Positions 1-64,000 of a DNA stretch of 64,000 nucleotides are shown here, one piece after another. This DNA is from Escherichia coli. Its GTDB lineage: Bacteria > Pseudomonadota > Gammaproteobacteria > Enterobacterales > Enterobacteriaceae. The position numbers and the translations under genes were made by a program. The stretch lies in the NCBI RefSeq assembly GCF_050320075.1, contig NZ_CP190018.1. One strand, given 5' to 3'. Each line of letters opens with the position of its first letter. Positions within the stretch are counted from its first letter, which is position 1. Under the pieces are notes generated by a model. That model saw nothing but the letters and a program-made list of their open reading frames with translations, was not told the origin of the DNA and did no database searches.

Positions 1-2
1 AT

Positions 3-155
3 AACGTTAAGGGCGTTGCAGAGGGTTCTAAGGCCATCAGAATCACAACGGACCAACTGGAACTACTCAAAGCACAGTCCGCAGTAGCAGGTTGCTCAAT
101 GATTCAGGTGTTAAGCGCAAAGGTCCATCAATTAGCGGATAGGCTGGGGGTTTAA
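3..155 (+). CDS. 3' end of an unknown ORF running in from upstream of the window (partial, about 50 codons visible)
   Basis: Open frame from position 3 with no stop until TAA at 153-155; that stop overlaps the ATG at 155 of the next ORF (TAATG). Not in the ORF track because it has no start inside the window. Confidence 0.3.
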   Translation, partial: NVKGVAEGSKAIRITTDQLELLKAQSAVAGCSMIQVLSAKVHQLADRLGV

Positions 156-580
156 TGCTATGCACATTTGATTATCATGCGTTTTATCGCCATAGAGGCC
201 ACCTTGTCCGTGAGAATAGCGGAACATGGAAAGATTTAACTCGTAATGCTGAACCCTTCACACACCAGCAATTAAAATCCCGCTTCTCCAGATGGAAGAA
301 TGCACCAGCAGATACTGGTGATTTTGAGATTATCCATACCTTCGATTATGCCTCAGAAGATGACCTTCACGATGCAATTAAGCTGATTGAAGACTTCAAT
401 ACCTCAGAAGATGTGGATGGTGACAAATATAAATCCCGTGGTAACCGCTATAACCGTGATGATATCACTCAGGCCATAAATGCTGGTCAATCTCAGCGAT
501 ACATTACAGAAAAATATGGTATTTCACGGAGACAGTATTTCTACGTTAAATCATTGATTAATAAAGACAATTCAAAATAA
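155..580 (+). CDS. hypothetical protein, 141 aa, with a C-terminal helix-turn-helix-like segment
   Basis: ORF-track ORF; ATG overlaps the upstream stop (TAATG); C-terminal stretch DDITQAINAGQSQRYITEKYGISRRQYFYV resembles a DNA-binding HTH; AT-rich codon usage like the rest of the element. Confidence 0.5.
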   Translation: MLCTFDYHAFYRHRGHLVRENSGTWKDLTRNAEPFTHQQLKSRFSRWKNAPADTGDFEIIHTFDYASEDDLHDAIKLIEDFNTSEDVDGDKYKSRGNRYNRDDITQAINAGQSQRYITEKYGISRRQYFYVKSLINKDNSK

Positions 581-717
581 CCATCTCAGTAACGGTAGAA
601 TGCACTTTACAGGCAGAGTTGCACCTTAATTTGATAAATTACCTTACCAGCCAGTGCAACTCCCTCTGTAACCCGCATGATTACTGGTCTCAGAATGGCT
701 ATTTTAAGAGGTCTGAG

Positions 718-1065
718 ATGTGTTTTGTAGGAGATTTAAAAATGAACAACTTCCCATTACAGATTTTCGTTGATAACGACACCGCTATGATGGTGCAAAG
801 CTTCAGTGATGCAGGTATTAGCATTGATTTTGACAGGCTGTTAAAGCTAATGGCTGATAATGAAGAAAACGTCTCTGACTTTATTCACTCGGTGGAGTTT
901 AACGAGCCTCGAATGATGTTACCAATTACAGACAGTAATATGAAAAGATTGGTTATTGAGCAAACGAACAAATACAGTATTTCCCCAGAGCAATTTTTGA
1001 AAGGTGCTGTGACAATCCTGTACAGCGATAATATTTTGGTTACGGATTCCGTGAGGGTTCACTAA
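718..1065 (+). CDS. hypothetical protein, about 115 aa (alternative start at 742)
   Basis: ORF-track ORF 619..1065 begins at a TTG; a better start is ATG 718 preceded by AAGAGG (706-711), or ATG 742 preceded by GGAG. No recognisable motif. Confidence 0.45.
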   Translation: MCFVGDLKMNNFPLQIFVDNDTAMMVQSFSDAGISIDFDRLLKLMADNEENVSDFIHSVEFNEPRMMLPITDSNMKRLVIEQTNKYSISPEQFLKGAVTILYSDNILVTDSVRVH

Positions 1066-1142
1066 TGGGCTTAATAATTGCTTGGACGTTGCTTGGCTTA
1101 TTTGTTGGTTGCTGGGTAGGCAGCACAGTAAATAGAAATTGA
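1065..1142 (+). CDS. candidate 25-aa hydrophobic micro-protein (MGLIIAWTLLGLFVGCWVGSTVNRN)
   Basis: ATG at 1065-1067 overlaps the TAA stop of the preceding ORF (TAATG); a single predicted transmembrane stretch followed by a polar tail; too short to appear in the ORF track. Confidence 0.3.
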   Translation: MGLIIAWTLLGLFVGCWVGSTVNRN

Positions 1143-1166
1143 TGTTACCAATCTGTTAAAAAGCTG

Positions 1167-1195
1167 TTGACAAATAACCTTAAGCATGAGATGAT
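1167..1195 (+). promoter_or_regulatory. sigma70-like promoter candidate (TTGACA, 17-bp spacer, TGn-GATGAT)
   Basis: Perfect -35 hexamer TTGACA at 1167-1172, 17-bp spacer, TG at 1187-1188 and a weak -10 GATGAT at 1190-1195; followed immediately by a short GAGAG/CTCTC hairpin and a T-run. Confidence 0.35.
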
Positions 1196-1359
1196 GGTAA
1201 TAGGGGAGAGCAACTCTCTCTTATTTTTCTTTCAAAATAATCCGATGGATGGATATTCTGAATTGGAAAGGTGCAATGCTTTTCGTCATGGCCTTTCAGT
1301 TTAGTCTGAGAGGCTATCTCAAAAAGTGCTTAATCATTCATTGAACCCTTTACAGCTTT

Positions 1360-1388
1360 GCCCTAACTCATGATTAGGGCTTTCTTTA
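1360..1388 (+). terminator. intrinsic-terminator-like hairpin (GCCCTAA / TTAGGGC) followed by TTTCTTT
   Basis: Perfect 7-bp inverted repeat at 1360-1366 and 1374-1380 with a 7-nt loop, then a U-rich tract. Confidence 0.4.
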
Positions 1389-1636
1389 AGAGTTTTTAAA
1401 CAGAGCTTTTAAAGAAAGTTTTTCCTGAAACTTCGTTAACGTTAAAGCAAACCTTCAAAGCCCTTCACAGATGAGGATGATTCCATGAATATCCGAATCA
1501 CCTATGTTTAGGGCTTTTTTCAGCTTTTAAAAAGCATACTTGGCAAACGCCTTTTAAGCCTCTTCTAAGTTCGAGGATGTCAGGTGTGCTTTTTAAAAAC
1601 TGAAACATAAATTATCTTAGAAGAGGAAAGGTATTA

Positions 1637-2341
1637 ATGGCTATCCGTGATGAAAATGAAATGATTATTGAAAACAAACCAAGTGCACTTGATATTCACG
1701 AATTAAGTTTGCGTGAATCTTTTGATAGAGCTTGGCGGGAATCACACGAAGTAAATAAAGGTCCATATATTCCACCAGAACCACTCGAGATTCCAAGAGT
1801 TGAAATTGATTTTTCTATGAACGAACGGTGTGAACTTGATTTGAAGTTGAAGCTACAACGCCGATATTTCCAAGCTATTAAAGACTCTCAAGAAGCAATG
1901 AGAAGTGTTTATGAGAAAATTCAGTCCAAGCTTGAAGACGAAATTGACGAAATGGCTATTTTGATGGAGCTTCAAACCAATCCTTATGCTTATTTCTCTC
2001 GACTAGACCGTGACGGTTGGGGGTATGACCCTGTAGAGATTGGTAAAGTGATTGCAGATTTACCAGAAGGTCAAAGGGTTATTCGTACGGAAAGGGCCAT
2101 CAGAGCGCCACATCAACTGTCTCTAATTGTTGCTGATAAATCACAAGCTGAGCTTGAAGAAATTGCCAAAGAGAAACTGATGAAAGCAAGAGAAAATGAG
2201 ATTAATTTGCTGAAATCAAGACTGGCTAAGCTGATTAGTGACCATCAAGCGCTGGCTAAGGAGTACCGTCAAGAGTTGGCACAGATTATCAGCTTCAATG
2301 ATTTTCTGAGTGTTCCACGAGAATTTAGCAAGGCTGTTTGA
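1637..2341 (+). CDS. hypothetical acidic protein, 234 aa
   Basis: Strong RBS (AGAGGAAAGG) 7 nt upstream of the ATG; glutamate- and lysine-rich with an apparently helical C-terminal half; no motif recognised. Confidence 0.6.
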   Translation: MAIRDENEMIIENKPSALDIHELSLRESFDRAWRESHEVNKGPYIPPEPLEIPRVEIDFSMNERCELDLKLKLQRRYFQAIKDSQEAMRSVYEKIQSKLEDEIDEMAILMELQTNPYAYFSRLDRDGWGYDPVEIGKVIADLPEGQRVIRTERAIRAPHQLSLIVADKSQAELEEIAKEKLMKARENEINLLKSRLAKLISDHQALAKEYRQELAQIISFNDFLSVPREFSKAV

Positions 2342-2364
2342 TTATGAATTAAAAGAGGTGATTA

Positions 2365-2583
2365 ATGTATGAAGACCGTTTGGAAACTATCAAGGCAGTT
2401 TGTGAAAAACTTAAAAACCAACCACGTAAACCAAAAACGGTAAAGAGTAAGCATCAGCCTGTCACCTCAAACAGCAAAATAAAGATTCGCAAAATTCCTT
2501 CGTGGTGCATTGACCGTATTCCGGTTGGTTCAAGAATTATTCGTGAAGATGGTGATTATCATTGGGTATCAGTTGTTGGTTAG
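2365..2583 (+). CDS. hypothetical small basic protein, 72 aa
   Basis: RBS AAAGAGGTGA upstream of the ATG; lysine/arginine-rich; followed by an intrinsic terminator. Confidence 0.5.
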   Translation: MYEDRLETIKAVCEKLKNQPRKPKTVKSKHQPVTSNSKIKIRKIPSWCIDRIPVGSRIIREDGDYHWVSVVG

Positions 2584-2598
2584 TTAGTAAAAATCTAC

Positions 2599-2638
2599 GG
2601 GAGAGATTATCGAGTGATATCGGTAGCTCTCCCTTTTT
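2599..2638 (+). terminator. rho-independent terminator
   Basis: GGGAGAG (2599-2605) pairs with CTCTCCC (2627-2633), followed by TTTTT. Confidence 0.55.
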
Positions 2639-2671
2639 CGTATATGAACACTTAAGAGGTGAAAAATATGA

Positions 2672-4804
2672 ATGAGCAAATTCACAGTTGATAGTTTTAT
2701 CGTTGAATTAAGCTTCAATGAAAACATTATTAAGGGCTTGCAAAGAGTTGAAAAGGCAGCTTTGCAGTCAGCACAAAGAATTGAAAAGAACCTAAATAAA
2801 GGTTTCAGGATTAATACAAAGCAGCTTGATAGTAATTTAACGGCTTCTTTAGGGCAGCTTGAAAGGAAGTTTAATAAGGCCTTTGACAAGATTGAACAGA
2901 GAGCAAGAAATACTAAAGCTTTCCAGTTTACCACCAGATTTAATGACACTGTTAATCCTCCAAAACAACCGAGACAGCCACGAATTAGCGGCAACAGAGC
3001 AATCACAGCAGCTTACTCAGCGAATATGAGCAAGCTAAAAGGCTTTGACCCTATTTTGCAGAAATACATCAAATCTCAGTTTTACGGGCTATCTGCTAAA
3101 GCCGGTTCAATGGATTCTTCAAAATTCAATGAGAAGTTAGCTCAGTTAAACGCTTCAGTCAGAGAAGCAATTGCTAAAGCCAGAGGTCATACATCCACCA
3201 GCATTAATGGTGACAGAGCAGCTAATAGTCTTGATAACCTGTCTTCAGCAGCAGTTAAAACAGCAGGTGCATTTATCTCAATGCAGGCTGTATTAGCCAG
3301 TTATCAGAAGATTATGGAAATTGGTTTACAGCGTGCAAGTGCTGAACGTTCAATTGATTTCGTATTTGATAAAGATGCAGGTCAAGTAAAAGAGTTCACA
3401 AAGTCATTAGCTCAAACAACGGGTTTAGATATCGCTGAACTGCAATCACAGTTTGCTGGTTTTGGTGCTTCAGCTAAAGAGTCTATGGGCATTCAAGGTT
3501 CTGAAGAACTTTTTAAAAATATGATTGGCTATGCTCGTCTGATGGGGAGAAGTGAAGAAGAGATTAAGCGAGCACTGACAGCATTATCACAGATGGCTGG
3601 TAAGGGTCAGGTTATGGCTGAAGAGCTTAAGGGGCAATTAGCTGAAGCTGTTCCTGGTATGGTTCAGGTATTCGCTAAAGCAACCGGAAGGAATGAACAA
3701 GAGCTATTTGATGCCATGAAGAAGGGGGCTTTAAAATCTGCCGATACTCTTCAGAAGGTCACTCAGGAACTGAATAAACAAATCACCGCTAAAGGTGGCT
3801 GGAAAGCTATTTCAGAAAGTACACAGGCACAACTAGGGAACCTGAAAAACTCTTGGAATACCACGCTTGATAGTATCTTCAGAGGTTCTGAAGATGGTCT
3901 GCAAGATTTTACAAGAAGCTTAACAACGCTTTTAAACGCTCTTGGTGGAAGTGGTAAAAGTCTTGGTGAATCTCTTGGTAGTCTCATGACTTCTATGTCA
4001 CATGGTGTCGATTCATTGACTGATATCAGCTACAGGGTAAGAGCATTCTTCGATGAGGTGACATTAGCTTACCGTTCACTAAATGACACTCAGAAAAAAA
4101 TTGTTGATGGTTTATCTGATGGGTTAATTGATGGTTTGAAGATGCTTGCCGTAGCTGTTACTGCTCAAAAGGCTGCAAATGTAGCTGGAGGCTTGTTAAA
4201 CCTTGCAAATGCTGTTACTTCATTCGGTGATGCTGTTAATAAAGCTAAAGCTGGCAAGGCTGGTTCTTCAGGTGGTGCGCTAAATAAAGTTGGTAGAGTT
4301 GTTCTTTATGCTGAGTTGGTGAACTTTGCTCTTGATAATTTAAACCCTGAAGCGGCTAAGAATCCGAACTTACACCAATCAGGTATTGGAACAGAGACAA
4401 ACTTCAACCCTGAATACAAAGGCGATTCATCTAAACCAAACCAAATTAATGATGGATGGGCTAAGATTGGTAGTTCTATCGCTGACTGGTTTAATGGTGC
4501 GGCTAATAAAATTGCTAACTTCCAAGACCCGATGAATAACTTTGTTAATAACACACAATCAACTCCACCAGCTATCACAGGTGACATGGTTAATAGCAAT
4601 GCTCAACTTGCTATGGCTGTATCAGAGTTAGGAAGAAAGGTAGACGCTTTAACAGTAGAAGCTAAGAAGCCTTTATCAGTTAATATCAAAGGTGAAGCAA
4701 TTGTTAGACCGGATGAACCAGCTTTCTTTACTTTCAATCAATCAGCTAATGACCAGTTCACGCAGGATATGCTCTTAAGTTCAAGCTATCCAGAGGAAGA
4801 ATGA
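2672..4804 (+). CDS. phage tail tape-measure-domain protein (TMP-like), 710 aa
   Basis: RBS AAGAGGTG upstream; helical, alanine/glycine/lysine-rich; the segment ALTALSQMAGKGQVMAEELKGQLAEAVPGMVQVFAKATGRNEQELFDAMKKGALKSADTLQKV matches, from memory, the conserved core of phage tape-measure proteins. Confidence 0.6.
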   Translation: MSKFTVDSFIVELSFNENIIKGLQRVEKAALQSAQRIEKNLNKGFRINTKQLDSNLTASLGQLERKFNKAFDKIEQRARNTKAFQFTTRFNDTVNPPKQPRQPRISGNRAITAAYSANMSKLKGFDPILQKYIKSQFYGLSAKAGSMDSSKFNEKLAQLNASVREAIAKARGHTSTSINGDRAANSLDNLSSAAVKTAGAFISMQAVLASYQKIMEIGLQRASAERSIDFVFDKDAGQVKEFTKSLAQTTGLDIAELQSQFAGFGASAKESMGIQGSEELFKNMIGYARLMGRSEEEIKRALTALSQMAGKGQVMAEELKGQLAEAVPGMVQVFAKATGRNEQELFDAMKKGALKSADTLQKVTQELNKQITAKGGWKAISESTQAQLGNLKNSWNTTLDSIFRGSEDGLQDFTRSLTTLLNALGGSGKSLGESLGSLMTSMSHGVDSLTDISYRVRAFFDEVTLAYRSLNDTQKKIVDGLSDGLIDGLKMLAVAVTAQKAANVAGGLLNLANAVTSFGDAVNKAKAGKAGSSGGALNKVGRVVLYAELVNFALDNLNPEAAKNPNLHQSGIGTETNFNPEYKGDSSKPNQINDGWAKIGSSIADWFNGAANKIANFQDPMNNFVNNTQSTPPAITGDMVNSNAQLAMAVSELGRKVDALTVEAKKPLSVNIKGEAIVRPDEPAFFTFNQSANDQFTQDMLLSSSYPEEE

Positions 4805-4967
4805 TTTCTTATATATCCGTGTGCTACGTGATTTCTTCTGAACAGATATACCCACTAAAAATTATTTTTTACGTAGCTCACGCTTAACAGAGAAAATACT
4901 TATATATCAAAGGCTTGGTTAAAAATGATTAAAATACACTAAGCCTTTGAAATCAAAGGAGAATTTA

Positions 4968-5741
4968 ATGATTTACTCTAATCAGATTCGTTACAGTGGT
5001 AAAGATGGCGTTTACTTTCATCTACAAGGCCAGCCAGATAATTTCTTGTCACTATCAGCTACTGAGAACATGGAATTTGACAGCCCTATGATGGTTACCA
5101 CTCAAAATATGCAATCAGGGCAGACTGTCACAGATAATGTAATGCGTTCACCCAGAACTATTTCAATCAGTGGTGTGGTTGTAGTTGGTGAATCCGGTAG
5201 TATCCTTATCTCAAGAGATAATAAGCTGGTGGAAAACTTCATAGACACTCTTGAAAACTGGCGTGACCAGAAGCAAATTATCTCAGTTGTCTGTAAAGAT
5301 GGTATTAAGATTGACGACTCAATTATTACAAACTTTAAAGCCTCTAAAGATGTTGGTATTGCCAATGGTCTTAGAATCCAATTAACTTTTCAGGAAATTA
5401 ACTTTAAAGCTATTGTGGGTCAGACTGATATCTCGGCTGCGACCGGAAGGACTTCTACCACAAGTGATGGTGGTGCTACCAGTAAAAAGAATACAGGGAA
5501 CACTACGACAAGCTTAGGTAACGGTATGTTGATGTGTCAGGAGCTATATAATCGCTCTACGAGTGAACTTACTAATGAGCAACTTCAAGCCCGTATCAAT
5601 TGTGGTAAAAATGTCAGAGTTAAGAACGGAAAAAGCACCTTCTCAGATGCCGCTAATGAGCAAGCTTCAAAGGTGCTTAATAATGCTGGTACAGGTAGTA
5701 CTTTGAAGAAGTATTCTGTTAATCCTAACAAGCGATACTGA
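4968..5741 (+). CDS. hypothetical protein, 257 aa; possibly a distal-tail-like protein, judged only by position after the tape-measure gene
   Basis: ORF-track ORF 4947..5741 begins at a TTG; preferred start is ATG 4968 preceded by AAGGAG. The N-terminal half looks beta-strand-rich and the C-terminal half is Ser/Thr/Gly/Asn-rich. Confidence 0.5.
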
Positions 5742-5755
5742 CGATAGAATCTCAA

Positions 5756-7279
5756 CTATATGATAACCTCATCAACATCTATTAAACCCCTCTCAGTGAC
5801 TTCAGAAAGCGACTGTATAGCCTCTGTAACGTTGTCTGAGGGGTTTTCTGTTATTGGTAAGGTGATTGCTTTACCGTTGTGAAAAGTTACTTTACAGCGA
5901 CGTTTAGCAGTATTTAAAACGACCTCTTTAACAGCACTTTTGATTATCAGTTGTGCTTCAATCCTTCCCGCCTTTGTAGTCAAGTCACAATCAGACAAAC
6001 AACCCACATCAATAGATTTAAGGCGTTGTGTCTCCTTCTCGATATCCGCATCAACTTGTGATAGCTCATTCTTTAGTTGTCTTAGTTTGCTGGTAATAGC
6101 GGACAAGTCTTCAATTTCAAGTGATAGCTGTACCAGCTTTTCAATATTGCTTGAGATGTGTTCACGGTGTAGCTTCAGTGTGTCTATGGTATTCGTCATA
6201 TCGCTATCAAATCGGTCAAGACGAGATAGCAGGGCAAGCAATGTACCATCGGTTTGCTTACGTGAAAGTCCTTTAGCACTACAACGGTTTTCATTACGAA
6301 GAGGACAACGATAAATCCCGTTTCTTGTATCGCTAAAGCCTGTGATAATCAAAGCATGACCACATTCAGAACAACGGATAACACCTTTGAAAAGATTCAC
6401 AGCCATTGGCTTATCTGAAGCAGGTTTTCTACCGTAACGAGCATATGATAGTTGTTGAACTTTGTAGAATGTTGTTTCATCTATAATTGCAGGATAATAA
6501 CCAGATATCTCCTCACAGCCTTTAGGTGTGAAGTAACCAATTACAGAGCGATTCTTCAAAAGGTCTTGCACTGAGGTTTGACCAAACTTACCTGCTTTGT
6601 ACTGGTTAAGCGTCTGGTGACCTTCAGCATTAAGAGTTCTGACAATCTCCCAGATAGACTTACCCTCTAACCGTAGCTGAAAGCACCTCTTCACAGTCTC
6701 CACTTTCTCAGGTATCACAGAGAAGCTTTTACGGTCATCATTAAGCTTAAGCCATGCAGGACAACGCCTAGAAATCTTGATACCAGCTTTAGCAGCTTCT
6801 TTCTTTGCATCCCATGCAGCTTGTATACGCTCAGCCTTACGTAATGATTCCTCATGCGCCCTTTGCATTATCAAAATGCTTTTAATCAGAGCTAACGGGT
6901 CTTTAAGAGATTCCCTTGTGTAATGTTCACCATCGGACAGGGTGACTACATCTACACCAGAGCGAAGAATGTTTCTGAGTAGCTCACTTGCTTGGTCTAC
7001 GTCCTGACGTGAGAGACGGTCTAAACTCTCGATTAGTAGTGTATCACCAGCTTTAACAAGCCCTTTCTCGATAGCGGTTAAAAAGTCACCTAAGCCACCT
7101 TTCAAGTGCTTACCAGTGAACCCGCTAACGCCTAAATCACGAAAAGTAAGGGATTCATCCAGATAGTACTCAGGATGAGCCTTAAGCCAATCAGTGACCA
7201 TCTTAGCCTGTCGTCTTAATGAGTCGCCTCTGGATTGCTTCTCAGATGAAAACCGGATGTAACTGATTGCACGTTTCAT
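5756..7279 (-). CDS. large serine recombinase (phage-type serine integrase), 507 aa
   Basis: N-terminal resolvase-type catalytic domain (ISYIRFSSEKQSRGDSL...LLIESLDRLSRQ), a central recombinase region, a cysteine-rich zinc-ribbon-like motif (CSECGHALIITG...YRCPLRNENRCSAKG) and a coiled-coil C-terminus; convergent with the cargo genes and adjacent to the host junction. Confidence 0.85.
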   Translation of the reverse strand: MKRAISYIRFSSEKQSRGDSLRRQAKMVTDWLKAHPEYYLDESLTFRDLGVSGFTGKHLKGGLGDFLTAIEKGLVKAGDTLLIESLDRLSRQDVDQASELLRNILRSGVDVVTLSDGEHYTRESLKDPLALIKSILIMQRAHEESLRKAERIQAAWDAKKEAAKAGIKISRRCPAWLKLNDDRKSFSVIPEKVETVKRCFQLRLEGKSIWEIVRTLNAEGHQTLNQYKAGKFGQTSVQDLLKNRSVIGYFTPKGCEEISGYYPAIIDETTFYKVQQLSYARYGRKPASDKPMAVNLFKGVIRCSECGHALIITGFSDTRNGIYRCPLRNENRCSAKGLSRKQTDGTLLALLSRLDRFDSDMTNTIDTLKLHREHISSNIEKLVQLSLEIEDLSAITSKLRQLKNELSQVDADIEKETQRLKSIDVGCLSDCDLTTKAGRIEAQLIIKSAVKEVVLNTAKRRCKVTFHNGKAITLPITENPSDNVTEAIQSLSEVTERGLIDVDEVII

Positions 7280-7346
7280 TGTTCACCTCACCAATAGCAG
7301 TTGGGCTTGTACCAACCCCTAGATTGTATCGCTTTAGATGGTGTAT

Positions 7347-7841
7347 TTAAACGTGTCTAATAAAAATCACCCGATTAACGCCGCGCTGATGTAAACCGCG
7401 ATTAAGCGTTTGTTCCTCTTCCCCTTTGGCGAAAAACTGTGGATGGCGGACTTCCACACCATAATTAAATTCGCCGGGAAGGGAATCGAGAAAATGCCAA
7501 AGCGCAGGCAGATCCCGTGGGCCAAATGTGGCAGGCAGTTGCAGCCAGTATTGCCCAATGCGCGGCGCTAACGGTGACATGCGGGTCAAAAATTCAGTCA
7601 CTAAATCATCGCAATGCCGTAATGCTGCCTGATGCGAAATGGTCGCCGGAAACTTAAAACAGAAGCGAAAATTATCTGTGGTCTGCTCACGCCAGCGCAG
7701 GACAACCTCGGATTTCGGCAGGGCGTAAAGCGTGGTGTTGCCCTCCACACAGTTAAAGTGGCGGGCATACTCTTCAAGGCTGGTGATCCCCAACCGCACC
7801 CATTTAGGATGCGACCATTGCGGCAGACCGATGTAAATCAT
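7347..7841 (-). pseudogene. yecE: yecE (DUF72 family), 5' portion only: reading frame interrupted by the insertion
   Basis: N-terminus [29 protein letters not shown] matches recalled YecE; the frame stops after 164 codons (intact YecE is about 272 aa from memory) exactly where GC-rich host sequence changes to the AT-rich element. Confidence 0.7.
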
Positions 7842-8404
7842 AATGCGTTGAGGATCTCTTCCACACTGCGCACACGGGCGATGCGTGGGTAGATATGGTT
7901 GATGCTGTTATTGTGCTGCTCGGCGCTGGCGGCGCTGCAGGCGTCTTCGGCAATCACCAGATTAAAACCGAGTTCCCAGGCATTGCGGGCGGTGGATTCA
8001 ACACCGATATTGGTCGAGATCCCACATAATACTATTGTATCGATACCCCGGCGGCGTAATTGCAACTCCAGATCTGTACCGTAAAACGCCCCCCACTGAC
8101 GTTTGATGATTTCGATATCACTGTCAGTTGCACCTAATGCAGCAGGATGTTGCCACCAGTTTTCGGGCAACACTTTAGCGGGGGAAGGGGCATCAACCGG
8201 CTGTTTTAATGCTTCGGCGTAATCGGCAGACCAGCCAACGCGCACCAGAAACACGGGCTGACCGCTGGCGCGAAATTTCACCGCCAGCTTCCCGGCGCGA
8301 TTAACCACCTCATCGGCAGTATGTGGACCTCCGGCAAAAGGTAAGATGCCTTCTTGTAAATCAATCACCACCAGCGCGGTGGTTTTAGCATTAAGTTCAA
8401 GCAT
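7838..8404 (-). CDS. yecD: isochorismatase-family hydrolase YecD
   Basis: [23 protein letters not shown]...; ORF-track ORF trimmed to the internal Met that gives a 188-aa product. Confidence 0.85.
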
Positions 8405-8713
8405 GATGACTCCTGACAAAACAAAATCGTGCCTCTCACCTTAATGCGATTAGCCGATGGCGGAACGACAAATTTTGTTAATTTTTATGAGTTCGGGCAA
8501 CACCTTTATAGCAAACTGGCGTAGAGTCTGATTTCAGGCCCGATATAAAGTGGTAACGAGGCGTTCCAGCGCGGGCCAGACTCTTACGGTGCGGCAGAAT
8601 TTCCAGTATAATAGCCGCCTTTTTTCATTCAGTTGTGACATACAGCTAACGCTGCGACTTGGTCACCTGCGCAGCAGGGGGCATCCGCCGGCAGCTAAGT
8701 TAAGGGATATCTC

Positions 8714-10486
8714 ATGCGTACAGAATATTGTGGACAGCTCCGTTTGTCCCACGTGGGGCAGCAGGTGACTCTGTGTGGTTGGGTCAACCGTCGTCGTGAT
8801 CTTGGTAGCCTGATCTTCATCGATATGCGCGACCGCGAAGGTATCGTGCAGGTATTTTTCGATCCGGATCGTGCGGACGCGTTAAAGCTGGCCTCTGAAC
8901 TGCGTAATGAGTTCTGCATTCAGGTCACGGGCACCGTACGTGCGCGTGACGAAAAAAATATTAACCGCGATATGGCGACTGGCGAAATCGAAGTACTGGC
9001 GTCCTCGCTGACTATCATCAACCGTGCAGATGTTCTGCCGCTTGACTCTAACCACGTCAACACCGAAGAAGCGCGTCTGAAATACCGCTACCTCGACCTG
9101 CGTCGCCCGGAAATGGCTCAGCGCCTGAAAACCCGCGCTAAAATCACCAGCCTGGTGCGCCGTTTTATGGATGACCACGGCTTCCTCGACATCGAAACTC
9201 CGATGCTGACCAAAGCCACGCCGGAAGGCGCGCGTGACTACCTGGTGCCTTCTCGTGTGCACAAAGGTAAATTCTACGCACTGCCGCAATCCCCACAGTT
9301 GTTCAAACAGCTGCTGATGATGTCCGGCTTTGACCGTTACTATCAGATCGTTAAATGCTTCCGTGACGAAGACCTGCGCGCTGATCGTCAGCCTGAATTT
9401 ACTCAGATCGATGTGGAAACTTCTTTCATGACCGCGCCGCAAGTGCGTGAAGTGATGGAAGCGCTGGTGCGTCATCTGTGGCTGGAAGTGAAGGGCGTGG
9501 ATCTGGGCGATTTCCCGATAATGACCTTTGCGGAAGCAGAACGCCGTTATGGTTCTGATAAACCGGATCTGCGTAACCCGATGGAACTGACTGACGTTGC
9601 CGATCTGCTGAAATCTGTTGAATTTGCAGTATTTGCAGGTCCGGCGAACAATCCGAAAGGGCGCGTTGCCGCTCTGCGTGTTCCGGGTGGCGCATCGCTG
9701 ACCCGTAAGCAGATCGACGAATACGGTAACTTCGTTAAAATCTACGGCGCGAAAGGTCTGGCTTACATCAAAGTTAACGAACGCGCGAAAGGTCTGGAAG
9801 GTATCAACAGCCCGGTAGCGAAGTTCCTTAATGCAGAAATCATCGAAGCCATCCTGGATCGTACTGCCGCGCAAGATGGCGATATGATTTTCTTCGGTGC
9901 CGACAACAAGAAAATTGTTGCCGACGCGATGGGCGCACTGCGCCTGAAAGTGGGTAAAGACCTTGGTCTGACCGACGAAAGCAAATGGGCACCGCTGTGG
10001 GTTATCGATTTCCCGATGTTTGAAGACGACGGTGAAGGCGGCCTGACGGCAATGCACCATCCGTTCACCTCACCGAAAGACATGACTGCTGCAGAACTGA
10101 AAGCTGCACCAGAAAATGCGGTGGCGAACGCTTACGATATGGTCATCAATGGTTACGAAGTGGGCGGTGGTTCTGTGCGTATCCATAATGGTGATATGCA
10201 GCAGACGGTGTTTGGTATTCTGGGTATCAACGAAGAGGAACAGCGCGAGAAATTCGGCTTCCTGCTCGACGCCCTGAAATACGGTACTCCGCCGCACGCA
10301 GGTCTGGCATTCGGTCTTGACCGTCTGACGATGCTGCTGACCGGCACCGACAATATCCGTGACGTTATCGCCTTCCCGAAAACCACGGCGGCGGCGTGTC
10401 TGATGACTGAAGCACCGAGCTTTGCTAACCCGACTGCACTGGCTGAGCTGAGCATTCAGGTTGTGAAGAAGGCAGAGAATAACTGA
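8714..10486 (+). CDS. aspS: aspartate--tRNA ligase
   Basis: 590-aa ORF with class II aminoacyl-tRNA synthetase motifs ([28 protein letters not shown]). Confidence 0.95.
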
Positions 10487-10603
10487 TATGACTCAAATAC
10501 ACGAAATCATTCGCGTTGCATCGAGGCGGCAACTGAGTGAACTCCCATGAGCATAGATAACTATGTGAATGGGATGAGCGAAGGCAGTCAACGAAGAGGC
10601 AGC

Positions 10604-11056
10604 GTGAAGGATAAAGTGTATAAGCGTCCCGTTTCGATCTTAGTGGTCATCTATGCGCAAGATACGAAACGGGTGCTGATGTTGCAGCGGCGTGACGATC
10701 CCGATTTCTGGCAGTCGGTAACCGGCAGCGTGGAAGAGGGTGAAACCGCGCCGCAAGCTGCCATGCGCGAAGTAAAGGAAGAGGTCACCATCGATGTTGT
10801 CGCTGAACAACTGACCTTAATTGACTGTCAGCGCACGGTAGAATTTGAAATTTTTTCACATTTACGTCATCGCTATGCGCCGGGCGTGACGCGTAATACG
10901 GAATCATGGTTCTGTCTTGCGCTCCCGCACGAACGCCAGGTCGTCTTCACTGAACATCTGGCCTACAAGTGGCTTGATGCGCCTGCTGCGGCGGCGCTCA
11001 CTAAGTCCTGGAGCAACCGGCAGGCGATTGAACAGTTTGTAATTAACGCTGCCTGA
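10604..11056 (+). CDS. nudB: dihydroneopterin triphosphate diphosphatase (Nudix hydrolase)
   Basis: Nudix box [21 protein letters not shown]; GTG start chosen to give the 150-aa product. Confidence 0.85.
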
Positions 11057-11084
11057 ACAGGCAGGGCTATCTGGAGATATTTTT

Positions 11085-11825
11085 ATGGCAGGTCATAGTA
11101 AATGGGCCAACACCAGACATCGTAAAGCTGCGCAGGATGCTAAGCGCGGTAAAATCTTCACTAAAATCATTCGTGAGCTGGTAACCGCGGCTAAGCTGGG
11201 CGGTGGTGACCCGGACGCTAACCCGCGTCTGCGTGCAGCAATTGATAAAGCATTGTCTAACAACATGACCCGTGACACTCTGAACCGCGCAATTGCACGT
11301 GGTGTGGGCGGTGATGATGATGCAAACATGGAAACCATCATCTACGAAGGTTACGGTCCTGGCGGCACGGCAATCATGATTGAATGTCTGTCTGACAACC
11401 GCAACCGTACCGTTGCTGAAGTGCGTCATGCATTCAGCAAATGTGGTGGTAACCTCGGTACTGATGGTTCCGTAGCCTATCTGTTCAGCAAAAAAGGCGT
11501 GATCTCCTTCGAGAAAGGCGATGAAGACACCATCATGGAAGCAGCTCTGGAAGCGGGTGCTGAAGACGTTGTGACCTATGATGACGGCGCGATTGACGTC
11601 TACACTGCATGGGAAGAAATGGGTAAAGTACGCGACGCTCTGGAAGCGGCAGGTCTGAAAGCAGACAGCGCGGAAGTTTCCATGATCCCGTCCACCAAAG
11701 CTGATATGGATGCTGAAACCGCACCGAAACTGATGCGTCTGATCGATATGCTGGAAGATTGCGACGACGTGCAGGAAGTCTACCATAACGGTGAAATCTC
11801 CGATGAGGTTGCAGCGACTCTCTGA
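11085..11825 (+). CDS. yebC: YebC/PmpR-family transcriptional regulator
   Basis: [27 protein letters not shown], the YebC-family signature. Confidence 0.9.
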
Positions 11826-11859
11826 TGGGGCCTGCTAAACAGCAAAACGGAGACGCGTG

Positions 11860-12381
11860 ATGGCTATTATTCTCGGCATTGACCCGGGTTCGCGCGTGAC
11901 CGGCTATGGCGTCATCCGCCAGGTAGGCAGGCAACTCTCCTACCTGGGTAGCGGATGCATACGCACCAAAGTGGATGATTTACCGTCTCGTCTGAAGCTC
12001 ATCTATGCGGGCGTGACGGAAATCATCACCCAGTTCGAGCCTGATTATTTCGCCATTGAACAAGTCTTTATGGCGAAGAACGCTGACTCAGCCCTGAAAC
12101 TGGGTCAGGCGCGCGGCGTGGCGATTGTGGCGGCGGTGAATCAGGAATTGCCGGTATTTGAATATGCGGCACGTCAGGTAAAGCAAACGGTGGTAGGTAT
12201 TGGTAGTGCTGAAAAAAGCCAGGTGCAGCATATGGTCCGCACCTTGCTGAAACTGCCCGCTAATCCACAGGCGGATGCTGCCGATGCATTAGCTATCGCG
12301 ATTACCCATTGTCACGTCAGTCAGAATGCGATGCAGATGAGCGAATCGCGGCTGAACCTGGCGAGAGGGCGACTGCGTTAA
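11860..12381 (+). CDS. ruvC: crossover junction endodeoxyribonuclease RuvC
   Basis: [18 protein letters not shown]; conserved position upstream of ruvAB. Confidence 0.9.
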
Positions 12382-12382
12382 G

Positions 12383-12985
12383 TTATACCGCCTCGGTCAG
12401 TTCCGGCTGAGGCGTTTCCACTCCCTCCGCATGAATCAACACCAAACCCGGATGATGCCACAAACTGGCTGGCGTGACGGTTTTACGCTCCCACGGAATA
12501 GAACCCAGGAACCAGAATTTCCAGAAAGTGAGTTTTGCATTCGGATTGCTATTTAACAATTCTCCAAACGTCTCTATTTCACCCACCGGAATACATAGCG
12601 CCTCTTTATAAATATCAAAAACAAATTTTGAACAGAACTGGCGCGAAGATTCGTATTTAAAACCGGTGTGGTAAAGTTTGCGTAGCCGGGAGGGAACCTG
12701 TTCAACAATTCGTTGTTTTTGTTGTTCTGTCAGCCCAGCGTCTAATCGCTTTATAGCATAGCGTTGATTAGACGAACGTTTAATAAAACGAGATAGCGTG
12801 GTGATGGTTGAAAGGGGAACCCGGCTTTCTGCAACCAGGAAGTCTTCACCGTTATGACCGATAATGATCCCGACGTGATTACTCCAGCAATTTGATGCAG
12901 CTGATATTTGACCAAATAAGGCAGCACCTATACATGTAAAGACGATATCTCCAATTTCATATTCAGCAGGGTAATTAATATTCAC
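12383..12985 (-). CDS. yebB: DUF830-family protein YebB
   Basis: ORF-track ORF trimmed to a GTG start ([16 protein letters not shown]...) that gives about 200 aa; start assignment is uncertain. Confidence 0.7.
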
Positions 12986-13259
12986 GTTGTCATTCCATTG
13001 AAATAGATACGAATATACGTAATAGCATAAAAAATTTATTTTTTCAGGAGGCGCAATGTATATTTTTATTACGCATTTCTTCACTGAATATGTAATATTA
13101 AAATATTTGCTTCCAATATAACCTGTAGAACAAATTATACTGTGCCATTTTTCAGATCATCGGGACACCTCGCAAGTTTTCTTCATCCTTCGCTGGATAT
13201 CTATCCAGCATTTTTTTATCATACAGCATTATCTTTGATTCATTACGCAGGAGCGTCAT

Positions 13260-13871
13260 GTGATAGGCAGACTCAGAGGCATCATCATTGAAAAACAACC
13301 CCCGCTGGTGTTAATTGAAGTGGGCGGCGTAGGCTATGAAGTGCATATGCCGATGACCTGTTTTTATGAACTCCCTGAAGCGGGTCAGGAAGCGATCGTT
13401 TTCACCCACTTTGTGGTGCGTGAAGACGCGCAACTGCTGTACGGTTTTAACAATAAACAAGAGCGCACATTGTTCAAAGAGTTGATCAAAACCAACGGCG
13501 TCGGCCCGAAGTTAGCGCTGGCGATCCTCTCCGGAATGTCAGCGCAGCAGTTCGTTAATGCCGTTGAGCGTGAAGAAGTGGGGGCACTGGTGAAACTGCC
13601 GGGTATTGGCAAAAAAACCGCCGAACGCTTGATTGTTGAAATGAAAGACCGATTTAAAGGTTTGCATGGCGATCTCTTTACGCCAGCCGCCGACCTGGTA
13701 CTCACGTCTCCTGCCAGCCCGGCGACCGACGATGCTGAACAAGAAGCGGTTGCCGCGCTGGTGGCGCTGGGCTATAAACCACAAGAAGCAAGCCGCATGG
13801 TGAGCAAAATCGCTCGCCCTGACGCCAGCAGTGAAACATTAATTCGCGAAGCCCTACGCGCCGCGTTATGA
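13260..13871 (+). CDS. ruvA: Holliday junction branch-migration complex subunit RuvA
   Basis: [28 protein letters not shown]. Confidence 0.95.
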
Positions 13872-13876
13872 GGTAA

Positions 13877-14890
<1,014 letters not shown>

Positions 14891-15020
14891 GTCGGATCGG
14901 TCGCTCGCGGCGCATCCGACACTGGCAGTGTTGCCTGATGCGCCGCTATTCGCGTCTTATCAGGCATATACCAGAGATAGCGAACCACAGGTCGGATAAG
15001 GCGCTCGCGCCGCATCCGAC
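14891..15020. repeat. REP/BIME cluster (three palindromic REP units)
   Basis: GTCGGATCGG...CGCATCCGAC, GCCTGATGCG...CTTATCAGGC and GTCGGATAAGG...CGCATCCGAC units between ruvB and znuB. Confidence 0.7.
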
Positions 15021-15039
15021 AAATGTGTTCAGCGAAAGA

Positions 15040-15825
15040 TTAGCTGGCCTGTTTTTTCATCATACTGAGAATAAATAACAGTGCCGCGCATAGCACCACC
15101 GACGGGCCTGCTGGTGTATCGTAAAATGCGGAAAAGGTTAAACCGCCAGTCACTGCCACCATCCCCACCAAAACAGCGACACCTGCCATCTGTTCCGGCG
15201 TGCGGGCAAAGCGACGTGCAGTAGCAGCAGGAATAATTAGCAACGAAGTAATAATCAACGCGCCGACAAATTTCATCGCTACACCAATCGTCAATGCCGT
15301 CACCAGCATCAACAACAATTTCACGCGCTGTAATTTCACACCATCAACAAACGCCAGATCCGGGCTAATCGTCATCGACAGCAAATTGCGCCATTGCCAG
15401 AACAAAATCGCCACCACGATGACCACGCCAATTGCAATAGAGATGAGATCTTCTGGCGTCACTGCCAGCAAATCACCGAACAGGTAAGCCATCAAATCAA
15501 CACGAATATTAGACATCAGACTAACGACCACCAGGCCCAGCGACAGGGCACTGTGCGCCATTATCCCTAATAACGTGTCGATCGCCAGCTGTGGACGCTT
15601 CTCCAGCCATACCAGACCGCCCGCCAGCAGCAGCGTAACTGCAATCACCGCATAGAATGGATTCACGTCCAGCAACAAACCAAACGCGACACCAAGTAAT
15701 GAGGCATGGGCCAGCGTATCACCGAAATAAGACATACGACGCCAGACCACAAACGAACCCAGCGGACCCGCGGCACAGGCGAGCATGATCCCGGCTAACC
15801 AACCGGGAAATAATAATTCAATCAT
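15040..15825 (-). CDS. znuB: zinc ABC transporter permease
   Basis: 261-aa polytopic membrane protein; conserved position in the znu locus. Confidence 0.9.
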
Positions 15826-16577
15826 GAGCGATCATTTCCCCGACGCAAAACAATTCGTCCCTGTAAATCGTGACGATGATTATGATGATGGCGATAGATA
15901 CCCAGTTGTTCAGCACCACGAGGACCAAACATAGAAATAAACTCCGGATGCAGGGAAACAACTTCCGGTGTACCGGAACAACAAATGTGGTGATTCAGGC
16001 AAAGCACTTCATCGGTTTTTGCCATTACCAGATGCAGATCGTGAGAGACCATTAAAACGCCACAATCCAGTTCGCGACGCAACTGGTCAATAAGGTCATA
16101 TAACGCCACCTGACCATTCACATCCACGCCCTGAGTGGGTTCATCCAGCACTAATAATTGCGGTCGATTTAACAATGCTCGCGCTAACAATACACGCTGT
16201 GTTTCGCCACCCGAGAGCTTTTGCATCGGTGCGTTAATCAGATGCCCGGCCTGGACACGTTTCAGTGCAGGCAAAATATCTTCTTTATGTGTGCCAGGGC
16301 GTAAGCGTAAAAAACGGTTTACGGTAAGTGGCAACGTGGTGTCGAGATACAGCTTCTGCGGTACATAGCCGATGCGCAGTTTTCCGTTGCGCTTGATAAC
16401 CCCTTCATCGGGTGTTACCAGCCCGAGCACTACCCGTACCAGTGTCGACTTACCTGCGCCATTTGGCCCAAGTAAAGTCAAAATTTTTCCAGGTTTAAGT
16501 TCCAGCGACACATCAGAGAGGACGCGGCGTTGGCCAAAAGAAACCGAGACATTTTCCAGGGAAACCAGACTTGTCAT
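15822..16577 (-). CDS. znuC: zinc ABC transporter ATP-binding protein
   Basis: Walker [13 protein letters not shown] signature LSGGETQR, His-rich C-terminus. Confidence 0.9.
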
Positions 16578-16601
16578 GTTAATTTTAGTCTTGCAGTAGT
16601 C

Positions 16602-16624
16602 ATGAAATGTTATAATATCACACT
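16602..16624. promoter_or_regulatory. Zur box in the znuC/znuA divergent promoter
   Basis: Near-palindromic GAAATGTTATAATATCACAC between the divergent znuC and znuA starts, matching the recalled Zur operator. Confidence 0.55.
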
Positions 16625-16655
16625 TCTCATATTCATTACGATGATTGGTCGCATT

Positions 16656-17588
16656 ATGTTACATAAAAAAACGCTTCTTTTCGCAGCATTATCCGCCGCT
16701 CTCTGGGGCGGTGCAACACAGGCCGCAGATGCTGCCGTTGTCGCTTCGCTTAAACCCGTTGGGTTCATCGCTTCTGCCATTGCTGATGGGGTAACAGAAA
16801 CGGAGGTTTTACTACCTGACGGCGCTTCAGAACATGATTATTCACTGCGTCCATCAGATGTAAAACGCTTACAGAACGCGGACTTAGTCGTTTGGGTTGG
16901 CCCGGAGATGGAAGCGTTCATGCAAAAACCGGTAAGTAAATTACCTGAAGCGAAACAGGTAACGATTGCGCAGCTAGAGAATGTGAAACCGCTGCTGATG
17001 AAAAGTATTCACGGCGATGATGATGATCACGACCACGCGGAAAAAAGTGACGAAGATCACCATCACGGCGATTTCAACATGCATCTTTGGCTTTCCCCAG
17101 AGATAGCGCGGGCTACAGCGGTTGCAATCCATGGAAAATTAGTGGAACTTATGCCGCAAAGTCGAGCCAAACTTGACGCCAACCTGAAGGATTTTGAGGC
17201 ACAATTAGCCTCAACCGAAAAGCAGGTTGGTAACGAGCTCGCGCCGCTCAAGGGGAAAGGTTATTTCGTTTTTCACGATGCTTACGGCTATTTCGAAAAA
17301 CAGTTCGGACTGACACCGCTTGGTCATTTTACCGTTAACCCTGAGATTCAACCTGGCGCGCAGCGTTTACATGAAATAAGAACACAGTTGGTTGAGCAAA
17401 AAGCAACCTGCGTTTTTGCTGAGCCACAGTTCAGGCCAGCGGTCGTTGAGAGCGTCGCACGAGGGACATCCGTTCGTATGGGAACGTTGGATCCCCTGGG
17501 GACGAATATCAAACTGGGTAAAACAAGCTATTCAGAATTCCTGAATCAATTAGCCAACCAGTATGCGAGCTGCCTGAAAGGAGATTAA
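16656..17588 (+). CDS. znuA: zinc ABC transporter periplasmic binding protein
   Basis: Signal peptide [23 protein letters not shown] and a His/Asp-rich loop ([21 protein letters not shown]); the ORF-track start at 16530 is an in-frame upstream artefact. Confidence 0.9.
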
Positions 17589-17603
17589 TGAGGAAGTGAT
17601 TAC

Positions 17604-18926
17604 GTGCAACAGATAGCCCGCTCTGTCGCCCTGGCGTTTAATAATTTACCGCGACCACACCGCGTTATGTTGGGGTCGCTCACCGTTCTTACTCTGGCCG
17701 TCGCTGTCTGGCGGCCCTATGTTTATCACCGCGATGCCACGCCAATTGTCAAAACCATTGAGCTGGAACAGAACGAAATTCGTTCGCTCTTACCTGAAGC
17801 CAGTGAGCCGATTGATCAAGCTGCACAAGAAGATGAAGCCATTCCCCAGGATGAACTGGATGACAAAATCGCCGGTGAAGCGGGCGTGCATGAATATGTT
17901 GTTTCCACTGGCGATACGCTAAGCAGCATTCTCAATCAGTATGGTATTGATATGGGTGATATCACCCAACTGGCTGCTGCCGACAAAGAATTGCGTAACC
18001 TGAAAATCGGTCAACAACTCTCCTGGACATTAACCGCGGACGGCGAACTGCAGCGCCTCACCTGGGAAGTGTCTCGTCGTGAAACCCGAACCTATGACCG
18101 TACTGCCGCTAACGGTTTTAAAATGACCAGCGAAATGCAGCAAGGAGAGTGGGTCAACAATCTGCTGAAAGGTACCGTCGGGGGAAGCTTTGTTGCCAGC
18201 GCCAGAAACGCCGGTTTAACCAGCGCCGAAGTGAGCGCAGTGATTAAAGCCATGCAGTGGCAAATGGATTTCCGCAAACTGAAAAAAGGCGATGAATTTG
18301 CGGTGTTAATGTCACGAGAAATGCTTGATGGTAAACGTGAGCAAAGCCAACTGCTGGGCGTACGTTTGCGTTCAGAAGGTAAAGATTATTACGCAATCCG
18401 CGCTGAAGATGGCAAATTCTATGATCGTAACGGTACTGGTCTGGCGAAAGGATTCTTGCGATTCCCGACGGCGAAACAGTTCCGTATCTCGTCTAACTTT
18501 AACCCGCGTCGTACTAATCCGGTGACTGGTCGTGTTGCGCCACACAGAGGTGTTGATTTCGCCATGCCACAGGGTACGCCGGTGCTTTCAGTGGGTGACG
18601 GTGAAGTGGTGGTTGCCAAACGCAGTGGCGCAGCAGGTTATTATGTGGCTATTCGTCATGGTCGCAGCTACACCACGCGTTATATGCACTTGCGCAAGAT
18701 TCTGGTGAAACCGGGACAGAAGGTGAAACGTGGCGACCGTATCGCGCTTTCCGGTAATACCGGACGTTCAACCGGGCCGCATCTGCACTATGAAGTATGG
18801 ATAAACCAGCAGGCCGTAAACCCGCTGACGGCAAAACTGCCGCGTACCGAAGGGCTGACCGGCTCCGATCGTCGCGAATTCCTGGCGCAGGCCAAAGAGA
18901 TTGTGCCGCAGCTACGGTTTGATTAA
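17604..18926 (+). CDS. mepM: murein DD-endopeptidase MepM (M23 peptidase with LysM domain)
   Basis: 440-aa ORF with a LysM segment and M23 motifs ([15 protein letters not shown]). Confidence 0.9.
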
Positions 18927-18943
18927 TTAACATCCATTCGCAG

Positions 18944-18974
18944 CCGGTACGCAGTCAGTACCGGCTTTTTTTAT
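18944..18974 (+). terminator. rho-independent terminator after mepM
   Basis: GCCGGTAC-GCAGTCA-GTACCGGC followed by TTTTTTT. Confidence 0.6.
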
Positions 18975-19045
18975 TTGGTGCGGGGCAAGTTGCGCCGCTA
19001 CACTATCACCAGATTGATTTTTGCCTTATCCGAAACTGGAAAAGC

Positions 19046-20017
19046 ATGGAAACGAAAAAAAATAATAGCGAATACATTCCTGAGTTTGATAAATCCTTTC
19101 GCCACCCGCGCTACTGGGGAGCATGGCTGGGCGTAGCAGCGATGGCGGGTATTGCTTTAACGCCGCCAAAGTTTCGCGACCCCATTCTGGCACGGCTGGG
19201 ACGTTTTGCCGGACGCCTGGGAAAAAGCTCACGCCGTCGTGCGTTAATCAATTTGTCGCTCTGCTTTCCAGAACGTAGTGAAGCTGAACGCGAAGCGATT
19301 GTTGATGAGATGTTTGCCACCGCGCCGCAAGCGATGGCAATGATGGCTGAGTTGGCAATACGCGGGCCGGAGAAAATTCAGCCGCGCGTTGACTGGCAAG
19401 GGCTGGAGATTATCGAAGAGATGCGACGTAATAACGAGAAAGTGATCTTTCTGGTGCCGCACGGTTGGGCCGTCGATATTCCTGCCATGCTGATGGCCTC
19501 GCAAGGGCAGAAAATGGCAGCGATGTTCCATAATCAGGGCAACCCGGTTTTTGATTATGTCTGGAACACGGTGCGTCGTCGTTTTGGCGGTCGTCTGCAT
19601 GCGAGAAATGATGGTATTAAACCATTCATCCAGTCGGTACGTCAGGGGTACTGGGGATATTATTTACCCGATCAGGATCATGGCCCAGAGCACAGCGAAT
19701 TTGTTGATTTCTTTGCCACCTATAAAGCGACGTTGCCCGCGATTGGTCGTTTGATGAAAGTGTGCCGTGCGCACGTTGTACCGCTGTTTCCGATTTATGA
19801 TGGCAAGACGCATCGCCTGACGATTCAGGTGCGCCCACCGATGGATGATCTGTTAGAGGCAGATGACCATACGATTGCGCGGCGGATGAATGAAGAAGTC
19901 GAGATTTTTGTTGGTCCGCGACCAGAACAATACACCTGGATATTAAAATTGCTGAAAACTCGCAAGCCGGGCGAAATCCAACCGTATAAGCGCAAAGATC
20001 TTTATCCCATCAAATAA
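19046..20017 (+). CDS. lpxM: lipid A myristoyltransferase LpxM
   Basis: [27 protein letters not shown], LpxL/LpxM acyltransferase family. Confidence 0.9.
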
Positions 20018-20111
20018 AAAAAGCCTCTCGCGAGGAGAGGCCTCCGCCTTGTGATAAGTTCAAGTTTGCTTCAGAAGATTCGAAATCTGTTGAACTATAA
20101 TTGAACTGTAG

Positions 20112-20141
20112 GCCGGATGAGGCGTTTTCGCCGCATCCGGC
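20112..20141. repeat. REP element
   Basis: GCCGGATGAGGCGTTTTCGCCGCATCCGGC palindrome between lpxM and pykA. Confidence 0.6.
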
Positions 20142-20148
20142 AACGTAC

Positions 20149-21591
20149 TTACTCTACCGTTAAAATACGCGTGGTATTAGTAGAACCCACGGTACTCATC
20201 ACGTCGCCCTGGGTGACAATCACCAGGTCACCAGACATCAAGTAACCTTTATCGCGCAGCAGATTAACCGCTTCGCTGGCAGCTGCTACGCCGTCATTAG
20301 CGCTATCAAAGTGCACCGGCGTAACGCCGCGATAGAGAGCAGTCAGGTTCAGCGTACGTTCATGGCGTGACATGGCGAAAATTGGCAGACCAGAGCTGAT
20401 ACGGGAGGTCATCAGCGCCGTACGACCCGATTCGGTCATGGTGATGATCGCCGTAACGCCTTTCAGGTGGTTAGCCGCGTACATTGCTGACATGGCAATA
20501 GCTTCTTCCACATTGTCGAACTGCACGTCCAGACGGTGTTTAGAAACGTTGATGCTCGGGATTTTTTCCGCACCCAGGCAAACGCGCGCCATGGCTGCAA
20601 CAGTTTCTGAAGGATACTGACCAGCAGCAGTTTCTGCAGAAAGCATCACAGCGTCAGTACCATCCAGAACGGCGTTTGCTACGTCCATGACTTCTGCACG
20701 CGTCGGCATCGGGTTAGTAATCATTGACTCCATCATCTGGGTCGCCGTGATTACTGCGCGGTTAAGCTGACGCGCACGACGGATCAACGCTTTCTGAATG
20801 CCGACCAGTTCCGGGTCGCCAATTTCCACACCGAGGTCGCCACGTGCAACCATTACCACGTCAGAGGCGAGGATGATGTCATCCATTGCATCCTGGCTGC
20901 AAACGGCTTCCGCACGTTCAACCTTGGCAACAATTTTCGCATCACAGCCTGCATCGCGTGCCAGGCGACGGGCATAGTTCAGATCTTCGCCGCAGCGTGG
21001 GAAGGAGACAGCCAGGTAATCTACGCCAATTAACGCCGCAGTCTTAATGTCTGCTTTGTCTTTTTCGGTCAGCGCTTCAGCCGACAAACCGCCGCCAAGT
21101 TTGTTGATACCTTTATTGTTGGAGAGGGGACCACCGACGGTGACTTCGGTGAACACTTTCATGCCCTGAACTTCCAGTACTTTTAACTGGACGCGACCAT
21201 CGTCCAGCAGCAGGATGTCACCAGGCACGACGTCAGCAGGCAGGCCTTTGTAGTCGATACCGACTTTTTCTTTGTCGCCTTCACCTTTACCCAGGTTGGC
21301 GTCGAGCAGGAATTTATCCCCAATATTGAGGAAAACTTTGCCTTCTTTAAAGGTGGATACACGAATTTTGGGCCCCTGGAGGTCACCCAGAATAGCCACA
21401 TGACGCCCCAGTTTTGCGGCAATTTCACGAACTTTATCCGCGCGCATTTTGTGATCTTCAGGCGAGCCGTGAGAAAAGTTCATACGTACAACGTTGGCAC
21501 CCGCTGCGATAACTTTTTCAAGATTATTATCGCGATCTGTTGCTGGGCCTAACGTGGTAACGATTTTTGTTCTGCGAAGCCTTCTGGACAT
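20149..21591 (-). CDS. pykA: pyruvate kinase II
   Basis: [19 protein letters not shown]...; ORF-track ORF trimmed to the 480-aa start. Confidence 0.9.
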
Positions 21592-21718
21592 GTAATACTC
21601 CGTTGACTGAAACAACCAGGTGTTGCTTGAACATGAAATCCGAATGAAATAACGCCGCGATGGCTATAAATTAATCTCATTCGGATGTCGTATAAGATTA
21701 GGACAGTGACAGTCGTTT

Positions 21719-22588
21719 TTAGCGATCGTCACTTAAATTAAGTAACTGCTTATCAAAACGCGATTCCTTCAGCGCTTCCTTGACCCGCTTCAAGTTATCT
21801 CTGAATTTTGCACCGCGTCGCAAAGTAAATCCTGTCGCCAGCACATCTATCACGGTCAGCTGTGCAAGTCGAGAAACCATGGGCATATAAATGTCAGTAT
21901 CTTCCGGTACGTCGAGGGTAATTGCTAGCGTGGCTTCCCGGGCGAGCGGGGTACCTGCAGAGGTGAGGGCAATCACCATGGCGTCGTTTTCGCGTGCCAG
22001 CTGCGCCAGCTCGACCAGATTTTTTGTTCTTCCCGTGTGAGAAATCAGCACCACCACGTCTCCGTCGCTACAATTCATACAACTCATGCGTTGCAGCACA
22101 ATATCATCGGAGTACACCACCGGAACATTAAAACGAAAGAACTTATTCATCGCATCGTGGGCAACAGCGGCAGAAGAGCCTAATCCGAAAAAGGCGATTT
22201 TTTTTGCCTGAGTGAGTAAGTCGACGGCGCGGTTGATGGCAGATTTATCCAATGAATGACGGACATGATCGAGCGTTGCCATTGCGGACTCAAATATTTT
22301 CCCCGTGTATGATTCAACGCTGTCATCTTCATTGACGTTGCGATTAACATAGGGAGTGCCATTCGCCAGACTTTGTGCCAGATGAAGTTTAAAATCAGGA
22401 AAACCGCGCGTGTCCATGCTGCGACAGAAACGATTCACCGTCGGTTCGCTAACATTGGCTTCCAGCGCCAGAGCAGCAATACTCGAATGGATCGCGTTAT
22501 CGGGCGAAGCCAGAATGACCTCGGCAACTTTGCGCTCTGATTTGCTCAAATGTTCCAGCTGAGACTGGATTTTTTCCAGCATATTCAT
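21719..22588 (-). CDS. hexR: RpiR/HexR-family transcriptional regulator
   Basis: N-terminal HTH and C-terminal SIS domain; divergent from zwf. Confidence 0.9.
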   Translation of the reverse strand: MNMLEKIQSQLEHLSKSERKVAEVILASPDNAIHSSIAALALEANVSEPTVNRFCRSMDTRGFPDFKLHLAQSLANGTPYVNRNVNEDDSVESYTGKIFESAMATLDHVRHSLDKSAINRAVDLLTQAKKIAFFGLGSSAAVAHDAMNKFFRFNVPVVYSDDIVLQRMSCMNCSDGDVVVLISHTGRTKNLVELAQLARENDAMVIALTSAGTPLAREATLAITLDVPEDTDIYMPMVSRLAQLTVIDVLATGFTLRRGAKFRDNLKRVKEALKESRFDKQLLNLSDDR

Positions 22589-22925
22589 GATGTAAAGAGA
22601 CTCACGGGTAATGACGATTTCCGCACTGAAAGAAATCGAAATGCAGTTTTGTCAGATATTACGCCTGTGTGCTGTGTTAATGACAAAAGCAGATAAAAAA
22701 GTTGTTATTTTTTTTCATAACATGATCAGTGTCAGATTTTTACCCAATGGAAAACGATGATTTTTTTATCAGTTTTGCCGCACTTTGCGCGCTTTTACCG
22801 TAATCGCACGGGTGGATAAGCGTTTACAGTTTTCGCAAGCTCGTAAAAGCAGTACAGTGCACCGTAAGAAAATTACAAGTATACCCTGGCTTAAGTACCG
22901 GGATAGTTAACTTAAGGAGAATGAC

Positions 22926-24401
22926 ATGGCGGTAACGCAAACAGCCCAGGCCTGTGACCTGGTCATTTTCGGCGCGAAAGGCGACCTTGCGCGTCGTAAA
23001 TTGCTGCCTTCCCTGTATCAACTGGAAAAAGCCGGTCAGCTCAACCCGGACACCCGGATTATCGGCGTAGGGCGTGCTGACTGGGATAAAGCGGCTTATA
23101 CCAAAGTTGTCCGCGAGGCGCTCGAAACTTTCATGAAAGAAACCATTGATGAAGGTTTATGGGACACCCTGAGTGCACGTCTGGATTTTTGTAATCTCGA
23201 TGTCAATGACACTGCTGCATTCAGCCGTCTCGGCGCGATGCTGGATCAAAAAAATCGTATCACCATTAACTACTTTGCCATGCCGCCCAGCACTTTTGGC
23301 GCAATTTGCAAAGGGCTTGGCGAGGCAAAACTGAATGCTAAACCGGCACGCGTAGTCATGGAGAAACCGCTGGGGACGTCGCTGGCGACCTCGCAGGAAA
23401 TCAACGATCAGGTTGGCGAATACTTCGAGGAGTGCCAGGTTTACCGTATCGACCACTATCTTGGTAAAGAAACGGTGCTGAACCTGTTGGCGCTGCGTTT
23501 TGCTAACTCTCTGTTTGTGAACAACTGGGACAATCGCACCATCGATCATGTTGAGATTACCGTGGCAGAAGAAGTGGGGATCGAAGGGCGCTGGGGCTAT
23601 TTTGATAAAGCCGGTCAGATGCGCGACATGATCCAGAACCACCTGCTGCAAATTCTTTGCATGATTGCGATGTCTCCGCCGTCTGACCTGAGTGCAGACA
23701 GCATCCGCGATGAAAAAGTGAAAGTACTGAAGTCTCTGCGCCGTATTGACCGCTCCAACGTACGCGAAAAAACCGTACGCGGGCAATATACTGCGGGCTT
23801 CGCCCAGGGCAAAAAAGTGCCGGGATATCTGGAAGAAGAGGGCGCGAACAAGAGCAGCAATACAGAAACCTTCGTGGCGATCCGCGTCGACATTGATAAC
23901 TGGCGCTGGGCCGGTGTGCCATTCTACCTGCGTACTGGTAAACGTCTGCCGACCAAATGCTCTGAAGTCGTGGTCTATTTCAAAACACCTGAACTGAATC
24001 TGTTTAAAGAGTCGTGGCAGGATCTACCGCAAAATAAACTGACTATCCGTCTGCAACCTGATGAAGGCGTGGATATCCAGGTACTGAATAAAGTTCCTGG
24101 CCTTGACCACAAACATAACCTGCAAATCACCAAGCTGGACCTGAGCTATTCAGAAACCTTTAATCAGACGCATCTGGCGGATGCCTATGAACGTCTGCTG
24201 CTGGAAACCATGCGTGGTATTCAGGCACTGTTTGTTCGTCGTGATGAAGTGGAAGAAGCCTGGAAATGGGTAGACTCCATTACTGAGGCGTGGGCGATGG
24301 ACAATGATGCGCCGAAACCGTATCAGGCCGGAACCTGGGGACCCGTTGCCTCGGTGGCAATGATTACCCGTGATGGTCGTTCCTGGAATGAGTTTGAGTA
24401 A
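22926..24401 (+). CDS. zwf: glucose-6-phosphate 1-dehydrogenase
   Basis: [20 protein letters not shown]-binding motif and RIDHYLGKE active-site motif. Confidence 0.95.
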
Positions 24402-24425
24402 TATCTGCGCTTATCCTTTATGGTT

Positions 24426-24441
24426 ATTTTACCGGTAACAT
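24426..24441. promoter_or_regulatory. GntR-type operator candidate upstream of edd
   Basis: Perfect palindrome TTACCGGTAA (24429-24438) within TTTTACCGGTAACAT, resembling the recalled GntR operator consensus. Confidence 0.4.
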
Positions 24442-24635
24442 GATCTTGCACAGATTGTAGAACAATTTTTACACTTTCAGGCCTCGTGCGGATTCACCCA
24501 CGAGGCTTTTTTTATTACACTGACTGAAACGTTTTTGCCCTATGAGCTCCGGTTACAGGCGTTTCAGTCATAAATCCTCTGAATGAAGCGCGTTGTGAAT
24601 CATCCTGCTCTGACAACTCAATTTCAGGAGCCTTT

Positions 24636-26447
24636 ATGAATCCACAATTGTTACGCGTAACAAATCGAATCATTGAACGTTCGCGCGAGACTCGCTCTGC
24701 TTACCTCGCCCGGATAGAACAAGCGAAAACTTCGACCGTTCATCGTTCGCAGTTGGCATGTGGTAACCTGGCACACGGTTTCGCTGCCTGCCAGCCAGAA
24801 GACAAAGCCTCTTTGAAAAGCATGTTGCGTAACAATATCGCCATCATCACCTCCTATAACGACATGCTCTCCGCGCACCAGCCTTATGAACACTATCCAG
24901 AAATCATTCGTAAAGCCCTGCATGAAGCAAATGCGGTTGGTCAGGTTGCGGGCGGTGTTCCGGCGATGTGTGATGGTGTCACCCAGGGGCAGGATGGAAT
25001 GGAATTGTCGCTGTTAAGCCGCGAAGTGATTGCGATGTCTGCGGCGGTGGGGTTGTCCCATAACATGTTTGATGGTGCGCTGTTCCTCGGAGTGTGCGAC
25101 AAGATTGTTCCGGGTCTGACTATGGCAGCCCTGTCGTTTGGGCATTTGCCTGCGGTGTTTGTGCCGTCTGGACCGATGGCAAGCGGTTTGCCAAATAAAG
25201 AAAAAGTGCGTATTCGCCAGCTTTATGCCGAAGGTAAAGTGGACCGCATGGCATTACTGGAGTCAGAAGCCGCGTCTTATCATGCGCCGGGAACATGTAC
25301 TTTCTACGGTACTGCCAACACCAACCAGATGGTGGTGGAGTTTATGGGGATGCAGTTGCCAGGCTCTTCTTTTGTTCATCCGGATTCTCCGCTGCGCGAT
25401 GCTTTGACCGCAGCCGCTGCGCGCCAGGTTACACGCATGACCGGTAATGGTAATGAATGGATGCCGATCGGTAAGATGATCGATGAGAAAGTGGTGGTGA
25501 ACGGTATCGTTGCACTGCTGGCGACCGGTGGTTCCACTAACCACACCATGCACCTGGTGGCGATGGCTCGCGCGGCCGGTATTCAGATTAACTGGGATGA
25601 CTTCTCTGACCTTTCTGATGTTGTACCGCTGATGGCACGTCTCTACCCGAACGGTCCGGCCGATATTAACCACTTCCAGGCGGCAGGTGGCGTACCGGTT
25701 CTGGTGCGTGAACTGCTCAAAGCAGGCCTGCTGCATGAAGATGTCAATACGGTGGCTGGTTTTGGTCTGTCTCGTTATACCCTTGAACCATGGCTGAATA
25801 ATGGTGAACTGGACTGGCGGGAAGGGGCGGAAAAATCACTCGACAGCAATGTGATCGCTTCCTTCGAACAACCTTTCTCTCATCATGGTGGGACAAAAGT
25901 GTTAAGCGGTAACCTGGGCCGTGCGGTTATGAAAACCTCTGCCGTGCCGGTTGAGAACCAGGTGATTGAAGCGCCTGCGGTTGTTTTTGAAAGCCAGCAT
26001 GACGTTATGCCGGCTTTTGAAGCGGGTTTGCTGGACCGCGATTGTGTCGTTGTTGTCCGTCATCAGGGGCCAAAAGCGAACGGAATGCCAGAATTACATA
26101 AACTCATGCCGCCACTTGGTGTATTATTGGACCGGTGTTTCAAAATTGCGTTAGTTACTGATGGACGACTCTCCGGCGCTTCAGGTAAAGTGCCGTCAGC
26201 TATCCACGTAACACCAGAAGCCTACGATGGCGGGCTGCTGGCAAAAGTGCGCGACGGGGACATCATTCGTGTGAATGGACAGACAGGCGAACTGACGCTG
26301 CTGGTAGACGAAGCGGAACTGGCTGCTCGCGAACCACACATTCCTGACCTGAGCGCGTCACGCGTGGGAACAGGACGTGAATTATTCAGCGCCTTGCGTG
26401 AAAAACTGTCCGGTGCCGAACAGGGCGCAACCTGTATCACTTTTTAA
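24636..26447 (+). CDS. edd: phosphogluconate dehydratase
   Basis: 603-aa ILVD/EDD-family dehydratase. Confidence 0.95.
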
Positions 26448-26483
26448 GACGACAAATTTGTAATCAGGCGAGAGAAAACTCTG

Positions 26484-27125
26484 ATGAAAAACTGGAAAAC
26501 AAGTGCAGAATCAATCCTGACCACCGGCCCGGTTGTACCGGTTATCGTGGTAAAAAAACTGGAACACGCGGTGCCGATGGCTAAAGCGTTGGTTGCTGGT
26601 GGGGTGCGCGTTCTGGAAGTGACTCTGCGTACCGAGTGTGCAGTTGACGCTATCCGTGCTATCGCCAAAGAAGTGCCTGAAGCGATTGTGGGTGCCGGTA
26701 CGGTGCTGAATCCACAGCAGCTGGCAGAAGTCACCGAAGCGGGTGCACAGTTCGCAATTAGCCCGGGTCTGACCGAGCCGCTGCTGAAGGCTGCTACCGA
26801 AGGGACTATTCCTCTGATTCCGGGGATCAGCACTGTTTCCGAACTGATGCTGGGTATGGACTACGGTTTGAAAGAGTTCAAATTCTTCCCGGCTGAAGCT
26901 AACGGCGGTGTGAAAGCCCTGCAGGCGATCGCGGGTCCGTTCTCCCAGGTCCGTTTCTGCCCGACGGGTGGTATTTCTCCGGCTAACTACCGTGACTACC
27001 TGGCGCTGAAAAGCGTGCTGTGCATCGGTGGTTCCTGGCTGGTTCCGGCAGATGCGCTGGAAGCGGGCGATTACGACCGCATTACTAAGCTGGCGCGTGA
27101 AGCTGTAGAAGGCGCTAAGCTGTAA
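26484..27125 (+). CDS. eda: KHG/KDPG aldolase
   Basis: 213-aa [26 protein letters not shown]. Confidence 0.95.
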
Positions 27126-27128
27126 AAG

Positions 27129-27160
27129 TCAAAATGCCCGATCCTCGATCGGGCATTTTG
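27129..27160. terminator. bidirectional intrinsic terminator between eda and purT
   Basis: AAAATGCCCGATC-CTC-GATCGGGCATTTT, a perfect hairpin flanked by A- and T-runs. Confidence 0.6.
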
Positions 27161-27179
27161 GTAGCGTTTTTCGCCGGGG

Positions 27180-28358
27180 TTAAGCTTGTACTTTTATCTG
27201 TGCTGCGGCGTGCTTTGCGCGCTCAATCGCTTCATCAACACTCTCAGCGGTCGCCAGCGCAACACCCAGACGACGGCTGCCATCAATTTCCGGCTTACCA
27301 AATAAACGAATCTGTAGGCCTGCGCCTACGGCATTCTGCACATTATCAAACGTGACATTCTCACTGGTCAGTTGTGGCAGGATAACGGCAGAAGCTGCAG
27401 GACCATACTGACGGATCCCGCCAACCGGAAGTCCGAGAAAGGCTCGCACATGCAGGGCAAACTCCGAGAGATCCTGAGAAATTAACGTCACCATCCCGGT
27501 ATCATGTGGGCGAGGGGAGACCTCACTGAAAATCACCTCATCACCACAGACAAACAGCTCGACACCAAACAGCCCATAACCGCCCAGTGCCAGCACCACT
27601 TTACGGGCAATTTCTTGCGCACGTTCCAAAGCCAGCTGGCTCATTTGCTGTGGTTGCCAGGATTCACGATAGTCGCCATCTTCCTGGCGATGACCTACCG
27701 GTGCACAGAAATGGACGCCATCCACCGCGCTGACGGTTAGCAGGGTAATTTCGAAATCAAACTTGACGACGCCTTCAACAATTACGCGGCCCGCTCCGGC
27801 GCGACCGCCTTGCTGAGCGTACTCCCATGCATGAGCAAGTTGCTCTGCAGAACGAATAAACGTCTGCCCCTTGCCGGAGGAACTCATCACCGGTTTAACA
27901 ATGCAGGGATAGCCGATTTCAGCAACCGCCTTGCGGAAAAGGTTTTCGTTATCGGCAAAACGATAAGTGGAAGTGGGCAGCTGCAGCTCTTCTGCCGCCA
28001 GGCGACGGATACCCTCGCGATTCATCGTTAATTTCGTTGCGCGCGCGCAGGGGACAACATTCAGTCCTTCCTCTTCAAGTTGGATCAGCATATCGGTGGC
28101 AATAGCTTCGATCTCCGGCACGATATAATGTGGTTTTTCCAGTTCAACCACACGGCGTAATGCATCACCATCAAGCATATTAATGACATGGGAGCGATGC
28201 GCGACATGCATAGCTGGCGCGTCGGCATAGCGATCGACGGCAATCACCTCTACGCCGAGACGCTGACACTCGATTGCCACTTCTTTACCCAGTTCACCGG
28301 AGCCTAATAACATCACGCGAGTTGCTGCCGGACGCAGCGCAGTGCCTAATAACGTCAT
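27180..28358 (-). CDS. purT: formate-dependent phosphoribosylglycinamide formyltransferase
   Basis: 392-aa ATP-grasp protein [27 protein letters not shown]. Confidence 0.95.
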
Positions 28359-28394
28359 AACGAATATCCCCTGATTAATTCCGCGCGCAGTATA

Positions 28395-28410
28395 AACGAA
28401 AACGTTTGCG
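28395..28410. promoter_or_regulatory. PurR box upstream of purT
   Basis: ACGAAAACGTTTGCGC (reads ACGCAAACGTTTTCGT on the purT strand), the canonical PurR operator palindrome. Confidence 0.55.
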
Positions 28411-28452
28411 CGTGTCTTTATTGCTGATATTGATTTTCCAACCGAAAAGAAA

Positions 28453-28472
28453 TATACTGTATAAAATCACAG
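28453..28472. promoter_or_regulatory. LexA (SOS) box upstream of yebG
   Basis: TACTGTATAAAATCACAGTT, a CTGT-N8-ACAG box about 20 bp upstream of yebG. Confidence 0.6.
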
Positions 28473-28491
28473 TTATTATGAGAGGCTGCAA

Positions 28492-28782
28492 ATGGCGGTT
28501 GAAGTTAAATACGTAGTCATTCGTGAGGGCGAAGAGAAAATGTCGTTTACCAGCAAAAAGGAAGCCGATGCTTATGACAAAATGCTTGATACGGCGGATC
28601 TGCTTGACACCTGGCTGACAAATTCTCCAGTGCAAATGGAAGACGAGCAACGTGAAGCCCTTTCGCTATGGCTGGCAGAACAAAAAGATGTGCTGAGCAC
28701 CATTCTGAAAACCGGCAAATTACCGTCCCCACAGGTCGTCGGTGCTGAATCCGAAGAGGAAGATGCCTCACACGCGGCCTGA
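28492..28782 (+). CDS. yebG: SOS-inducible protein YebG
   Basis: 96-aa ORF MAVEVKYVVIREGEEKMSF. Confidence 0.85.
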   Translation: MAVEVKYVVIREGEEKMSFTSKKEADAYDKMLDTADLLDTWLTNSPVQMEDEQREALSLWLAEQKDVLSTILKTGKLPSPQVVGAESEEEDASHAA

Positions 28783-28800
28783 AGCAACTTGCGCTCCTGA

Positions 28801-29205
<405 letters not shown>

Positions 29206-29531
29206 TGGCTTCTGATAATTCGATTGACCGTTGGCGGATGCGGCGCGAGTGCCTTATCCGCCCCACAACGCACCACAATCGTAGGCCTGAGAAGACGCAA
29301 CAGCGTCGCATCGGGCAATCAGCATCAAACAGTGCTACTCAAAACGTCAAACTACTTTCACCTAAAATACCCTTATCATCTGATATACAGTGAACACCTT
29401 ACCTGGCGGGAATTTCTTTGAATAACGGCCAACCGCCCCGCTTATTTGCGCATCTTTTGTCTCGATATACATTTTCTGACATCCTCATCCGCTATGCTAC
29501 AGGCACTAAAAATGGTTATTGAGGAGCAAAT

Positions 29532-30191
29532 ATGGCTAACTGGTTAAATCAACTGCAATCCCTGCTTGGGCAAAGCAGTTCTTCTGCCTCCTCGTCTGCG
29601 GATCAGGGATTGGGCAAACTTTTAGTGCCGGGCGCATTAGGCGGACTGGCTGGGCTGCTGGTCGCAAATAAATCAGCACGTAAACTTCTTACGAAATATG
29701 GCACCAACGCGTTGCTGGTTGGCGGCGGAGCGGTAGCGGGTACGGTGCTGTGGAATAAATACAAAGATAAAATTCGCGCGGCGCATCAGGACGAACCGCA
29801 GTTTGGCGCGCAAAGTACGCCGCTGGATGAGCGTACTGAACGTTTGATCCTTGCGCTGGTCTTTGCCGCTAAAAGTGATGGTCATATTGATGCCAAAGAA
29901 CGTGCGGCAATCGATCAGCAATTGCGTGAAGCCGGCGTGGAAGAGCAGGGGCGTGTACTCATTGAGCAGGCAATCGAACAACCGCTGGATCCACAACGCC
30001 TGGCTACCGGGGTCCGCAATGAAGAAGAGGCGCTGGAAATCTATTTCCTGAGCTGCGCGGCTATTGATATTGACCATTTTATGGAACGCAGTTACCTGAA
30101 TGCACTGGGTGACGCGCTGAAAATCCCCCAGGACGTTCGTGAAGGCATTGAACGCGATCTCGAACAACAAAAACGCACTTTGGCGGAATAA
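29532..30191 (+). CDS. yebE: DUF533-family inner-membrane protein YebE
   Basis: 219-aa [28 protein letters not shown]. Confidence 0.85.
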
Positions 30192-30354
30192 TTCCGCTCT
30201 CTGGATAGCCTGAAGTTGACTATTTCGGGCTATCCAGAACCGCACAGCCATTTGAGCAGGCTGATTTTCTCTGTCTGCATAACATTCGATATCCGCGCCA
30301 TTACCTGTCATCATGTGACTGCTCCCCGCCCTGTCGGGCGAGGCTTCCCACTTC

Positions 30355-31524
30355 TTAAGCCGCAACCGTCTGTGTGACGGATTTACGCTGGCCTCCATGG
30401 GCAGAAACGACGAGTCCCGCCGCTTGTAATTCCAGTATGCCCTTGCGTTTGATGTTGAGCGCCGCGTTGATATCGCGGTCATGTTCAACTCCACACTCTG
30501 GACACTGCCAGATGCGCTTATGTAATGGCATCTCCGACATTTTGTGACCGCAGCAGTGGCAGGTCTTCGAACTGGCGAACCATTGATCCAGTTTCACCAG
30601 ATGCACACCTTTCTCTGTTGCTTTGTATTCCAGTTTTGTGATGAATCCAGACCATCCAGCATCGCCTATCGCACGAGCCAGATGGTGATTTTTCATCATA
30701 TTTGCCATTTTCAATGTCTCGACAATTACCGCTTGGTTTTCGTCAACAATTGCGCGAGATAACTTGTGCTGGAAATCGGCACGGGCACCGGCTACCCGTT
30801 CGTGAACGGCTGCAAGTTGTATTCTGGCTTTGCGCCTGTTTGCGCTCCCTTTTTTCTTACGGGACAGTGCTTTCTGCTTCCGGCGCAGGTTGCGACTTGC
30901 ATTGATTAGGTGGCGGGGACTGGCAATTTTATTGCCGTCCGATTTGATGACAAAATGCGCCAGCCCCATATCCAGCCCTGTCACATTTGATATCAGTGCG
31001 GGCTTTGCCGGCGCTTCCATCCCGTCGTCACAGAGTAACGACGCGTAGTATTTCCCGGTTGCGCTGCGGCTCAACGTGATACTTTTCAGCATTCCCGTAA
31101 TTTCACGATGTAAACGCGCTTCAATCGGCAAGATTTTCGGTATTTTTATCGCAGCATCAAGGACTTTTATGCCAACACAATGGTAGCTCGATTGTCTGCC
31201 GTGTTTACTTTTAAAGGTAGGTTTACCTGCTTTCAGTTTCGGATTGAAAAAGTTAGAAAAAGCCACGTCGAGGTTAATTACCGCCTGCTGCAACGCAATA
31301 GAATCATATTCTTTAAGCCATCCATACCGGCGGGATTTCTTCGCCACTGCAAGCAGTGGTTTGAGGTCTTTACGCGGGTTTAAATTTACGCGGTGCCGCT
31401 GGTAAGAATGTTTCTTGATATGCAGAGCTTTGTTGTACGCAAAACGCACTGCACCGAACTGGGCGTTGATAAATTCAGCCTGTTCTGGTGTCGGGTAGAT
31501 GCGTACTTTTGTTGCTCTTAACAT
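30355..31524 (-). CDS. tnpB: IS200/IS605-family TnpB (OrfB; RuvC-like RNA-guided nuclease family)
   Basis: 389-aa ORF with an OrfB N-terminal HTH region, a RuvC-like core and a C-terminal zinc finger (CHCCGHKMSEMPLHKRIWQCPECGVEHDRDINAALNI). Confidence 0.85.
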   Translation of the reverse strand: MLRATKVRIYPTPEQAEFINAQFGAVRFAYNKALHIKKHSYQRHRVNLNPRKDLKPLLAVAKKSRRYGWLKEYDSIALQQAVINLDVAFSNFFNPKLKAGKPTFKSKHGRQSSYHCVGIKVLDAAIKIPKILPIEARLHREITGMLKSITLSRSATGKYYASLLCDDGMEAPAKPALISNVTGLDMGLAHFVIKSDGNKIASPRHLINASRNLRRKQKALSRKKKGSANRRKARIQLAAVHERVAGARADFQHKLSRAIVDENQAVIVETLKMANMMKNHHLARAIGDAGWSGFITKLEYKATEKGVHLVKLDQWFASSKTCHCCGHKMSEMPLHKRIWQCPECGVEHDRDINAALNIKRKGILELQAAGLVVSAHGGQRKSVTQTVAA

Positions 31525-31580
31525 AATCAGCGCTCATTGATATAATGCTTTTATTTTAACACTTTAGGTAAATATATCAA

Positions 31581-32006
31581 TTGAGTAATCATGATGATTT
31601 ACTGGCGGGATTTCTCCGCAAACGACACAGTGTCAGTAAGCTGGTTGTGCACCTTATTTTTACGACAAAGTATCGACGCAAACTATTCGACAGTCAGATG
31701 ATCGCTCAGTTGCGTGAGGCTTTTGGCTCCGCTGCGGCAAAGCTTGAATGCGAAATTATTGAGATGGACGGGGAGCCAGACCATGTACACCTGCTGGTTG
31801 CCTACCCGCCAAAACTGGCGGTCAGTGTGATGGTCAATAATTTAAAATCGGTATCATCACGTTTGCTACGCCAGCAGAACGCGCATTTACGCATGCAGAG
31901 TAAAACGGGGCTTTTGTGGTCGAGATCGTACTTTGTCTGTAGCACCGGAGAGGCAACGATTGAAACGCTCAGAGCCTACGTTCAGAGTCAGTCAACACCT
32001 GATTGA
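31581..32006 (+). CDS. tnpA: IS200/IS605-family TnpA (HuH Y1 transposase)
   Basis: 141-aa ORF with a TTG start; HuH motif HVHLLV and a catalytic-Tyr region WSRSYFVCSTG. Confidence 0.8.
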   Translation: MSNHDDLLAGFLRKRHSVSKLVVHLIFTTKYRRKLFDSQMIAQLREAFGSAAAKLECEIIEMDGEPDHVHLLVAYPPKLAVSVMVNNLKSVSSRLLRQQNAHLRMQSKTGLLWSRSYFVCSTGEATIETLRAYVQSQSTPD

Positions 32007-32135
32007 TCTTTAAAGCCCTGCGGGCTTTTCGCCTTATATCCCCGCCCGCATTGGGCGAGGGTTTACGGCGTTTTTCGCTAAGCAATGACTACCCTGTTTC
32101 GCTTGCATCTCCGGTGAGTTTTGCCACCCTTATAA

Positions 32136-34882
<2,747 letters not shown>

Positions 34883-34905
34883 GGCATGCTCCAGGCCGAA
34901 AAAGC

Positions 34906-35562
34906 CTAGCGTAATGGAATGATATCGCCTTGCCAACCCTGTGATGAACGCTGACCGACTAACAATAATGAACCACGATCGGCGCGAACGATGAGACGAC
35001 CATGTTCATCCCATAGTGCACTGTTACCACGGGCATTTGCCATCAGCACGGCAATTGAGTACTGATGTGAAAAAAATTGTAAGCGGCGGGTAGATGCCAG
35101 TAGGTCGGGTTCCCCCAGACATTGCCCTGTCGTAAACAGTGAACAGGTCGGATCCATATCCATACCTTCCGGTTGTTCATCGACCACCGTGATGGTTCTG
35201 GAACGACGGCCCAGACATGCACCATGACTCTGATGGTAGATCCCTGGTGTTTTTCGCCACGGTGCGAACACCGCAATTCCACGAATAAAGCGATCGTTAT
35301 ATTCAACGGGAAGGCCGGCAATGATGGTCATTCGCCAGGTCGTTGCAGCATAACAAAGCGGGTCTAACAGCGAGAGATCGGGTGGGGCAGGAAGGGCACG
35401 TCGCGAATAATCACACCCCAGTAAAGAAAGCGATGGAAAAACTAACAGCTGACATTGTTGCCTGGCGGCGGCCCTCACAAACTCCAGATGATGAGCTACC
35501 TGTTCGGTCAGTGAGGTTTTACGAGGCTCATATTGCGCTGCTGCAACTTTCCAGAACGACAT
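34906..35562 (-). CDS. yobB: carbon-nitrogen hydrolase-family protein YobB
   Basis: 218-aa ORF in the conserved position between exoX and holE. Confidence 0.8.
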   Translation of the reverse strand: MSFWKVAAAQYEPRKTSLTEQVAHHLEFVRAAARQQCQLLVFPSLSLLGCDYSRRALPAPPDLSLLDPLCYAATTWRMTIIAGLPVEYNDRFIRGIAVFAPWRKTPGIYHQSHGACLGRRSRTITVVDEQPEGMDMDPTCSLFTTGQCLGEPDLLASTRRLQFFSHQYSIAVLMANARGNSALWDEHGRLIVRADRGSLLLVGQRSSQGWQGDIIPLR

Positions 35563-35663
35563 AATGACTTCCTTTTCAAAATGACTGCAAATTATGGGTG
35601 CGGTTTAGAAAATACTCATAATTTAGCAGGCGTTATGTAAGAAAGTGTAACTCTGTATAAGTT

Positions 35664-35894
35664 TTATTTAAGTTTGGGCTCGTAAGGTAAACGTGACAGA
35701 TTGACCGAAGCCAAACGGTGGGCGATAAGCCGCTCGCGAAACCAGCTGCGCAAATGTTCAGGCTGTTCACGTTCAACCGCTTCAGCGATCACCGGCATAT
35801 TGTAGCGTTCTTTAAATGCCACCCCGGCCGCCGCCAAATCGACATTCACTTTATCCATTTCTGTTTGATCCAGTTTAGCCAGATTCTTCAGCAT
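35664..35894 (-). CDS. holE: DNA polymerase III theta subunit
   Basis: [35 protein letters not shown]; trimmed to 76 aa. Confidence 0.85.
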
Positions 35895-36032
35895 TCTTAA
35901 TCTCCTCATCATTCGCGGGCAAAAGTTACTAAGAGTGAGCCTGGATGGCAAGCCGGAATTGATGATCCTCGACTCAGACATTAGACAAGGTTATGCTCTG
36001 TAAAAAAGTTATTACAAAAAGGAATAGATAAT

Positions 36033-36407
36033 ATGGCTTCAACTGCACGCTCCCTTCGCTACGCGCTGGCAATCCTGACCACTTCGTTGGTGACACCTTC
36101 CGTCTGGGCACATGCGCATTTAACGCATCAGTATCCTGCGGCAAATGCGCAAGTGACAGCTGCCCCGCAGGCAATCACTTTAAACTTCTCGGAAGGCGTT
36201 GAAACAGGATTCAGTGGTGCAAAAATCACGGGGCCAAAAAACGAAAATATTAAAACATTACCGGCGAAGCGGAATGAGCAGGACCAAAAGCAACTGATTG
36301 TTCCACTGGCCGATTCGCTGAAACCCGGAACCTACACCGTTGACTGGCATGTTGTTTCGGTGGACGGGCATAAAACGAAAGGACACTACACCTTTAGCGT
36401 GAAATAA
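36033..36407 (+). CDS. yobA: CopC-family periplasmic copper-binding protein
   Basis: 124-aa ORF with a signal peptide and the HAHL motif directly after the cleavage site. Confidence 0.85.
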   Translation: MASTARSLRYALAILTTSLVTPSVWAHAHLTHQYPAANAQVTAAPQAITLNFSEGVETGFSGAKITGPKNENIKTLPAKRNEQDQKQLIVPLADSLKPGTYTVDWHVVSVDGHKTKGHYTFSVK

Positions 36408-36410
36408 ATC

Positions 36411-37283
36411 ATGCTGGCGTTTACCTGGATCGCGCTGCGATTTATCCATTTCACCTCGCTGATGCTGGTCTTTGGCTTCGCAATGTACGGTGCCTGGCTG
36501 GCCCCCTTAACGATTCGTCGCTTGCTGACGAAGCGTTTTCTGCGTTTACAACAGCACGCTGCCGTCTGGAGTTTGATCAGTGCCACTGCAATGCTCGCCG
36601 TTCAGGGCGGGTTGATGGGAACGGGATGGACAGATGTATTTTCGCCAAACATTTGGCAGGCTGTTTTGCAAACGCAGTTTGGTGGCGTCTGGTTATGGCA
36701 AATTGTTCTCGCCCTCGTAACGCTGATCGTCGCCCTTATGCAACCGCGGAATATGCCACGTTTGATGTTTATGCTCACTACCGCGCAATTTATTCTGCTG
36801 GCGGGAGTCGGGCATGCGACGCTGAATGAAGGGGTAACGGCGAAAATCCATCAGACTAATCACGCGATTCACCTGATCTGTGCGGCGGCGTGGTTTGGGG
36901 GATTACTGCCGGTGCTCTGGTGTATGCAACTCATCAAAGGTCGTTGGCGACACCAGGCTATTCAGGCGCTGATGCGTTTTTCCTGGTGCGGGCATTTTGC
37001 GGTGATCGGCGTACTGGCAAGCGGCGTGCTTAATGCATTGTTGATTACCGGATTTCCCCCCACGCTTACGACTTACTGGGGCCAACTCTTATTGCTCAAA
37101 GCCATCCTGGTGATGATTATGGTGGTCATCGCGCTGGCTAATCGTTATGTTCTTGTACCGCGCATGAGGCAGGATGAAGATCGTGCGGCACCCTGGTTTG
37201 TGTGGATGACTAAACTCGAATGGGCGATAGGTGCGGTAGTGCTGGTGATCATCAGCCTGCTTGCGACTCTCGAACCTTTTTGA
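36411..37283 (+). CDS. yebZ: CopD-family inner-membrane protein
   Basis: 290-aa polytopic membrane protein immediately downstream of yobA. Confidence 0.85.
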   Translation: MLAFTWIALRFIHFTSLMLVFGFAMYGAWLAPLTIRRLLTKRFLRLQQHAAVWSLISATAMLAVQGGLMGTGWTDVFSPNIWQAVLQTQFGGVWLWQIVLALVTLIVALMQPRNMPRLMFMLTTAQFILLAGVGHATLNEGVTAKIHQTNHAIHLICAAAWFGGLLPVLWCMQLIKGRWRHQAIQALMRFSWCGHFAVIGVLASGVLNALLITGFPPTLTTYWGQLLLLKAILVMIMVVIALANRYVLVPRMRQDEDRAAPWFVWMTKLEWAIGAVVLVIISLLATLEPF

Positions 37284-37295
37284 TGGATTACGAAA

Positions 37296-37637
37296 ATGAT
37301 GAAAAAAAGTATTCTGGCGTTTCTGTTACTCACCAGTTCTGCAGCGGCGCTGGCTGCACCGCAGGTGATTACCGTTAGCCGTTTTGAAGTGGGTAAAGAC
37401 AAATGGGCGTTTAATCGCGAAGAGGTGATGCTGACTTGCCGACCGGGTAATGCTTTGTATGTCATCAACCCAAGTACCCTCGTGCAGTATCCTTTAAACG
37501 ATATCGCACAAAAGGAAGTTGCCAGTGGGAAGACTAAAGCCCAACCCATTTCGGTGATTCAGATTGATGATCCTAACAATCCCGGCGAAAAAATGAGTCT
37601 GGCACCGTTTATAGAACGAGCTGAAAAACTCTGTTAA
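37296..37637 (+). CDS. yebY: DUF2511 protein YebY
   Basis: 113-aa ORF with a signal peptide. Confidence 0.85.
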
Positions 37638-37667
37638 TTACCTAAAATAGCCTTTTGATTTCCAATA

Positions 37668-37712
37668 AAAAAACCGCCTCAGTTCTTTCACCAGAACGGG
37701 CGGTTTTTAACA
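37668..37712. terminator. bidirectional intrinsic terminator after yebY
   Basis: AAAAACCGCC...GGCGGTTTTT hairpin with flanking A- and T-runs. Confidence 0.55.
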
Positions 37713-37795
37713 TTTAAGCTGATGGCCACCGCGCTTTTTATTGACCATTTTGCACGCAAACTGGAAAACCTGGCGTCGTCATCTATTCTTAAAGG

Positions 37796-37898
37796 GCAAG
37801 GCAACTAAGCCTGCATTAATGCCAACTTTTAGCGCACGGCTCTCTCCCAAGAGCCATTTCCCTGGACCGAATACAGGAATCGTGTTCGGTCTCTTTTT
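37796..37898 (+). ncRNA. sdsR: small RNA SdsR (RyeB); the antisense sRNA RyeA (SraC) is expected to overlap on the - strand
   Basis: GCAAGGCAACTAAGCCTGCATTAATGCCAACTTTTAGCGCACGGCTCTCTCCCAAGAGCC...CGAATACAGGAATCGTGTTCGGTCTCTTTTT matches the recalled SdsR sequence, including its terminator hairpin and U-tail; located between yebY and pphA as expected. Confidence 0.7.
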
Positions 37899-38032
37899 AT
37901 CTGTTAAAAGCCAGAAGCATTCCCTTCGCTGACTTTATAGTCAACCATAACACACACTCTACTGTCTGAGTCCAGCGTTTTTTAACATTCTTGTTAAGAT
38001 TATGTGATCTTTAGCGCGGGAGGAAAATATTG

Positions 38033-38689
38033 ATGAAACAGCCTGCGCCCGTTTATCAGAGAATTGCGGGTCATCAATGGCGACATATCTGGCTTTCAGG
38101 CGATATACACGGTTGTCTTGAGCAGTTGCGCCGCAAATTATGGCATTGTGGTTTTGATCCGTGGCGAGATTTACTTATCTCAGTGGGAGACGTTATCGAT
38201 CGTGGGCCGCAAAGTTTACGTTGCCTGCAGTTACTGGAACAACATTGGGTTCGTGCGGTAAGAGGCAATCATGAACAGATGGCGATGGATGCGCTGGCAT
38301 CCCAGCAGATGTCTTTATGGTTGATGAATGGCGGCGACTGGTTTATTGCGCTGGCAGATAATCAACAGAAACAAGCGAAAACGGCGCTGGAAAAATGTCA
38401 GCATTTGCCCTTTATTCTTGAAGTACACAGTCGCACCGGCAAGCATATTATTGCTCATGCCGATTATCCAGATGATGTTTATGAATGGCAAAAGGACGTC
38501 GATTTGCATCAGGTCTTGTGGAGCCGCTCGCGATTAAGTGAACGCCAAAAAGTGCAGGGAATTACAGGTGCTGATCATTTCTGGTTTGGTCATACACCGT
38601 TGCGCCATCGCGTGGATATTGGCAACCTGCATTATATTGATACAGGTGTTGTCTTTGGGGGCGAACTGACTGTTGTGCAATTGCAATAA
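38033..38689 (+). CDS. pphA: serine/threonine protein phosphatase 1
   Basis: Metallophosphatase motifs GDIHGC and GDVIDRG...GNHE. Confidence 0.9.
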   Translation: MKQPAPVYQRIAGHQWRHIWLSGDIHGCLEQLRRKLWHCGFDPWRDLLISVGDVIDRGPQSLRCLQLLEQHWVRAVRGNHEQMAMDALASQQMSLWLMNGGDWFIALADNQQKQAKTALEKCQHLPFILEVHSRTGKHIIAHADYPDDVYEWQKDVDLHQVLWSRSRLSERQKVQGITGADHFWFGHTPLRHRVDIGNLHYIDTGVVFGGELTVVQLQ

Positions 38690-38881
38690 TTAAAAATCAC
38701 CGTACTCCTGTGCAGGTCGCCAGAAACCATCTATAAAATCCTCAATCGGAAAACAACCGCCATGGCGGATCCGTTGATCGCTCATAGAATAAAGACACTG
38801 CTGTTCCGTGTTGTAGACATCCACAACAATATCTTCACAACCGCCATCCAGGTAGCAAACAAAAAGTACCAGCGCGAACAT
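38690..38881 (-). CDS. yebW: small protein YebW
   Basis: ORF-track ORF trimmed to the internal Met (MFALVLFVCYLDGG...), giving 63 aa. Confidence 0.5.
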   Translation of the reverse strand: MFALVLFVCYLDGGCEDIVVDVYNTEQQCLYSMSDQRIRHGGCFPIEDFIDGFWRPAQEYGDF

Positions 38882-38985
38882 TTCATCCCCGAAGTGTGGT
38901 GCCGTACCGTTAAGTTTAGGAGAGATTTTACAACGGGGGAATAACCAGGACAAATAACCCGCCATGCCGACGGGTTCTTTTTGGA

Positions 38986-39222
38986 TTAGGCAAGACGCAT
39001 AATCCAGGCATCAGATTGTTGATCGTAACGGGTACGGTAAAGGACAGAGTGTTCGCCATTTAGCAGGGCAGGGATACTGGTTTCAGCATCCCAGGCATCC
39101 AGTTGCATACATAAATCGGGGTCAGATTTACAAGGAATGGTTAACGTTCGATCACCCGGCGATTCGCCGTGTAATTCGCCGTCGTCGATTTCAAAAGCGC
39201 CTATGCGCACACTGGTTTTCAT
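38986..39222 (-). CDS. yebV: small protein YebV
   Basis: MKTSVRIGAFEIDDGELHGESPGDRTL..., 78 aa after trimming. Confidence 0.7.
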   Translation of the reverse strand: MKTSVRIGAFEIDDGELHGESPGDRTLTIPCKSDPDLCMQLDAWDAETSIPALLNGEHSVLYRTRYDQQSDAWIMRLA

Positions 39223-39339
39223 CTTCGTGCTCTCCATTTAGCTGCCGATTGTGGTACGACCAGTCCGATCGCACCATTTTTCAGCCTAGTTGAGGCAGCC
39301 GAATGTGCCAGTCAAAAAGTGCGCTTTTTTTGTGCGCTG

Positions 39340-40779
39340 TCAGGCGTTACCGGTAAAAAGTTTCCCATCGCGCACCAGTTCACGCGGGTAGCTGTTTTTC
39401 AGTCGCGAACCAATTCGTTTGGCTAAACCAATCGGCTGATGCTGGAAAGTAACCAATACATCATCCGCTACTGGCGCGGCTTGCGGGTAAACATCGCGCC
39501 CGCGATACCACTCCTCCGCTTCCTGCGCCGTTAGTTCAAAAGCGTTCACATTGTCGGGTGAGGCAAGGGCAATAACCGCTTCATGCTGCCAGCGATAACC
39601 TTTGTTATGCGTTTCGGCAAGTTTAATCCCCAGGCGAGAAAATCGGACTTTACCGATCAGGGCTTCAATGCCCACCGGGAACAACCACAGTTCTTTGTCA
39701 CGCTGCCAGAGGCGCAGGTTTTCATCCCAGTTTAAGCCAACACCTGCAGCCGCCTGACGAATTTGTCCAGCTTCGCGATCTTTCACCGGGCTAAACGGGA
39801 AATTGCCCACTTTGTATTTTGGGGCGGGTAAGACGGGGATCGCCTGAGTTTTACGCAGACGAGCAACGAAGAAGCCTTCGCAGTCGTAAATTTGTGGGAA
39901 AACATGCAAAAAGCCTTCTTCGGTCAGCGCCTTATTTGCACCAGGGAAGAGATCGCCAAGCGGTAAAAACTCTACTGCATCGGGGTAAGTCTCTTTAAGC
40001 CACCGGCAGACGGCTTCATTTTCTTCCTGGTTTAAGGTACAGGTCGAGTAAACCAGCGTACCGCCAGGGCGTAATGCATGAAAGGCGCTGTCGATCAGTT
40101 CCCGTTGGGTAGCTGCGATTTCCTGATTGCTTTCTGGTGACCAGTTTTTTAGCGCATCGGGATCTTTACGCACCACGCCTTCGCCGGAGCAGGGAGCGTC
40201 CAGCAAAATGGCATCGAACATTTCTGGCACTGCCGCACCAAATACACGGCCATCAAAATGCGTGAGCGCAACATTACGGATGCCACAGCGGCTGATATTG
40301 GCATGTAACACTTTTACCCGACTGGCGGAAAACTCATTGGCAAGGATAGCCCCTTCGTTATTCATCCGCGCGGCAATTTGCGTCGTTTTGGAGCCTGGCG
40401 CAGCAGCGACATCCATCACCCGCTGTGGTGCATTACCGTCAGCAAACAAGGCGGCAACGGGCAACATTGAACTGGCTTCCTGAATATAAAACAGGCCGCT
40501 TAAATGCTCGGCGGTACTACCCAATGGCAATGCATCTTCATCGTCGCGTTCAATCCAGAAACCTTCTTCACACCACGGAATTGGCGTAAGCGTCCAGCCA
40601 TAAGAGGCGGTTAATTGCAGGAAATCAGCAACGGAGATTTTCAGCGTATTAACGCGAATGCTGCGGCGCAACGGGCGCTGACAGGCGGCAAGAAAATCAT
40701 CAAAAGAGAGCGTCGAAGGCATCGCTTCGCGCATTTGCGTCAGAAAGGCGTCCGGGAAATAAACGGTGTGTTGGGCCAC
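39340..40779 (-). CDS. rsmF: 16S rRNA m5C1407 methyltransferase
   Basis: NOL1/NOP2/Sun-family SAM-dependent methyltransferase with the DAPCSGEG motif; about 479 aa with a GTG start. Confidence 0.9.
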
Positions 40780-40858
40780 GAGCATATACCACTGGCAAAA
40801 AAACAGGCGCGCAGTTTAGCATAAACGCTCCGGCGCAGGCACGCCGGAGCAGTGGGCA

Positions 40859-43492
40859 TTATTTGGGAAGCGCAGTACCCCATTCACGCCACTCTTTCGG
40901 TTCACTTTCCTGCAACAGGAAGTGCTTGCCTTCCTGGGCTTTCGGTGCCAGTGGCGTACCTGGAGGCGTGGCGAAGGCGATGCCGCCACGGATAAACTGG
41001 TTAAAGGTGCCGGTTTTCACTACGCCGCCCGTCAGACCAAAGTCCAGACTGTAACCCGATGCCAACCAGAAGACGGAATTGTTACGCACCAGGTGTTGAT
41101 AGCGTTTACTGATGCGCATCGCAATCATCACGCGATCTGACAATGTCCCCAGCGTCATTCCGGTAACCGTACCGACTTCCAGACCACGGAACAGCACAGG
41201 CGTACCGATGCCTAACGAACCGGCTTCCGGCGCTTCAACAATAATGCTTAAGCCATCCAGGTAACGCGAATCAGTTATGGTGGCCTCTTGTAATTCAAAG
41301 TCGCGGCGAGGATTGCCCCGGCCTGGTTCGACGTTGATATACGGCTGGAGGATAGTATCAAGATGCTCAACGCCAGCTGCCGAAATTTGCGGTGTGACCA
41401 CTGAGAAGCGTGTACCACCGCGAGCAAAGGTCTGAACATATTCCGGATAGAGCACCGCCTTTGCCTGTACTTCATTGCGCGCGGTAATCAGATCCAGCGT
41501 CTGGATTTGCCCGATATCAATACCGAGATAGCGAATTGGCATCCCGACCGCCAGTTTTCCGGCATCGAAAGCGTGAAGCGTAATCTGCCCGCCAACCGCA
41601 CGGGCCGCTGTTTCGGAAGCATACAGAATACGCTTGTCGCCTTTACGCTGACTGGCGCTGGCACCGCTGAGGTTATCGAAGCTAATAGCCCCCTTTAATG
41701 CTCTGGAGAGCGGGGATGCCTGTACAGTCAGACCACTACCATTCAGCTGAACTTTCGCCCCACCTTCTGCCCAGAACACGCTGTTGCTGGTCAGAAGGTT
41801 GCGATACTCCGGCTTAATATGCAGATCGATATCAAACGCGTTAGCTCGCGGACGCACGGTAATAACTTCACCAACTTCAAATTTACGGTACAGCACTACC
41901 GATCCTGCCTGCACATCCGGCAGCGTCTCTGCACTCAAACTCACGGTTGTGGTGGGTAAATCGCTAAGGCTGTTCTCCAGCGCTTTTTCCAGATTGGCAT
42001 ACAGTGGATAGCTGGCTTTCATCTCGCCTTTATCGCCTGGCAGAATACGTATCCCGCCGTTAATCCATTCTGAGGCGCTGGCACCAAGAAACTCAACGCC
42101 ATCCAGCCCCACCTTCACGTCGACACGGCTGTTGACGACAAATTTGCTATCGCCTTTTACCAGTTCGCGATGCTGAGGCTCGATAGCGACGGTAAAGGTG
42201 ACGCCTTTGCTGGTGAGTTTACGATCAATAACCTGGCCTACCTGCACGCCGTGAAGAATGAGCGGCTGACCAGCATCAATGCCGTAACTTTCTGGTGCTG
42301 TCAGGGTCAGTGTCAGAACATCCGGCTCTTGTAGCAGGGCTTTTTCACCTGGCACAACAACGAACTCTTTGCGTGGCTCGCCATCGCCGGGCACCAACTC
42401 AAAGGTTTTTCCGGTCAGCAGGGCGCTGAGATTGGCATCGCTAAGGGATAATTTCGGGTTGCGTAATTCGATGCGGGTATTTTCACGAAGCAGGGTGACG
42501 ACGCTGGGATCAACGGTCATTTCCCCAGTGACTTTACCACCAGGATTTAAATCCAGTTTAGTCAGCTGTCCGACTTCCAGCCCCTGATACATTAACGGCG
42601 TCGAGTCGGCGGTTAATCCGGCCCCACTCGGCAGTTCCAGTTTTATTATTACGCCACGCTGGCTGTGGGCGAGATCTTCATACAGACCAAAGGTATCTTC
42701 CGCCTCGGCAGGTTTCGACTCTTCTGGTGAATCGAAGGCAATCGCACCGTTAACCAGTGCCGCCAGACTTTCCAGTTTCACCTTCGCGCCACTGATACTG
42801 ACGTTGGCATCAACGCCGGAAACGTTCCAGAAACGGCTACCTTTTTTCACCAGATCGGTAAAACGCCGCTCGATCAGGACATCAATCACCACGCCTTGCT
42901 TATTGGGATTGATGGCATAGTCGTAGACTTTACCCACCGGGATCTTACGGAAATAGACCAATGAACCACTGTTCAGTGAACCGAGATCGGGGGCTTGCAG
43001 GTGGATCATCAGATCGCCATTATCCAGCCGATACTTCGGTTGGGTATCGAGTGCGACAAAGTGATCCTGCTCTTTACCTTTACCTGGCATCATGCCGATA
43101 TAGTTACCACCGACGAGGGCATCCAGCCCGGAGACACCTGCCAGCGAGGCCTTTGGCGTCACCAGCCAGAACTGTGTCTCTTCGCGCAGCGCATCTTTCA
43201 TATCAGACTTGATGCTGACCTTGACTTCAATCTTACGAAGATCGTCGCTCAGGCTGATATCCTGCACAGTTCCGACTTCAACGCCCTGATAACGAACAGG
43301 GGTGCGGCCCGGGACAATACCATCCGCCGACATAAAGTCGATGGTGACGGTATTACCCCGGTCCTGATAACTGTCCCAAATCAGCCAACCAGCAATCATT
43401 AGCGCGATGAACGGCAGCAGCCAGAAAGGTGAGATACGGCGTTTATTTTTAATCTGCGCTTCAGTCGTCGAAGCGGGCGTTTCCTGACTCAT
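40859..43492 (-). CDS. letB: lipophilic envelope-spanning tunnel protein LetB (multi-MCE-domain)
   Basis: About 877 aa with an N-terminal TM helix and repeated MCE domains; ORF trimmed to [10 protein letters not shown]. Confidence 0.9.
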
Positions 43493-44744
43493 GTGCATCC
43501 CAAAGTAAGCGGCTGTCCAGCCATTCCACAGCAAGAATAGTCAAAATTACCGCTGCGCCGAAATAAAACGCAGCCGGTCCCATAGTAAAAGCGAGGATCT
43601 GATCGCGATTAATCAGCGACATGGTTAAAGATATGACAAACAGGTCGAGCATCGACCAGCGACCAATCCAGGTCACCATCCGCAGTAACAGAATGCGTGT
43701 GCGTAAACCTTGCTGGCATTTAAAATGAATACTCAACAGTAAAGTGAACATGACGATCACTTTAGTAAACGGTACCAGAATACTGGCGATAAACACGATT
43801 CCCGCAACGGCAATGTTGCTACTTGCCAGCGACATAATTCCGGAAAGAATTGTATCTTCCTGCCGTCCTCCGTTCAGATAAATGATAGAAATAGGCAACA
43901 GGTTGGCAGGTAACAACAAAACGATTGACGCTAACAGCGCCGCCCAGCATTTTTGCAGACTATGACGGCGACGCAGGCGTAGCGGGATATGGCAACGCGG
44001 GCAGCGACCACGCTGATCAGGATAGCCGGTAAAATGGCACCCAAGACAGACACGGAGTTTCTCGTCCCTACGCGTAGCGGGGCGCTGCGGATAAAATCGC
44101 TCCCACAGTTCTTCGACATTAAGATGTGACAACGTCACCGTCGTTAAAATCACCAACGCCACAAAAGAGAACAAGCCGACACCCGCCTGGATATGGGCAT
44201 AATCCTGTACCTTTATAGAAGCAACGCCAATGCCGACCAGGTAGATATCCAGCATTACCCACTCTTTAAGTCGTTCAAGCATCAGCAGTACCGGACGTAA
44301 ATTCATTCCCAGTCGGTTACCAAACCATAAATAAGCTATGGAGGTCACCAGAATGAGGGGGGCACCGATAACGCAGAAAAAGACCATCGACCCCGTTATC
44401 GCATCGCCCTGTTTGGTCATTTGCCAGATGCCTTGCATAACGTTGGCGTCAATACGAATGCCTAACAGCCAGATATGCAACAGCGGTTCGCCCCAGGCAA
44501 ACGGCATAAGCAACAGCATGGTGAAGGCCATTGCCGCCAGGCGCGTTAGCGACCAGTCGCGCCCGTCACGAATTTTTGCCTGACAGCGCGGACAATAGGC
44601 ACTTTGATGAGAATTTATCTCGGGCAGGCTAAATAGCATGTCACATTGCGGGCAACGTTGGTAATCACCACGCGGCAGTTCCTCACCGATAGCCCTCACT
44701 GTTATCTTTTTTGTCGGCGTAATTTGTGGTGTGTTAAGAGCCAT
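43461..44744 (-). CDS. letA: PqiA-like inner-membrane protein LetA
   Basis: 427 aa with paired zinc-ribbon-like Cys motifs and multiple TM segments; overlaps the letB start. Confidence 0.9.
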
Positions 44745-44873
44745 GACGTGCCAAATGTAATAAGAATTAACATTAATCTTAACCCATGATGGGAATGATC
44801 TTGAGCATTAACGCATTTAATGCTTATTTTAATAGGCTGGCAGTTCCTGGTAAGACAACCAAGTGATTATATA

Positions 44874-45371
44874 ATGAACAAAACAGAATTTTACGCGGAT
44901 TTAAATCGCGACTTTAACGCGCTGATGGCAGGAGAAACCAGTTTTCTGGCAACGCTTGCGAACACCAGTGCGTTGTTATATGAGCGTCTCACTGACGTAA
45001 ACTGGGCAGGTTTTTATTTGCTTGAGGACGATACACTGGTGCTCGGACCATTTCAGGGCAAAATTGCCTGTGTCCGGATACCCGTCGGGCGCGGCGTGTG
45101 CGGCACTGCGGTTGCCCGCAATCAAGTGCAGCGTATCGAGGATGTTCATGCGTTTGACGGGCATATTGCCTGTGATGCGACGAGTAATTCTGAAATTGTT
45201 CTGCCGCTGGTGGTGAAAAATCAGATTATTGGTGTTCTCGACATCGACAGTACCGTCTTCGGTCGCTTTACAGACGAGGACGAGCAAGGCTTACGTCAGC
45301 TTGTGGCACAGCTTGAAAAGGTGCTTGCAACGACGGATTACAAAAAATTCTTTGCGAGCGTCGCAGGATAA
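44874..45371 (+). CDS. msrC: free methionine-(R)-sulfoxide reductase (GAF domain)
   Basis: MNKTEFYADLNRDFNALMAGETSF; trimmed to 165 aa. Confidence 0.85.
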   Translation: MNKTEFYADLNRDFNALMAGETSFLATLANTSALLYERLTDVNWAGFYLLEDDTLVLGPFQGKIACVRIPVGRGVCGTAVARNQVQRIEDVHAFDGHIACDATSNSEIVLPLVVKNQIIGVLDIDSTVFGRFTDEDEQGLRQLVAQLEKVLATTDYKKFFASVAG

Positions 45372-45467
45372 TCAACGGATAACGTAGCATTTACTGATAG
45401 CGTCATTATAATGACGCCTGTTCATGCCTGCGCTTGTTGGCTACGTCCGTTGTAATCAGGAAATTTC

Positions 45468-46166
45468 ATGGAAAATCAACCTAAGTTGAATAGCAGTAAA
45501 GAAGTAATCGCGTTTCTGGCCGAACGTTTTCCCCACTGTTTCAGTGCGGAAGGTGAAGCGCGTCCGCTGAAAATCGGTATTTTTCAGGATTTGGTCGATC
45601 GTGTTGCCGGGGAAATGAACCTGAGCAAAACGCAATTACGATCCGCTTTACGTCTCTACACTTCGAGCTGGCGTTATCTTTACGGTGTTAAACCCGGCGC
45701 AACGCGTGTCGATCTTGACGGCAACCCATGCGGTGAGCTGGACGAGCAACATGTAGAGCATGCTCGCAAGCAGCTTGAAGAAGCGAAAGCGCGTGTTCAG
45801 GCACAGCGTGCTGAACAGCAAGCGAAAAAACGCGAAGCTGCCGCAGCTGTTGGTGAGAAAGAAGACGCACCGCGACGCGAACGCAAGCCACGTCCGACCA
45901 CGCCACGCCGCAAAGAAGGCGCTGAACGTAAACCTCGTGCGCAAAAGCCGGTAGAGAAAGCGCCAAAAACAGTAAAAGCACCTCGCGAAGAACAGCACAC
46001 CCCGGTTTCTGACATTTCAGCTCTGACTGTCGGACAAGCCCTGAAGGTGAAAGCGGGTCAAAACGCGATGGATGCCACCGTATTAGAAATCACCAAAGAC
46101 GGCGTCCGCGTCCAGCTGAATTCGGGTATGTCTTTGATTGTGCGCGCAGAACACCTGGTGTTCTGA
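45468..46166 (+). CDS. proQ: RNA chaperone ProQ
   Basis: 232-aa ORF with a FinO-like N-terminal domain and a lysine/alanine-rich linker. Confidence 0.9.
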
Positions 46167-46185
46167 AACGGAGGCCGGGCCAGGC

Positions 46186-48234
46186 ATGAACATGTTTTTT
46201 AGGCTTACCGCGTTAGCTGGCCTGCTTGCAATAGCAGGCCAGACCTTCGCTGTAGAAGATATCACGCGTGCTGATCAAATTCCGGTATTAAAGGAAGAGA
46301 CGCAGCATGCGACGGTGAGTGAGCGCGTAACGTCGCGCTTCACCCGTTCTCATTATCGCCAGTTCGACCTCGATCAGGCATTTTCGGCCAAAATCTTTGA
46401 CCGCTATCTGAATCTGCTCGATTACAGCCACAACGTGCTGCTGGCAAGCGATGTTGAACAGTTCGCGAAAAAGAAAACCGAGTTAGGCGATGAACTGCGT
46501 TCAGGCAAACTCGACGTTTTCTACGATCTCTACAATCTGGCGCAAAAGCGTCGTTTTGAACGTTACCAGTACGCTTTGTCGGTACTGGAAAAGCCGATGG
46601 ATTTCACCGGTAACGACACTTATAACCTTGACCGCAGCAAAGCGCCCTGGCCGAAAAACGAGGCTGAGTTGAACGCGCTGTGGGACAGTAAAGTCAAATT
46701 CGACGAGTTAAGCCTGAAGCTGGCAGGAAAAACGGATAAAGAAATTCGTGAAACCCTGACTCGCCGCTACAAATTTGCCATTCGTCGTCTGGCGCAAACC
46801 AACAGCGAAGATGTTTTCTCGCTGGCAATGACGGCGTTTGCGCGTGAAATCGACCCGCATACCAACTATCTTTCCCCGCGTAATACCGAACAGTTCAACA
46901 CTGAAATGAGTTTGTCGCTGGAAGGTATTGGCGCAGTTCTGCAAATGGATGATGACTACACCGTTATCAATTCGATGGTGGCAGGTGGTCCGGCAGCGAA
47001 GAGTAAAGCTATCAGCGTTGGTGACAAAATTGTCGGTGTTGGTCAAACAGGCAAGCCGATGGTTGACGTGATTGGCTGGCGTCTTGATGATGTGGTTGCC
47101 TTAATTAAAGGGCCGAAGGGCAGTAAAGTTCGTCTGGAAATTTTACCTGCTGGTAAAGGGACCAAGACCCGTACTGTAACGTTGACCCGTGAACGTATTC
47201 GCCTCGAAGACCGTGCGGTTAAAATGTCGGTGAAGACCGTCGGTAAAGAGAAAGTCGGCGTTCTGGATATTCCAGGTTTCTATGTGGGTTTGACAGACGA
47301 TGTCAAAGTGCAGTTGCAGAAACTGGAAAAACAGAATGTCAGCAGTGTCATCATCGACCTGCGTAGCAATGGCGGTGGGGCGTTGACCGAAGCGGTATCG
47401 CTCTCCGGTCTGTTCATTCCATCCGGTCCGATTGTTCAGGTCCGTGATAACAACGGTAAAGTTCGTGAAGACAGCGATACCGATGGGCAGGTTTTCTATA
47501 AAGGCCCGCTGGTGGTGCTGGTTGACCGCTTCAGTGCTTCGGCTTCAGAAATCTTTGCCGCGGCAATGCAGGATTACGGTCGTGCGCTGGTTGTGGGTGA
47601 ACCGACGTTTGGTAAAGGCACCGTTCAGCAATACCGTTCATTGAACCGTATTTACGATCAGATGTTACGTCCTGAATGGCCAGCGCTGGGTTCTGTGCAG
47701 TACACGATCCAGAAATTCTATCGCGTTAACGGCGGCAGTACGCAACGTAAAGGCGTAACGCCAGACATCATCATGCCGACGGGTAATGAAGAAACGGAAA
47801 CTGGTGAGAAATTCGAAGATAACGCGCTGCCGTGGGATAGCATCGATGCCGCGACCTATGTGAAATCAGGCGATTTAACGGCCTTTGGACCGGAGCTGCT
47901 GAAGGAACATAATGCGCGTATCGCGAAAGATCCTGAGTTCCAGAACATCATGAAGGATATCGCGCGCTTCAACGCCATGAAGGACAAGCGCAATATCGTT
48001 TCTCTGAATTACGCTGTGCGTGAGAAAGAGAATAATGAAGATGATGCGACGCGTCTGGCGCGTTTGAACGAACGTTTTAAACGCGAAGGTAAACCGGAGT
48101 TGAAGAAACTGGATGATCTACCGAAAGATTACCAGGAGCCGGATCCTTATCTGGATGAGACGGTGAATATCGCACTCGATCTGGCGAAGCTTGAAAAAGC
48201 CAGACCCGCGGAACAACCCGCTCCCGTCAAGTAA
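46186..48234 (+). CDS. prc: tail-specific protease (C-terminal processing protease)
   Basis: About 682 aa with a signal peptide, a PDZ domain and an S41 peptidase domain. Confidence 0.9.
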   Translation: MNMFFRLTALAGLLAIAGQTFAVEDITRADQIPVLKEETQHATVSERVTSRFTRSHYRQFDLDQAFSAKIFDRYLNLLDYSHNVLLASDVEQFAKKKTELGDELRSGKLDVFYDLYNLAQKRRFERYQYALSVLEKPMDFTGNDTYNLDRSKAPWPKNEAELNALWDSKVKFDELSLKLAGKTDKEIRETLTRRYKFAIRRLAQTNSEDVFSLAMTAFAREIDPHTNYLSPRNTEQFNTEMSLSLEGIGAVLQMDDDYTVINSMVAGGPAAKSKAISVGDKIVGVGQTGKPMVDVIGWRLDDVVALIKGPKGSKVRLEILPAGKGTKTRTVTLTRERIRLEDRAVKMSVKTVGKEKVGVLDIPGFYVGLTDDVKVQLQKLEKQNVSSVIIDLRSNGGGALTEAVSLSGLFIPSGPIVQVRDNNGKVREDSDTDGQVFYKGPLVVLVDRFSASASEIFAAAMQDYGRALVVGEPTFGKGTVQQYRSLNRIYDQMLRPEWPALGSVQYTIQKFYRVNGGSTQRKGVTPDIIMPTGNEETETGEKFEDNALPWDSIDAATYVKSGDLTAFGPELLKEHNARIAKDPEFQNIMKDIARFNAMKDKRNIVSLNYAVREKENNEDDATRLARLNERFKREGKPELKKLDDLPKDYQEPDPYLDETVNIALDLAKLEKARPAEQPAPVK

Positions 48235-48239
48235 TATCA

Positions 48240-48275
48240 ATCAGGCACAAGAAATTGTGCCTGATTTTTTAACAG
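48240..48275 (+). terminator. rho-independent terminator after prc
   Basis: AATCAGGCACAA-GAAA-TTGTGCCTGATT followed by TTTTT. Confidence 0.6.
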
Positions 48276-48425
48276 CGGCAAGATGCCGTAAATCAGATGC
48301 TACAAAATGTAAAGTTGTGTCTTTCTGGTGACTTACGCACTATCCAGACTTGAAAATAGTCGCGTAACCCATACGATGTGGGTATCGCATATTGCGTTTT
48401 GTTAAACTGAGGTAAAAAGAAAATT

Positions 48426-49307
48426 ATGATGCGAATCGCGCTCTTCCTGCTAACGAACCTGGCCGTAATGGTCGTTTTCGGGCTGGTACTGAGCCTGACA
48501 GGGATACAGTCGAGCAGCGTTCAGGGGCTGATGATCATGGCCTTGCTGTTCGGTTTTGGTGGTTCCTTCGTTTCGCTTCTGATGTCCAAATGGATGGCAT
48601 TACGATCTGTTGGCGGGGAAGTGATCGAGCAACCGCGTAACGAAAGGGAACGTTGGCTGGTCAATACTGTAGCAACCCAGGCTCGTCAGGCGGGGATCGC
48701 TATGCCGCAAGTGGCTATCTACCATGCGCCGGACATCAACGCTTTTGCAACCGGTGCGCGCCGTGATGCCTCTCTGGTTGCTGTCAGCACCGGTTTGCTG
48801 CAGAACATGAGCCCGGATGAAGCCGAGGCGGTAATTGCTCACGAAATCAGCCACATCGCCAATGGTGATATGGTCACCATGACGCTGATTCAGGGCGTGG
48901 TGAACACCTTCGTTATCTTTATTTCCCGTATTCTGGCGCAGCTTGCCGCGGGTTTTATGGGCGGAAATCGTGATGAAGGTGAAGAGAGCAACGGCAACCC
49001 GCTGATCTACTTTGCGGTTGCAACGGTTCTGGAACTGGTGTTTGGTATTCTGGCGAGCATTATCACCATGTGGTTCTCGCGTCATCGTGAATTCCATGCT
49101 GATGCCGGTTCGGCAAAACTGGTTGGTCGCGAGAAAATGATTGCCGCGCTGCAGCGCCTGAAAACCAGCTATGAACCGCAAGAAGCAACCAGCATGATGG
49201 CTTTCTGTATTAACGGTAAGTCGAAATCGCTCAGTGAGTTGTTCATGACTCACCCGCCGCTGGATAAACGTATTGAAGCTCTGCGTACGGGTGAATACCT
49301 GAAGTAA
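48426..49307 (+). CDS. htpX: membrane zinc metalloprotease HtpX
   Basis: HEISH zinc-binding motif in a 293-aa membrane protein. Confidence 0.95.
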
Positions 49308-49320
49308 TATGAAGTAAATA

Positions 49321-49350
49321 CTAAAAAGCGCGTCCTGATCGACGCGCTTT
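49321..49350. terminator. bidirectional intrinsic terminator between htpX and yebQ
   Basis: AAAAAGCGCGTC-CTGAT-CGACGCGCTTTTTTT. Confidence 0.6.
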
Positions 49351-49352
49351 TT

Positions 49353-50726
49353 TTATGCCCTGGCTCGTGGCTGAGTGATACGTAGACCACTGACACAGGC
49401 AGCAATTACTGCCAGAATAGCCGCAGCCATCAGCGAGACGTGCGTACCATTATCACCAAACTGATTTAGCATCAGCGCCACCAGCGCCGCGCCACTACTC
49501 TGACCCAATAGACGAGCCGTCCCTAACATGCCACTGGCCCCACCGCTACGTTCGCGCGGAGCGGAGGTAATAATGGTGTGGTTATTGGGTGACTGAAATA
49601 AGCCAAATCCAGCGCCACATAAGATCATCGGCCAGATAATATTGATATCCGCAGGTGACGCGGGCAGCAGAACCAGGGAAAAAAGCCCCGCAGCCATGAT
49701 GAACAACCCTAAAGCTCCCAGCAATCCTGCATGTACGCGTTCAATCAAATAGCCTGCCAGCGGAGCCATCACCATTGTTGCTAACGGCCACGGTGTCAGA
49801 AGTAAACCTGTTTCGACTTCACTACGCCCGAGCACGGTTTGCAGGTAAAAGGGCAGGGAAACCATTGCCAGCATTTGTGCGCAGAAAGAGCAAACAGATG
49901 TGCAAATAGAAAGTGAAAACAGCGGGATACGCAGTAAATCCACCGGTAGCAGCGGTACGGGAAGAGAAAGCTGGCGGCGAATAAAGAAAATACCAACGAC
50001 AACCATTACCACCAGTTCCGCGCCAATCAACGTCAGCGATTGCCCCTGAGCGAAACCACTCAATGCAGTAATAAGCAGGCCGAAGGTTAACGCGTTCATC
50101 ACGGCGCTGGGCAGGTCGAAACGGGGTTTACTGGCACGAGAGCCATTGGGTGGCAGAAAACGCATCGCCAGAAGCAGGGCGATAATACCCAACGGTACGT
50201 TGATTAAAAATAACCATTTCCAGGATGCGATGGAGAGGATTGCTGCAGCAATTGTCGGACCGGCAGCAGAAGATACGGCAACAATAAACGAGTTTATGCC
50301 CATCCCTCTACCCAGAAAACGTTGTGGATAGATCAGGCGGATAAGTGCGGTATTAACGCTCATCAACGCTGCACCGCCGAAACCTTGTATGACACGCGCA
50401 AGGGTGAGCATTTGCAGCGAATCAGAAAGGGCGCAGAACAGTGAAGACAACAGAAAAACGACCAGACCGCATTTATAAATACGTCGATAGCCAAACATAT
50501 CGCCCAGAAACGAAAACGAGAGCAGGGAGATGACAATGGCGATTTGATAGGCGTTCACTACCCAGATGGAACTGGCTGGCGTGGCATGAAGGTCCGTGGC
50601 GATTGTTGGCAGGGCGACGTTGGCGATTGCGCCGTCAAGGACAGCCATCGAAATACCAATCACAATGGTTAATATCGCACCGTATCGCTGGGGCAATGGC
50701 AGGCCGTCGGCCTGAACTTTTGGCAT
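49353..50726 (-). CDS. yebQ: MFS transporter YebQ
   Basis: Polytopic MFS protein; ORF-track ORF trimmed to MPKVQADGLPLPQRYG, about 457 aa. Confidence 0.85.
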   Translation of the reverse strand: MPKVQADGLPLPQRYGAILTIVIGISMAVLDGAIANVALPTIATDLHATPASSIWVVNAYQIAIVISLLSFSFLGDMFGYRRIYKCGLVVFLLSSLFCALSDSLQMLTLARVIQGFGGAALMSVNTALIRLIYPQRFLGRGMGINSFIVAVSSAAGPTIAAAILSIASWKWLFLINVPLGIIALLLAMRFLPPNGSRASKPRFDLPSAVMNALTFGLLITALSGFAQGQSLTLIGAELVVMVVVGIFFIRRQLSLPVPLLPVDLLRIPLFSLSICTSVCSFCAQMLAMVSLPFYLQTVLGRSEVETGLLLTPWPLATMVMAPLAGYLIERVHAGLLGALGLFIMAAGLFSLVLLPASPADINIIWPMILCGAGFGLFQSPNNHTIITSAPRERSGGASGMLGTARLLGQSSGAALVALMLNQFGDNGTHVSLMAAAILAVIAACVSGLRITQPRARA

Positions 50727-50902
50727 AGGAATTTTATATCTTTGGTGAATAATCAACAGGGGTATGATTCTAGCACTGATATTCACGGTGGATGTCGCAG
50801 AATTGTAACTAACCGACAAAAGATGGATTGCGACCACCCTGGCGCGAAATTATAATAAAAAACAGTTCTGATTTTTATAAAACACTCGCAATGAGGTGAT
50901 AA

Positions 50903-51694
50903 ATGGCTAACGCAGATCTGGATAAACAGCCTGATTCTGTATCTTCCGTGCTGAAAGTTTTTGGCATTTTGCAGGCGCTGGGTGAAGAGCGCGAAATAGG
51001 GATAACCGAGCTGTCGCAGCGCGTCATGATGTCAAAAAGCACCGTTTATCGCTTTTTACAGACCATGAAAACCTTAGGTTATGTGGCGCAGGAAGGGGAG
51101 TCGGAGAAATATTCCCTGACCCTGAAATTGTTTGAACTGGGCGCTCGCGCGTTACAAAACGTCGATTTAATTCGTAGCGCAGATATCCAGATGCGTGAGA
51201 TCTCCCGCCTGACCAAAGAAACTATCCACCTCGGCGCACTGGACGAAGACAGTATTGTTTACATTCACAAAATTGACTCTATGTACAATTTGCGCATGTA
51301 TTCACGGATTGGGCGTCGTAATCCGCTGTACAGCACCGCGATTGGTAAGGTACTGCTGGCATGGCGCGATCGCGATGAAGTGAAGCAAATTCTTGAGGGC
51401 GTGGAGTATAAACGCAGTACCGAGCGGACCATCACCAGTACAGAAGCGTTATTACCCGTTCTGGACCAGGTGCGTGAGCAGGGGTATGGCGAAGATAACG
51501 AAGAGCAGGAAGAAGGGCTGCGATGCATTGCGGTTCCGGTATTTGATCGCTTTGGCGTGGTCATTGCCGGTCTTAGCATCTCCTTCCCGACGTTGCGTTT
51601 CTCTGAAGAGCGTTTACAGGAATATGTCGCAATGTTGCATACCGCGGCGCGCAAAATTTCTGCCCAAATGGGTTATCACGACTATCCGTTCTGA
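50903..51694 (+). CDS. kdgR: IclR-family transcriptional regulator KdgR
   Basis: 263-aa ORF with an N-terminal HTH and an IclR effector domain. Confidence 0.9.
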   Translation: MANADLDKQPDSVSSVLKVFGILQALGEEREIGITELSQRVMMSKSTVYRFLQTMKTLGYVAQEGESEKYSLTLKLFELGARALQNVDLIRSADIQMREISRLTKETIHLGALDEDSIVYIHKIDSMYNLRMYSRIGRRNPLYSTAIGKVLLAWRDRDEVKQILEGVEYKRSTERTITSTEALLPVLDQVREQGYGEDNEEQEEGLRCIAVPVFDRFGVVIAGLSISFPTLRFSEERLQEYVAMLHTAARKISAQMGYHDYPF

Positions 51695-51837
51695 TGAGAG
51701 TAAGAACCTGTCTGAATATCAAACAGACAGGTTCTTTATTTAGCATGAGAAAAATAAAGTTGAAGGTGGCGTTATATTAAACGCACTTGCGATAAGAATA
51801 TTTTACTCATGAGTGAGAATCTGGTTATTTATTACCC

Positions 51838-52077
51838 TTAACCATTATCGACCACAATATTGCTTTTACGTAACAACGGGCAATCTGTTATCCCCAGAAA
51901 ACCACTTTTAGTGTGCAGGTATTGTACCGTGCTGGTGCCTCTGGCGGTCAGATAGGTACATTGCAAACCTAATCCCGCGGCATTCTCTTTGCTTCCAATC
52001 AAAACGCCATATCCGCTGAGTAATAATCCTATCCATACCAGTGCTATCAGCATAACTGTGCGAATGATGAATCGCAT
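51838..52077 (-). CDS. yobH: small membrane protein YobH
   Basis: 79-aa ORF with an N-terminal hydrophobic helix. Confidence 0.7.
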   Translation of the reverse strand: MRFIIRTVMLIALVWIGLLLSGYGVLIGSKENAAGLGLQCTYLTARGTSTVQYLHTKSGFLGITDCPLLRKSNIVVDNG

Positions 52078-52234
52078 TACAACCTCTTCTCTTTTTATGT
52101 TCGCTTAATCGTAGCGGCAATATGCGCTGAAGCAAGCGACTCATTCTGAAAAAGCACGAATATCGACATAGTTAGGCGCTGTTTAACTAACGCATGCTAG
52201 TTTAATGACATAAGGTAGGTGAAACGGAGATTGG

Positions 52235-52378
52235 AGTGAAAAAGTTTCGATGGGTCGTTCTGGTTGTCGTGGTGTTGGCTTGCTTGCTGCTTTGGGCGCA
52301 GGTATTCAACATGATGTGCGATCAGGATGTACAATTTTTCAGCGGAATTTGTGCCATTAACCAGTTTATCCCGTGGTG
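52235..52378 (+). CDS. mgrB: PhoQ-inhibiting small membrane protein MgrB (47 aa)
   Basis: GTG start; translation [47 protein letters not shown] matches recalled MgrB; too short for the ORF track. Confidence 0.8.
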
Positions 52379-52453
52379 ATATCATTTTTTCAGCACTAGA
52401 TTTTCTTCCTCTCCAGCAGTGGTAGAATAGCGCCTCTACTCAGAGGTGGTGAA

Positions 52454-52741
52454 ATGAACGAAGTTGTAAATTCAGGCGTGATGAACATTGCGTCTTTGGT
52501 TGTATCGGTGGTGGTTCTTTTTATCGGGCTTATCTTGTGGTTTTTTATCAATCGTGCCAGTTCACGGACTAACGAACAGATTGAACTGCTTGAGGCGTTG
52601 CTGGATCAGCAAAAACGTCAAAATGCTCTGTTACGTCGTTTGTGCGAAGCAAACGAACCTGAGAAAGCAGATAAAAAGACCGTTGAGAGTCAAAAATCGG
52701 TTGAAGACGAAGATATTATTCGTCTGGTCGCCGAACGATAA
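52454..52741 (+). CDS. yebO: small membrane protein YebO
   Basis: 95-aa ORF MNEVVNSGVMNIASLVVSVVVLFIGLILWFF. Confidence 0.8.
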   Translation: MNEVVNSGVMNIASLVVSVVVLFIGLILWFFINRASSRTNEQIELLEALLDQQKRQNALLRRLCEANEPEKADKKTVESQKSVEDEDIIRLVAER

Positions 52742-53410
52742 TCCTTCCTCAATCTTGAGTAACCCCGTCGTTGAAGGGTTACTCAATTCATCCTGATTAT
52801 ACGCACTGTCATGGTGCAACTGCTTCAAATTAAAACTCTGGTCTGACTTCAAATAATTATCATATTATTTATTTGCGTAACGGGATATCAGAAAAAGATA
52901 TTTAGCCCATTAATTTATTAGGATGTTTACATCGGATTTGTGATTAAGCGTGGTATTATTTATTAGCGAAACGTTTCTCTCTTGATTTTTTTGCGCATTC
53001 ATCAATTTTTCTTATTTTAAATTTACAATACCTTTGGCGATTGACTTCTCTTTGGGGTGATCGATAGCCGTTAACTGACTGTTTTATGAGAAAAATTGAT
53101 ATAACTTTTTATTCATTGCATAGCAGAAAATGTGATATTGCACGCACTATGTAATAACTTCTCCCACTGGCCTGGAACAACTGAACTTATTGAACTATGT
53201 TAGAAAATACGTCAGTTTAAGTATCTGCCTGAACTGGCAAGGTTAAGCACAATGATATATCGGCGCGTATTCCGTTGCATAAGTGTGCAAAAAAAGTGGA
53301 AGACGTATCGAGATTTGTGCGTCTGATCGAGACATGTTTAAAAATGGCTTGCCATAATTAACGTTGTATGTGATAACAGATTTCGGGTTAAACGAGGTAC
53401 AGTTCTGTTT

Positions 53411-53554
53411 ATGTGTGGCATTTTCAGTAAAGAAGTCCTGAGTAAACACGTTGACGTTGAATACCGCTTCTCTGCCGAGCCTTATATTGGTGCCTCATGC
53501 AGTAATGTGTCAGTTTTATCTATGTTATGCCTGCGGGCGAAGAAAACAATCTAA
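53411..53554 (+). CDS. yobF: small protein YobF (47 aa)
   Basis: [47 protein letters not shown], 13 bp upstream of cspC; too short for the ORF track. Confidence 0.75.
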
Positions 53555-53566
53555 GGAATTTTTCAA

Positions 53567-53776
53567 ATGGCAAAGATTAAAGGTCAGGTTAAGTGGTTCA
53601 ACGAGTCTAAAGGTTTTGGCTTCATTACTCCGGCTGATGGCAGCAAAGACGTGTTCGTACACTTCTCTGCAATCCAGGGTAATGGTTTCAAAACTCTGGC
53701 TGAAGGTCAGAACGTTGAGTTCGAAATTCAGGACGGTCAGAAAGGTCCGGCAGCTGTTAACGTAACAGCTATCTGA
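53567..53776 (+). CDS. cspC: cold-shock-family protein CspC
   Basis: [37 protein letters not shown]. Confidence 0.95.
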
Positions 53777-53822
53777 TCGAATCCACTGATCTGAAGTGTG
53801 AATACGCTTCAATCTCGCTATA

Positions 53823-53850
53823 AAGCCTCGTCGAATGCGAGGCTTTTTAC
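53823..53850 (+). terminator. rho-independent terminator after cspC
   Basis: AAAGCCTCG-TCGAATG-CGAGGCTTTTT. Confidence 0.6.
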
Positions 53851-53941
53851 TTTGCTTTATCTTCGCTCCAGTCGTTCGGATATTTGCCCGCCGCGTGATT
53901 CGCGTTACACTTGCGGCCTTTAGTATCCTGCCGGAGTTGTC

Positions 53942-54751
53942 ATGTCGTTTTCCTGTCCACTTTGCCATCAGCCTCTTTCGCGTGAAAAAAACAGCTATAT
54001 CTGTCCCCAGCGACATCAGTTTGATATGGCGAAAGAAGGGTATGTCAATCTGCTGCCCGTTCAGCATAAACGGTCTCGTGATCCGGGCGACAGCGCGGAA
54101 ATGATGCAAGCACGCCGCGCATTCTTAGATGCCGGACATTATCAGCCGCTGCGTGATGCAATTGTCGCTCAACTGCGGGAACGGCTTGATGAAAAGGCCA
54201 CAGCGGTGCTGGATATTGGCTGTGGTGAAGGGTATTACACACACGCATTTGCCGATGCGTTGCCCGAAATCACCACGTTTGGCCTGGATGTCTCGAAGGT
54301 AGCGATAAAAGCGGCGGCGAAACGATATCCGCAGGTCACTTTTTGTGTTGCTTCCAGCCACCGTTTGCCGTTTTCCGATACCAGTATGGACGCCATAATA
54401 CGTATTTACGCGCCGTGTAAAGCAGAAGAATTAGCGCGAGTAGTGAAGCCTGGCGGTTGGGTCATTACTGCCACGCCGGGACCGCGACATTTGATGGAGC
54501 TGAAGGGGCTGATTTACAATGAAGTACATCTTCATGCACCTCATGCAGAACAACTGGAAGGTTTTACATTACAGCAGAGTGCTGAGTTGTGTTATCCGAT
54601 GCGTCTTCGCGGTGATGAAGCCGTCGCATTATTGCAGATGACGCCGTTTGCCTGGCGTGCGAAGCCAGAAGTCTGGCAAACACTGGCAGCAAAAGAAGTG
54701 TTCGACTGCCAGACGGACTTTAATATTCACCTCTGGCAGCGTTCTTATTAA
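53942..54751 (+). CDS. rlmA: 23S rRNA m1G745 methyltransferase
   Basis: N-terminal zinc-binding Cys motif (CPLCHQPL...YICPQRH) and SAM-binding motif [11 protein letters not shown]. Confidence 0.9.
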
Positions 54752-55314
54752 CCGTGGAAGTGCGTCCAGAGGATCTGGACGCCGATGCCGATCAGCACCA
54801 GCCCGCCGAGAATTTCCGCTTTTTTCCCAATAATTGAGCCGATAAAGCGACCAACCATCATCCCTAATGTCGACATAATCAAGGTTGCACAACCAATGGC
54901 CAATGCGGTCGCGATAATGTTGACCTGAAGGAAAGCAAGACCAACACCCACAGCCATGGCATCCAGGCTGGTGGCAATCGCGGTGGTTACCAGTAGCCAG
55001 AAACCGTGTCGACGGCGCGGCTCTTCATCTTCATCATCTGCGCCACGAAAACCCTCAATAATCATTCGCCCGCCGAGGAATATCAGCAGCACAAACGCAA
55101 TCCAGTGGTTCCATTCAAGAACAAACCGGCTGGCTAACATGCCCATTCCCCAGCCGATCAGCGGCGTCAGGGTTTCGACGGCACCAAAAATAAGGCCGGT
55201 TCGCAACGCTTCAGAAAATTTCGGTTTATGGAGGGTGGCACCTTTACCGATTGATGCAGCAAATGCATCCATCGACATACCAAACGCAAGAAGAACAGTA
55301 GCAGTGATATTCAT
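54748..55314 (-). CDS. mntP: manganese efflux pump MntP
   Basis: [25 protein letters not shown]; 188 aa after trimming. Confidence 0.9.
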
Positions 55315-55329
55315 GACAACGTCCTGACC

Positions 55330-55550
55330 GGGGTATCCATAAAACACATCATCGCCCCCAGCAAACATGCATACATGAACAACAAGCCGCGATGGTTTTC
55401 GCGTTCATGCAGGCATAGCGATTGATGTGCATATGGTCTCGCCTGACTGAAAGTGTTCAGTCCGTACGTGCCACGTTTTGCAACGAGTATGTTGACACGT
55501 ACATTTCCGGAATCTGGAAATCGGCTACTCCCCAAATGAGGGCGCAACCT
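55330..55550 (-). ncRNA. yybP-ykoY-type manganese riboswitch in the mntP leader; boundaries approximate
   Basis: The long mntP 5' leader contains the conserved GGGGAGUAG element (plus-strand CTACTCCCC at 55525-55533). Confidence 0.5.
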
Positions 55551-55685
55551 TAACATATTTTGAGAATATAAAACAACTGTTGGAATATATTATTTCATTG
55601 CTTTATTGATAACGATTTTCATTTAGATTTATATATCAATGAAACGTTAAAATAAATAACAAATAAGGGAAGAGGTAATATAGCC

Positions 55686-55737
55686 TTAGCTATGTCTGAT
55701 TATTAAAAATACACTAAACATAGCTTTGGCTAAATTC
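55686..55737. promoter_or_regulatory. MntR-box-like inverted repeat upstream of mntP
   Basis: AGCTATGT (55688-55695) and ACATAGCT (55718-55725) form an inverted repeat; the AAACATAGC half-site resembles the recalled MntR operator. Confidence 0.4.
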
Positions 55738-55742
55738 ATAAC

Positions 55743-56201
55743 TTATTGAGTTGAAACGAGAAGCTTATAAATTTTTTCCAGATCGTCGATATTTCGAACG
55801 CGGATTAACAGCCGACGCTGTTCTAATTGCATCACCAACACGCCATCTTCCGACAAGTTCATCGCTTTGATTCGGCTATATTCAATCCAGACATTGGCGA
55901 AGAAAAAACCTTTTTGTTTAAAGATGATCTTCGGAACGCGGATCCAGAATATATAAAAACCCATCAGAGCCAGTGCACTTAATAACCATGTTGTTATTAG
56001 CGCGCCATGATTCGTGACGTTGTTATAGATAAGAATGACAATCAATCCGACGAAGATAACGCTATCGATGCGACCACGCCGGAGCAAAGGAATTGCCAGC
56101 AGAGTGGGGCCGTTACGGCGGGGCATGATGAACTGATCGTAGATCGCGAAGGCCAGGAGTGCGGCGATGAAAAGAATCAGTACCAGGTCCGTGATTGTCA
56201 T
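55743..56201 (-). CDS. yobD: inner-membrane protein YobD
   Basis: ORF-track ORF trimmed to [18 protein letters not shown], giving 152 aa. Confidence 0.75.
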
Positions 56202-56256
56202 TAATCCTCCAGATAAAAAAAACGGGGCCAAAAGGCCCCGGTAGTGTACAACAGTC

Positions 56257-57117
56257 TTACAGTCCCAGCAGGCCGCAAGCGTAACCAGCGATACCGATGA
56301 CGAAGAAGCCAACGATGATCCACAGCGGGTTAACTTTTTTGCGCAGTAGCCACATACAAGCAAAGGTCAGCAGCAGTGGTACCAGGCCTGGCATTAACTG
56401 GTCCAGAATAGTCTGGACAGTGGTAACGTGCTCTTTGCCCGTCTGGTCAGTAATGCGAGAGACAACCAGCGGGATGTTGACATGCGTCCACTTGTTAACT
56501 AATGCCCCCATGACAAACAGGCCGAGGATAGACGCCCCTTCCGTCAGTTTTTGCAGGAAACCACCACCCATATCTTTAACGATATCGATACCTTTGGAGT
56601 AACCATACGCTACGCCGTAGTAACGGGTTGCCAGACGCACCAGGTTAAACAAGATGAAGAACAGCAGCGGACCTAACAGGCTGCCGCTCATTGCGATACC
56701 GGCACCCAGCGCTGCAAATACCGGACGTACGGTTCCCCAGAAGATCGGATCGCCTACACCAGCCAGCGGCCCCATCAAACCGACTTTGATACCGTTGATA
56801 GCACCGTCATCGATCTCTGCGCCATTAGCACGCTGTTCTTCCAGCGCCAGGGTTACGCCGAGAATCGGCGCAGCCACGAACGGCTGGGTGTTAAAGAACT
56901 CCAGGTGACGGCGAATAGCTTGTTTACGAGCTTCGTTGTTCTCAGGGTAGAGGCGACGAATTGCCGGTACCATAGAGAAGCAGAAACCCAGTGCCTGCAT
57001 ACGTTCGAAGTTCCATGAACCCTGGAAGAGGTTAGAACGCAGGAAGACGCCACGAATATCACTTTGAGTGAGTTTTTTCTCGGTGGTAGTTTGAGTTGTA
57101 TCAACCATTTCGCTCAC
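56257..57117 (-). CDS. manZ: mannose PTS enzyme IID
   Basis: 286-aa [31 protein letters not shown]. Confidence 0.95.
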
Positions 57118-57120
57118 CTG

Positions 57121-57921
57121 TTAGTCCAGTTCGTTATCGAGATCGTTGTTACCAGCTGCCTGAGCAGGCGCACCGGCTACGCGGTTGTATTTCGGGCTAA
57201 GTTGGATGTAGAGCACTGCCATAACAGTACCAATCACACCCAGAGCAACCAGGTTAAAGTTGGTGAATGCTGCGGTTACGAAGCCGAGGTAGAAGAACGG
57301 CATCAGGTAGCCAGCACGCATCATGTTGATAACCATCGCATAGCCAACCACCACGATCATGCCACCGGCGATATTCAGACCATTGGTCACCACTTCCGGA
57401 ATCGCGTTCAGCATGTTCTGTACTTCGCTGGTACCAACAGACAGCGCAACGATGACGGCCGGAATAGCCACACGCATTGCTTGCAGGAACAGAGAAGAAA
57501 CGTGGATCCAGGAAATCGCTGTCAGGTTGCCGTTATCAGCAGCCTTATCCGCAGCGTGCTGGAAAGCAACGGTAATAGTACGAACGATGATGGTCAGTAC
57601 CTGGCCCGCAGCGGCCAGAGGGATTGCCAGTGCAATACCTGCACCAATGCTCTGATGACCTGCGATAACCAGAATAGTAGAAATGATGGAAGCCAGAGCG
57701 GCGTCAGGCGCAACTGCAGCACCGATGTTCATCCAGCCCAGCGCGATCATTTCCAGCGTACCACCGATAATAATACCGGTTTTCATATCGCCAAGAACGA
57801 TACCCACCAGGGTACACGCGATTAGCGGACGGTGAAACTGAAATTCATCGAGGATTGATCCCATACCTGCGATACAGGCTACGATAAATACCAGCACAAT
57901 TTGAAGAGTGGTAATCTCCAT
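57121..57921 (-). CDS. manY: mannose PTS enzyme IIC
   Basis: 266-aa polytopic membrane protein MEITTLQIVLVFIVACIAG. Confidence 0.95.
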   Translation of the reverse strand: MEITTLQIVLVFIVACIAGMGSILDEFQFHRPLIACTLVGIVLGDMKTGIIIGGTLEMIALGWMNIGAAVAPDAALASIISTILVIAGHQSIGAGIALAIPLAAAGQVLTIIVRTITVAFQHAADKAADNGNLTAISWIHVSSLFLQAMRVAIPAVIVALSVGTSEVQNMLNAIPEVVTNGLNIAGGMIVVVGYAMVINMMRAGYLMPFFYLGFVTAAFTNFNLVALGVIGTVMAVLYIQLSPKYNRVAGAPAQAAGNNDLDNELD

Positions 57922-57983
57922 TGTACTTCTCCTGTTTACGTAAGACTTAAGTGTGAAAACTGAGTGATAATCAACACAATACG

Positions 57984-58955
57984 TTACTTATCGATTTTGC
58001 TGATCAGATCCATCATTTTCAGTTTCGGATCGGTGGAAACCTTACGGACTTCCAGCTCAATACCGCGCGCATTCAGTTTCTTGAACGCCTCGATATCTTT
58101 TTCATCAACCGAAACCGCGTTATTCACCTGGGTTTTACCCTGACGGAATGCCATACCACCGACGTTAACAGAGGTGATTTTCACGCCGCCTTCAACGAGA
58201 CGCTCTACATCTGTTGGGTTGGTAAATAACAGCATTACGCGTTCGCCAGCATATTTCGGGTTGTTGTAGACGCGAATCATTTTGGCAACATCAACTACGT
58301 GTGCTGTTACGCCCGGAGGTGCAACCTGGGTGAGCAGTGTCTTACGAACGGTATCCGCAGCCACTTCATCACTAACAACAATAATACGGGAGACATTGGT
58401 TTCTTTGGTCCAGCGGGTGGCGACCTGACCGTGAATCAGACGGTCGTCGATACGCGCAAGGCCAATAACCATGTAGTCGTTTGGTCCCATTGGTTTTGCC
58501 GGAGTTGGAGCCGCTTTTGGTGCTGCGGCAGCGGGTGCTGGCGCGGCTTTTTCAACCGGTTTGGCTTTCAGTGCTTTCACGCCTTCACGGCCTGTTTCTA
58601 CTGCCAGCGCCACCAGTTCATCAAAGCTTGGGTCATCATCACGGGCCATTAACGTTTCCACGAGCATTGGAATGTTAACGCCTGCAATGACTTCATAATG
58701 CTCTTTGTCGACGACAATGCGGCTGGCAGCATTGAACGGGCTGCCTCCCCATGTATCAACGAGAAACAGCACGCCTTTAGTGGTGTCGAGTTTTGCCAAC
58801 TGAGCGTTGTACTTTTCAATCAGCGTTTCGGCATTTTCACCTGGAACGAAATCGATCCAGCCGACGTTTTCCTGCTCGCCTAACAGCATTTCTGCCGTTT
58901 TAAGCAACTGCTCTGCAGCCCAACCATGTGTGCCTATAACAATAGCAATGGTCAC
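57984..58955 (-). CDS. manX: mannose PTS enzyme IIAB
   Basis: 323-aa ORF MTIAIVIGTHGWAAEQLL with an alanine/proline linker between the IIA and IIB domains. Confidence 0.95.
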   Translation of the reverse strand: MTIAIVIGTHGWAAEQLLKTAEMLLGEQENVGWIDFVPGENAETLIEKYNAQLAKLDTTKGVLFLVDTWGGSPFNAASRIVVDKEHYEVIAGVNIPMLVETLMARDDDPSFDELVALAVETGREGVKALKAKPVEKAAPAPAAAAPKAAPTPAKPMGPNDYMVIGLARIDDRLIHGQVATRWTKETNVSRIIVVSDEVAADTVRKTLLTQVAPPGVTAHVVDVAKMIRVYNNPKYAGERVMLLFTNPTDVERLVEGGVKITSVNVGGMAFRQGKTQVNNAVSVDEKDIEAFKKLNARGIELEVRKVSTDPKLKMMDLISKIDK

Positions 58956-59417
58956 TTGCTACCTCCTTTATTATCGTTAACACCTCAACGTGCCAGATGT
59001 ATTTTTGAATCGTCGTCCACAATCGAATCGATTCAGATAAGGGCTACAACCAAAAACCCCTGCGTTTCGCGATTTATTTTAGATATCGAAAAAATTATTT
59101 TATGTGATGAAGATCCGTAATTTAACTTTCGATTAGCAGAAATTTCGAAAGGTAAAATATCCTTGTCACATTCGTTTGCAAAGGAAGGTAAATCTTTGCC
59201 AAATCAGAGGCGTCTCTGATATGTTTAACTCCCGTTTAACAACCATGGAGTATAGGGCAGTAGCCCGCAGTATGGATCGTCACCGACGTCATTTCAGCAT
59301 CAGGCCTTTTAACGCCTGCCTTTCTGGCACTCTATGCCGCACCTTTCGTTTGCATTTTGTCGTTACGCCTGCATTATTTCTGGCGTCGAATAGCTATTCC
59401 TTAAGCAGGAGCTTGTC

Positions 59418-60974
59418 ATGGAATTCTTAATGGACCCCTCAATTTGGGCGGGGCTACTCACGCTTGTTGTTCTCGAAATTGTGCTGGGTATCGATAACCT
59501 GGTCTTCATCGCCATTCTTGCTGACAAACTGCCGCCAAAACAACGCGATAAAGCGCGTTTGCTGGGATTATCACTGGCGCTGATTATGCGTCTGGGGCTG
59601 CTGTCGCTGATTTCATGGATGGTCACGCTGACCAAACCGCTATTTACCGTTATGGATTTTTCCTTCTCCGGACGCGACCTGATTATGTTGTTCGGGGGGA
59701 TATTCTTGCTGTTCAAAGCAACAACCGAACTGCATGAACGGCTGGAAAACCGCGATCATGATTCCGGCCACGGTAAAGGCTACGCCAGTTTCTGGGTGGT
59801 CGTCACACAGATCGTCATCCTTGACGCCGTCTTCTCGTTGGATGCGGTAATTACGGCAGTAGGGATGGTTAACCATCTGCCGGTGATGATGGCGGCGGTA
59901 GTGATTGCGATGGCGGTTATGCTGCTGGCATCGAAACCGCTGACGCGATTTGTTAACCAGCATCCAACGGTGGTGGTGCTCTGTCTGAGCTTCCTGTTAA
60001 TGATAGGTCTGAGTCTGGTGGCAGAAGGTTTCGGTTTCCACATTCCGAAAGGTTACCTGTATGCCGCGATTGGCTTCTCGATCATCATCGAAGTGTTTAA
60101 CCAGATTGCGCGTCGCAACTTTATTCGTCACCAGTCGACTTTGCCGCTGCGTGCGCGTACTGCCGATGCCATCCTGCGTTTGATGGGCGGGAAACGTCAG
60201 GCCAATGTTCAGCACGATGCCGATAACCCGATGCCGATGCCGATCCCGGAAGGTGCGTTTGCCGAAGAAGAACGTTACATGATTAACGGCGTATTGACGC
60301 TGGCGTCGCGTTCTCTGCGCGGGATCATGACGCCGCGCGGTGAAATAAGCTGGGTTGACGCTAATCTCGGGGTCGATGAAATCCGCGAGCAGCTGCTCTC
60401 CTCACCGCACAGTCTGTTCCCGGTATGTCGCGGTGAACTGGATGAAATCATCGGTATCGTACGTGCTAAAGAACTGCTGGTGGCGCTGGAAGAGGGCGTT
60501 GATGTGGCGGCGATAGCTTCGGCGTCTCCGGCAATTATCGTTCCGGAAACCCTTGACCCGATCAACCTGCTGGGCGTGCTGCGTCGTGCTCGCGGGAGCT
60601 TTGTTATCGTGACCAACGAGTTTGGTGTGGTACAAGGTCTGGTCACGCCGCTGGATGTGCTGGAAGCCATTGCGGGTGAATTCCCGGACGCAGACGAAAC
60701 GCCGGAAATCATTACCGATGGTGACGGCTGGCTGGTAAAAGGCGGTACAGATTTGCATGCCTTGCAGCAGGCGCTTGATGTTGAGCACCTTGCCGATGAC
60801 GATGATATCGCGACGGTCGCGGGCCTCGTGATCTCGGCAAATGGTCACATTCCCCGTGTGGGCGATGTGATTGATGTAGGGCCACTGCATATCACCATCA
60901 TTGAAGCCAATGATTATCGTGTTGATCTGGTTCGCATTGTTAAAGAGCAACCGGCGCACGATGAAGATGAGTAA
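59418..60974 (+). CDS. yoaE: TerC-family membrane protein with CBS pair and CorC/HlyC domain
   Basis: 518-aa ORF with an N-terminal TerC-like membrane domain and C-terminal CBS/transporter-associated domains. Confidence 0.9.
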
Positions 60975-60977
60975 GCG

Positions 60978-62576
60978 TTAACGTAACGGCATAATGGGCG
61001 TGATATGTCCATTATGCCGGGCGGGCGGCGGTTGGCTGCCCGCCAGCCATTTGGGAAAATCACGTAGCGGCATCGGCTGTGCGTACAAATACCCTTGCAA
61101 AATATGCACGCCATGACGGCGCAAATACTTCGCCTGTTCTTGCGTTTCCACGCCCTCCGCCACCAGTTCAATATTCAGTCTTTGCCCCAGCGCGATGATG
61201 ATATCGGTCACCGTCGAGTTAACCGCGTCAGAACCTATAGCTGCGGTAAATGACTTATCAATTTTCAGCACGTCAGGACGTAATGTTTCAAGCCAGGAAA
61301 ATGAACTATTGCCTGTGCCGAAGTCATCAATCGCCAGTTTGACGTTTTTACGATGCAGCTCGCGGGCAATCCGATAATCAACATCCAGTAAGGCATCGCG
61401 TTCGGTGATTTCGAGGATCAGTTGCTGAATCGGGTGAGCGCTAAACCAGTACTGATTGAGATCTTTTATCAGCACACCACGGCGAAAATGACTGGGTGCG
61501 ACGTTAATGCCAACATGAAACTGACTACTCATTGGGAAAACATGCCGCTGACGGATGGTTTCTGCCATCACATAGCGGGTCAGTGGCACAATTAAATGAT
61601 GTTCTTCCGCGATAGGAATAAACACATCCGGTGAAATCCAGCCCTGACGTGGATTGTTCCAGCGCAGCAAAATCTCTACAACAATACATTGCTGGCTGCG
61701 CGCATTAAGCAAAGGCTGGCAGAACAATTCGAACTCATGTTGCGCCAGGCCCAGATTGATTTCGCGGGAAAAACTCATCCGGTAAGCGGTCGCCAGCCAG
61801 GCGATATAGCCCACCAGTAAACTTAGCAGCACCGCCAGCGGTAATTGTGTTGGAAGATAGTGCCATGCCAGCGCCGTAGCCCCCGGACCATTAACGTTAA
61901 TGGTAAAAGGAAAGCGTTGCGAAGAAACCTGATAGTTTTCATTGTCTTCAGGTTGCGGAAGGGAATCTACCAGCCCATTACCATAGAGCAAATGCCGTTT
62001 GTCCACCGTCAGGCTGGCGCTACTGATTTGCGGCAGTTGTGGCTCAAGGAGCATTGCCGTCAGTAAGTCGATGTTAATCATCTCCATGACCCCAGCATTG
62101 CTACTGCCCGCTGCAGGTGTCCATTGAATCAAAACCGGACTGCCTTTAATCAGGGCACGGTCGATCGTCAGGCGTAAAAGTGGTTGCGGTGCAGGAAGTT
62201 CAGCCAGAATGTCCACGACGGGCACATTGCGATAACCAAAAATGCTGGAGCAATAAAGTGTGCCGTCTTGCACCAGGCCAATGGATCGCACAGTTTGGAG
62301 TTTTGCCGCCTGTTTACGTAATGGCAAATGGGCGACAGAGCAGGGCAGACCAATCAGCGGAAGCAAGACTTCGCTACCTGCCTGTAGGGGAAGCAGTACT
62401 TTATCTAATTCCTCTACAGCGTGATTGGCGAATTGTACTACCCGTTGTTGATTTAAGTTACGCTGTGAAATAAATCGCACGCTCAGGGTCGAAGCGAGCG
62501 TAACGAGTGCGCAAATCGTACAAACAATCATTCGATTACGGCGATAGGTTTTAATGATCCGTTGTGCTTTTTGCAT
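60978..62576 (-). CDS. pdeD: EAL-domain c-di-GMP phosphodiesterase
   Basis: N-terminal membrane/periplasmic sensor and C-terminal EAL domain (EITE...DDFGTG); trimmed to MQKAQRIIKTYRRNRM. Confidence 0.85.
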   Translation of the reverse strand: MQKAQRIIKTYRRNRMIVCTICALVTLASTLSVRFISQRNLNQQRVVQFANHAVEELDKVLLPLQAGSEVLLPLIGLPCSVAHLPLRKQAAKLQTVRSIGLVQDGTLYCSSIFGYRNVPVVDILAELPAPQPLLRLTIDRALIKGSPVLIQWTPAAGSSNAGVMEMINIDLLTAMLLEPQLPQISSASLTVDKRHLLYGNGLVDSLPQPEDNENYQVSSQRFPFTINVNGPGATALAWHYLPTQLPLAVLLSLLVGYIAWLATAYRMSFSREINLGLAQHEFELFCQPLLNARSQQCIVVEILLRWNNPRQGWISPDVFIPIAEEHHLIVPLTRYVMAETIRQRHVFPMSSQFHVGINVAPSHFRRGVLIKDLNQYWFSAHPIQQLILEITERDALLDVDYRIARELHRKNVKLAIDDFGTGNSSFSWLETLRPDVLKIDKSFTAAIGSDAVNSTVTDIIIALGQRLNIELVAEGVETQEQAKYLRRHGVHILQGYLYAQPMPLRDFPKWLAGSQPPPARHNGHITPIMPLR

Positions 62577-62706
62577 GCGGGCCACCCTGTAAGCGTATGG
62601 CGACAAACGCCTGACGCAACAGTGGAAGTGTAGTGGGGAATATTACAGCAGACGAGAAACCGGGGATAAATTCGCCCATCCGTTGCAGATGGGCGAGTAA
62701 GAAGTA

Positions 62707-64000
62707 TTAGTCACACTGGACTTTGATTGCCAGACCACCGCGTGAGGTTTCGCGGTATTTAGCGTTCATGTCCTTACCGGTTTCATACATCGTTTCGATG
62801 ACCTTATCCAGCGAGACGCGCGGTGCACTGGTGCGACGCAGGGCCATCCGCGCGGCGTTAATCGCCTTGACTGACGCAATGGCATTACGCTCAATGCACG
62901 GCACCTGAACTTGCCCTGCAACAGGGTCACAGGTCAAACCGAGGTTGTGCTCCATGCCAATTTCCGCCGCCACACAAACCTGTTCCGGGCTACCGCCCAA
63001 CAGCTCGGCAAGGCCCGCAGCAGCCATTGAACAGGCAACACCCACTTCGCCCTGGCAACCGACTTCCGCACCGGAAATAGACGCGTTCATTTTATACAGT
63101 GCACCAATCGCGCCCGCTGCCATAAAGTAACGGGTATAGATGTCCGGGCTAACCGATTCAATAAAGTGGTCATAATAAGCCAGCACTGCCGGAACAATGC
63201 CACAAGCACCGTTGGTTGGCGCAGTTACCACACGACCACCGGCGGCGTTTTCTTCGTTAACTGCCAGCGCAAACATGTTTACCCAGTCAATGACATTCAT
63301 CGGATCGTTAGACAGTTTATCGCTGGAAACTAACATCCGGCGCAGGGCCGACGCACGACGCGGCACGCGCAGCGGGCCTGGCAGTACGCCTTCGGTGTTC
63401 ATCCCGCGATCGATACATGCCTGCATGGTTTGCCAGACATGAGCGAAATACTCGTCGATCTCTTTCTTGCTGTGCAGCGCCAGTTCGTTCTGCATAGCGA
63501 GACCAGACAGCGAATAGCCGGTTTCATTGCAGTACGCCAGCAGTTCGGTGGCAGATTTGAACGGATACGGCACGCTCACTTCGTTGGCGGCATCCTGACC
63601 AAAGTGTTCTTCATCGACGATAAAACCGCCGCCGATGGAATAATAAGTTTTGCTGTAGACGACTTCATCGCCGTTATAGGCGTGGATTTGCATACCGTTT
63701 TCATGCAGCGGCAGGTTGCCGTTATGAAAACGCATCCCGTTGTCGCGCGGGAAATCCACTTCATGCCGTCCCTGTGCCAGCAGCAGACGTTCGCGCTCTT
63801 CTACGTCGCGAATAAAACCGGGAATACTGTCGATATCCACGGTGGCAGGTTCGTTACCTGCAAGACCCATAATAATGGCGATATCGGTGTGGTGGCCTTT
63901 ACCCGTCAGCGACAGTGAACCATAAACGTCCACGGCAACGCGAGTAACGCTATCCAGTAAGCCTTTTTCGACCAGATCATCGACGAACTGTTTACCCGCC
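62707..64000 (-). CDS. sdaA: L-serine dehydratase 1 (partial: N-terminus lies beyond the window end)
   Basis: C-terminus ...[15 protein letters not shown] and Fe-S serine dehydratase family sequence; the ORF runs off the 3' edge of the window. Confidence 0.9.

Follow-up and report, generated by a model that had tools for sequence, protein, structure and literature searches.

Vibrio cholerae PLEs are satellites of the virulent myovirus ICP1: small integrative islands that use a large serine recombinase (LSR), depend on a strictly virulent myovirus, carry their own initiator and origin beside mostly orphan genes, and show modular swapping of the replication module. They are not known to carry genes for a tape measure protein (TMP) or a tube initiator (TI). 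Satellite P4, whose helper is P2, is an integrative element of about 11-12 kb with its own replicon, a copy of the helper packaging site and a hotspot for defence cargo; its integrase is of the tyrosine type, its Sid and Psu proteins redirect capsid size, and its helper is temperate, with cos ends. PICIs and cfPICIs are chromosomal islands that use helper components and hold a partial virion gene set; PICIs encode, besides alpA and pri-rep, a tyrosine integrase and either terS or a complete capsid module, and cfPICIs build capsids of their own and steal the tails. Putative E. coli satellites of Justusliebigvirus-type phages, with a TMP and a baseplate component, were described by Barth, Nguyen and Seed in 2023 (PMC10055350). 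Flanked by att sites and lacking most tail genes, they show links to virulent myoviruses and a modular make-up of their Rep domains; they also encode major capsid and decoration proteins, have a RepA_N initiator and mostly use tyrosine integrases at tRNAs.

Here we analysed a 64,000-nucleotide stretch of E. coli DNA (contig NZ_CP190018.1; hereafter, the window). A 12.2-kb mobile element has inserted in yecE, and the window covers the right 60% of it. This part is probably the right arm of an integrative satellite whose helper would be a virulent Felix-O1-like myovirus (Felixounavirus). A literature search found no published description of this yecE/tonB element family.

The element resembles the PLEs in the traits listed first above, the virulent helper, the initiator and the origin being predicted in its case. 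It differs from them in host, helper and att site, in its TMP and TI genes and in an initiator that is HTH_36/lambda-O-like (a weak match) and not RepA_N; beyond the recombinase class no common genes were detected, and PHROG and NCBIfam searches gave no matches to PLE-like genes. With P4 it shares size, integration, an apparent replicon, a candidate packaging-site copy and a cargo hotspot, but no P4 genes (sid, psu, delta, cos) were found with PHROGs, NCBIfam and Pfam. The same searches detected no tyrosine integrase, alpA, pri-rep, terS or capsid module, and unlike the cfPICIs the element makes two tail-core proteins and no capsid. The satellites of Barth et al. come from the same species and share the att-flanked form, the TMP and baseplate component, the shortage of other tail genes, the link to virulent myoviruses (predicted here) and the modularity of Rep; the TI described below is distantly homologous to their baseplate protein (18% identity, E 6e-5). 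The present element differs in having no capsid genes, LSRs at yecE or tonB, and a TMP and TI apparently derived from Felixounavirus. The element does not fit the Barth et al. family, as no capsid gene is present and the Rep is unrelated to that of their representative L029; the element accessions are also absent from their supplement.

Results

A mobile element splits yecE

Window positions 1-7362 have 39% GC against 51% in the host, and the GC fraction runs at 0.35-0.45 over 1-7250 and at 0.50-0.56 from about 7500. This step near 7250-7500 agrees with an earlier note on this DNA, which had set an AT-rich left region apart from the GC-rich host. The note had also recognised that the window start cuts the element, and the left 40% indeed lies outside. 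The full length was taken from E. coli YZLc1-3, which is identical over window positions 1-7400 and whose whole-element locus provides the L001 coordinates used below. Leftward extension in this strain, as the note had proposed, reached the second junction and the distal yecE fragment (L001 14784-15131), 12.2 kb to the left of the 5' fragment. The complete element measures 12,232 bp, is bounded by two copies of AAAATCA that split yecE, and has a GC content of 0.386 against 0.51 in both host flanks (phage, 38.9%).

Alignment of both junctions to the intact K-12 yecE resolved attL, attR and attB, each with the 7-bp crossover core. At the right junction the core AAAATCA occupies 7363-7369, attR (element arm plus core) spans 7280-7369, and the 5' fragment of the target gene yecE (DUF72), annotated as a pseudogene fragment, lies at 7365-7841 (-). 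The element ends at 7362/7369 and not at 7375, as first read, and the start codon of the recombinase lies 83 nt from the core, not 67 bp from the host junction.

The integrase is a 507-aa LSR (5756-7279, -) with Resolvase (E 4e-19), Recombinase (3e-15) and Zn_ribbon_recom (7e-7) domains, a match to the PHROG 95 integrase (E 9e-79) and a visible N-terminal YIRFSSEKQ motif. The serine integrase end inside yecE that the note described is confirmed. The exact protein occurs in 586 collection blocks, and all ten listed places, drawn from the 24 longest contigs, are at yecE. An 11.5-kb metagenome contig is a circularly permuted family member whose ends are joined at the exact predicted attP, with no host flank. 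This joined-ends form and the att sites indicate that the element is able to excise, although the attP contig could instead derive from tandem integrated copies; a search of IMG/VR gave no free-contig copy.

The element ORFs in the window all lie on the plus strand (155-580, 742-1065, 1637-2341, 2365-2583, 2672-4804 and 4968-5741) and meet the convergent recombinase, as the note had described. The whole element encodes the LSR, a predicted lambda-O-like initiator, a Dam-type methylase, a HEPN-motif accessory protein, several orphans, a TMP and a TI. The cargo is mostly unfamiliar, as claimed, with several orphan proteins lacking any family match. The TMP call stood, but the TMP is not the only recognisable cargo protein, since 4968-5741 encodes the Felixounavirus TI. 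Annotation and PHROGs revealed no conjugative or mobilisation genes, and no excision factor, repressor, small terminase or capsid-size factor was identifiable. PADLOC, a check that the note had suggested, found no known defence system and only an orphan methyltransferase.

The element is not a prophage, because it is only 12,232 bp in its entirety, and it looks neither like a complete prophage nor like a chance remnant but like a compact element that has a replicon of its own. Related mosaics were found in 500 of the 5,426 complete E. coli genomes (~9%), with up to four per genome, and the element itself at >=80% cover in 14. Neither refuting condition of the note held: the left flank has its second junction, and most E. 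coli genomes lack the cargo. Members occupy at least two sites, yecE and yciI/tonB, with different LSRs, swapped left modules and the same p234-p72-TMP-TI arm, and a Klebsiella element in yecE carries an Ounavirinae-like TMP. Some copies are broken by IS insertions; in E24377A the TI is split by IS66. The original reading of a phage-related AT-rich island at a serine integrase in yecE, with its size and type left open, is supported.

Left arm and predicted replication origin

The left-arm initiator-like protein (322 aa) has weak matches to replication-initiator PHROGs (E 1e-7 to 3e-6) and, in Pfam, to HTH_36 alone (weak, E 0.005). Its gene contains three 23-nt iterons and, after them, a stretch with a GC content of 0.22, and the circular contig breaks at another iteron set inside the same gene. 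The element is predicted to carry its own lambda-O-type origin because it combines this initiator-like gene with internal iterons and an AT-rich stretch. No Felixounavirus was found with an Odn-like nuclease bearing the DNA-binding domain of the element Rep.

The left-end slot is variable and holds accessory genes. In this element it contains p306, outside the window, whose invariant HEPN motif RNSLLH (Rx4-6H) suggests that it may act in defence or interference. The window opens on the 3' end of the p96 gene (1-155, +; 96 aa), which is annotated in full in the identical strain (L001 19865-20155); p96 has no PHROG, Pfam or NCBIfam match and only a weak RHH/Omega-repressor-like one. It is followed by p141 (155-580, +), an orphan that gives a weak helix-turn-helix match near its C-terminus (HTH_28, residues 106-127, E 0.24) and otherwise no family match, and by the orphan p107 (742-1065, +), which is kept in all E. 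coli-type family members and matches no family.

A 570-nt non-coding stretch (1066-1636) separates this left operon from the p234-p72-TMP-TI block. It is conserved at 77-100% in all family members fetched and contains terminator-like hairpins (1199-1225, 1360-1380) and an inverted repeat (1518-1545/1578-1605); an Rfam search gave no match. The family-specific p234 (1637-2341, +), with homologues confined to E. coli, Shigella, E. albertii and Citrobacter, is modelled by AF2 (pLDDT 75) as a coiled-coil hairpin plus a small alpha/beta domain, and the model gave no fold match (best E 0.46). The small orphan p72 (2365-2583, +), directly upstream of the TMP gene, occupies the position of the phage tape-measure chaperone and has no sequence similarity to phage chaperones.

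Two tail-core genes related to Felixounavirus

The 710-aa TMP (2672-4804, +) matches PHROG 4036 (E 1e-79) and the Bas63 TMP (PDB 9ndy_F, E 4e-65). It has phage-like termini and a divergent middle: against phage garuso, residues 1-47 are 66% identical, residues 199-478 35%, and the last 30 nt 97%. Across the family the N-terminus is 57-80% identical to phage and the middle only 15-40%; all TMPs end in SSYPE(E/D)E, four of six with the full phage ending LLSSSYPEEE. After a spacer (4805-4967) comes the 257-aa TI homologue (4968-5741, +), annotated as a phage baseplate protein, which matches the "Tube initiator protein (gp018)" of PDB 9ndy_A over residues 5-256 (E 6e-114), Pfam Dit_like and garuso gp119 (71.5% amino acid identity). 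Its gene is ~80-84% identical in nucleotides to many Felixounaviruses; the tube-like domain is 90-96% identical and the C-terminal extension 23-56%. The TI gene directly follows the TMP gene, in the order of the Felixounavirus TMP and gp18 genes; in phage the two abut without a spacer. In a relative at the tonB locus, the TMP gene has a 74-nt sequence of this spacer (4819-4892) on either side.

In Bas63, about 25 residues at the very C-terminus of the TMP touch hub and puncture apparatus, and the TI connects the hub with the tube (PMC12609058). By alignment, the element appears to keep exactly these docking parts: the N- and C-termini of the TMP and the tube domain of the TI. Both genes are under purifying selection (dN/dS 0.20-0.28 for TMP and 0.10-0.20 for TI). 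They are the only virion-protein matches in the element: annotation, a PHROG search and comparison with phage found no capsid, portal, terminase, sheath, tube or other baseplate genes. Judged by sequence relationships, they come from the strictly virulent Felixounavirus lineage.

A decayed temperate Felix-like prophage, left by chance with an integrase, replication genes and two tail genes, would also be AT-rich, integrated and phage-related, and the IS insertions in copies such as the E24377A TI (IS66) fit such decay. This origin is very improbable: hundreds of genomes share the compact layout, at differing sites and with differing LSRs, the selection on TMP and TI and the joined-ends form do not suit a relic, and comparison with garuso detected no fragments of further structural genes. 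Moreover, every phage that matches the element itself in nucleotide sequence is a virulent one of the Felixounavirus type, and none of the 50,697 phage records searched contained a full-length prophage with its genes.

The conserved docking parts could also belong to an anti-phage interference island that is not itself packaged and spreads by other means, its TMP and TI acting as dominant-negative decoys that dock on the Felixounavirus hub and give defective tails. Such a role would suit interaction surfaces that are conserved while the TMP middle and the baseplate-spanning TI extension are divergent and mosaic, as well as the defence-like left-slot cargo with the invariant motif of p306; satellites commonly interfere with their helpers, so this explanation overlaps with the satellite model. 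We regard it as unlikely, as it leaves unexplained the apparent autonomous replicon, the spread to several att sites with different LSRs and the conserved terminal-repeat boundary copy described below, PADLOC recognised no known system, and no conjugative or mobilisation genes are present to account for the spread.

A putative copy of the helper packaging region

A 163-bp non-coding stretch (L001 16934-17096), is present in every family member fetched, and 254 Felixounavirus-type records have a region free of genes that is collinear with it (E 9e-9). Short T7-like terminal repeats (DTRs) have been reported for this phage group (PMC6454146, PMC11737134), and the mutually independent DTR annotations of MET-P1-301 (544 bp) and Pr103Blw (581 bp) both place one terminal-repeat boundary inside the match, between sequence blocks conserved in both phages and elements. 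The second boundary has no counterpart in the element, so only one is mimicked. The stretch may therefore be a copy of the helper packaging signal.

The shared blocks consist of short AT-rich motifs that recur at a distance of about 130 bp. A second match, of 58 nt and with a GATATC-N7-GATATC palindrome, lies directly in front of the Dam operon and corresponds to a divergent intergenic region of the phage. Both features would suit phage-responsive promoters or operators through which the element senses infection, moving in some other way. However, in two independent phage records the DTR boundary falls within the collinear match, the motif occurs in phage only around the DTR, and no sigma-70 promoter features could be read in the blocks from the alignment; a purely regulatory role is quite improbable.

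Discussion

The reading that we favour, and consider probable, is that of a satellite of a virulent Felixounavirus. Its LSR has placed the element in yecE, as the att sites and the joined-ends form show. Upon infection, the element would excise and replicate from its own lambda-O-type origin. Its TMP and TI would be made and, keeping the surfaces that dock to the helper hub, puncture apparatus and tube, could enter helper-built tails, either replacing the phage versions or competing with them. The helper terminase may then recognise the copied terminal-repeat boundary region and package element DNA into helper capsids, and the resulting particle would inject the element into a new cell for integration at yecE by the recombinase. 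Against this reading count the single mimicked boundary, the possible regulatory role of the shared blocks, the tandem-copy origin that the attP contig may have, the negative IMG/VR search, the weak initiator matches, the lack of an identifiable excision factor, repressor, small terminase or capsid-size factor, and the failure to find the Rep DNA-binding domain in a Felixounavirus Odn-like nuclease.

A broader proposal is tentative: that satellites of this kind swap the helper tail core for their own TMP and TI, and that they copy one terminal-repeat boundary to be packaged by a T7-like DTR terminase, possibly as multimers. In a family found in ~9% of E. coli genomes, this would be an undescribed mechanism. 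The element length of 12,232 bp is 1/7.01 of the helper genome. The swap might give control over how DNA is delivered or protected in the next host, or it might sabotage the helper's tails. That an unrelated satellite family carries a TMP and a TI too suggests a general strategy of tail-core substitution among satellites of virulent myoviruses.

Only one system of satellites with strictly virulent helpers, that of the Vibrio PLEs and ICP1, is known in depth. If our reading is true, this family would provide a tractable E. coli counterpart in which standard genetics is possible, and its helpers, Felix O1 and Bas63, would be model and therapy phages that grow readily. New LSRs with defined att sites (yecE; yciI/tonB) come with the family, and its variable cargo slot holds uncharacterised candidate defence genes such as that of the HEPN-motif p306. 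The tail-core genes in two unrelated satellite families point to an unexplored role of TMP and TI in phage-satellite conflict. With a family member in about one in eleven complete E. coli genomes, these elements could influence how well, and on which hosts, Felixounavirus-based typing, biocontrol and therapy work, and could carry DNA from strain to strain.

Integration of a 12.2-kb element in yecE

The GC content of the first 7.3 kb of the window is 0.35-0.45, and it rises to 0.50-0.56 past ~7.5 kb. Six + strand ORFs in the AT-rich part converge on a 507-aa recombinase at 5756-7279(-), which is followed on the right by a yecE (DUF72) fragment, yecD and aspS. Because this protein carries Resolvase, Recombinase and Zn-ribbon domains, we assigned it as a large serine recombinase (LSR). 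At least 80% of window 1-7400 was covered in 14 of the 5,426 complete E. coli genomes; the stretch is 100% identical in E. coli YZLc1-3 (chicken) and almost identical in Ec-U3 (human). Positions 13439 and 19773 are the sole differences from YZLc1-3 over 27.4 kb, and the window's strain is therefore near-identical to it. The YZLc1-3 locus with 20 kb per side (L001; window position = L001 position - 20000) was used to extend the element leftward, as the earlier note had advised, and the distal yecE fragment and the other junction were found 12.2 kb away.

The att sites were defined by alignment to the intact K-12 yecE. The alignment gave GGCTGTCTAAAATCACCCGATT for attB, CTAAAATCA followed by TCAAGG for attL and AATAAAAATCA followed by CCCGAT for attR, with a common 7-bp core at window 7363-7369. 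The integrated element is 12,232 bp long (L001 15131-27362), and its right 60% lies inside the window. The GC step, LSR domains, att alignment and distal yecE fragment thus bear out the earlier description of an AT-rich element ending at a serine integrase in yecE, and the + strand cargo is convergent with the recombinase as described. The feature is real and its delimitation was good overall, with two corrections: the core alignment moves the end from 7375 to 7362/7369, and 83 nt separate the integrase start codon from the core (67 bp from the junction in the earlier description). At window 12500-13400 there is a second low-GC patch (0.36-0.41), but it corresponds to the core genes yebB and yobI rather than to an island.

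Gene content of the element

From the left, the element encodes the accessory protein p306 (L001 15219-16139, -; such proteins are named by length), followed by a non-coding region of ~1.1 kb, a Dam-type methyltransferase with a C-terminal HTH (L001 17250-17912; PHROG 111) and a 322-aa replication-initiator-like protein (L001 18277-19245; PHROGs 270/428/678, E 1e-7 to 3e-6; Pfam HTH_36, E 0.005). The orphans p98, p96, p141 and p107 lie to the right of the initiator-like gene, and a conserved 570-nt non-coding region with terminator-like hairpins separates p107 from the orphans p234 and p72. These precede a 710-aa tape measure protein (TMP), a 163-nt spacer, a 257-aa "baseplate protein" and, at the right end, the LSR. 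Three tandem 23-nt iterons (ACCCAACCAAAAATTGGTTACCT; L001 18647-18715) lie inside the initiator-like gene and are followed, still within it, by a stretch with a GC content of 0.22, the same arrangement as in lambda O/ori.

No capsid, portal, terminase, sheath, tube, hub or wedge gene was found in the element. The proposed defence-caller check, performed with PADLOC on 10 proteins, returned the methyltransferase as an orphan enzyme but no known defence system. Rfam gave no credible match over the entire element, p96, p98, p107, p141, p234 and p72 had no match in PHROGs, NCBIfam or Pfam, and no fold relatives emerged for p234 from its AF2 model (pLDDT 75). A phage-type promoter motif, GCTTTTAAR, upstream of p234 was rejected: it was weakly enriched, and the null model used for comparison was not adequate. 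A repeat-rich non-coding block of the TATATA type (L001 16322-16566) is ~80% conserved in all family members, including a circular metagenomic contig. The spacer between TMP and the 257-aa gene contains a 74-nt sequence (window 4819-4892) that has no phage counterpart and flanks TMP on both sides in a relative at the tonB locus; this may mark the boundary of a cassette through which TMP is exchanged, or a promoter.

Tail-core genes shared with Felixounavirus

At the nucleotide level, Felixounavirus-type virulent myoviruses were the only phages matching the element itself, with ~80-84% identity over the 257-aa gene, and the two element genes stand in the same order as the phage TMP and its downstream neighbour. 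In the cryo-EM structure of Bas63, a Felixounavirus, the gene after TMP (gp18) encodes the tail-tube initiator (TI), a hexamer that serves as adaptor between the C3 hub and the C6 tube and bears a C-terminal extension of ~100 aa, and the last ~25 residues of TMP touch the hub and the puncture apparatus (PMC12609058). The 257-aa protein matched PDB 9ndy_A, "Tube initiator protein (gp018)" (E 6e-114), and the element TMP matched 9ndy_F, "Tape measure protein (gp017)" (E 4e-65).

The homology is unevenly distributed. Compared with phage garuso, the TMP N-terminus is 57-80% identical and the middle, which is mosaic among elements, 15-40%. At the C-terminus, SSYPE(E/D)E occurs in all six element TMPs (the full phage LLSSSYPEEE in four of them), and the last 30 nt of the gene are 97% identical to garuso. 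The tube-like domain of TI is 90-96% identical and its C-terminal extension 23-56%. Both TMP and TI are under purifying selection, with dN/dS values of 0.10-0.28 among elements and versus the phage. The GC content of the element (38.6%) is close to that of the phage (38.9%; host, 51%). No element protein other than TMP and TI matched garuso. Some copies of the element are not intact, since insertions of IS66 or IS21 interrupt their TI gene (L006 14356-17579 in E. coli E24377A; L015, another locus).

Phage genome-end sequence copied in the element

Felixounavirus intergenic DNA has counterparts in two non-coding stretches of the element, both upstream of the Dam gene. The first, L001 16934-17096, is collinear with a stretch lacking genes in 254 Felixounavirus-type records (~71% identity, E 9e-9) and is present in all family members fetched. 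The second, L001 17132-17189, is present in variant-A elements only; over 58 nt it matches, at 86%, the intergenic DNA between the divergent genes gp95 and gp96 of garuso. It is located 60 nt upstream of Dam and holds a GATATC-N7-GATATC palindrome.

Short direct terminal repeats (DTRs) have been described for these phages by PhageTerm-based analysis (PMC11737134), and a T7-like DTR of 613 bp has been reported in Felixounavirus-type phages (PMC6454146). The record MET-P1-301 has a 544-bp repeat at both ends, Pr103Blw has an annotated DTR of 581 bp, and three phage records begin or finish at one common distal terminus. The proximal boundaries in MET-P1-301 and Pr103Blw are 15 nt apart, and both fall within the element-matching stretch, corresponding to L001 16969-16984. 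They are flanked by the conserved blocks GATATTT..TTGCAAAG, CAGATATTTTTGA and TTTTATAAAAATTT.AGA..CTG..A.TT.CTGTACAG, which are kept in phages and divergent elements, while the spacers between them are not conserved. The repeated motif of the stretch was found in the phage solely around the DTR. We regard L001 16934-17096 as a candidate site for recognition or cleavage by the terminase. The element has no mimic of the other DTR boundary, for which the match score equals that of shuffled controls. That the stretch is instead a phage-responsive regulatory site, mimicking a promoter and not a pac site, appears rather improbable to us.

A joined-ends form and the spread of the family

The predicted 26-nt attP junction exists in nature: among metagenome contigs, one of 11,473 bp (ERZ1090866) contains it. 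This contig is a circularly permuted family member, running from rep through Dam, the left end, attP, LSR, TI and TMP to rep again. No host DNA flanks it, its ends lie in the iteron region, and its structure indicates an excised circle or concatemer; a tandem integration could also yield such an attP contig. IMG/VR contained neither the attP junction nor Rep relatives, and the element copies there are integrated, inside predicted prophage regions. Element-sized contigs with p234 variants (L019-L021) represented either integrated or partial copies.

Of the 5,426 complete E. coli genomes, 500 contain related mosaics, all chromosomal and at most four per genome, and the exact LSR protein occurs in 586 collection blocks. 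At yecE, at least two versions of the left module are joined to one p234-p72-TMP-TI-LSR arm; members at yciI/tonB, among them that of ETEC E24377A, keep the gene order but encode another LSR, and their left slot holds a small resolvase. The family-specific p234 is limited to E. coli, Shigella, E. albertii and Citrobacter, and a scan of species-representative genomes added E. albertii only.

A p306 homologue (79%) lies in a different element of ~10.5 kb, also in yecE/DUF72, on Klebsiella variicola-type contigs (L027 ~470-11040; L028). This element encodes a small resolvase, a 518-aa LSR 48% identical to that of the E. coli element, and a TMP of 693 aa whose nearest matches, at 57% aa over the full length, are in phages of the Erwinia phiEa21-4/phiEa104 group; no TI homologue was detected in it. 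We take the phiEa21-4 group to be Ounavirinae too.

A putative satellite of Felix-O1-type phages

Most likely, these elements constitute a previously undescribed satellite family of Felix-O1-type virulent phages, known here from computation alone. The features taken together fit a helper-dependent satellite with Felixounavirus as the probable helper: a discrete integrative element with a putative replicon of its own and no capsid or packaging genes, two tail-core genes of a strictly virulent lineage, with conserved docking surfaces and purifying selection, the conserved copy of the terminal-repeat boundary, the phage-like GC content and the joined-ends form found in nature. We give very little credence to a prophage remnant.

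Phage infection would induce the element, which would replicate from its own putative replicon; its TMP and TI would enter helper tails, and its DNA would be packaged via the DTR-boundary mimic. TMP and TI may substitute for the helper tail core, interfere with it in a dominant-negative manner, or both, the two being compatible. An interference island that is not packaged seems unlikely, though less so than promoter mimicry or a remnant; all three partly overlap the satellite model. No Odn-like anti-satellite nuclease with the Rep N-domain was found in phages.

P4-like, PICI and cfPICI identities were rejected. The Vibrio PLEs are closest in lifestyle, combining an LSR with a virulent myovirus helper, but no genes shared with the element were detected beyond the recombinase class, and the element initiator is not RepA_N. 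For the cargo, the nearest precedent is a group of 224 putative E. coli satellites with TMP and a baseplate component (Barth et al. 2023; PMC10055350). In addition to these two genes, the group has genes for capsid and decoration proteins and RepA_N initiators, its integrases are mostly tyrosine integrases at tRNAs, and it has been linked with phages of the Justusliebigvirus type. Circular E. coli "plasmids" of 13.2-13.7 kb in PLSDB (records NZ_CP020521.1, CP148565.1, NZ_CP035869.1 and NZ_CP043822.1) carry genes for a major capsid protein, TMP and a baseplate protein resembling TI, and fit that family as episomes. In the 13.7-kb NZ_CP020521.1, the baseplate protein is a distant TI homologue (E 6e-5) and Rep is unrelated to that of the element. 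A 39.6-kb PLSDB record with three TMP places may be a trimer. In the openly accessible literature searched, we found no paper on satellites linked to Felixounavirus/Ounavirinae or to yecE serine recombinases.

Stx1a-, Stx2a- and Stx2d-converting phages (e.g. LC567819 and LC567829) carry a ~400-bp yecE duplication matching window 7363-7764. They were rejected as relatives of the element, as the matches are confined to these duplications. Because Stx phages carry the yecE duplication, yecE is an integration hotspot common to them and the element, and an element occupying yecE might affect Stx-phage lysogeny.

Follow-up and report, generated by a model that had tools for sequence, protein, structure and literature searches.

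The closest described systems are the PLEs, satellites of the virulent myovirus ICP1, which carry chaperone, tape-measure and baseplate-hub genes together with a large serine recombinase, give rise to chimeric tails and have a conserved regulatory small RNA (PMC11838301). The EPIPs of Mycolicibacterium are also satellites with a tape-measure gene and a serine integrase, but they encode small terminase, capsid-related and head-tail connector proteins, which the island described below does not, and they have an unrelated host and a temperate helper (bioRxiv 10.64898/2025.12.02.691453). How does the present locus compare with these systems? The window, that is the whole stretch of 64,000 nucleotides analysed here, is E. 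coli chromosome and 100% identical to E. coli YZLc1-3. According to the RefSeq annotation of an identical record, yecE is split by a 12.2-kb island, with the 5' fragment of the gene (DUF72; 7365..7841, minus strand) at the right island border and the other fragment 12.2 kb to the left. The island contains a replication initiator, a Dam methylase, a tape-measure protein of 710 aa (2672..4804, plus strand; PHROG 4036, E 1e-79; TIGR02675; Pfam TMP_3 in homologues), a Dit-like 'baseplate' protein (4947..5741, plus strand; PHROG 3721, E 5e-128; Pfam Dit_like in homologues) and, at its right end, a large serine recombinase as integrase (5756..7279, minus strand; PHROG 95, E 2e-79), whose homologues show Pfam Resolvase, Recombinase and Zn_ribbon_recom. 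A 322-aa island protein matches phage replication-initiation (O-like) PHROG families with E 1.7e-7. Immediately upstream of the tape-measure gene are two genes, p234 and p72 (1637..2583, plus strand), with a synteny kept in all islands; no homology was detected for them in PHROGs, NCBIfam, PADLOC or Pfam, and from their position we infer that they are tail-assembly chaperones. Like a PLE, the island has a large serine recombinase, its own replication initiator, nearly all genes unannotated, and a partial tail module (tape-measure and baseplate-proximal) beside chaperone genes, which in the island are candidates. The tail proteins of both have low-to-moderate identity to their helper counterparts, and the PLE small RNA may have a parallel in a candidate structured RNA just upstream of the island's tail module. 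PLE is about 18 kb and the island 12 kb, the host of the island is Enterobacteriaceae and the presumed helper Ounavirinae, and the resemblance is architectural, as read from gene layout.

The helper is suggested by the tail module. The island tape-measure protein is 27% identical over its full length to that of Felixounavirus, and the 5' ends of the two genes share 75-80% nucleotide identity; the Dit-like protein shares 70% amino-acid identity with gp38 of phage BPS15Q2, its homologue in Felixounavirus being encoded directly after the tape-measure protein. A tblastn comparison of all island proteins with 86.9 of the 89.8 kb of a Felixounavirus genome matched these two and no others, which indicates that the regulators were not copied from the helper. 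Megablast of positions 1-2400 against phages gave no match. Three short non-coding segments of the phage recur, nearly unchanged, in the island's non-coding DNA upstream of dam. An integrase with a specific attachment site, a small size and an initiator of its own are features expected of a satellite, and so is the fact that the only recognisable virion genes are homologues of two adjacent genes of one phage. Since no capsid-size, capsid-remodelling or packaging gene, or other PLE effector, is recognisable in the island, the word satellite is used here by analogy with PLE. We moderately favour the reading that four ORFs at the left of the window are the conserved control region of an integrative, replicative island of about 12 kb, phage-satellite-like, of Felix O1-type (Ounavirinae) virulent phages. 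We know of no described PLE counterpart of this RHH/HTH/peptide control region.

Is the island possibly only a decaying prophage remnant, in which the ORFs are functionless leftovers and their overlaps historical? It has only two virion genes, yecE is a known integration site of Stx phages, and some copies of the island are disrupted by IS elements. Against this, hundreds of genomes share one gene order, which holds at three attachment sites in E. coli (yecE, yciI-tonB and msyB/mdtG-lpxL) and in three genera (Salmonella and Citrobacter besides E. coli), despite 25-60% divergence of every module; a 25-codon ORF is under purifying selection, the promoters are intact, and predicted hairpins show compensatory changes. 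A remnant is thus hardly credible. Among 5426 complete E. coli genomes, 473 (about 9%) have the Dit-like gene, at 541 places, and ORF2 with the following micro-ORF has a close frequency (477 genomes, 526 places, all chromosomal). This pair was never found as a free-standing cassette; every locus inspected has the same synteny. Citrobacter relatives have a tyrosine integrase in place of the large serine recombinase. The left-end cargo genes matched no defence system in PADLOC, the only match being that of an HNH/AP2 gene of one locus (L006) to a homing-endonuclease model. Searches of the literature found neither this island family nor any satellite of Felixounavirus described, and the island is apparently undescribed.

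The control region consists of the 3' half of up96 (3..155), ORF1 (155..580), ORF2 (742..1065) and a micro-ORF (1065..1142), all on the plus strand. In the sequence, the TAA at 153-155 shares its A with the ATG at 155-157, and the TAA at 1063-1065 shares its A with the ATG at 1065-1067. The first-pass annotation had described a chain of coupled ORFs with two such TAATG overlaps. Both overlaps are present, but they do not form one chain; there are two separate coupled pairs, up96/ORF1 and ORF2/micro-ORF, with a gap of 160 bp containing an inverted repeat between the stop of ORF1 at 580 and the ATG of ORF2 at 742. This ATG is the RefSeq start, is kept in homologues and has AGGAG ahead of it at 729-733. 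Of the 11 E. coli loci first examined, 10 have GGxGGTTTAATG as the junction after the up96-type gene, whichever gene comes next, the exception being L009, with GGAGGTTTGATG and a TGATG overlap; two of three Salmonella/Citrobacter loci have this junction too, again independent of the next gene. The earlier reading was to fall if the coupling were not conserved or if the ORFs proved homologous to phage structural or packaging proteins. Since the stop-start overlaps are retained in relatives from E. coli, Salmonella and Citrobacter, and no structural or packaging homology was found for the ORFs, neither ground against it was found. The expectation that ORF1, ORF2 and the micro-ORF occur together as one unit was not borne out, with ORF1 being an accessory, swappable gene carried by a minority of islands.

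The first gene of the first pair, up96, encodes 96 aa and starts 135 nt to the left of the window; its full length was taken from the identical record NZ_CP123240.1. Members of this family (92-97 aa) were found in every island examined, with homologues in E. coli, E. albertii, Citrobacter and Salmonella that are always annotated 'hypothetical'. The invariant residues T4, T6, R7, R59 and I60 fall at predicted strand positions, where each of two strand-helix-helix-like sequence repeats begins. Searches against Pfam and PDB profiles gave nothing significant (Omega_Repress at E 0.16; DndE at E 0.02 in three members). From the sequence pattern, up96 is probably a tandem ribbon-helix-helix (RHH) regulator. 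A paralogy of up96 and ORF2 was considered and not supported (hhalign probability 5%, not significant).

ORF1 (141 aa) has in its structure model an N-terminal beta-rich domain of unrecognised fold, a disordered linker and a C-terminal three-helix HTH, as the first-pass annotation had suspected for the C-terminal segment. The models of ORF1 and ORF2 are of moderate confidence (pLDDT 72-76) and were built from shallow alignments. The HTH matches those of resolvases and small terminases. The slot of ORF1 is occupied in other islands by HNH endonucleases, and low-probability Foldseek hits together with these genes gave the idea of a degenerate HNH endonuclease; the profile of ORF1 showed no match to those of the HNH proteins from the islands, and the idea was dropped. 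Behind ORF1 lies the inverted repeat (600..678), with arms of 25 nt (600-624 and 654-678) and a spacer of 29 nt. The core of the arms is GAGTTGCAC/GTGCAACTC here and GAGTGAGAC/GTCTCACTC in L003, L006, L009 and L011, and this matched difference means that both arms changed together. The arm type follows the HTH type of ORF1, which is weak evidence for a relation because the repeat and ORF1 are physically linked.

ORF2 (107 aa) had been called an unknown protein, and the structure model now gives it a likely identity. The model is that of a DNA-binding protein of the tandem, TraY-like type within the RHH (Arc/MetJ/CopG) superfamily, a single chain whose two strand-helix-helix repeats pair as a pseudo-dimer, and F-plasmid TraY is the best structural match. 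The two repeats fill nearly all of the chain, leaving about nine C-terminal residues of low confidence. The similarity to TraY has its limits: sequence identity is 10%, ORF2 has an extra helix between its repeats, no RHH-family profile in Pfam or PDB matches it, and TraY stands in the context of a relaxase and oriT whereas ORF2 has neither. We identified no promoter or operator for ORF2 itself.

The micro-ORF, MGLIIAWTLLGLFVGCWVGSTVNRN, encodes 25 aa predicted to be a single-pass membrane peptide, and is left unannotated by RefSeq. Is such a short ORF a gene at all? In 14 of 14 distinct island loci of E. coli, Salmonella and Citrobacter, a hydrophobic ORF of 22-34 codons begins on the preceding stop (TAATG or ATGA), even where ORF2 is only 25-27% identical and even where a 74-aa gene intervenes between ORF2 and the micro-ORF. 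Of 21 pairwise comparisons, 20 give a pN/pS ratio of 0.2-0.65, the exception being a near-identical pair with four differences, and the Kyte-Doolittle value of a 17-aa window is 2.1-2.8. The micro-ORF is therefore a real gene under purifying selection. Five variants of the peptide gave only chance-level matches in NCBIfam. Homology to small Felixounavirus proteins such as gp48, encoded beside the holin, was considered and rejected, gp48 not being hydrophobic. Nor does the peptide type co-vary with the allele type of ORF2, p234, the tape-measure protein or Dit; every module recombines independently. As a very short single-pass hydrophobic peptide of a mobile element, it resembles the small membrane proteins of phages and satellites (LidI of PLE, HK97 gp15, T4 Imm) and type I toxins (Hok, Ibs, TisB). 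The micro-ORF is shorter than LidI, gp15, Imm or Hok, and no sequence similarity was found. The translation of hok is coupled to the overlapping mok frame, as that of the micro-ORF may be to the upstream ORF2. HK97 gp15 exemplifies small membrane proteins that block DNA entry dependent on the tape measure.

These features bring in the possibility of a toxin-antitoxin, abortive-infection or exclusion cassette, as first proposed for this locus. ORF2 or up96 would be an RHH antitoxin or autorepressor, the peptide or ORF1 an effector on the membrane or on phage entry, and the coupling would keep their ratio safe. The peptide is strongly hydrophobic and has the size of a type I toxin (below 60 aa, one TM helix); small adjacent genes with a stop-start overlap under one autoregulated promoter are typical of type II toxin-antitoxin pairs, and the promoter of the up96 pair carries repeats from -35 to -10; and the peptide is retained where ORF2 has been swapped, which suggests that it is selected in its own right. 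Both hok-mok coupling and the gp15 type of entry block would serve as precedents. However, none of the four products of the control region matches a toxin or defence family, RelE/ParE, MazF/CcdB, PIN, Doc/Fic, HipA, GNAT and zeta being among the toxin types recognised, and up96, ORF1 and ORF2, like p234 and p72, found no match in PHROGs, NCBIfam, PADLOC or Pfam. ORF1 has an HTH and no toxin fold, and ORF2 is a complete pseudo-dimeric RHH protein without an extra toxin-binding tail, a separate toxin-neutralising segment being absent. Type I toxins come with an antisense RNA, and a simple promoter scan of the minus strand across 1040-1240 found no promoter, the conserved downstream promoter lying on the same strand and pointing away. 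What is more, mobile toxin-antitoxin cassettes are not expected to keep one place, whereas the ORF2/micro-ORF pair was seen only inside the island, at a fixed position between replication/regulatory genes and the tail module. What stands of the proposal is that real, coupled genes lie in a mobile element tied to phage conflict; a cassette of this type we consider quite unlikely, though the peptide might still act at the membrane in exclusion or as a toxin. The small overlapping genes look like a DNA-binding control region plus one tiny membrane protein.

What could such DNA-binding proteins bind? Just after the micro-ORF, at 1143..1195 on the plus strand, there are three TGTT(A/G) repeats with 11-bp spacing (1143, 1154 and 1165), the third of which forms TGTTGACA, the -35 of a conserved sigma-70-like promoter (-35 at 1167-1172, -10 at 1190-1195). 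At the promoter of the up96 operon, 176-213 nt to the left of the window, the same repeats run from the -35 across the spacer to the -10. Of the 11 E. coli loci first examined, 9 have them at the two island promoters, as does Citrobacter; in Salmonella they lie at the leader promoter. In the 55.5 kb of flanking chromosome there are no phased TGTTA pairs. In contrast, a Felixounavirus genome has 18, of which 13 lie within one gene-free region of 800 bp that is conserved in 255 phage records and near the genome end in several; a promoter-like site of the phage at 39949 has a layout equal to that of the up96 promoter. The repeats at 1143-1169 and upstream of up96 are thus candidate, operator-like sites, which an RHH protein would contact through its beta-ribbon. 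They also resemble the direct-repeat boxes of host OmpR/PhoB-family regulators, and for this reason they could be bound by a protein of the host or the helper. In plasmid R1 ParR-parC, the promoter of an RHH gene is embedded in short direct repeats one helical turn apart (11-bp iterons) and autoregulated, a layout like that of the up96 operon. The island proteins show no detectable sequence homology to the RHH repressors CopG, omega, Arc, Mnt and ParR, and, unlike in ParR-parC and CopG-type systems, the island repeats recur in another replicon, that of the presumed helper phage. In the immI region of P22, two RHH repressors (Arc and Mnt) gate a downstream effector. The link between up96 and the repeats is weakened by L009 and L011, which have up96-type proteins but only degenerate repeats at the leader promoter and none ahead of up97.

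Alternatively, the RHH and HTH proteins might be accessory factors of DNA processing, which bend or mark the island DNA for excision, replication initiation or recognition by the helper terminase, with the TGTTA repeats as a packaging or origin signal copied from the terminal region of the helper. TraY is a relaxosome accessory protein, and large serine recombinases need a separate directionality factor. Such a role would accord with the match of ORF2 to TraY, the likeness of the ORF1 HTH to those of resolvases and small terminases, the long inverted repeat directly after ORF1 whose arms co-vary with the HTH type, the need of the island recombinase for a directionality factor, the HNH endonucleases in the ORF1 slot, and the position of the phage repeat array in a gene-free region close to the genome end. 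However, the repeats coincide exactly with the -35 and -10 of consensus promoters at two places in the island, and with a promoter-like site in the phage, so transcription control fits better. ORF1 is dispensable in most islands and therefore cannot be an essential packaging or excision factor, its profile showed no relation to the HNH proteins, and the type of replication protein varies among islands while the repeats stay unchanged. We regard DNA processing as unlikely.

Downstream of the repeat-bearing promoter, conservation and RNAalifold point to a candidate structured leader or small RNA of about 190 nt (1202..1388, plus strand), with a 5' hairpin at 1203-1222, a hairpin at 1291-1314 and a terminator at 1360-1388. 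Compensatory changes are seen in 11 of 20 predicted pairs. The block GTGCAATGCTTTTCG at 1271-1285 is near-invariant, a variant one base shorter or with a single substitution being found in L009, L011, L017, L025 and L026. A search of positions 1-8500 in Rfam gave no match. The hairpin at 1199-1225 had been considered as the terminator of the preceding operon; its stem is conserved in relatives and its T-run is not, and a place as 5' hairpin in the following transcript is more likely.

Taken together, the control-region reading that we favour gives the following scenario. The proteins up96 and ORF2 would be single-chain tandem RHH DNA-binding proteins and ORF1 an optional HTH protein. The stop-start overlap at the end of each RHH gene would hand ribosomes to the next gene, and in this way each gene pair may be made in fixed proportion. 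An island RHH protein, most likely up96, would bind the 11-bp-phased TGTTA repeats, which cover the promoter of its own operon and overlap the -35 of the strong promoter after the micro-ORF. The latter would feed the leader RNA and then, past terminators, the tail-module operon (p234, p72, tape-measure and Dit-like genes). As the repeats are abundant in the helper genome, island expression could be coupled to helper infection, either through a helper protein recognising the repeats or through titration of the island repressor. The membrane peptide would be co-expressed with ORF2, the favoured guess for its function being lysis timing or a block of phage DNA entry. A more specific version is a helper-sensing switch by DNA mimicry, in which a repressor of the RHH type would occupy three or four TGTTA iterons at each of the island's promoters. 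The entering, replicating Felixounavirus genome, with about 25 iteron copies in its gene-free region, would pull the repressor off and release the leader RNA and the tail operon. The near-invariant 15-nt block of the leader would pair with the gp66 mRNA of the helper, and the peptide would act at the inner membrane, where it would block tape-measure-dependent DNA entry or shift lysis timing while the island's tape-measure variant escapes. This version is speculative and very unlikely to be right as it stands. If true, it would give the first satellite of Ounavirinae and a new principle of induction, repressor titration by helper DNA.

There is a further question, what the island means for its hosts and their phages. 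A 25-codon gene is conserved across genera and has stayed absent from RefSeq annotation. The control region, with its probable pair of RHH proteins, the optional HTH protein, iterons shared with the phage and a candidate RNA, offers a testable circuit for the sensing of a virulent helper. If the island is a satellite, chimeric-tail satellites, so far represented only by the PLEs of Vibrio, would extend to Enterobacteria. Felix O1-type phages are widely used in typing, biocontrol and therapy of Salmonella and E. coli, and a satellite-like island present in about 9% of complete E. coli genomes, with relatives in Salmonella and Citrobacter, tape-measure and baseplate-proximal proteins of its own and copies of the phage's non-coding repeats, could explain why these phages fail on particular strains.

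Both overlaps described in the first-pass annotation were confirmed by reading the sequence directly, but its single coupled chain was not. At TAATG 153-157, the stop codon TAA (153-155) of the upstream partial ORF shares a base with the ATG (155-157) of ORF1, and at TAATG 1063-1067 the ORF2 stop (TAA, 1063-1065) does the same with the ATG (1065-1067) of a 25-aa micro-ORF (1065-1142, MGLIIAWTLLGLFVGCWVGSTVNRN). ORF1 (155-580, 141 aa) and ORF2 are uncoupled: ORF1 stops at 580, and ORF2 begins at ATG 742 behind an AGGAG at 729-733, a start which is the same in RefSeq and is kept in homologues. The 160-bp gap between them contains an inverted repeat (600-624/654-678). The window contains only the 3' half of the upstream gene, here called up96; the complete gene (96 aa) starts 135 nt beyond the left edge. 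Coupling therefore links two pairs, up96 with ORF1 and ORF2 with the micro-ORF.

What kind of element carries these pairs? The window is E. coli chromosome with 100% identity to strain YZLc1-3, and all four ORFs lie in a 12.2-kb island that interrupts yecE (DUF72), between yecN and yecD. Leftmost is a cargo gene that varies between islands; then come genes for a Dam-type methylase, for a 322-aa protein similar to O-like replication initiators of phages (E 1.7e-7) and for one of 98 aa. Next stand the four ORFs, from up96 to the micro-ORF, and after about 500 bp of non-coding DNA there are p234, p72, the tape-measure gene (710 aa) and a gene for a Dit-like 'baseplate' protein. A large serine recombinase, on the opposite strand, forms the right end. 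This order is common to three E. coli sites (yecE, yciI/tonB and msyB/mdtG-lpxL), and the same synteny is found in Salmonella (at yecE) and Citrobacter. A count over 5426 complete E. coli genomes gave 473 with the Dit-like gene, at 541 places, and 477 with the segment of ORF2 and micro-ORF, at 526 places; every place is on the chromosome. Each module has several deep alleles, which recombine freely.

Some variation among islands is also recorded. The left-end cargo slot (L001 31490-32410 on the minus strand, L004 2649-3197, L006 2000-4118, L009 3933-4484 among the compared loci) holds a 306-aa protein, a small resolvase/invertase, an HNH/AP2-type endonuclease or other uncharacterised proteins; PADLOC found no defence system among the cargo genes, its sole match being a homing-endonuclease model on the HNH/AP2 gene of L006. 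In some genomes IS3- or IS21-family elements break the tape-measure or recombinase gene (L015 10271-11732, L008 12367-14089 and others), and therefore some copies are inactivated. In two Citrobacter freundii islands, L025 and L026, no serine recombinase follows the Dit-like gene, and a tyrosine integrase stands at the opposite end; these islands retain the entire core of rep183, up92, a 66-aa gene, ORF2, peptide, iterons, leader and tail module. Just upstream of p234, which has two allele classes of only about 25% mutual identity, several islands keep a 28-nt inverted repeat (1518-1545/1578-1605, 86% complementary, 32-nt spacer), which may serve the tail-module operon as operator, attenuator or processing site.

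Is the coupling itself conserved? Of the 11 E. coli loci first examined, 10 end up96 with GGxGGTTTAATG, as do both Citrobacter loci; the eleventh, L009, reads GGAGGTTTGATG and retains a TGATG overlap. In the Salmonella locus a 2-nt gap stands in place of the overlap. This junction does not depend on the next gene, which may be of the ORF1 family or of a 59-71-aa family that has an HNH endonuclease after it. Where island types diverge, BLAST alignments break at 157-160, exactly on the up96/ORF1 junction, and the whole up96 plus ORF1 segment is found at nucleotide level in only 59 of the 5426 genomes. Therefore ORF1 is an exchangeable accessory gene, and the three genes do not form one unit as had been supposed. 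The HTH-like segment noted earlier at its C-terminus is borne out by a structural model (pLDDT 72), with a beta-rich N-terminal domain for which no structural neighbour was found, a disordered linker and a C-terminal three-helix HTH akin to those of resolvases, TrpR, small terminases, sigma region 4 and Mu C. The ORF2 family (742-1065 and homologues), nearly all Escherichia, comprises 3399 clusters at 90% identity and only about five full-length clusters at 50%, thus an unusually high allelic micro-diversity for a 107-aa protein.

The second overlap is kept still more strictly. In 14 of 14 distinct island loci that were compared, an ORF of 22-34 codons begins on the preceding stop codon (TAATG or ATGA), even where ORF2 identity is 25-27%; in one island an extra 74-aa gene intervenes, and the peptide gene is coupled to it. 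All versions encode a hydrophobic helix (Kyte-Doolittle 2.1-2.8 over 17 residues) and then a short polar or basic tail. Of 21 pairs, 20 give a pN/pS of 0.2-0.65, and the remaining pair is nearly identical, with four differences; synonymous sites approach saturation when the more distant allele groups are compared. We conclude that the micro-ORF is a real small membrane-protein gene, one missing from annotation. Such conservation and selection contradict a decayed prophage. Does the locus then form a toxin-antitoxin or abortive-infection cassette? The reading is supported in part, since the locus is mobile, has phage links and shows tight coupling. The locus fails three of the four membership tests, however, and is not a toxin-antitoxin cassette: no toxin family is recognised, a separate neutralising segment is absent, and the genes never stand free of the island. 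The peptide itself may still be toxic or act in exclusion. LidI, HK97 gp15 and T4 Imm are small membrane proteins of satellites and phages, and by analogy we favour a role in lysis timing or DNA-entry exclusion.

Directly after the peptide stop codon stand three TGTT(A/G) repeats 11 bp apart (1143-1169), the iterons of a leader promoter, and the third makes TGTTGACA, the promoter -35 (TTGACA, 17 nt, GATGAT here; CATAAT in most relatives). This promoter with its iterons is kept in E. coli, Salmonella and Citrobacter islands. The early promoter upstream of up96 (TTGACA-N17-TATGAT) has four repeats over -35, spacer and -10, and islands with a 184-aa Rep have two repeats ahead of TTGACA in the promoter upstream of rep184. 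Of the 11 E. coli loci first examined, 9 have iterons at both promoters; the other two, L009 and L011, have degenerate copies at the leader promoter and none upstream of up97. All four phased pairs of the island lie at the leader and early promoters, and the 55.5 kb of flanking chromosome in the window has none.

A candidate structured RNA of about 190 nt (1202-1388) may be transcribed from the conserved leader promoter. It would open with a 5' hairpin and close with a terminator; between them lie a near-invariant block GTGCAATGCTTTTCG (1271-1285) and then another hairpin, in which at least four compensatory variants were seen. Rfam gave no match to this RNA. The block together with GCCTTTCA matches positions 48150-48177 of Salmonella phage BPS15Q2, antisense to gp66 mRNA (BLAST E 0.05 for a 14-mer; predicted duplex -36 kcal/mol), a site retained in phages ekra and NBEco005 and with 2 mismatches in a Mooglevirus.

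Similar elements are found in Felixounavirus, the Felix O1-type virulent phages presumed to be the helper. BPS15Q2 has 18 phased pairs, 13 of them in one gene-free 800-bp region (1-800) with about 26 TGTTA copies at 11-bp spacing. The region is kept in 255 Felixounavirus-like records, near the genome end in several, and is annotated repeat_region in phage Andreotti. A further phage site, upstream of gp48 and the holin, matches the up96 promoter in layout. Upstream of dam, left of the window, the island has near-identical copies of three short non-coding phage segments (L001 33206-33229, 33327-33360 and 33403-33460; phage 544-567, 689-722 and 8876-8931). One segment is a palindrome, AGATATCC-N6-GGATATCT, just upstream of a rightward gene cluster in the phage. 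The iterons, the phage-type layout and the shared segments therefore indicate island promoters built from helper-type elements. Among proteins, the Dit-like one is 70% identical to the product of the gene directly downstream of the Felixounavirus tape-measure gene, and the tape-measure proteins of island and phage share 27% identity from end to end, their genes 75-80% at nucleotide level in the 5' part; the remaining island proteins have no detectable Felixounavirus homologue. p234 (1637-2341) and p72 (2365-2583) occupy the position of the phage's two tail-assembly chaperone genes, to which no similarity was detected.

Could the locus serve DNA processing instead, in recombination directionality, packaging or origin recognition? 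The match of ORF2 to TraY, the terminase-like HTH matches and the phage array near genome ends are in favour, but such a role accords less well with the precise overlap of repeats and promoters, and it disagrees with ORF1 being dispensable. The best supported reading is a transcription-control region of a satellite like the PLEs, the Vibrio satellites of the virulent myovirus ICP1. Autoregulation is usual among RHH proteins, whose binding sites are typically short repeats with a spacing of one helical turn. up96, present in all islands examined, has two strand-helix-helix-like sequence repeats with invariant T4, T6, R7 and R59, I60 and may be an RHH protein, though profile searches gave no significant match. 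E. coli, E. albertii, Citrobacter and Salmonella all have up96 homologues, and the retrieved records of Felixounavirus-like phages name chiefly these same hosts. The up96 protein is the likeliest iteron binder, because it is universal, is the first gene behind the iteron-covered promoter, and has predicted DNA-reading residues as invariant as the repeats. ORF2 would read a second, allele-specific putative target. The promoter after the peptide gene would give a structured leader ending at terminators 1360-1388 and about 1500-1520 unless infection changes conditions, and this termination would gate the tail module. The identity of the iteron-binding protein, and repression as against activation, we infer; the helper may act via its own protein or via its iteron array titrating a repressor.

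All PLEs carry chaperone, tape-measure and baseplate-hub genes, with tail genes 19-41% identical to the helper's that build chimeric tails, as well as a large serine recombinase and a conserved small RNA (2025 preprint, PMC11838301); Mycolicibacterium satellites also have a tape-measure gene and a serine integrase (bioRxiv 10.64898/2025.12.02.691453). The present island too has a tape-measure gene, a baseplate-type gene, a large serine recombinase and a candidate RNA, which could be a counterpart of the PLE small RNA SviR. It appears undescribed, as the literature searched contains no description of this enterobacterial island or of any Felixounavirus satellite. Our verdict is that the locus is best read as the control module of a PLE-like satellite island in Enterobacteria.

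Follow-up and report, generated by a model that had tools for sequence, protein, structure and literature searches.

A conserved, unannotated micro-protein gene with a predicted membrane helix ends an operon of a phage-related island in Escherichia

The window analysed here is a 64,000-nucleotide (nt) stretch of Escherichia coli DNA, and its positions 1 to ~7279 are the right part of a 12-kb chromosomal island whose insertion in the DUF72 gene yecE has left two pseudogene halves. The island terminates with a 507-aa large serine recombinase, and as an integrative element it measures 10–12 kb. Its gene order starts with a 306-aa protein encoded on the other strand, followed by a Dam-type methylase, an O-like replication initiator and a number of small proteins; it continues with a 141-aa protein, the 107-aa protein ORF2, a micro-ORF and approximately 500 bp of non-coding DNA, and it ends with two proteins of 234 and 72 aa, then a TMP_3 tape measure protein, a Dit-like baseplate protein and the recombinase. 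The C-terminus of the 141-aa protein appears helix-turn-helix-like when read by eye only. The Dit-like protein, assigned by phrog_3721, Pfam Dit_like and the PGAP name ‘phage baseplate protein’ (matches to ‘endolysin’ PHROGs are secondary), shares 72% identity with a Felix O1 protein across 98% of its length, and its relatives come almost exclusively from virulent myoviruses of the Felixounavirus type. The tape measure protein is ~30% identical to its counterparts in such phages. No capsid, terminase, portal or lysis genes are present in the island, which occurs in 400–467 of 5,426 complete E. coli genomes, never on plasmids, and at no fewer than three integration sites. Literature searches returned no account of an element of this kind in E. 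coli; by analogy with known elements discussed below, the island may be a phage satellite.

The micro-ORF directly follows ORF2 and shares a nucleotide with its stop codon (Table 1). A 25-aa reading frame starting on the stop of the preceding gene had been proposed in a preliminary description of the window, and its coordinates and sequence are exact. The same description expected the gene to be missed by standard annotation, as is the case: the NCBI annotation of NZ_CP123240.1 (strain YZLc1-3), 100% identical to the window, carries no feature at the micro-ORF, and the NCBI pipeline leaves it unannotated in another carrier genome too. This pipeline does annotate the 21-aa YobI elsewhere in the same window. 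None of 8 allelic variants of the peptide is present among 15 billion proteins, and a literature search with the peptide sequence returned nothing relevant.

Table 1 Features of the ORF2 and micro-ORF locus, in window positions
Feature	Position	Strand	Remarks
ORF2, upstream cistron	742..1065	+	107 aa; start ATG 742
Shine–Dalgarno GAGGG	1053..1057	+	8 nt before the ATG, within the ORF2 coding sequence
TAATG stop/start overlap	1063..1067	+	Predicted translational coupling; ORF2 TAA = 1063–1065, micro-ORF ATG = 1065
Micro-protein gene	1065..1142	+	25 codons plus TGA; product MGLIIAWTLLGLFVGCWVGSTVNRN
Near-invariant non-coding block	1143..1195	+	53 bp directly 3′ of the stop
Three TGTT(A/G) repeats	1143, 1154, 1165	+	11-bp spacing, within the invariant block
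−35 TTGACA	1167–1172	+	Promoter scan, 10/12 matches
Extended −10, TGA-GATGAT	1187–1195	+	TGA-CATAAT in most relatives
Hairpin then T-run	1199..1225	+	Terminator scan; at the predicted start of the downstream transcript

A hydrophobic mini-ORF by itself is within chance expectation and not significant. The window contains 3 ATG-initiated ORFs of 19–40 aa with a KD19 (19-residue Kyte–Doolittle window) of at least 1.9, and shuffled versions contain 2.5 (range 0–7). Of these three, only 1065–1142 also has a Shine–Dalgarno sequence; the duplex predicted for its GAGGG is −6.2 kcal/mol, compared with a background of −1.5 ± 1.8 kcal/mol inside ORF2. The other mini-ORF flagged for an overlap (20687–20770) is buried inside a long opposite-strand ORF, which 1065–1142 is not. 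The micro-ORF is nevertheless far beyond chance, because comparative conservation, and not hydrophobicity, decides the matter.

To obtain relatives, we sampled genomes by a conserved block of non-coding DNA beginning 11 nt after the micro-ORF stop; as the search pattern is non-coding DNA beyond the gene, the sampling is blind to the micro-ORF itself. Two contig ends and 4 unrelated chance matches to the pattern were left out. An intact micro-ORF is found in 118 of the 120 complete related loci of this sample, the two others being a locus with a 13-nt deletion and an element truncated inside the micro-ORF. The intact genes fall into a 25-aa class (89 loci, with 54 unique DNAs, or 55 including the window, and 30 unique proteins) and a 21-aa class, MELVIICFVLIGMIAGASIKV (29 loci, 9 unique DNAs). 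TAATG is retained in these pattern-selected loci, and relatives from IMG/VR, found via ORF2, keep both the micro-ORF and TAATG in 10 of 10 cases. More distant elements carry the gene as well: two loci in which ORF2 is 61% identical (L127 and L128) have the micro-ORF MDLVIAWTMLGLFVGCLIGNEANKN, and four loci at other integration sites in which ORF2 is 47% identical (L129–L132) have a 22-aa version, MTLIILWVLLGIVLSFAISMER. The micro-ORF is also present in Escherichia albertii and another Escherichia species, and a scan of a genome collection with the 234-aa neighbour gave matches only in Escherichia albertii and one Escherichia sp. Because L127–L132 and Escherichia albertii also carry it, the micro-ORF is kept over the whole known range of the element. 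Conservation of the frame, the ATG and the stop/start overlap had been put forward in the preliminary description as a way of checking the gene, and all of these persist in the 118 loci and in the more distant elements.

The pattern of substitution is that of a coding sequence. The 64 (55 + 9) unique DNA versions contain no sense-frame stop, and both shifted sense frames contain stops in every one of them. Variation is highest at codon position 3 (entropy 11.8, 6.2 and 18.6 at positions 1, 2 and 3, respectively). The Nei–Gojobori pN/pS of the micro-ORF is 0.30 at a pS of 0.49, the lowest among the six frames, the remaining five giving 0.44, 0.75, 1.0, 1.3 and 1.6; for comparison, the annotated ORF2 of these loci gives 0.40 over its final 75 codons, at similar pS. 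The frame with 0.44 is an antisense frame that is open and shares its wobble positions with the sense frame. Its value is therefore expected to echo the sense signal, and part of the codon signal is accordingly not strand-specific. This antisense frame has no conserved start codon, and of 27 loci with the 21-aa class, 18 lack any antisense ORF of at least 20 aa. Two antisense ORFs, 1040–1126 and 1098–1187, were rejected as genes, having no conserved start or lying within invariant DNA, and so was a downstream 31-aa ORF (1249–1344) that is broken early in one relative. At the level of codon evolution, the comparison of relatives shows that 1065–1142 is a genuine protein-coding gene under purifying selection, and its product is very probably a real, translated membrane peptide.

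The preliminary description also predicted a hydrophobic helix with a short polar tail, and the peptide has this organization: residues 1–19 are hydrophobic, carry the motif G11-xxx-G15-xxx-G19 and are followed by the tail STVNRN. Their KD19 is 1.97 and their Wimley–White octanol value is −9.4 kcal/mol. Every allele class has one hydrophobic stretch of 17–19 residues and then 3–6 polar residues, with KD19 of 1.96–2.54 and octanol values of −5 to −13 kcal/mol across all classes, a hydrophobicity range that matches that of known 19–29-aa membrane toxins (Ibs, ShoB, TisB and DinQ). The classes of 25 aa (MGLIIAWT.LGLFVGC...), 21 aa and 22 aa are so deeply diverged that their DNA is no longer alignable, and the single hydrophobic helix is common to all three. 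Within the 25-aa class, W7, T8, L10, G11, G15, C16, N23 and N25 are invariant and substitutions in the helix exchange hydrophobic for hydrophobic residues. Across all classes, M1, L3 and G11 are invariant and position 15 is G or S; the resulting small-xxx-small face reaches G/S19 in many alleles, and many have N, A or S at the position of the third glycine.

These features suggest a single helix inserted into the inner membrane. Each class has exactly one basic residue (K or R), near the C-terminus, and position 2 is neutral or acidic, with D or E in some alleles. The positive-inside rule predicts topology from the placement of basic residues; on this basis the lone C-terminal basic residue and the neutral or acidic position 2 point to a periplasmic N-terminus and a cytoplasmic C-terminus. 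Other products of the island reach a KD19 of at most 1.54, suggesting that the micro-protein is the only membrane protein of the island.

The signals for translation are conserved along with the peptide. All 118 loci have a Shine–Dalgarno-like duplex ahead of the ATG (−5.4 to −9.1 kcal/mol), and the start codon, Shine–Dalgarno sequence and overlap are retained across at least five differing upstream contexts, which include two C-terminal alleles of ORF2 and a third ORF2 relative that is ~25% identical. In L127 and L128, ORF2 and the micro-ORF are separated by an additional gene of 74 aa, and the TAATG couples the micro-ORF to that gene instead; in L129–L132, an ATGA overlap with the ORF2 stop replaces TAATG and is preceded by GGGAG. 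As judged from these sequence signals, the conserved stop/start overlap and the gene’s own Shine–Dalgarno sequence show that the micro-ORF is initiated by translational coupling. Since the micro-ORF of L127 and L128 overlaps another gene, coupling appears to be positional and not specific to ORF2. Micro-ORF classes assort independently of the alleles of ORF2 and of eight other island genes, with no association or co-variation between class and the alleles of these nine genes in a coarse test. The earlier proposal that the micro-ORF is coupled to ORF2 hence stands for the TAATG in the window, but not as a partnership particular to ORF2, which the arrangement in L127 and L128 and the independent assortment of alleles contradict. 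Between its conserved flanks, the micro-ORF acts as a separate recombination cassette.

The downstream flank is the near-invariant block, which is ~100% conserved over 92 unique sequences, well above the surrounding coding DNA, with the conservation at 1153–1173 being partly by construction as it is the sampling pattern. The micro-ORF stop abuts the first repeat, its last two bases, TG (1141–1142), being part of a TGTGTTA run. The promoter has the form TTGACA-17-CATAAT with TGn in 102 of 121 loci, and GATGAT in the window. A hairpin follows the −10 within ~8 nt, with compensatory changes in its stem and a T-run in about half of the variants; in L129, it is GGGGAA/TTCCCC without a T-run. Its sequence suggests that this hairpin is the likely terminator for the operon of which the micro-ORF is the last gene. 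Two more terminator-like hairpins lie upstream of the tail genes, and alignment of the ORF1–ORF2 intergenic region, which is too variable, revealed no promoter. As far as sequence signals define transcription units, these comparisons show that the micro-ORF is always the last cistron, ending directly before a conserved, strong predicted promoter that precedes the tail-gene module. From the gene order and the promoter block, the micro-ORF would end the replication/regulatory operon, set against the promoter of the tail module.

The ORF2 family is limited to Escherichia and has no Pfam match. The AF2 model of ORF2 (pLDDT 76) comprises two strand-helix-helix repeats in a tandem ribbon-helix-helix-like arrangement, and Foldseek gave weak matches to chains of the F-plasmid relaxosome (E 0.03), which we take to be TraY, a tandem ribbon-helix-helix protein, and to single-chain Arc and DndE. 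The predicted fold and these weak structural matches suggest that ORF2 is probably DNA-binding, and not a membrane partner of the micro-protein.

Searches for known families were negative. Scanned against NCBIfam at E ≤ 10, four allele classes yielded nothing beyond a chance match to cytochrome b6-f subunit V (E 0.14), and PADLOC, PHROGs and Pfam returned no family for the peptide or ORF2. Rfam showed no family in window positions 1–8000 at E ≤ 1 (no Sib, OhsC, IstR, Rdl, Sok or similar), and no sigma-70-like promoter was predicted on the minus strand at 500–1800. Neither tblastn of the peptide nor DNA and protein searches of the region and ORF2 found a match among 50,697 phage genomes.

Apart from the satellite protein LidI discussed below, three groups of known small membrane proteins offer the closest comparisons. 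Type I toxins (Ibs, 19 aa; ShoB, 26 aa; TisB, 29 aa; DinQ, 27 aa), a class that also comprises Ldr, Hok and ZorO, are alike in size, in having a single, very hydrophobic helix and in their short polar end. The end of the 22-aa class (...VLSFAIS) recalls that of Ibs (...LISFSAY), a likeness that is not a significant match. Such toxins come with an antisense or divergent sRNA and its promoter, whereas none is predicted for the micro-protein; they are made from stand-alone, translationally repressed mRNAs, whereas the micro-ORF is an overlapped last cistron with a strong Shine–Dalgarno sequence. Holins share the phage-related context and the membrane helix. They are linked to endolysin and spanin genes, which are absent from the island. 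Known holin classes are roughly 60 aa or more and have a charged cytoplasmic C-terminal domain, whereas the micro-protein, at 21–25 aa with one basic tail residue, does not reach half the length of the smallest holins. Because it lacks a family match, a predicted antisense-RNA partner and accompanying lysis genes, we do not regard the micro-protein as a member of a type I toxin or holin family. The preliminary description had named type I toxins, holin-like factors and membrane modulators as possible roles; membership of the first two families falls away, and a membrane modulator and a toxin-like mechanism are retained as candidates. The third group, small regulators such as MgrB, AcrZ, MgtS, PmrR, SgrT and Caulobacter SidA (29 aa), consists likewise of tiny single-helix inner-membrane proteins. 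They plausibly act by packing their helix against a larger membrane protein, for which the small-xxx-small face of the micro-protein would be suited. They are, however, encoded on the chromosome, in most cases with promoters of their own, and their partners are known, whereas the micro-ORF is operon-coupled on a mobile element, and the NCBIfam scan shows no sequence similarity to them. The micro-protein is therefore best placed as a new family among the small hydrophobic membrane proteins of mobile elements.

Taken as a whole, the observations are best explained by a selected, coupled gene whose single-pass product acts as a small membrane modulator, a reading to which we assign a probability of about 0.5. 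The micro-protein would be made when the replication/regulatory operon of the island is switched on; this timing is conditional, because the satellite nature of the island is itself a matter of interpretation. The face formed by G11, G/S15 and often G/S19 would pack against another transmembrane helix, belonging to an inner-membrane protein of the host or of a helper phage, or to the micro-protein itself. The outcome could be, for example, altered envelope physiology or altered lysis timing during infection by a Felix O1-like phage. Within this scheme, we tentatively prefer, at slightly under even odds, a modulator that binds a partner over an autonomous toxin. The diverged, cassette-like alleles favour a variable external partner, and the glycine-zipper pattern and size keep a toxin mechanism alive; the motif cannot separate the two, because GxxxGxxxG is equally typical of pore-forming peptides.

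The toxin alternative holds that the peptide assembles with itself and damages the membrane in the manner of a type I toxin or minimal holin, oligomerizing, dissipating the proton motive force and killing or lysing the cell, which the island could use for abortive infection, earlier lysis or post-segregational stabilization. Size, hydrophobicity and the single helix are all within the range of Ibs, ShoB, TisB and DinQ, G11-xxx-G15-xxx-G19 is a glycine-zipper pattern of the kind enriched in channel-forming peptides, and mobile elements are a common location of such toxins. We nevertheless consider this rather unlikely, given that no opposite-strand promoter is predicted and no antitoxin RNA matches in Rfam, that no NCBIfam toxin family (E ≤ 10) or PADLOC entry matches, that the strong Shine–Dalgarno sequence and direct coupling are unlike the silenced, stand-alone mRNA of a toxin, that the island is without endolysin or spanin genes, and that many alleles have N, A or S for the third glycine. 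Alternatively, the peptide could be translated and functionless, with the ORF serving to bring ribosomes as far as the operon's end and so to protect the mRNA or avoid Rho-dependent termination. The micro-ORF is indeed very short, is always the terminal cistron and always ends within a few bases of the promoter block. Such a role, which we judge improbable, would not account for purifying selection on amino acids that matches that on the annotated neighbour (pN/pS 0.30 versus 0.40), for the eight positions of the 25-aa class that never vary (W7 to N25, listed above) or for a helix design kept in three classes with unalignable DNA. The stop, moreover, lies ~60 nt ahead of the hairpin, which is too distant for a ribosome effect; this distance also led us to reject an attenuator or leader-peptide role.

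A further reading is that the frame is untranslated and merely a by-product of nucleotide constraint (a promoter element, operator or RNA structure) or of an opposite-strand gene. It draws on the adjoining 53 bp, which are invariant for non-coding reasons, on the one antisense frame that is open in all alleles and on the 29-aa antisense ORF at 1098–1187. Synonymous sites of the micro-ORF are highly variable (pS 0.49), unlike the invariant block; a conserved start is lacking for the antisense ORFs, which 18 of 27 class B loci (21-aa class) do not have at all, and the one at 1098–1187 lies mostly in DNA without synonymous variation, which argues against coding. As this reading also leaves the conserved ATG, Shine–Dalgarno sequence and overlap in unrelated contexts unexplained, we think it quite improbable. 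We rejected two further candidates. L12-F13-V14-G15-C16 loosely fits a lipobox and C16 is invariant in the 25-aa class, so that the product could be the precursor of a tiny lipoprotein or exported peptide, with a lipobox LFVGC and a lipidated C-terminal peptide of 10 residues. A basic n-region is missing, however, as no K or R precedes the helix and some alleles have D or E at position 2, and the Cys is not conserved across classes: the 22-aa class has none and the 21-aa class has it at position 7, outside a lipobox context. The lipoprotein precursor is thus very improbable, and there is still less reason to expect that the micro-ORF encodes a C-terminal membrane anchor joined to ORF2 by −1 ribosomal frameshifting. 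It does lie in the −1 frame of ORF2, which in the window is open for 11 codons before the ATG, but this upstream open stretch is merely 3–13 codons in most alleles, no canonical slippery heptamer was seen on reading the last ORF2 codons, the micro-ORF follows a different gene in L127 and L128, and it has its own conserved ATG and Shine–Dalgarno sequence.

If the island is a satellite, the PLE of Vibrio cholerae provides a precedent for a membrane modulator of this kind. PLE has a large serine recombinase, encodes a replication initiator of its own and relies on a virulent myovirus; its LidI proteins, encoded by unannotated small ORFs of 66 or 121 aa, are its only conserved transmembrane proteins and act at the membrane to change lysis timing by disrupting the lysis inhibition of the helper (PMC7182436). 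The E. coli island shares a serine recombinase, a replication initiator and parts of a virulent myovirus, in the form of Felix O1-like tail genes. The micro-protein is likewise the product of an unannotated small ORF and the sole predicted transmembrane product of its element; at 21–25 aa it is much shorter than LidI. An explicit version of the modulator reading would make the micro-protein the membrane effector of undescribed PLE-like satellites of Felix O1-type myoviruses in Escherichia, binding an inner-membrane protein of the helper or host. We regard this as speculative and on balance unlikely. Under it, the effector would be switched on with satellite replication and bind a target such as the helper holin or antiholin, lysis timing would be reset or infection aborted, and the allele cassettes would record an arms race against the helper phages.

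The micro-ORF defines a conserved, unannotated gene family that is missing both from RefSeq annotation and from a set of 15 billion predicted proteins, although about 7% of complete E. coli genomes carry it. The case illustrates more generally that an operon's last gene escapes notice under a length cut-off and is recovered when relatives are sampled through adjacent non-coding DNA. The size of the peptide permits complete mutational or synthetic-peptide analysis. Should the island be a satellite of Felix O1-like phages, which are used for typing and in therapy cocktails, the peptide would be a first candidate for interference with these phages at the level of the membrane. If it proves to be a satellite effector, its 21–25 aa would place it with the smallest known effectors of phage interference.

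The micro-ORF, which encodes a 25-aa predicted membrane peptide, lies on an island with a tail-gene module and with genes for a Dam methylase, an O-like replication initiator and a large serine recombinase; capsid, terminase and lysis genes are absent from its gene set. Among 5,426 complete E. coli genomes, 400-467 carry the island, which occupies no fewer than three integration sites. It looks like an undescribed family of satellites, confined to Escherichia and akin to PLE of Vibrio cholerae, and our literature search found no paper describing such an element.

Coordinates of the island and its features
Feature	Window	Other loci	Remark
Island in yecE, 10-12 kb	1-7279, plus about 5 kb upstream of the window	L011 14500-26700
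Inverted repeat	about 608-668		ORF1-ORF2 intergenic region
ORF2	742-1065
74-aa gene		L127 6327-6551; L128 718-942	between ORF2 and micro-ORF
Probable promoter block	1143-1195
Hairpin	1199-1225		at predicted transcription start
31-aa ORF	1249-1344		overlaps second conserved block
Second conserved block	1263-1300		invariant at 1273-1285
Terminator-like hairpin	1360-1380		upstream of first tail gene
Terminator-like hairpin	about 1460-1520		upstream of first tail gene
Tape measure	2672-4804
Dit-like baseplate protein	4968-5741
yobI	about 13056-13121
Decaying island, strain PK5086		L135 (NZ_CP080370.1) 12634-13862 and 15219-17403

ORF2, the cistron preceding the micro-ORF, has no family in Pfam, PHROG or NCBIfam. 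Its predicted structure (pLDDT 76) repeats a strand-helix-helix unit twice and weakly matches single-chain Arc and F-plasmid relaxosome chains, which we take to be TraY. ORF2 probably binds DNA as a tandem ribbon-helix-helix protein. Its family shows extreme polymorphism, with 3,399 clusters at 90% identity. The ORF1-ORF2 intergenic region, highly variable among relatives, contains a long inverted repeat (ACAGGCAGAGTTGCAC ... GTGCAACTCCCTCTGT) that may serve as an operator or fold into an RNA hairpin.

The gene order around the micro-ORF differs in a diverged island copy, in which an additional 74-aa gene (MKVQIDEAIKKFDFEK...) is joined by TAATG stop/start overlaps at both ends, forming a chain of three overlapped cistrons. 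In the decaying island of strain PK5086, the tape measure gene is split by IS2 and the recombinase is truncated beside ISEc12; the 21-aa allele of the micro-ORF remains intact there. Elsewhere in the window, PGAP annotated yobI, a known stress-response small protein of 21 aa; the pipeline does annotate tiny genes given a curated family, which stresses the micro-ORF's lack of one.

Directly downstream of the micro-ORF, 53 bp are essentially invariant across 92 unique sequences and more conserved than the flanking genes. Within them, TGTT(A/G) occurs three times at 11-bp spacing, together with an extended -10 promoter close to consensus, which in most relatives reads TTGACA-17-CATAAT. This block is probably the tail-module promoter, activator-dependent or constitutive, and a recombination anchor between cassettes. 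The hairpin that follows is preserved with compensatory stem changes (GGGAGAG/CTCTCTC, GGAAGAG/CTCTTCC, GGGGAA/TTCCCC), and only about one allele in two has a T-run after it. This hairpin, at the predicted transcription start, and two more terminator-like hairpins precede the tail genes, an arrangement that suggests their control by antitermination. Among the hairpins lies another strongly conserved non-coding block, GGAAAGGTGCAATGCTTTTCGTCATGGCC, with no match in Rfam; the small ORF overlapping it is not conserved.

The tail genes themselves lead to Felix O1, a virulent myovirus. The Dit-like protein is 72% identical to a Felix O1 protein over 98% of its length, with relatives in 299 phage records, nearly all Felixounavirus-like, and the tape measure shares about 30% identity with those of Felixounavirus-like phages. 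Virulent phages do not undertake lysogeny, so the presence of such genes in a chromosomal island points to a helper-satellite relation.

Follow-up and report, generated by a model that had tools for sequence, protein, structure and literature searches.

The window analyzed here, a 64,000-nucleotide stretch of Escherichia coli DNA, contains an island of ~12 kb and 39% GC that splits yecE and encodes a large serine recombinase, a replication-initiator-like protein, a Dam methylase, and Felix-O1-like tail genes. Within the island lies a gap at 1143–1636. Directly downstream is an operon whose genes encode, in order, proteins of 234 and 72 aa, a tape measure protein, and a Felix O1 ORF68 homologue. 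Copies of two tail-assembly genes of Felix O1 are present in the island, and their interaction ends are conserved. A first-pass annotation made from the sequence had treated the gap as non-coding DNA beginning at 1143. Non-coding it is, but its left edge is set by an unannotated 25-codon ORF (1065–1142), which is open in other islands and has diverged in sequence (mean identity 64%). No partition genes were found in the island, and in the literature searched we found no description of Ounavirinae satellites or of a yecE island with a tape measure gene.

The proteins encoded around the gap are largely without recognizable relatives. The 96-, 141-, 107-, 234-, and 72-aa proteins gave no informative family in Pfam, NCBIfam, or PHROGs; for some of them the search was extended to PDB sequences, to protein homologues, or to phages by tblastn. 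The sole hints in this set came from the Omega repressor, matched weakly at E 0.16, and from a fold resembling TraY (E 0.02–0.4). The upstream proteins had no significant match in Pfam and no match whatever in NCBIfam and PHROGs, the HTH-like ORF1, proposed earlier as a binding partner for the gap, had no significant family match, and none of the neighboring small proteins matched Q, N, or another antiterminator family. At best, the 107-aa protein resembles a DNA-binding protein with a tandem ribbon-helix-helix-like fold; it does not look like an RNA binder.

DNA similar to the gap is present in 477 of 5,426 complete E. coli genomes. The 234-aa gene is always directly downstream, whether the copy comes from an E. 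coli genome, an IMG/VR contig, or a metagenome contig, and none of the copies found lies away from it. One metagenome match (L096) was dropped as a 20-mer occurring by chance in an unrelated contig. In a scan of the genome collection, relatives of the 234-aa protein outside E. coli were restricted to Escherichia sp. and E. albertii. Over 103 distinct copies the layout of the gap is constant: a promoter (P2), hairpins H1, H2, and H3, one to three terminator-like hairpins, and a long hairpin, H6. The features of the window copy are as follows.

1065–1142, plus strand: hydrophobic ORF of 25 codons, MGLIIAWTLLGLFVGCWVGSTVNRN, unannotated, its start overlapping the stop codon of the 107-aa gene
1143–1169, plus strand: three direct repeats TGTTR, 11 bp apart, operator-like, with the architecture of an ArcA-P site
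1167–1195, plus strand: P2, a sigma-70 promoter (TTGACA, 17-nt spacer, TG-n-GATGAT), from a promoter scan and 103 copies
1203–1221, plus strand: H1, hairpin GGGGAGAG/CTCTCTCT followed by TTATTTTTCTTT, at the predicted RNA 5' end
1244–1254, plus strand: (GATG)n short repeat in a variable linker, two copies in the window and 0 to 5 elsewhere
1266–1285, plus strand: H2, invariant hairpin GAAAGGU-GCAAU-GCUUUUC, 100% identical in 19 copies (alignment A4)
1288–1317, plus strand: H3, 11-bp hairpin with a variable loop and a covarying stem (helix 3)
1318–1359, plus strand: ss1, conserved and mostly unpaired, 88% identity
1360–1387, plus strand: T1, terminator-like GCCCUAA/UUAGGGC then UUUCUUU, flagged by scan in two alleles
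1380–1423, plus strand: H4, A/U-rich 12+4 bp hairpin then UUUUU (inverted pair I3, helix 6), 97% identity
1419–1456, plus strand: ss2, unpaired block UUUUUCCUGAAACUUCGUUAACGUUA..AAACCUUC, 98% identical
1457–1520, plus strand: T2, terminator-like AAAGCCCU...AGGGCUUU then U6 (helix 7), arms 94–98% identical
1518–1605, plus strand: H6, long hairpin of 20–30 bp in the 5' UTR (inverted pair I1), present in every allele
1559–1569, plus strand: anti-Shine-Dalgarno CCUCUUCUAAG in the H6 apical loop (pair I6, 11/11 complementary)
1616–1639, plus strand: Shine-Dalgarno region CUUAGAAGAGG with the start codon (AUG, 1637) of the 234-aa gene, first of the operon

All the features that the first-pass annotation had listed are present at the positions it gave; it had also raised covariation in homologous copies and conservation relative to the flanking genes as points of comparison. 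The flanking genes have a mean nucleotide identity of 65–68% and the gap blocks 94–100% (96% for the promoter block); by this comparison the gap is the best-conserved part of the island and is not spacer DNA. Base pairing is preserved in 97.5% of cells for the 84 proposed pairs, versus 36–62% when the partner is slid by 1–3 columns, and 14 of the 84 changed on both sides. Among the imperfect pairs, G·U outnumber A·C by 240 to 10, and this excess, together with the compensatory changes, fits a plus-strand RNA. Folding z-scores range from –5.5 to –6.8. Rfam held nothing relevant for window positions 1–8000 at E≤10, and three other alleles searched at E≤1 gave sub-threshold matches only (microRNA-precursor-like matches on the long hairpin and the rhtB sRNA, E 0.088); a tRNA/tmRNA scan found none.

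The same data bear on two explanations that dispense with a regulatory RNA. Promoter and stem-loop cassettes of T4-type phages have been proposed as homology blocks for module swapping, and the gap could serve gene exchange between islands in this way, with the usual roles of a promoter and of terminators and without being any special switch. Flanking-gene alleles only ~26% identical at the protein level are joined by the same gap, whose sub-modules (H1 type, H3 type, type I or II center, H6 allele, and optional inserts) occur in many combinations. Recombination between islands could indeed account for part of the conservation, given how visibly the modules are shuffled. We nonetheless regard it as unlikely that the gap is only such a cassette, since recombination alone leaves unexplained the compensatory changes, the G·U bias, and the rebuilt complementarity between a hairpin loop and the Shine-Dalgarno sequence described below, and the order of promoter and then terminators is unlike a simple operon end followed by the start of the next operon.

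A function at the DNA level, as a replication origin, packaging site, or partition site of the island, would suit an A/T-rich, very highly conserved segment of a mobile element with many inverted and direct repeats, and a replication or partition locus was among the options first raised. We find it hard to sustain and rate its probability as very low. The would-be DNA mismatches are nearly all plus-strand G·T (by the same 240 to 10), as would suit RNA; iterons, expected as several direct repeats of about 17–22 bp beside an initiator or partition gene, are absent, the direct repeats being hairpin arms or two-copy matches; and the replication-initiator-like gene lies elsewhere in the island, ~2.4 kb upstream of the gap, this gene and a repeat-rich non-coding region of 1.1 kb being located 2–5 kb to the left. 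No GenBank phage shares the DNA: BLAST against 50,697 phage records at E≤10 returned chance matches only, and the k-mers shared by the gap and Felix O1 are within the range of shuffled sequences. A 14-mer of H2 that also occurs in Felix O1 falls inside annotated gene coordinates there and has no hairpin context.

The near-consensus promoter proposed earlier is confirmed, with TTGACA at 1167–1172, a 17-nt spacer, TG at 1187–1188, and GATGAT at 1190–1195. Scoring 10/12, P2 is the best promoter-like site in window positions 1–3000, and the window copy has no other strong match; its transcription start is predicted at ~1202. The –35, TG, and –10 are fixed across the 103 copies and the spacer is variable; most other copies have a stronger –10 than the GATGAT of the window (CATAAT; 11/12 in the copy L006). 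Promoter-like sites in the region are no more frequent than in shuffled sequence (6 found, 7.5 expected), so the case that the region goes beyond chance comes from the comparison with other copies and not from the single sequence alone. In the two alleles scanned, no plus-strand promoter site turned up between P2 and H6.

P2 is preceded by three phased repeats, TGTTA at 1143–1147, TGTTA at 1154–1158, and TGTTG at 1165–1169, the third of which overlaps the –35. The triple repeat is unique in the 64-kb window with one mismatch tolerated (0.04 expected), and a single second set was found in the 38-kb locus, on the other island promoter, P1. Among copies the TGTT cores are conserved and the bases between them vary. 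An ArcA-P site is defined by at least two TGTTA direct repeats, usually three, spaced 11 bp centre-to-centre and overlapping a promoter (PMC4173790); in number, 11-bp spacing, and promoter overlap, the P2 repeats conform to this sequence definition, and the second repeat (CTGTTAAAAA) fits the consensus ATGTTAAAAA at 9/10 positions. On this basis the three repeats are a putative protein-binding element. The earlier suggestion of protein-binding sites is favored at the promoter and not supported for a replication or partition site. Since P1 and P2 carry the same repeats, one DNA-binding regulator probably controls both, the candidates being host ArcA-P and an island ribbon-helix-helix protein.

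Downstream of P2, H1 (helix 1) has eight pairs, three of which changed on both sides, with 99% of cells paired. A hairpin with a T-run had been noted here, and both are present at 1203–1221; the U-rich run belongs to the window allele and is absent from others, so H1 is not a conserved terminator. Between H1 and H2, the linker accommodates 0–5 GATG repeats plus optional 28-nt inserts among copies. The motif of this hairpin insert, TGAGG...CCGAA, was considered as a window-wide repeat and rejected, because in the 64 kb the hairpin-insert sequence is carried by the leader copy alone. Compensated variants of the H3 stem are numerous; examples are GGCC/GGCU, GACC/GGUC, and GGCCUAUUUAG/CUAGAUAGGCU.

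None of the 19 copies in which H2 is invariant had been found by using the H2 sequence. The hairpin includes a Shine-Dalgarno-like AAGG five bases upstream of an AUG, both invariant, which raises the idea that the gap encodes one or more small proteins; the window copy has ORFs of 31–45 codons, among them a 31-aa ORF at 1249–1344. We consider this highly improbable. The H2 AUG is the only conserved one, and the ORF that it opens runs from 5 to 58 codons in the 103 copies, with differing frames and stops; the start at 1249 is not conserved; no conserved small ORF was found in the gap; and substitutions track base-pairing rather than codons.

The central part of the gap is built from terminator-like hairpins. 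T1 corresponds in DNA to GCCCTAA-N7-TTAGGGC at 1360–1380 followed by TTTCTTT, as first reported; its variants pair through G·U, and in the divergent homologues L064 and L093 the stem is GCCCUC/GAGGGC, with both arms changed in compensation. In H4, a G·U pair has become G-C in L008 and L012, and a U-A pair C-G in L064. The recurring TTTTAAA blocks to which attention had been drawn turn out to be the arms of two A/U-rich hairpins, at 1380–1418 and 1518–1605. The T2 loop of the window allele holds a 30-nt hairpin insert (1473–1502). Hairpins of the T2 type, ending in a U-rich tail with U4–6 after the stem, occur in at least 97 of the 103 copies. About a quarter of the copies are of type II: they have unrelated sequence in place of ss2 and no T1, and their single terminator is the T2 design rebuilt from a different stem sequence. 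Terminator-like hairpins therefore occur in every module type, one to three per copy, and T1 and T2 have the G+C-rich stem-loop and following U-tract by which an intrinsic terminator is recognized in sequence. RNAs ending at T1, H4, or T2 are predicted to be ~186, ~222, and ~319 nt long, respectively, with a median of 299 nt from predicted start to T2 end among copies.

The motif TTAGGGCTTT does occur twice, at 1374–1383 and 1508–1517 (direct-repeat family D3), and is the 3' arm of two terminator-like hairpins. The T1 3' arm (AGGGCUUU) could pair with the T2 5' arm (AAAGCCCU), and both are invariant; type II copies are without T1. A four-segment attenuator, GCCCUAA / UUAGGGCUUU / AAAGCCCUU / UUAGGGCUUU, was considered on this pattern and rejected: such a switch is not general, since in about a quarter of copies the T1-to-T2 segment is missing and there is one terminator. 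Pairing of the H3 3' arm with a terminator 5' arm as an antiterminator is partly possible by eye and was dropped for want of covariation. An attenuator in the leader-peptide sense, one form of the attenuator-controlled leader initially envisaged, finds no conserved ORF and faces the same missing segment in type II copies. A leader of riboswitch type, in which H2, H3, and ss1 would sense a ligand or protein and the terminator would act as expression platform, matches the layout, with a promoter, invariant nucleotides flanked by covarying stems, a terminator, and a sequestered Shine-Dalgarno. We think a riboswitch quite improbable: no Rfam family matched, the H1–H2 linker with its GATG repeats and 28-nt inserts leaves no compact fold there, and no conserved antiterminator structure or alternative pairing with the terminator was found across copies.

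The terminated transcript of ~190–320 nt could instead be a trans-acting small RNA pairing with mRNAs of the island or of a helper phage, the structure around H6 and the Shine-Dalgarno then being a separate feature of the downstream UTR. The RNA would have a strong conserved promoter of its own, a 5' hairpin, and intrinsic terminators, and two of its unpaired blocks are near-invariant (ss2, 98%; H2 loop, 100%), so that by sequence it combines own promoter, own terminator, and a conserved unpaired seed. Moreover, ss2 carries an anti-Shine-Dalgarno-like CCUUC (CCUCC in other alleles), and there is a precedent in SviR (10.1101/2022.04.08.487710). Against this, duplexes of ss1, ss2, and H2 with 167 start regions of Felix O1, one candidate helper genome, were no better than those of shuffled queries, and among 24 island start regions only ss1 beat the shuffles, at an unannotated 63-codon reverse-strand ORF; neither search yielded a credible target. 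In addition, ss2 is swapped for unrelated sequence in a quarter of copies, the element is never apart from the 234-aa gene, and the U-tails are short (4–6 U) compared with a typical Hfq-dependent small RNA. A small RNA of this kind is a minority possibility in our judgment, and one compatible with the leader model developed below.

The last element before the operon is H6. Its stem (helix 8) comprises 19 pairs, eight of which changed on both sides, with 98.9% of cells paired, and across alleles it has 14–30 pairs, at least 17 in most. It thereby offers the ~20 bp or more of near-continuous double-stranded RNA expected of an RNase III substrate, for which it is a candidate. The H6 loop can form a duplex of 9–13 bp with the Shine-Dalgarno region of the 234-aa gene (p≤0.05 in 98% of 101 copies; median z –3.96), and the complementarity is retained in at least five alleles of different sequence. 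A conserved complementary segment and covariation, as expected of a Shine-Dalgarno-sequestering operator, are thus both found at the sequence level. Since H6 covaries as RNA and the window copy offers no strong promoter match other than P2, the RNA that contains H6 should arise by terminator read-through.

A unifying model based on these data is that 1143–1636 constitutes a regulated promoter and a ~435-nt 5' leader of the tail-gene operon that blocks both elongation and translation, a reading that we hold with about even confidence. The small RNA and leader options contained in the first-pass annotation both gain from the conserved promoter, covarying helices, G·U bias, terminator-like hairpins, and Shine-Dalgarno complementarity. 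In the proposed sequence of events, a regulator would bind the TGTTR repeats at P2 (and P1) and control both promoters. Transcripts would begin at ~1202 with H1 as a protective 5' hairpin and then fold into H2 and H3. Next would come between one and three intrinsic terminators, namely T1, H4 (with its U-run), and T2, at which the bulk of transcripts would end, giving the RNA of ~190–320 nt. In those that read through, the H6 apical loop would pair with the Shine-Dalgarno of the first gene and block its translation, so that the operon would be held off at two levels. The signal for read-through would most plausibly be helper-phage infection or an antitermination factor of the island or phage, and the ribosome-binding site would become accessible once H6 is melted or cut by RNase III. 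Most likely, then, the leader holds the Felix-O1-like tail genes off until a signal arrives.

In sequence, H2 and ss2 vary less than a purely structural leader would require, a hint that they may do something more, for instance as the binding site of a protein or as a trans-acting seed. More speculatively, and we regard this too as a minority possibility, the leader may act as the switch in a family of E. coli islands, not described before, that parasitize or interfere with virulent Felix-O1-like phages, in which H2, ss2, or both would dock a phage or island factor that makes RNA polymerase terminator-resistant, and/or the ~190–320 nt RNA would act in trans on helper transcripts. In either case, infection, and possibly the ArcA redox state of the cell, would govern when the decoy tape measure and baseplate proteins are made. 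How satellite-like or defense islands are silenced and switched on under virulent phage is little understood outside the Vibrio PLE system. The promoter and leader, being the best-conserved part of the island, offer a natural handle on its control logic, and the operator repeats, the three terminator positions, the invariant hairpin, and the pairing of hairpin loop and Shine-Dalgarno are directly testable. The leader also defines an RNA family absent from Rfam. Were it merely an ordinary promoter-and-terminator cassette, its interest would be modest and local.

Several known systems resemble parts of this design. At the promoter, the closest is the ArcA-P operator of icdA P1, which likewise has three TGTTA-type repeats 11 bp apart centre-to-centre and overlapping promoter elements (PMC4173790). 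The P2 operator differs in its third repeat, TGTTG, and in the 10-bp spacing between the second and third repeats of some alleles, and an island-encoded ribbon-helix-helix protein could use these ArcA-type repeats.

At the other end of the leader, the lambda N leader and the T7 R sites are RNase III-processed 5' leaders that mask a ribosome-binding site. The gap shares with them a long, near-perfect double-stranded hairpin just upstream of a sequestered Shine-Dalgarno; unlike in those leaders, it is the H6 apical loop and not the stem that pairs with the Shine-Dalgarno, in a pseudoknot-like arrangement, and cleavage is only a candidate step.

In the immunity leader of P4, which abounds in hairpins and in complementary motifs that recur, transcripts from a constitutive promoter end prematurely; its CI RNA belongs to the C4 antisense RNA family (Rfam RF01695). 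The gap is similar as a satellite-type leader with premature ends (predicted here), hairpins, and repeated complementary motifs. It is dissimilar in having no C4 or other Rfam match at E≤10 in window positions 1–8000, and its repeated motif simply forms the 3' arm in each of two terminators; roughly one copy in four has one terminator only.

SviR is an RNA of ~210 nt conserved in all PLEs, with its own promoter and intrinsic terminator; it targets satellite and phage transcripts, and its promoter is induced by infection (bioRxiv 10.1101/2022.04.08.487710). Like SviR, the predicted RNA of the gap (~200–300 nt) has its own promoter and intrinsic terminator and is the most conserved non-coding part of a satellite-like island, and, as in the Vibrio cholerae PLE, the island carries a large serine recombinase. 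The differences are that there is no homology, that the leader RNA immediately precedes an operon, in line with it, and runs on into its UTR, that no credible leader target was found in the start regions searched, and that P2 looks like a host sigma-70 promoter with ArcA-type repeats.

Finally, the lambdoid late leader consists of the PR' promoter, the 6S RNA, the tR' terminator, and Q antitermination, and includes the Stx-phage small RNA StxS; only modified polymerase carries PR' transcripts past the intrinsic terminator, which lies a few hundred nucleotides on, and the short RNA may have its own role. The present island is without a Q-like gene or family match among its neighboring proteins, and its gap is without similarity to any phage at the DNA or covariance-model level and has up to three serial terminators, a Shine-Dalgarno-sequestering hairpin, and operator repeats on the promoter. 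What it has in common with the lambdoid late module is a strong sigma-70 promoter ahead of late or structural genes, with terminator-like hairpins a few hundred nucleotides downstream.

The non-coding stretch at 1143-1636 (hereafter the gap), directly upstream of the 234-aa gene, is most likely a leader with built-in termination, one that would serve as a two-level off-switch for a Felix-O1-like tail operon. Gap-like DNA is present in 477 of 5,426 complete E. coli genomes, and its position within the island family is identical in every copy examined. The comparison set has 103 distinct copies, drawn from genomes of E. coli, of Escherichia sp. and of E. albertii, from IMG/VR contigs and from a metagenome scan. 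Blocks of the gap keep a mean nucleotide identity of 94-100% whereas the flanking genes keep 65-68%, and the 107-aa and 234-aa neighbour proteins go down to ~26% identity between alleles. Block means are 96% for the promoter, 97% for the hairpin H4, 98% for the unpaired segment ss2, 94-98% for the arms of the terminator-like hairpin T2 and 100% for the hairpin H2, the last computed from copies found by routes other than the H2 20-mer, since metagenome copies were fetched with that 20-mer and are identical in H2 by construction. The first-pass annotation placed the start of non-coding DNA correctly at 1143, because 1065-1142 is filled by an unannotated hydrophobic ORF of 25 codons (MGLIIAWTLLGLFVGCWVGSTVNRN), whose start overlaps the 107-aa gene's stop codon and which stays open, with divergent sequence, in other islands; its product may be a small membrane protein.

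Anatomy of the proposed leader (window positions, plus strand)
~1202, +: predicted transcription start
1203-1221: H1, 5' hairpin
1222-1265: variable linker with a (GATG)n repeat; optional 28-nt hairpin insert in other alleles
1266-1285: H2, invariant
1288-1317: H3, stem covarying, loop variable
1318-1359: ss1, mostly unpaired
1360-1387: T1, terminator-like hairpin
1380-1423: H4 and U5, A/U-rich hairpin
1419-1456: ss2, unpaired, 98% identical
1457-1520: T2, terminator-like hairpin; 30-nt loop insert in the window allele
1518-1605: H6, long hairpin
1616-1626: Shine-Dalgarno region
1637: AUG of the 234-aa gene

The elements listed in the first-pass annotation are all present: the promoter, here P2 (TTGACA 1167-1172, 17-nt spacer, TG 1187-1188, GATGAT 1190-1195), the hairpin followed by a T-run (1203-1221), and the GCCCTAA/TTAGGGC hairpin (1360-1380) followed by TTTCTTT. 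The repeated motif TTAGGGCTTT does occur at 1374 and 1508, where it forms the 3' arm and U-tract of T1 and of T2, and the TTTTAAA blocks are arms of two more hairpins, 1380-1418 and 1518-1605.

Covariation was examined in a 19-sequence alignment for eight helices (84 base pairs). Standard pairs fill 97.5% of pair cells; sliding the 3' partners by 1-3 columns lowers this to 36-62%. Substitutions on both sides are seen in 14 pairs, of which H6 has eight, H1 three, H3 two and H4 one, and none of 500 shuffles reached the observed covariation score. The larger copy set contains many further compensated H3 stems, and the divergent homologues L064 and L093 have GCCCUC/GAGGGC in T1 and a C-G pair replacing U-A in H4. 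The window RNA folds with z-scores of -5.5 to -6.8 relative to shuffled sequence; a search of Rfam gave no family match. G·U pairs outnumber A·C pairs by 240 to 10, which indicates that selection acts on a plus-strand RNA, collinear with promoter and genes; the ratio does not agree with a DNA cruciform, nor with an RNA from the minus strand. Among the functions first suggested, an RNA or leader thus gains from covariation and strand bias, and a replication or partition locus loses: the G·U bias argues against an origin, packaging or partition site, as do the lack of iterons and of any DNA shared with phages. A small-protein reading was also rejected, as the sole conserved AUG, within H2, starts ORFs that lie in different frames and range from 5 to 58 codons, and the region is therefore non-coding.

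T1, H4, ss2 and T2 are all present in about three quarters of the copies. In the remaining type II copies (about one quarter, including E. albertii) they are replaced by a single hairpin of different sequence built to the same plan, AGCCCU...AGGGCU and then a U-run. At least 97 of the 103 copies carry a T2-type hairpin with a U-rich tail; the median distance from the predicted start is 299 nt for its end and 406 nt for the AUG. Modules of the gap are clearly shuffled between copies, as a recombination cassette would be, but shuffling leaves the covariation unexplained. A riboswitch-like sensor is weakened by the tolerance of the linker, whose GATG tetranucleotide repeat (1244-1254) ranges from 0 to 5 copies among islands, and by the lack of an alternative pairing. 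Hairpin inserts of 27-30 nt (TGAGG, stem-loop, CCGAA) occur at three leader positions, independently present or absent with 0-3 per copy: window 1473-1502, after the -10 in L003, L008, L010 and L014, and before H2 in L003, L010, L011 and L018. Within the 64-kb window, the leader copy of the insert sequence is the only one.

The second level of the proposed switch would be translational. H6 is found in every allele, with a stem of 14-30 bp (at least 17 bp in most), and between its apical loop and the Shine-Dalgarno region there is complementarity of 9-13 bp. The window allele pairs CCUCUUCUAAG with CUUAGAAGAGG (11/11), and other alleles pair CUUCUAAGUGU with ACACUUAGAGG or UUCACCUC with GAGGUGAA, so that this long-range interaction covaries between alleles. 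Compared with shuffled loops, the complementarity reaches p<=0.05 in 98% of 101 copies (median z -3.96). Such pairing would hide the ribosome-binding site. By analogy, a duplex as long as H6 could well be an RNase III substrate too.

No strong promoter match other than P2 turned up in the window copy. The spacer varies across copies, but TTGACA at the -35, the TG and the -10 stay fixed, as expected for a functional sigma-70 promoter. For its -10 the window copy has GATGAT, weaker than the CATAAT of most copies; L006, an allele of the majority type, scores 11/12 plus TG. Three TGTTR repeats (1143-1147, 1154-1158 and 1165-1169), spaced by exactly 11 bp, adjoin P2 upstream and overlap its -35; even if one mismatch is tolerated, the 64 kb window has no second triple repeat of this kind (0.04 expected). 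The only other triple repeat in the 38 kb locus (L001 29069-29095) lies at a second near-consensus promoter (TTGACA-17-TATGAT, L001 29069-29105), ~170-200 bp left of window position 1, where repeats at the same 11-bp spacing span the -35, spacer and -10, and ATGTTAAATAAATGTTA is close to the ArcA consensus. This promoter precedes an operon of 96-, 141- and 107-aa genes. ArcA-P binding sites are defined by three TGTTA repeats at a centre-to-centre spacing of 11 bp (PMC4173790). The P2 repeats have that architecture; alternatively, they could serve a protein of the island. The 107-aa protein (gene 742-1065, just upstream of the leader) has a fairly confident model (pLDDT 79) with strand-helix-helix-helix-strand-helix-helix topology, and with two strand-helix-helix-type units; its best fold matches, all weak, are ~110-residue F-plasmid relaxosome chains (presumably TraY, which is a tandem ribbon-helix-helix protein), together with DndE and single-chain Arc. 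It is a possible DNA-binding regulator. For the 96-aa protein, a faint match to the Omega repressor came up.

In the two alleles scanned, no plus-strand promoter site was found between P2 and H6. Because H6 is selected as RNA, transcripts bearing it should start at P2 and cross the terminators, which makes the region a leader with built-in termination. The TGTTR operator would add control of initiation. T1, H4 or T2 would stop most transcripts from P2, as well as those reading through from the upstream operon, giving predicted RNAs of about 186, 222 or 319 nt in the window allele, and transcripts passing the terminators would carry a masked Shine-Dalgarno sequence. Read-through might be triggered by a helper- or island-encoded antitermination factor recognising the invariant H2, although a search for an antiterminator homologue found none, or by a simple burst of transcription. 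The terminated RNA itself could also act in trans as a small RNA, as SviR of the Vibrio PLE satellite does; this would be compatible with the leader model, and the invariance of H2 and ss2 exceeds what structure alone would demand, but type II copies lack ss2, and a search of translation-start regions of Felix O1 and the island turned up no credible target.

The leader belongs to an island of ~12.2 kb (39% GC; L001 24403-36635) that splits yecE (DUF72) and whose right-hand portion is window 1 to ~7340. The window itself comes from the E. coli chromosome and matches strain YZLc1-3 at 100% identity. From left to right it carries variable cargo, a Dam-type methylase, a 322-aa protein like lambda O-type replication initiators, several small genes, the gap, the 234-aa and 72-aa genes, a tape measure protein (710 aa) with a 264-aa protein, and a large serine recombinase. 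Felix O1 ORF68, encoded immediately after that phage's own tape measure gene, is 70% identical to the 264-aa protein, and the island tape measure protein, only 25% identical overall to its Felix O1 counterpart, retains the N-terminal ~25 residues and the C-terminal LLSSSYPEEE. The island therefore looks like a satellite or tail-interference island directed at Felix-O1-like phages (Felixounaviruses). The phage collection contains no match to the 234-aa protein, and the Felix O1 tail chaperones resemble neither this protein nor the 72-aa one. Several unrelated strains have the tape measure gene split by differing ISs (IS2, IS1203, IS100; L004 12459-13687, L020 12446-13659 and match H53), which suggests repeated inactivation. 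The leftmost cargo (left ends of L001, L002, L003 and L020) is a 306-aa hypothetical protein, an AP2/HNH endonuclease or a small serine invertase, so this end looks like a variable slot for accessory genes; an HNH gene also occurs in the early operon of some islands. Between cargo gene and methylase, 1.1 kb of non-coding DNA (L001 25411-26520) with many CTATATA and TACAG repeats and palindromes is a better candidate than the gap for an origin or early control region. The metagenome contig L022 (ERZ506742 NODE-633, 11,233 bp) overlaps itself by 55 nt at its ends and lacks yecE sequence; it is a circular assembly of an island relative with a different large serine recombinase and an invertase, consistent with an excised or episomal form.

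We found no description of the island in the searched literature and its family appears undescribed; the island may correspond to SpLE2, a small integrative element of O157:H7 Sakai. The building blocks of the leader are all of known kinds (a sigma-70 promoter with operator, intrinsic leader terminators and a Shine-Dalgarno-sequestering hairpin), and the leader RNA is a member of no described family. Stacked terminators occur in it together with a pseudoknot-like pairing between hairpin loop and Shine-Dalgarno sequence, in an apparently undescribed island family.

Follow-up and report, generated by a model that had tools for sequence, protein, structure and literature searches.

The window analyzed here (the whole stretch of 64,000 nucleotides of Escherichia coli DNA) opens, at positions 1-~7369, with the right part of a 12.2-kb element that is inserted in yecE and integrated by a large serine recombinase. 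This part of the element contains a tail cassette, including two adjacent orphan genes referred to as ORF3 and ORF4, and comprises the following features:

1167..1195, + strand: sigma-70-like promoter (TTGACA-17-GATGAT) at the head of the leader, the best match of the promoter scan (10/12)
1199..1225, + strand: hairpin and T-run directly after the promoter, from the terminator scan, with its GGGAGAGCAA..CTC stem conserved in the alignment
1518..1605, + strand: long hairpin in the ORF3 5' leader, conserved (from inverted repeats I1 and I6; consensus fold)
1637..2341, + strand: ORF3, acidic 234-aa protein with ATG start (conservation, dN/dS and structure model)
2353..2361, + strand: Shine-Dalgarno sequence of ORF4, AAGAGGTGA, read from the sequence
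2365..2583, + strand: ORF4, basic 72-aa protein with ATG start (conservation, dN/dS and structure model)
2599..2638, + strand: predicted intrinsic terminator or attenuator in the gap between ORF4 and the tape measure gene (fold; conserved in 12 loci, with differing stems)
2672..4804, + strand: tape measure protein (TMP), 710 aa (Pfam TMP_3, PHROG 4036; tblastn against phages)
4968..5741, + strand: Dit-like baseplate protein, 70% identical to gp74 of phage wV8, the gene of which adjoins the 3' side of the TMP gene in Felixounavirus
5756..7279, - strand: integrase (large serine recombinase), located at the element's right end (matches to Pfam Resolvase, Recombinase and Zn_ribbon_recom and to PHROG 95)
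7347-7841, - strand: yecE 5' fragment (RefSeq annotation of the split DUF72/yecE gene)
7363..7369, no strand: tentative right junction with the disrupted yecE, with an AAAATCA core, a short repeat common to both junctions

As proposed in an earlier note on this DNA, ORF3 and ORF4 are two separately translated genes, 23 nt apart and each with its own Shine-Dalgarno sequence (GAAGAGGAAAGG, positions 1620-1632, stands 5' of ORF3), and they encode proteins of opposite charge. ORF3 has a pI of 5.12 and a net charge of -10, and ORF4 a pI of 9.88 and a net charge of +7.7, which is located in a 25-residue basic linker. Both proteins are conserved among relatives of the element, down to 22-25% identity for ORF3 and ~36-42% for ORF4, and the dN/dS ratios (for ORF3, 0.14-0.25 in close pairs and ~0.5 in the saturated L009 comparisons; for ORF4, 0.25-0.34) indicate that they are real genes, both under purifying selection. 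The same note had recognized no motif in either protein, and none emerged here, with nothing significant for ORF3 or ORF4 in Pfam, PHROGs, PADLOC and PDB sequence searches, including PDB sequence profiles, and no significant tblastn match in 50,697 phage records. An exhaustive profile search recovered this family alone (12 hits, ~5 full-length clusters), and therefore no distant annotated relative. A weak Pfam DUF7384 match in the C-terminal coiled coil (E 3e-4, below the cut-off) was disregarded.

Fusion of the two ORFs, by frameshift or by read-through, was considered and rejected. The -1 and +1 frames at the 3' end of ORF3 are full of stops, which close these alternative frames to a programmed frameshift. 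The stops TGA (2359-2361) and TAA (2350-2352) lie just 5' of the ORF4 ATG, and the frame of ORF4 relative to ORF3, as calculated from gene coordinates, differs among relatives (0, +1 or -1). Judging by the pairings of their alleles, the two genes reassort independently: an ORF3 of 97% identity occurs with an ORF4 of 47%, and an ORF3 of 25% with ORF4 proteins of 56-70%. In one relative, an extra ORF lies between them. These results bear on the suggestion that the pair forms a self-contained two-partner cargo system (toxin-antitoxin or enzyme-inhibitor), for which the opposite charges, the tight spacing and the possession of a terminator could be cited. By contrast, neither protein matches a catalytic or toxin family in Pfam, PHROGs or PADLOC, the two genes belong to the element's conserved core and not to its variable cargo end, their alleles reassort independently, and they are separated by the extra ORF in one relative, making such a system extremely improbable. 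The enzyme-inhibitor pairing in particular, raised as a speculation in the earlier note, fits neither the lack of a catalytic motif nor the independent reassortment of the alleles.

In addition to the large serine recombinase, the 12.2-kb element encodes a lambda-O-like replication initiator (PHROGs, E 1e-7), and its gene inventory contains no capsid, terminase or lysis genes. Its right junction (7363..7369) is placed tentatively, from the split-yecE annotation and the repeat. Other strains have the same architecture at yciI/tonB, or at a third location close to mdoH, and matches to the element region are present in 473 of the 5426 complete E. coli genomes. The cassette order (ORF3, ORF4, terminator, TMP, Dit-like protein, recombinase) is the same in every relative examined. 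A remnant of a Stx-type or P27-like prophage at yecE was dismissed as an explanation, since the element forms a discrete unit of 12 kb that occupies three different sites, with its own integrase type at each. One relative takes the form of a circle of 11,253 bp, precisely excised and with an att core of 13 nt: the circular contig (L011, a relative and not the copy in the window) has a 27-nt end overlap, and its junction joins the right end to the left end of an integrated copy. The matches in IMG/VR are mostly prophage-style calls from isolate genomes, and hold no evidence of packaging.

In another reading, the basic protein ORF4 would be the recombination directionality factor (RDF), or another DNA-binding regulator, of the serine integrase, with ORF3 as its partner. 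Small basic orphan proteins are common among the RDFs of large serine recombinases, the linker of ORF4 is rich in Lys and Arg, and no other RDF candidate was found in the element. However, the identities of ORF4 and the integrase do not covary (Spearman rho 0.08): integrases at 93% identity occur with ORF4 at 44%, integrases at 34% with ORF4 at 76%, and an ORF4 of the window type is also found with a tonB-type integrase. The same ORF4 accompanies integrases that share only 34% identity. ORF4 was rejected as an RDF because of this lack of covariation, and a regulatory role of the pair in integration appears very unlikely. The Vibrio cholerae satellite PLE is reported to have its RDF supplied by the helper phage (PMC6002521), a precedent which also argues against an RDF encoded by the pair.

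The leader upstream of ORF3 contains several conserved structures. In relatives, the -10 element of the promoter is CATAAT or TATAAT, and the TTGACAA sequence is invariant in a 9-locus alignment. The leader holds three terminator-like elements (1199-1225, 1360-1380 and near 1497-1520, the third recognized by eye only). The consensus fold of the hairpin at 1518-1605 shows wobble and compensatory changes, and the sequences of its apical loop (1559-1569, CCTCTTCTAAG) and of the Shine-Dalgarno region of ORF3 (1616-1626, CTTAGAAGAGG) are complementary. Two sequence types of this anti-SD/SD pair exist, between which the partners covary, and the duplex energies are -14 to -22 kcal/mol, compared with -8 to -11 kcal/mol for shuffled sequences. 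Thus the ribosome-binding site of ORF3, ranked in the earlier note among the strongest in the window, is present, but its constitutive strength is doubtful: because of its complementarity to an anti-SD in a conserved hairpin loop, it is probably gated. No significant match was found in Rfam for positions 1-8000 of the window, or in phages for the leader by megablast and blastn.

The terminator described after ORF4 is borne out by a 14-bp stem (2599-2633) with U5 directly behind it; the centroid energy is -21 kcal/mol (z = -2.85). A hairpin with a T-run occupies this position in 12 of 12 related loci, with differing stem sequences; the simple consensus scan missed the one at 2599-2638 because of its loop rules. 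The TMP gene starts ~35 nt beyond the terminator, with a motif at 2654-2664 (AAGAGGTGAAA) nearly the same as the Shine-Dalgarno sequence of ORF4, and the promoter scan found no promoter between the terminator and the TMP start. TMP and Dit-like genes are located 3' of ORF3/ORF4 in all 14 of the related loci extending that far. The view that the pair is transcribed separately from the tail-like gene downstream is at odds with this linkage and with the lack of an intervening promoter. Because the linkage to TMP is constant, no promoter intervenes, and the corresponding phage slot is likewise flanked by a terminator, the structure at 2599-2638 looks like an attenuator inside a single module.

The TMP and Dit-like proteins connect the element to lytic phages of the FelixO1 type. 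The best phage matches of the TMP in tblastn searches are in Felixounavirus, and its first ~45 residues are 65-70% identical to wV8 gp73. The N-terminal 200 residues carry a charge of ~+17, and windowed identities show hypervariability among elements in the C-terminal ~250 residues. Phage homologues of the Dit-like protein are found in Ounavirinae only. At the DNA level, homology of the element to the phages begins at the ribosome-binding site of the TMP gene, and a non-coding block of ~160 nt is common to the element and a gene-free region of the phage. Of 12 element loci searched by BLAST, 11 retain this block, and L007 gave no match. The element (12.2 kb) is ~1/7 the size of the genome of the putative helper (86-88 kb). 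It looks like an undescribed satellite (parasite) of FelixO1-type lytic phages, for which we infer both the identity of the helper and induction of the element by it. The literature searched, the coverage of which was incomplete, yielded no account of a satellite from E. coli or of Felixounavirus, which does not prove novelty.

In wV8, the genes ahead of TMP encode the tail assembly chaperone (TAC), and the order is terminator, TAC gp71 (132 aa), gp72 (79 aa), TMP and gp74, with gp71 and gp72 joined via a T_TTT_TTC -1 frameshift site at which the -1 frame is open. ORF3 and ORF4 lie directly 5' of TMP, in the slot of gp71/gp72, in all sufficiently long related loci, and are the sole conserved element-specific genes of the tail cassette. 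The pair resembles wV8 gp71/gp72 (PHROGs 1613, 3840 and 4963) in its location immediately ahead of TMP, and in being composed of two ORFs, with an acidic first protein, a second protein of ~70-80 aa and a terminator nearby. By contrast, ORF3 is 100 residues longer than gp71 and is a predicted coiled coil, the basic ORF4 stands against an acidic gp72, the terminator follows the pair in the element and precedes it in wV8, and ORF3/ORF4 lack a slippery site, an overlapping frame that is open, and any sequence or profile similarity to the phage proteins. Homology to tail assembly chaperones, for which the earlier note had allowed, was not found: ORF3 and ORF4 have no TAC match in PHROGs or Pfam at E <= 1, while gp71 and gp72 match TAC PHROGs at 1e-48 and 1e-55. 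BLASTP of ORF3 and ORF4 against gp71 and gp72 returned nothing, their HMMs scored <=3 bits against gp71, gp72 and a modelled fusion of the two, and no resemblance of the predicted models to the TAC fold (e.g. PDB 2OB9 and 5IR0) was noted.

The first AlphaFold model of ORF3, built from a shallow alignment, was poor (pLDDT 57). A more diverse alignment, used for an ORF3-linker-ORF4 fusion, gave a model of pLDDT 71, the core of which is at ~90. ORF3 is predicted to consist of a disordered acidic N-terminus, a helix (60-114), a small alpha/beta knob (121-166) that carries a conserved D-x-DG-x-G ... LPEG ... SDK signature, and a second helix (170-224), such that the core forms an antiparallel coiled-coil hairpin with a beta-containing knob. 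ORF4 is laid out as an N-terminal helix (IKAxCE), the 25-residue Lys/Arg linker and a small C-terminal beta domain (IPxWCIDRxP). Because no inter-domain confidence was reported, the fused model is uninformative, either way, about a complex of the two. Structure matches of ORF3 in BFVD are weak and correspond to coiled-coil virion proteins. The model resembles the prefoldin and Skp 'jellyfish' holdases at the generic level of a coiled-coil hairpin, with no sequence similarity, and V-ATPase subunit D, IpaB and designed bundles score like prefoldin and Skp against it.

The best explanation, put forward tentatively, is that ORF3 and ORF4 may be assembly factors for the TMP of the element, non-homologous to the chaperones they replace, in the building of chimeric tails with a FelixO1-type helper. 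Under this proposal, infection by the helper would lead to expression of the cassette from its structured leader (sigma-70 promoter, terminator-like hairpins and anti-SD lock on ORF3). ORF3, as an acidic coiled-coil hairpin of prefoldin/Skp-like topology, and ORF4, as a basic adaptor, would take the place of gp71 and gp71-72, holding the basic TMP of the element and delivering it, together with the Dit-like ring, into helper-made baseplates and tubes. The element would then exit in chimeric tails, with disturbance of helper tail assembly. A more specific and more doubtful version is that the pair represents a new class of TMP-handling factor, in which a prefoldin-like coiled-coil holdase and a basic adaptor swap the satellite TMP into stolen tails. 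The chaperone-with-cargo arrangement suggested in the earlier note is viable in a modified form, with the neighbouring TMP, and not ORF4, as the likely cargo.

The chaperone or assembly function in chimeric tails, which we infer, starts from the observed reality of the two genes, their linkage to TMP and the Dit-like protein, their location in the chaperone slot, and the homology of TMP, the Dit-like protein and the non-coding block to the helper; the acidity of ORF3, like that of TACs, and the basic N-terminus of TMP also count in its favour. Covariation of ORF3 or ORF4 with TMP was sought as further support and not found (rho 0.14 and 0.28, respectively). ORF3 proteins at 97% identity occur with TMPs at 44-59%, and ORF4 at 100% with a TMP at 43%, and any contact with TMP would have to involve its conserved parts. 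The lack of covariation, the absence of similarity to any TAC and the conserved terminator between the pair and the TMP gene count against the assembly-factor reading.

In a rival reading, ORF3 and ORF4 would be interference factors that block or divert the tail assembly of the helper, e.g. by sequestering TAC, TMP or tube protein. Such interference would favour the TMP of the element or protect the host population, like Rta, Tai and Tab of PLE11. Tail-assembly blockers of satellites and prophages are typically orphan proteins (PMC11364771, PMC11838301), the freely reassorting, deeply divergent ORF3 alleles (22-42% identity) are as in an arms race with a helper target, and the TMP N-terminus has been kept helper-like, so that helper TACs might already serve the TMP of the element. 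However, neither protein has a PADLOC match. Rta lies outside the tail cluster of PLE and is present in one PLE only, whereas every member has ORF3 and ORF4 in its core, under purifying selection. Interference as the function of the pair is considered rather unlikely.

In a further rival reading, ORF3, possibly with ORF4, would be a scaffold that redirects capsid size (cf. P4 Sid, PLE TcaP and SaPI CpmA/CpmB) and yields small heads for a 12-kb genome. The element has ~1/7 the genome length of its helper, and the ratio of PLE to its helper ICP1 is similar. None of the other genes of the element looks like a candidate for capsid remodelling. As an acidic, mostly helical coiled-coil protein of ~230 aa, ORF3 has the general look of a scaffolding protein, and its weak BFVD matches are to coiled-coil virion proteins. 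Like ORF3, P4 Sid, PLE TcaP and SaPI CpmB are orphan, helical, satellite-specific proteins (~70-240 aa) of elements far below helper size. By contrast with these, ORF3 lies within a tail cassette, exactly in the TAC slot, with no detected similarity to any scaffold or PHROG head family. Capsid redirection is moreover dispensable, since multimers of the element could be packaged. A scaffold function is regarded as rather unlikely, and assembly factors for TMP remain the preferred reading.

Satellites with a tape measure of their own were reportedly first described in 2025, in PLEs and then in mycobacterial EPIPs. PLE, a parasite of the phage ICP1, is the closest known system. Its tail cluster (bioRxiv 10.1101/2025.01.29.635557, PMC11838301) encodes TAC, TMP and BhuB, and is used to build chimeric tails that include ICP1 parts, with the PLE TMP needed for transduction (PMC11838301). 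The mechanism of selective incorporation of the PLE TMP is stated to be unknown and likely conserved (PMC11838301). In PLE1, the TAC adopts an HK97-like fold, that of PDB 5IR0 (PMC11838301), and the analogy with PLE, having a canonical TAC fold, does not predict a novel chaperone.

FelixO1-type phages are widely used in biocontrol and therapy of Salmonella and E. coli. If the satellite reading is right, a small parasite of these phages would be present in ~9% of complete E. coli genomes, with effects on the efficacy and host range of the phages and with transfer of DNA between strains. As the only conserved element-specific genes of the cassette, in the place of the phage chaperones, ORF3 and ORF4 are obvious candidates for TMP choice. 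As a new class of TMP-handling factor, they would supply the mechanism that is missing for PLEs, and would do so in E. coli and Felixounavirus, a pair open to genetics, and in an apparently undescribed satellite family. Should they prove unrelated to tails, they would still be well-defined orphan genes that a mobile element keeps under selection.

Judged by its genes, the element would work like a PLE, although it is not filed as one. Like PLE, it is small and integrative, and has a large serine recombinase, its own replication initiator and no virion of its own, and its apparent helper is a lytic myophage ~7x its size. Both have their own TMP and a helper-homologous baseplate protein, with one or two small genes ahead. 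They differ in host and helper, here E. coli and Felixounavirus, and in the genes 5' of TMP, which in the element are not canonical TACs, ORF3 being a predicted coiled-coil hairpin. The Dit-like protein, which is the counterpart of PLE BhuB by position, is much closer to its helper counterpart (70% identity) than is the PLE equivalent (41%).

The left edge of the window falls within a mobile element, of which E. coli YZLc1-3 holds an identical copy: a 12.2-kb insert that splits yecE (DUF72) and has a 507-aa large serine recombinase at its end. From the left, the element encodes a 306-aa orphan ORF, a Dam-type methyltransferase with an HTH tail, a 322-aa protein matching phage O-like replication initiators (PHROGs, E 1e-7) and four small ORFs, followed by a ~570-nt leader, ORF3, ORF4, a terminator, a 710-aa tape measure protein (TMP), a Dit-like baseplate protein and, on the opposite strand, the recombinase. 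Capsid, terminase and lysis genes are absent from this inventory. Relatives with the same core order occupy the yciI-tonB interval and a third site near mdoH, with a distinct integrase type at each insertion site. The query region was matched in 473 of 5426 complete E. coli genomes, chromosomally in every case. The assignment of ORF3 and ORF4 to a satellite tail cassette is well supported. The features of the cassette and of the adjoining leader and recombinase, in window positions, are as follows.

1167-1195, conserved sigma-70-type promoter at the start of the leader
1518-1605, long conserved hairpin just upstream of ORF3, its loop complementary to the ORF3 Shine-Dalgarno (SD) sequence
1637-2341, ORF3, 234 aa, preceded by GAAGAGGAAAGG
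2365-2583, ORF4, 72 aa, preceded by AAGAGGTGA
2599-2633, terminator 3' of ORF4, 14-bp stem then U5 (~-21 kcal/mol, z = -2.85 by folding)
2672-4804 (+), TMP
4968-5741 (+), Dit-like baseplate protein
5756-7279 (-), serine recombinase

The tail genes resemble those of Felixounavirus phages such as wV8, the putative helper type. In tblastn against phages, the best matches of the TMP are Felixounavirus TMPs, with ~30% identity across residues 1-478, rising to 65-70% identity to wV8 gp73 over the first ~45 residues (2672-2810), which are nearly phage-identical across all elements. The last ~250 residues (about 4000-4650) are hypervariable among elements, with mosaic alleles 5-30% identical, which suggests recombination together with diversifying pressure. 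With gp74, encoded directly after the TMP gene in wV8, the Dit-like protein shares 70% identity, and its 299 phage homologues all belong to Ounavirinae. Left of the window, a ~160-nt non-coding block (15635-15797 in L001, a retrieved element locus, ~3.07 kb left of position 1) aligns at ~71% identity with the extensive gene-free stretch in Felixounaviruses (609-772 in phage locus L019; 2501-2664 in L020), sharing the motifs GATATTTTaAaATTyTGCAAAGGGGGTG, CAGATATTTTTGA and TTTTATAAAAATTTT. The block may imitate a packaging, origin or regulatory site; of 12 element loci compared with it by BLAST, 11 retain parts of it, and L007 gave no match. In the right half of the element, DNA-level homology to phage starts only at the TMP ribosome-binding site, so ORF3, ORF4 and the terminator are not of phage origin.

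The wV8 gene order is tube gene, terminator, tail assembly chaperones (TAC) gp71 (132 aa) and gp72 (79 aa), TMP gp73 and gp74; in the element, ORF3 and ORF4 occupy the slot that holds gp71/gp72 in the phage. By its sequence, gp71/gp72 is a classical G/GT arrangement: gp71 has a T_TTT_TTC heptamer (5717-5723 of the wV8 locus) from which an open -1 frame continues into gp72, predicting a gp71-72 fusion where the record annotates two separate genes. The earlier note had named TAC homology or a programmed frameshift as the mundane explanation of the pair, and neither was found. ORF3 and ORF4 have no TAC family match in PHROGs or Pfam, in searches where gp71 and gp72 match TAC PHROGs at 1e-48 and 1e-55; BLASTP detects no similarity to gp71/gp72, and family HMMs give no signal against gp71, gp72 or the modelled fusion. 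ORF3/ORF4 were accordingly rejected as wV8-type chaperones. A frameshift cannot join the two ORFs because both alternative frames are closed, and gene coordinates place ORF4 in varying frames relative to ORF3 between relatives.

The pair itself is as the earlier note described it: 23 nt apart, acidic and basic, with a terminator. From sequence, ORF3 has a computed pI of 5.1 and net charge of -10, and ORF4 a pI of 9.9 and net charge of +7.7, the latter almost wholly within a 25-residue Lys/Arg linker. In each of the 12 related loci folded, ORF4 is followed by a hairpin and T-run, the stem sequences differing. Both families are tiny: when 1.84 billion representatives were searched exhaustively by profile, ORF3 gave 12 matches, of which about five are full-length clusters. 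The full-length ORF3 clusters with retrieved context all lie in the same cassette, and the family records name E. coli, Shigella, Citrobacter and Kluyvera as hosts. In one divergent element (L005), a 91-aa extra ORF (10697-10972) separates ORF3 from the true ORF4 homologue (MTYEERLNLIQSICERLQ...), a small unannotated ORF just downstream that the gene caller missed. The dN/dS of ORF3 (0.14-0.25 in close pairs; ~0.5 in saturated comparisons with L009) and of ORF4 (0.25-0.34) is similar to that of the adjoining TMP gene, and both genes are, by these ratios, under purifying selection.

ORF3 carries a conserved central motif (D-x-DG-x-G ... LPEG ... A-x-R ... SDK) flanked by two long helices. Its AlphaFold model, built with a more diverse alignment (core pLDDT ~90), comprises a disordered acidic N-terminus, a helix (60-114), a small alpha/beta knob (121-166) and a second helix (170-224), which we read as a coiled-coil hairpin that carries the knob at its apex. 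In the ORF4 model, a disordered basic linker connects an N-terminal helix to a C-terminal domain of three strands (pLDDT ~80). Foldseek of the models against PDB and BFVD gave no significant match; the top non-significant matches were to V-ATPase subunit D, likewise a helix-knob-helix hairpin. The predicted ORF3 fold is compatible with a holdase-like chaperone, and not diagnostic of one.

The leader (~470 nt, 1167-1626) has no Rfam match. A hairpin and T-run directly follow its promoter, and at least two more terminator-like elements occur at 1360-1380 and near 1497-1520. The SD and the hairpin loop differ together in two element sequence types (CCTCTTCTAAG with CTTAGAAGAGG; TTCACCTCT with AGAGGTGAA), and because of this covariation ORF3 translation is probably gated by the anti-SD in the loop; the leader as a whole has the look of a transcriptional attenuator combined with a lock on translation. 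The earlier note took the pair to be transcribed separately from the downstream tail-like gene. However, no promoter-like site was found in the ~35 nt that separate the ORF4 terminator from the TMP start, and we infer a single, internally attenuated module running from ORF3 to the Dit-like gene instead of two independent units. In some elements, another ~80-100 nt are inserted between terminator and TMP ribosome-binding site (about 9690-9800 in L012, 7230-7340 in L013 and 2560-2640 in L015), containing the inverted repeat GCTACGTGAAA...TTTTACGTAGC. Upstream of the leader lie two conserved core ORFs, one of 141 aa with a weak C-terminal HTH (HTH_28; 155-580) and an acidic one of 107 aa (742-1065) whose alleles follow those of ORF3 most closely (rho 0.74).

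In architecture, the closest analogue of the element is PLE, the Vibrio cholerae satellite of phage ICP1. All PLEs encode TAC and TMP, and some the baseplate hub BhuB; PLE particles contain PLE TMP and BhuB within tails otherwise derived from ICP1, and tmp deletion causes a 96-99.9% loss of transduction, while how the PLE TMP gets selected is stated as unknown (PMC11838301). A second class of TMP-encoding satellite has been reported in mycobacteria (bioRxiv 10.64898/2025.12.02.691453). Unlike PLE, the E. coli element, for which our literature search found no describing paper, has another host and putative helper, and a non-canonical pair where PLE has TAC. The favoured, though tentative, reading is that ORF3 and ORF4 are element-specific assembly factors replacing the helper's tape-measure chaperones. 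Covariation of the pair with TMP, the support expected for a chaperone role, was not found, so any contact must involve conserved TMP parts or a helper protein. The main alternative roles for the pair, a capsid-size scaffold and interference with the helper tail, are less likely, both to the same degree. The earlier note's interpretation is partly supported: the pair does stand apart, by sequence and profile, from known tail assembly chaperones, but the suggested enzyme-inhibitor pairing, like a toxin-antitoxin one, has no family match, and ORF3 and ORF4 alleles reassort independently. ORF4 as the recombination directionality factor of the integrase is likewise not supported, (near-)identical ORF4 occurring with integrases just 34% identical, and vice versa.

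An excised form of a related element was found in L011 (Logan SRR22802630, 11,280 bp), a circularly permuted copy whose ends overlap by 27 nt. At its junction (near 3743-3755) the two ends of an integrated relative (L009 4432-15697) meet exactly, right to left, through a common 13-nt core, and the circle, at 11,253 bp, is shorter than the integrated form by just that core. L011 is the precise excision product of a related element, and since junction and length fit the integrated ends, the element family excises precisely. In the window, yecE is interrupted by the insertion and present as a 5' fragment only (7347-7841, minus strand); AAAATCA (7363-7369), a short repeat found at either junction, is tentatively taken as the att core of this element. 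The left end is variable cargo (L001 13920-16613; L009 4562-6196; L002 15523-16071), either the 306-aa orphan and Dam-HTH methyltransferase or a Pin-like small resolvase and a 221-aa orphan with a weak HamB-like match (E 1e-3), and may be a defence or accessory hotspot.
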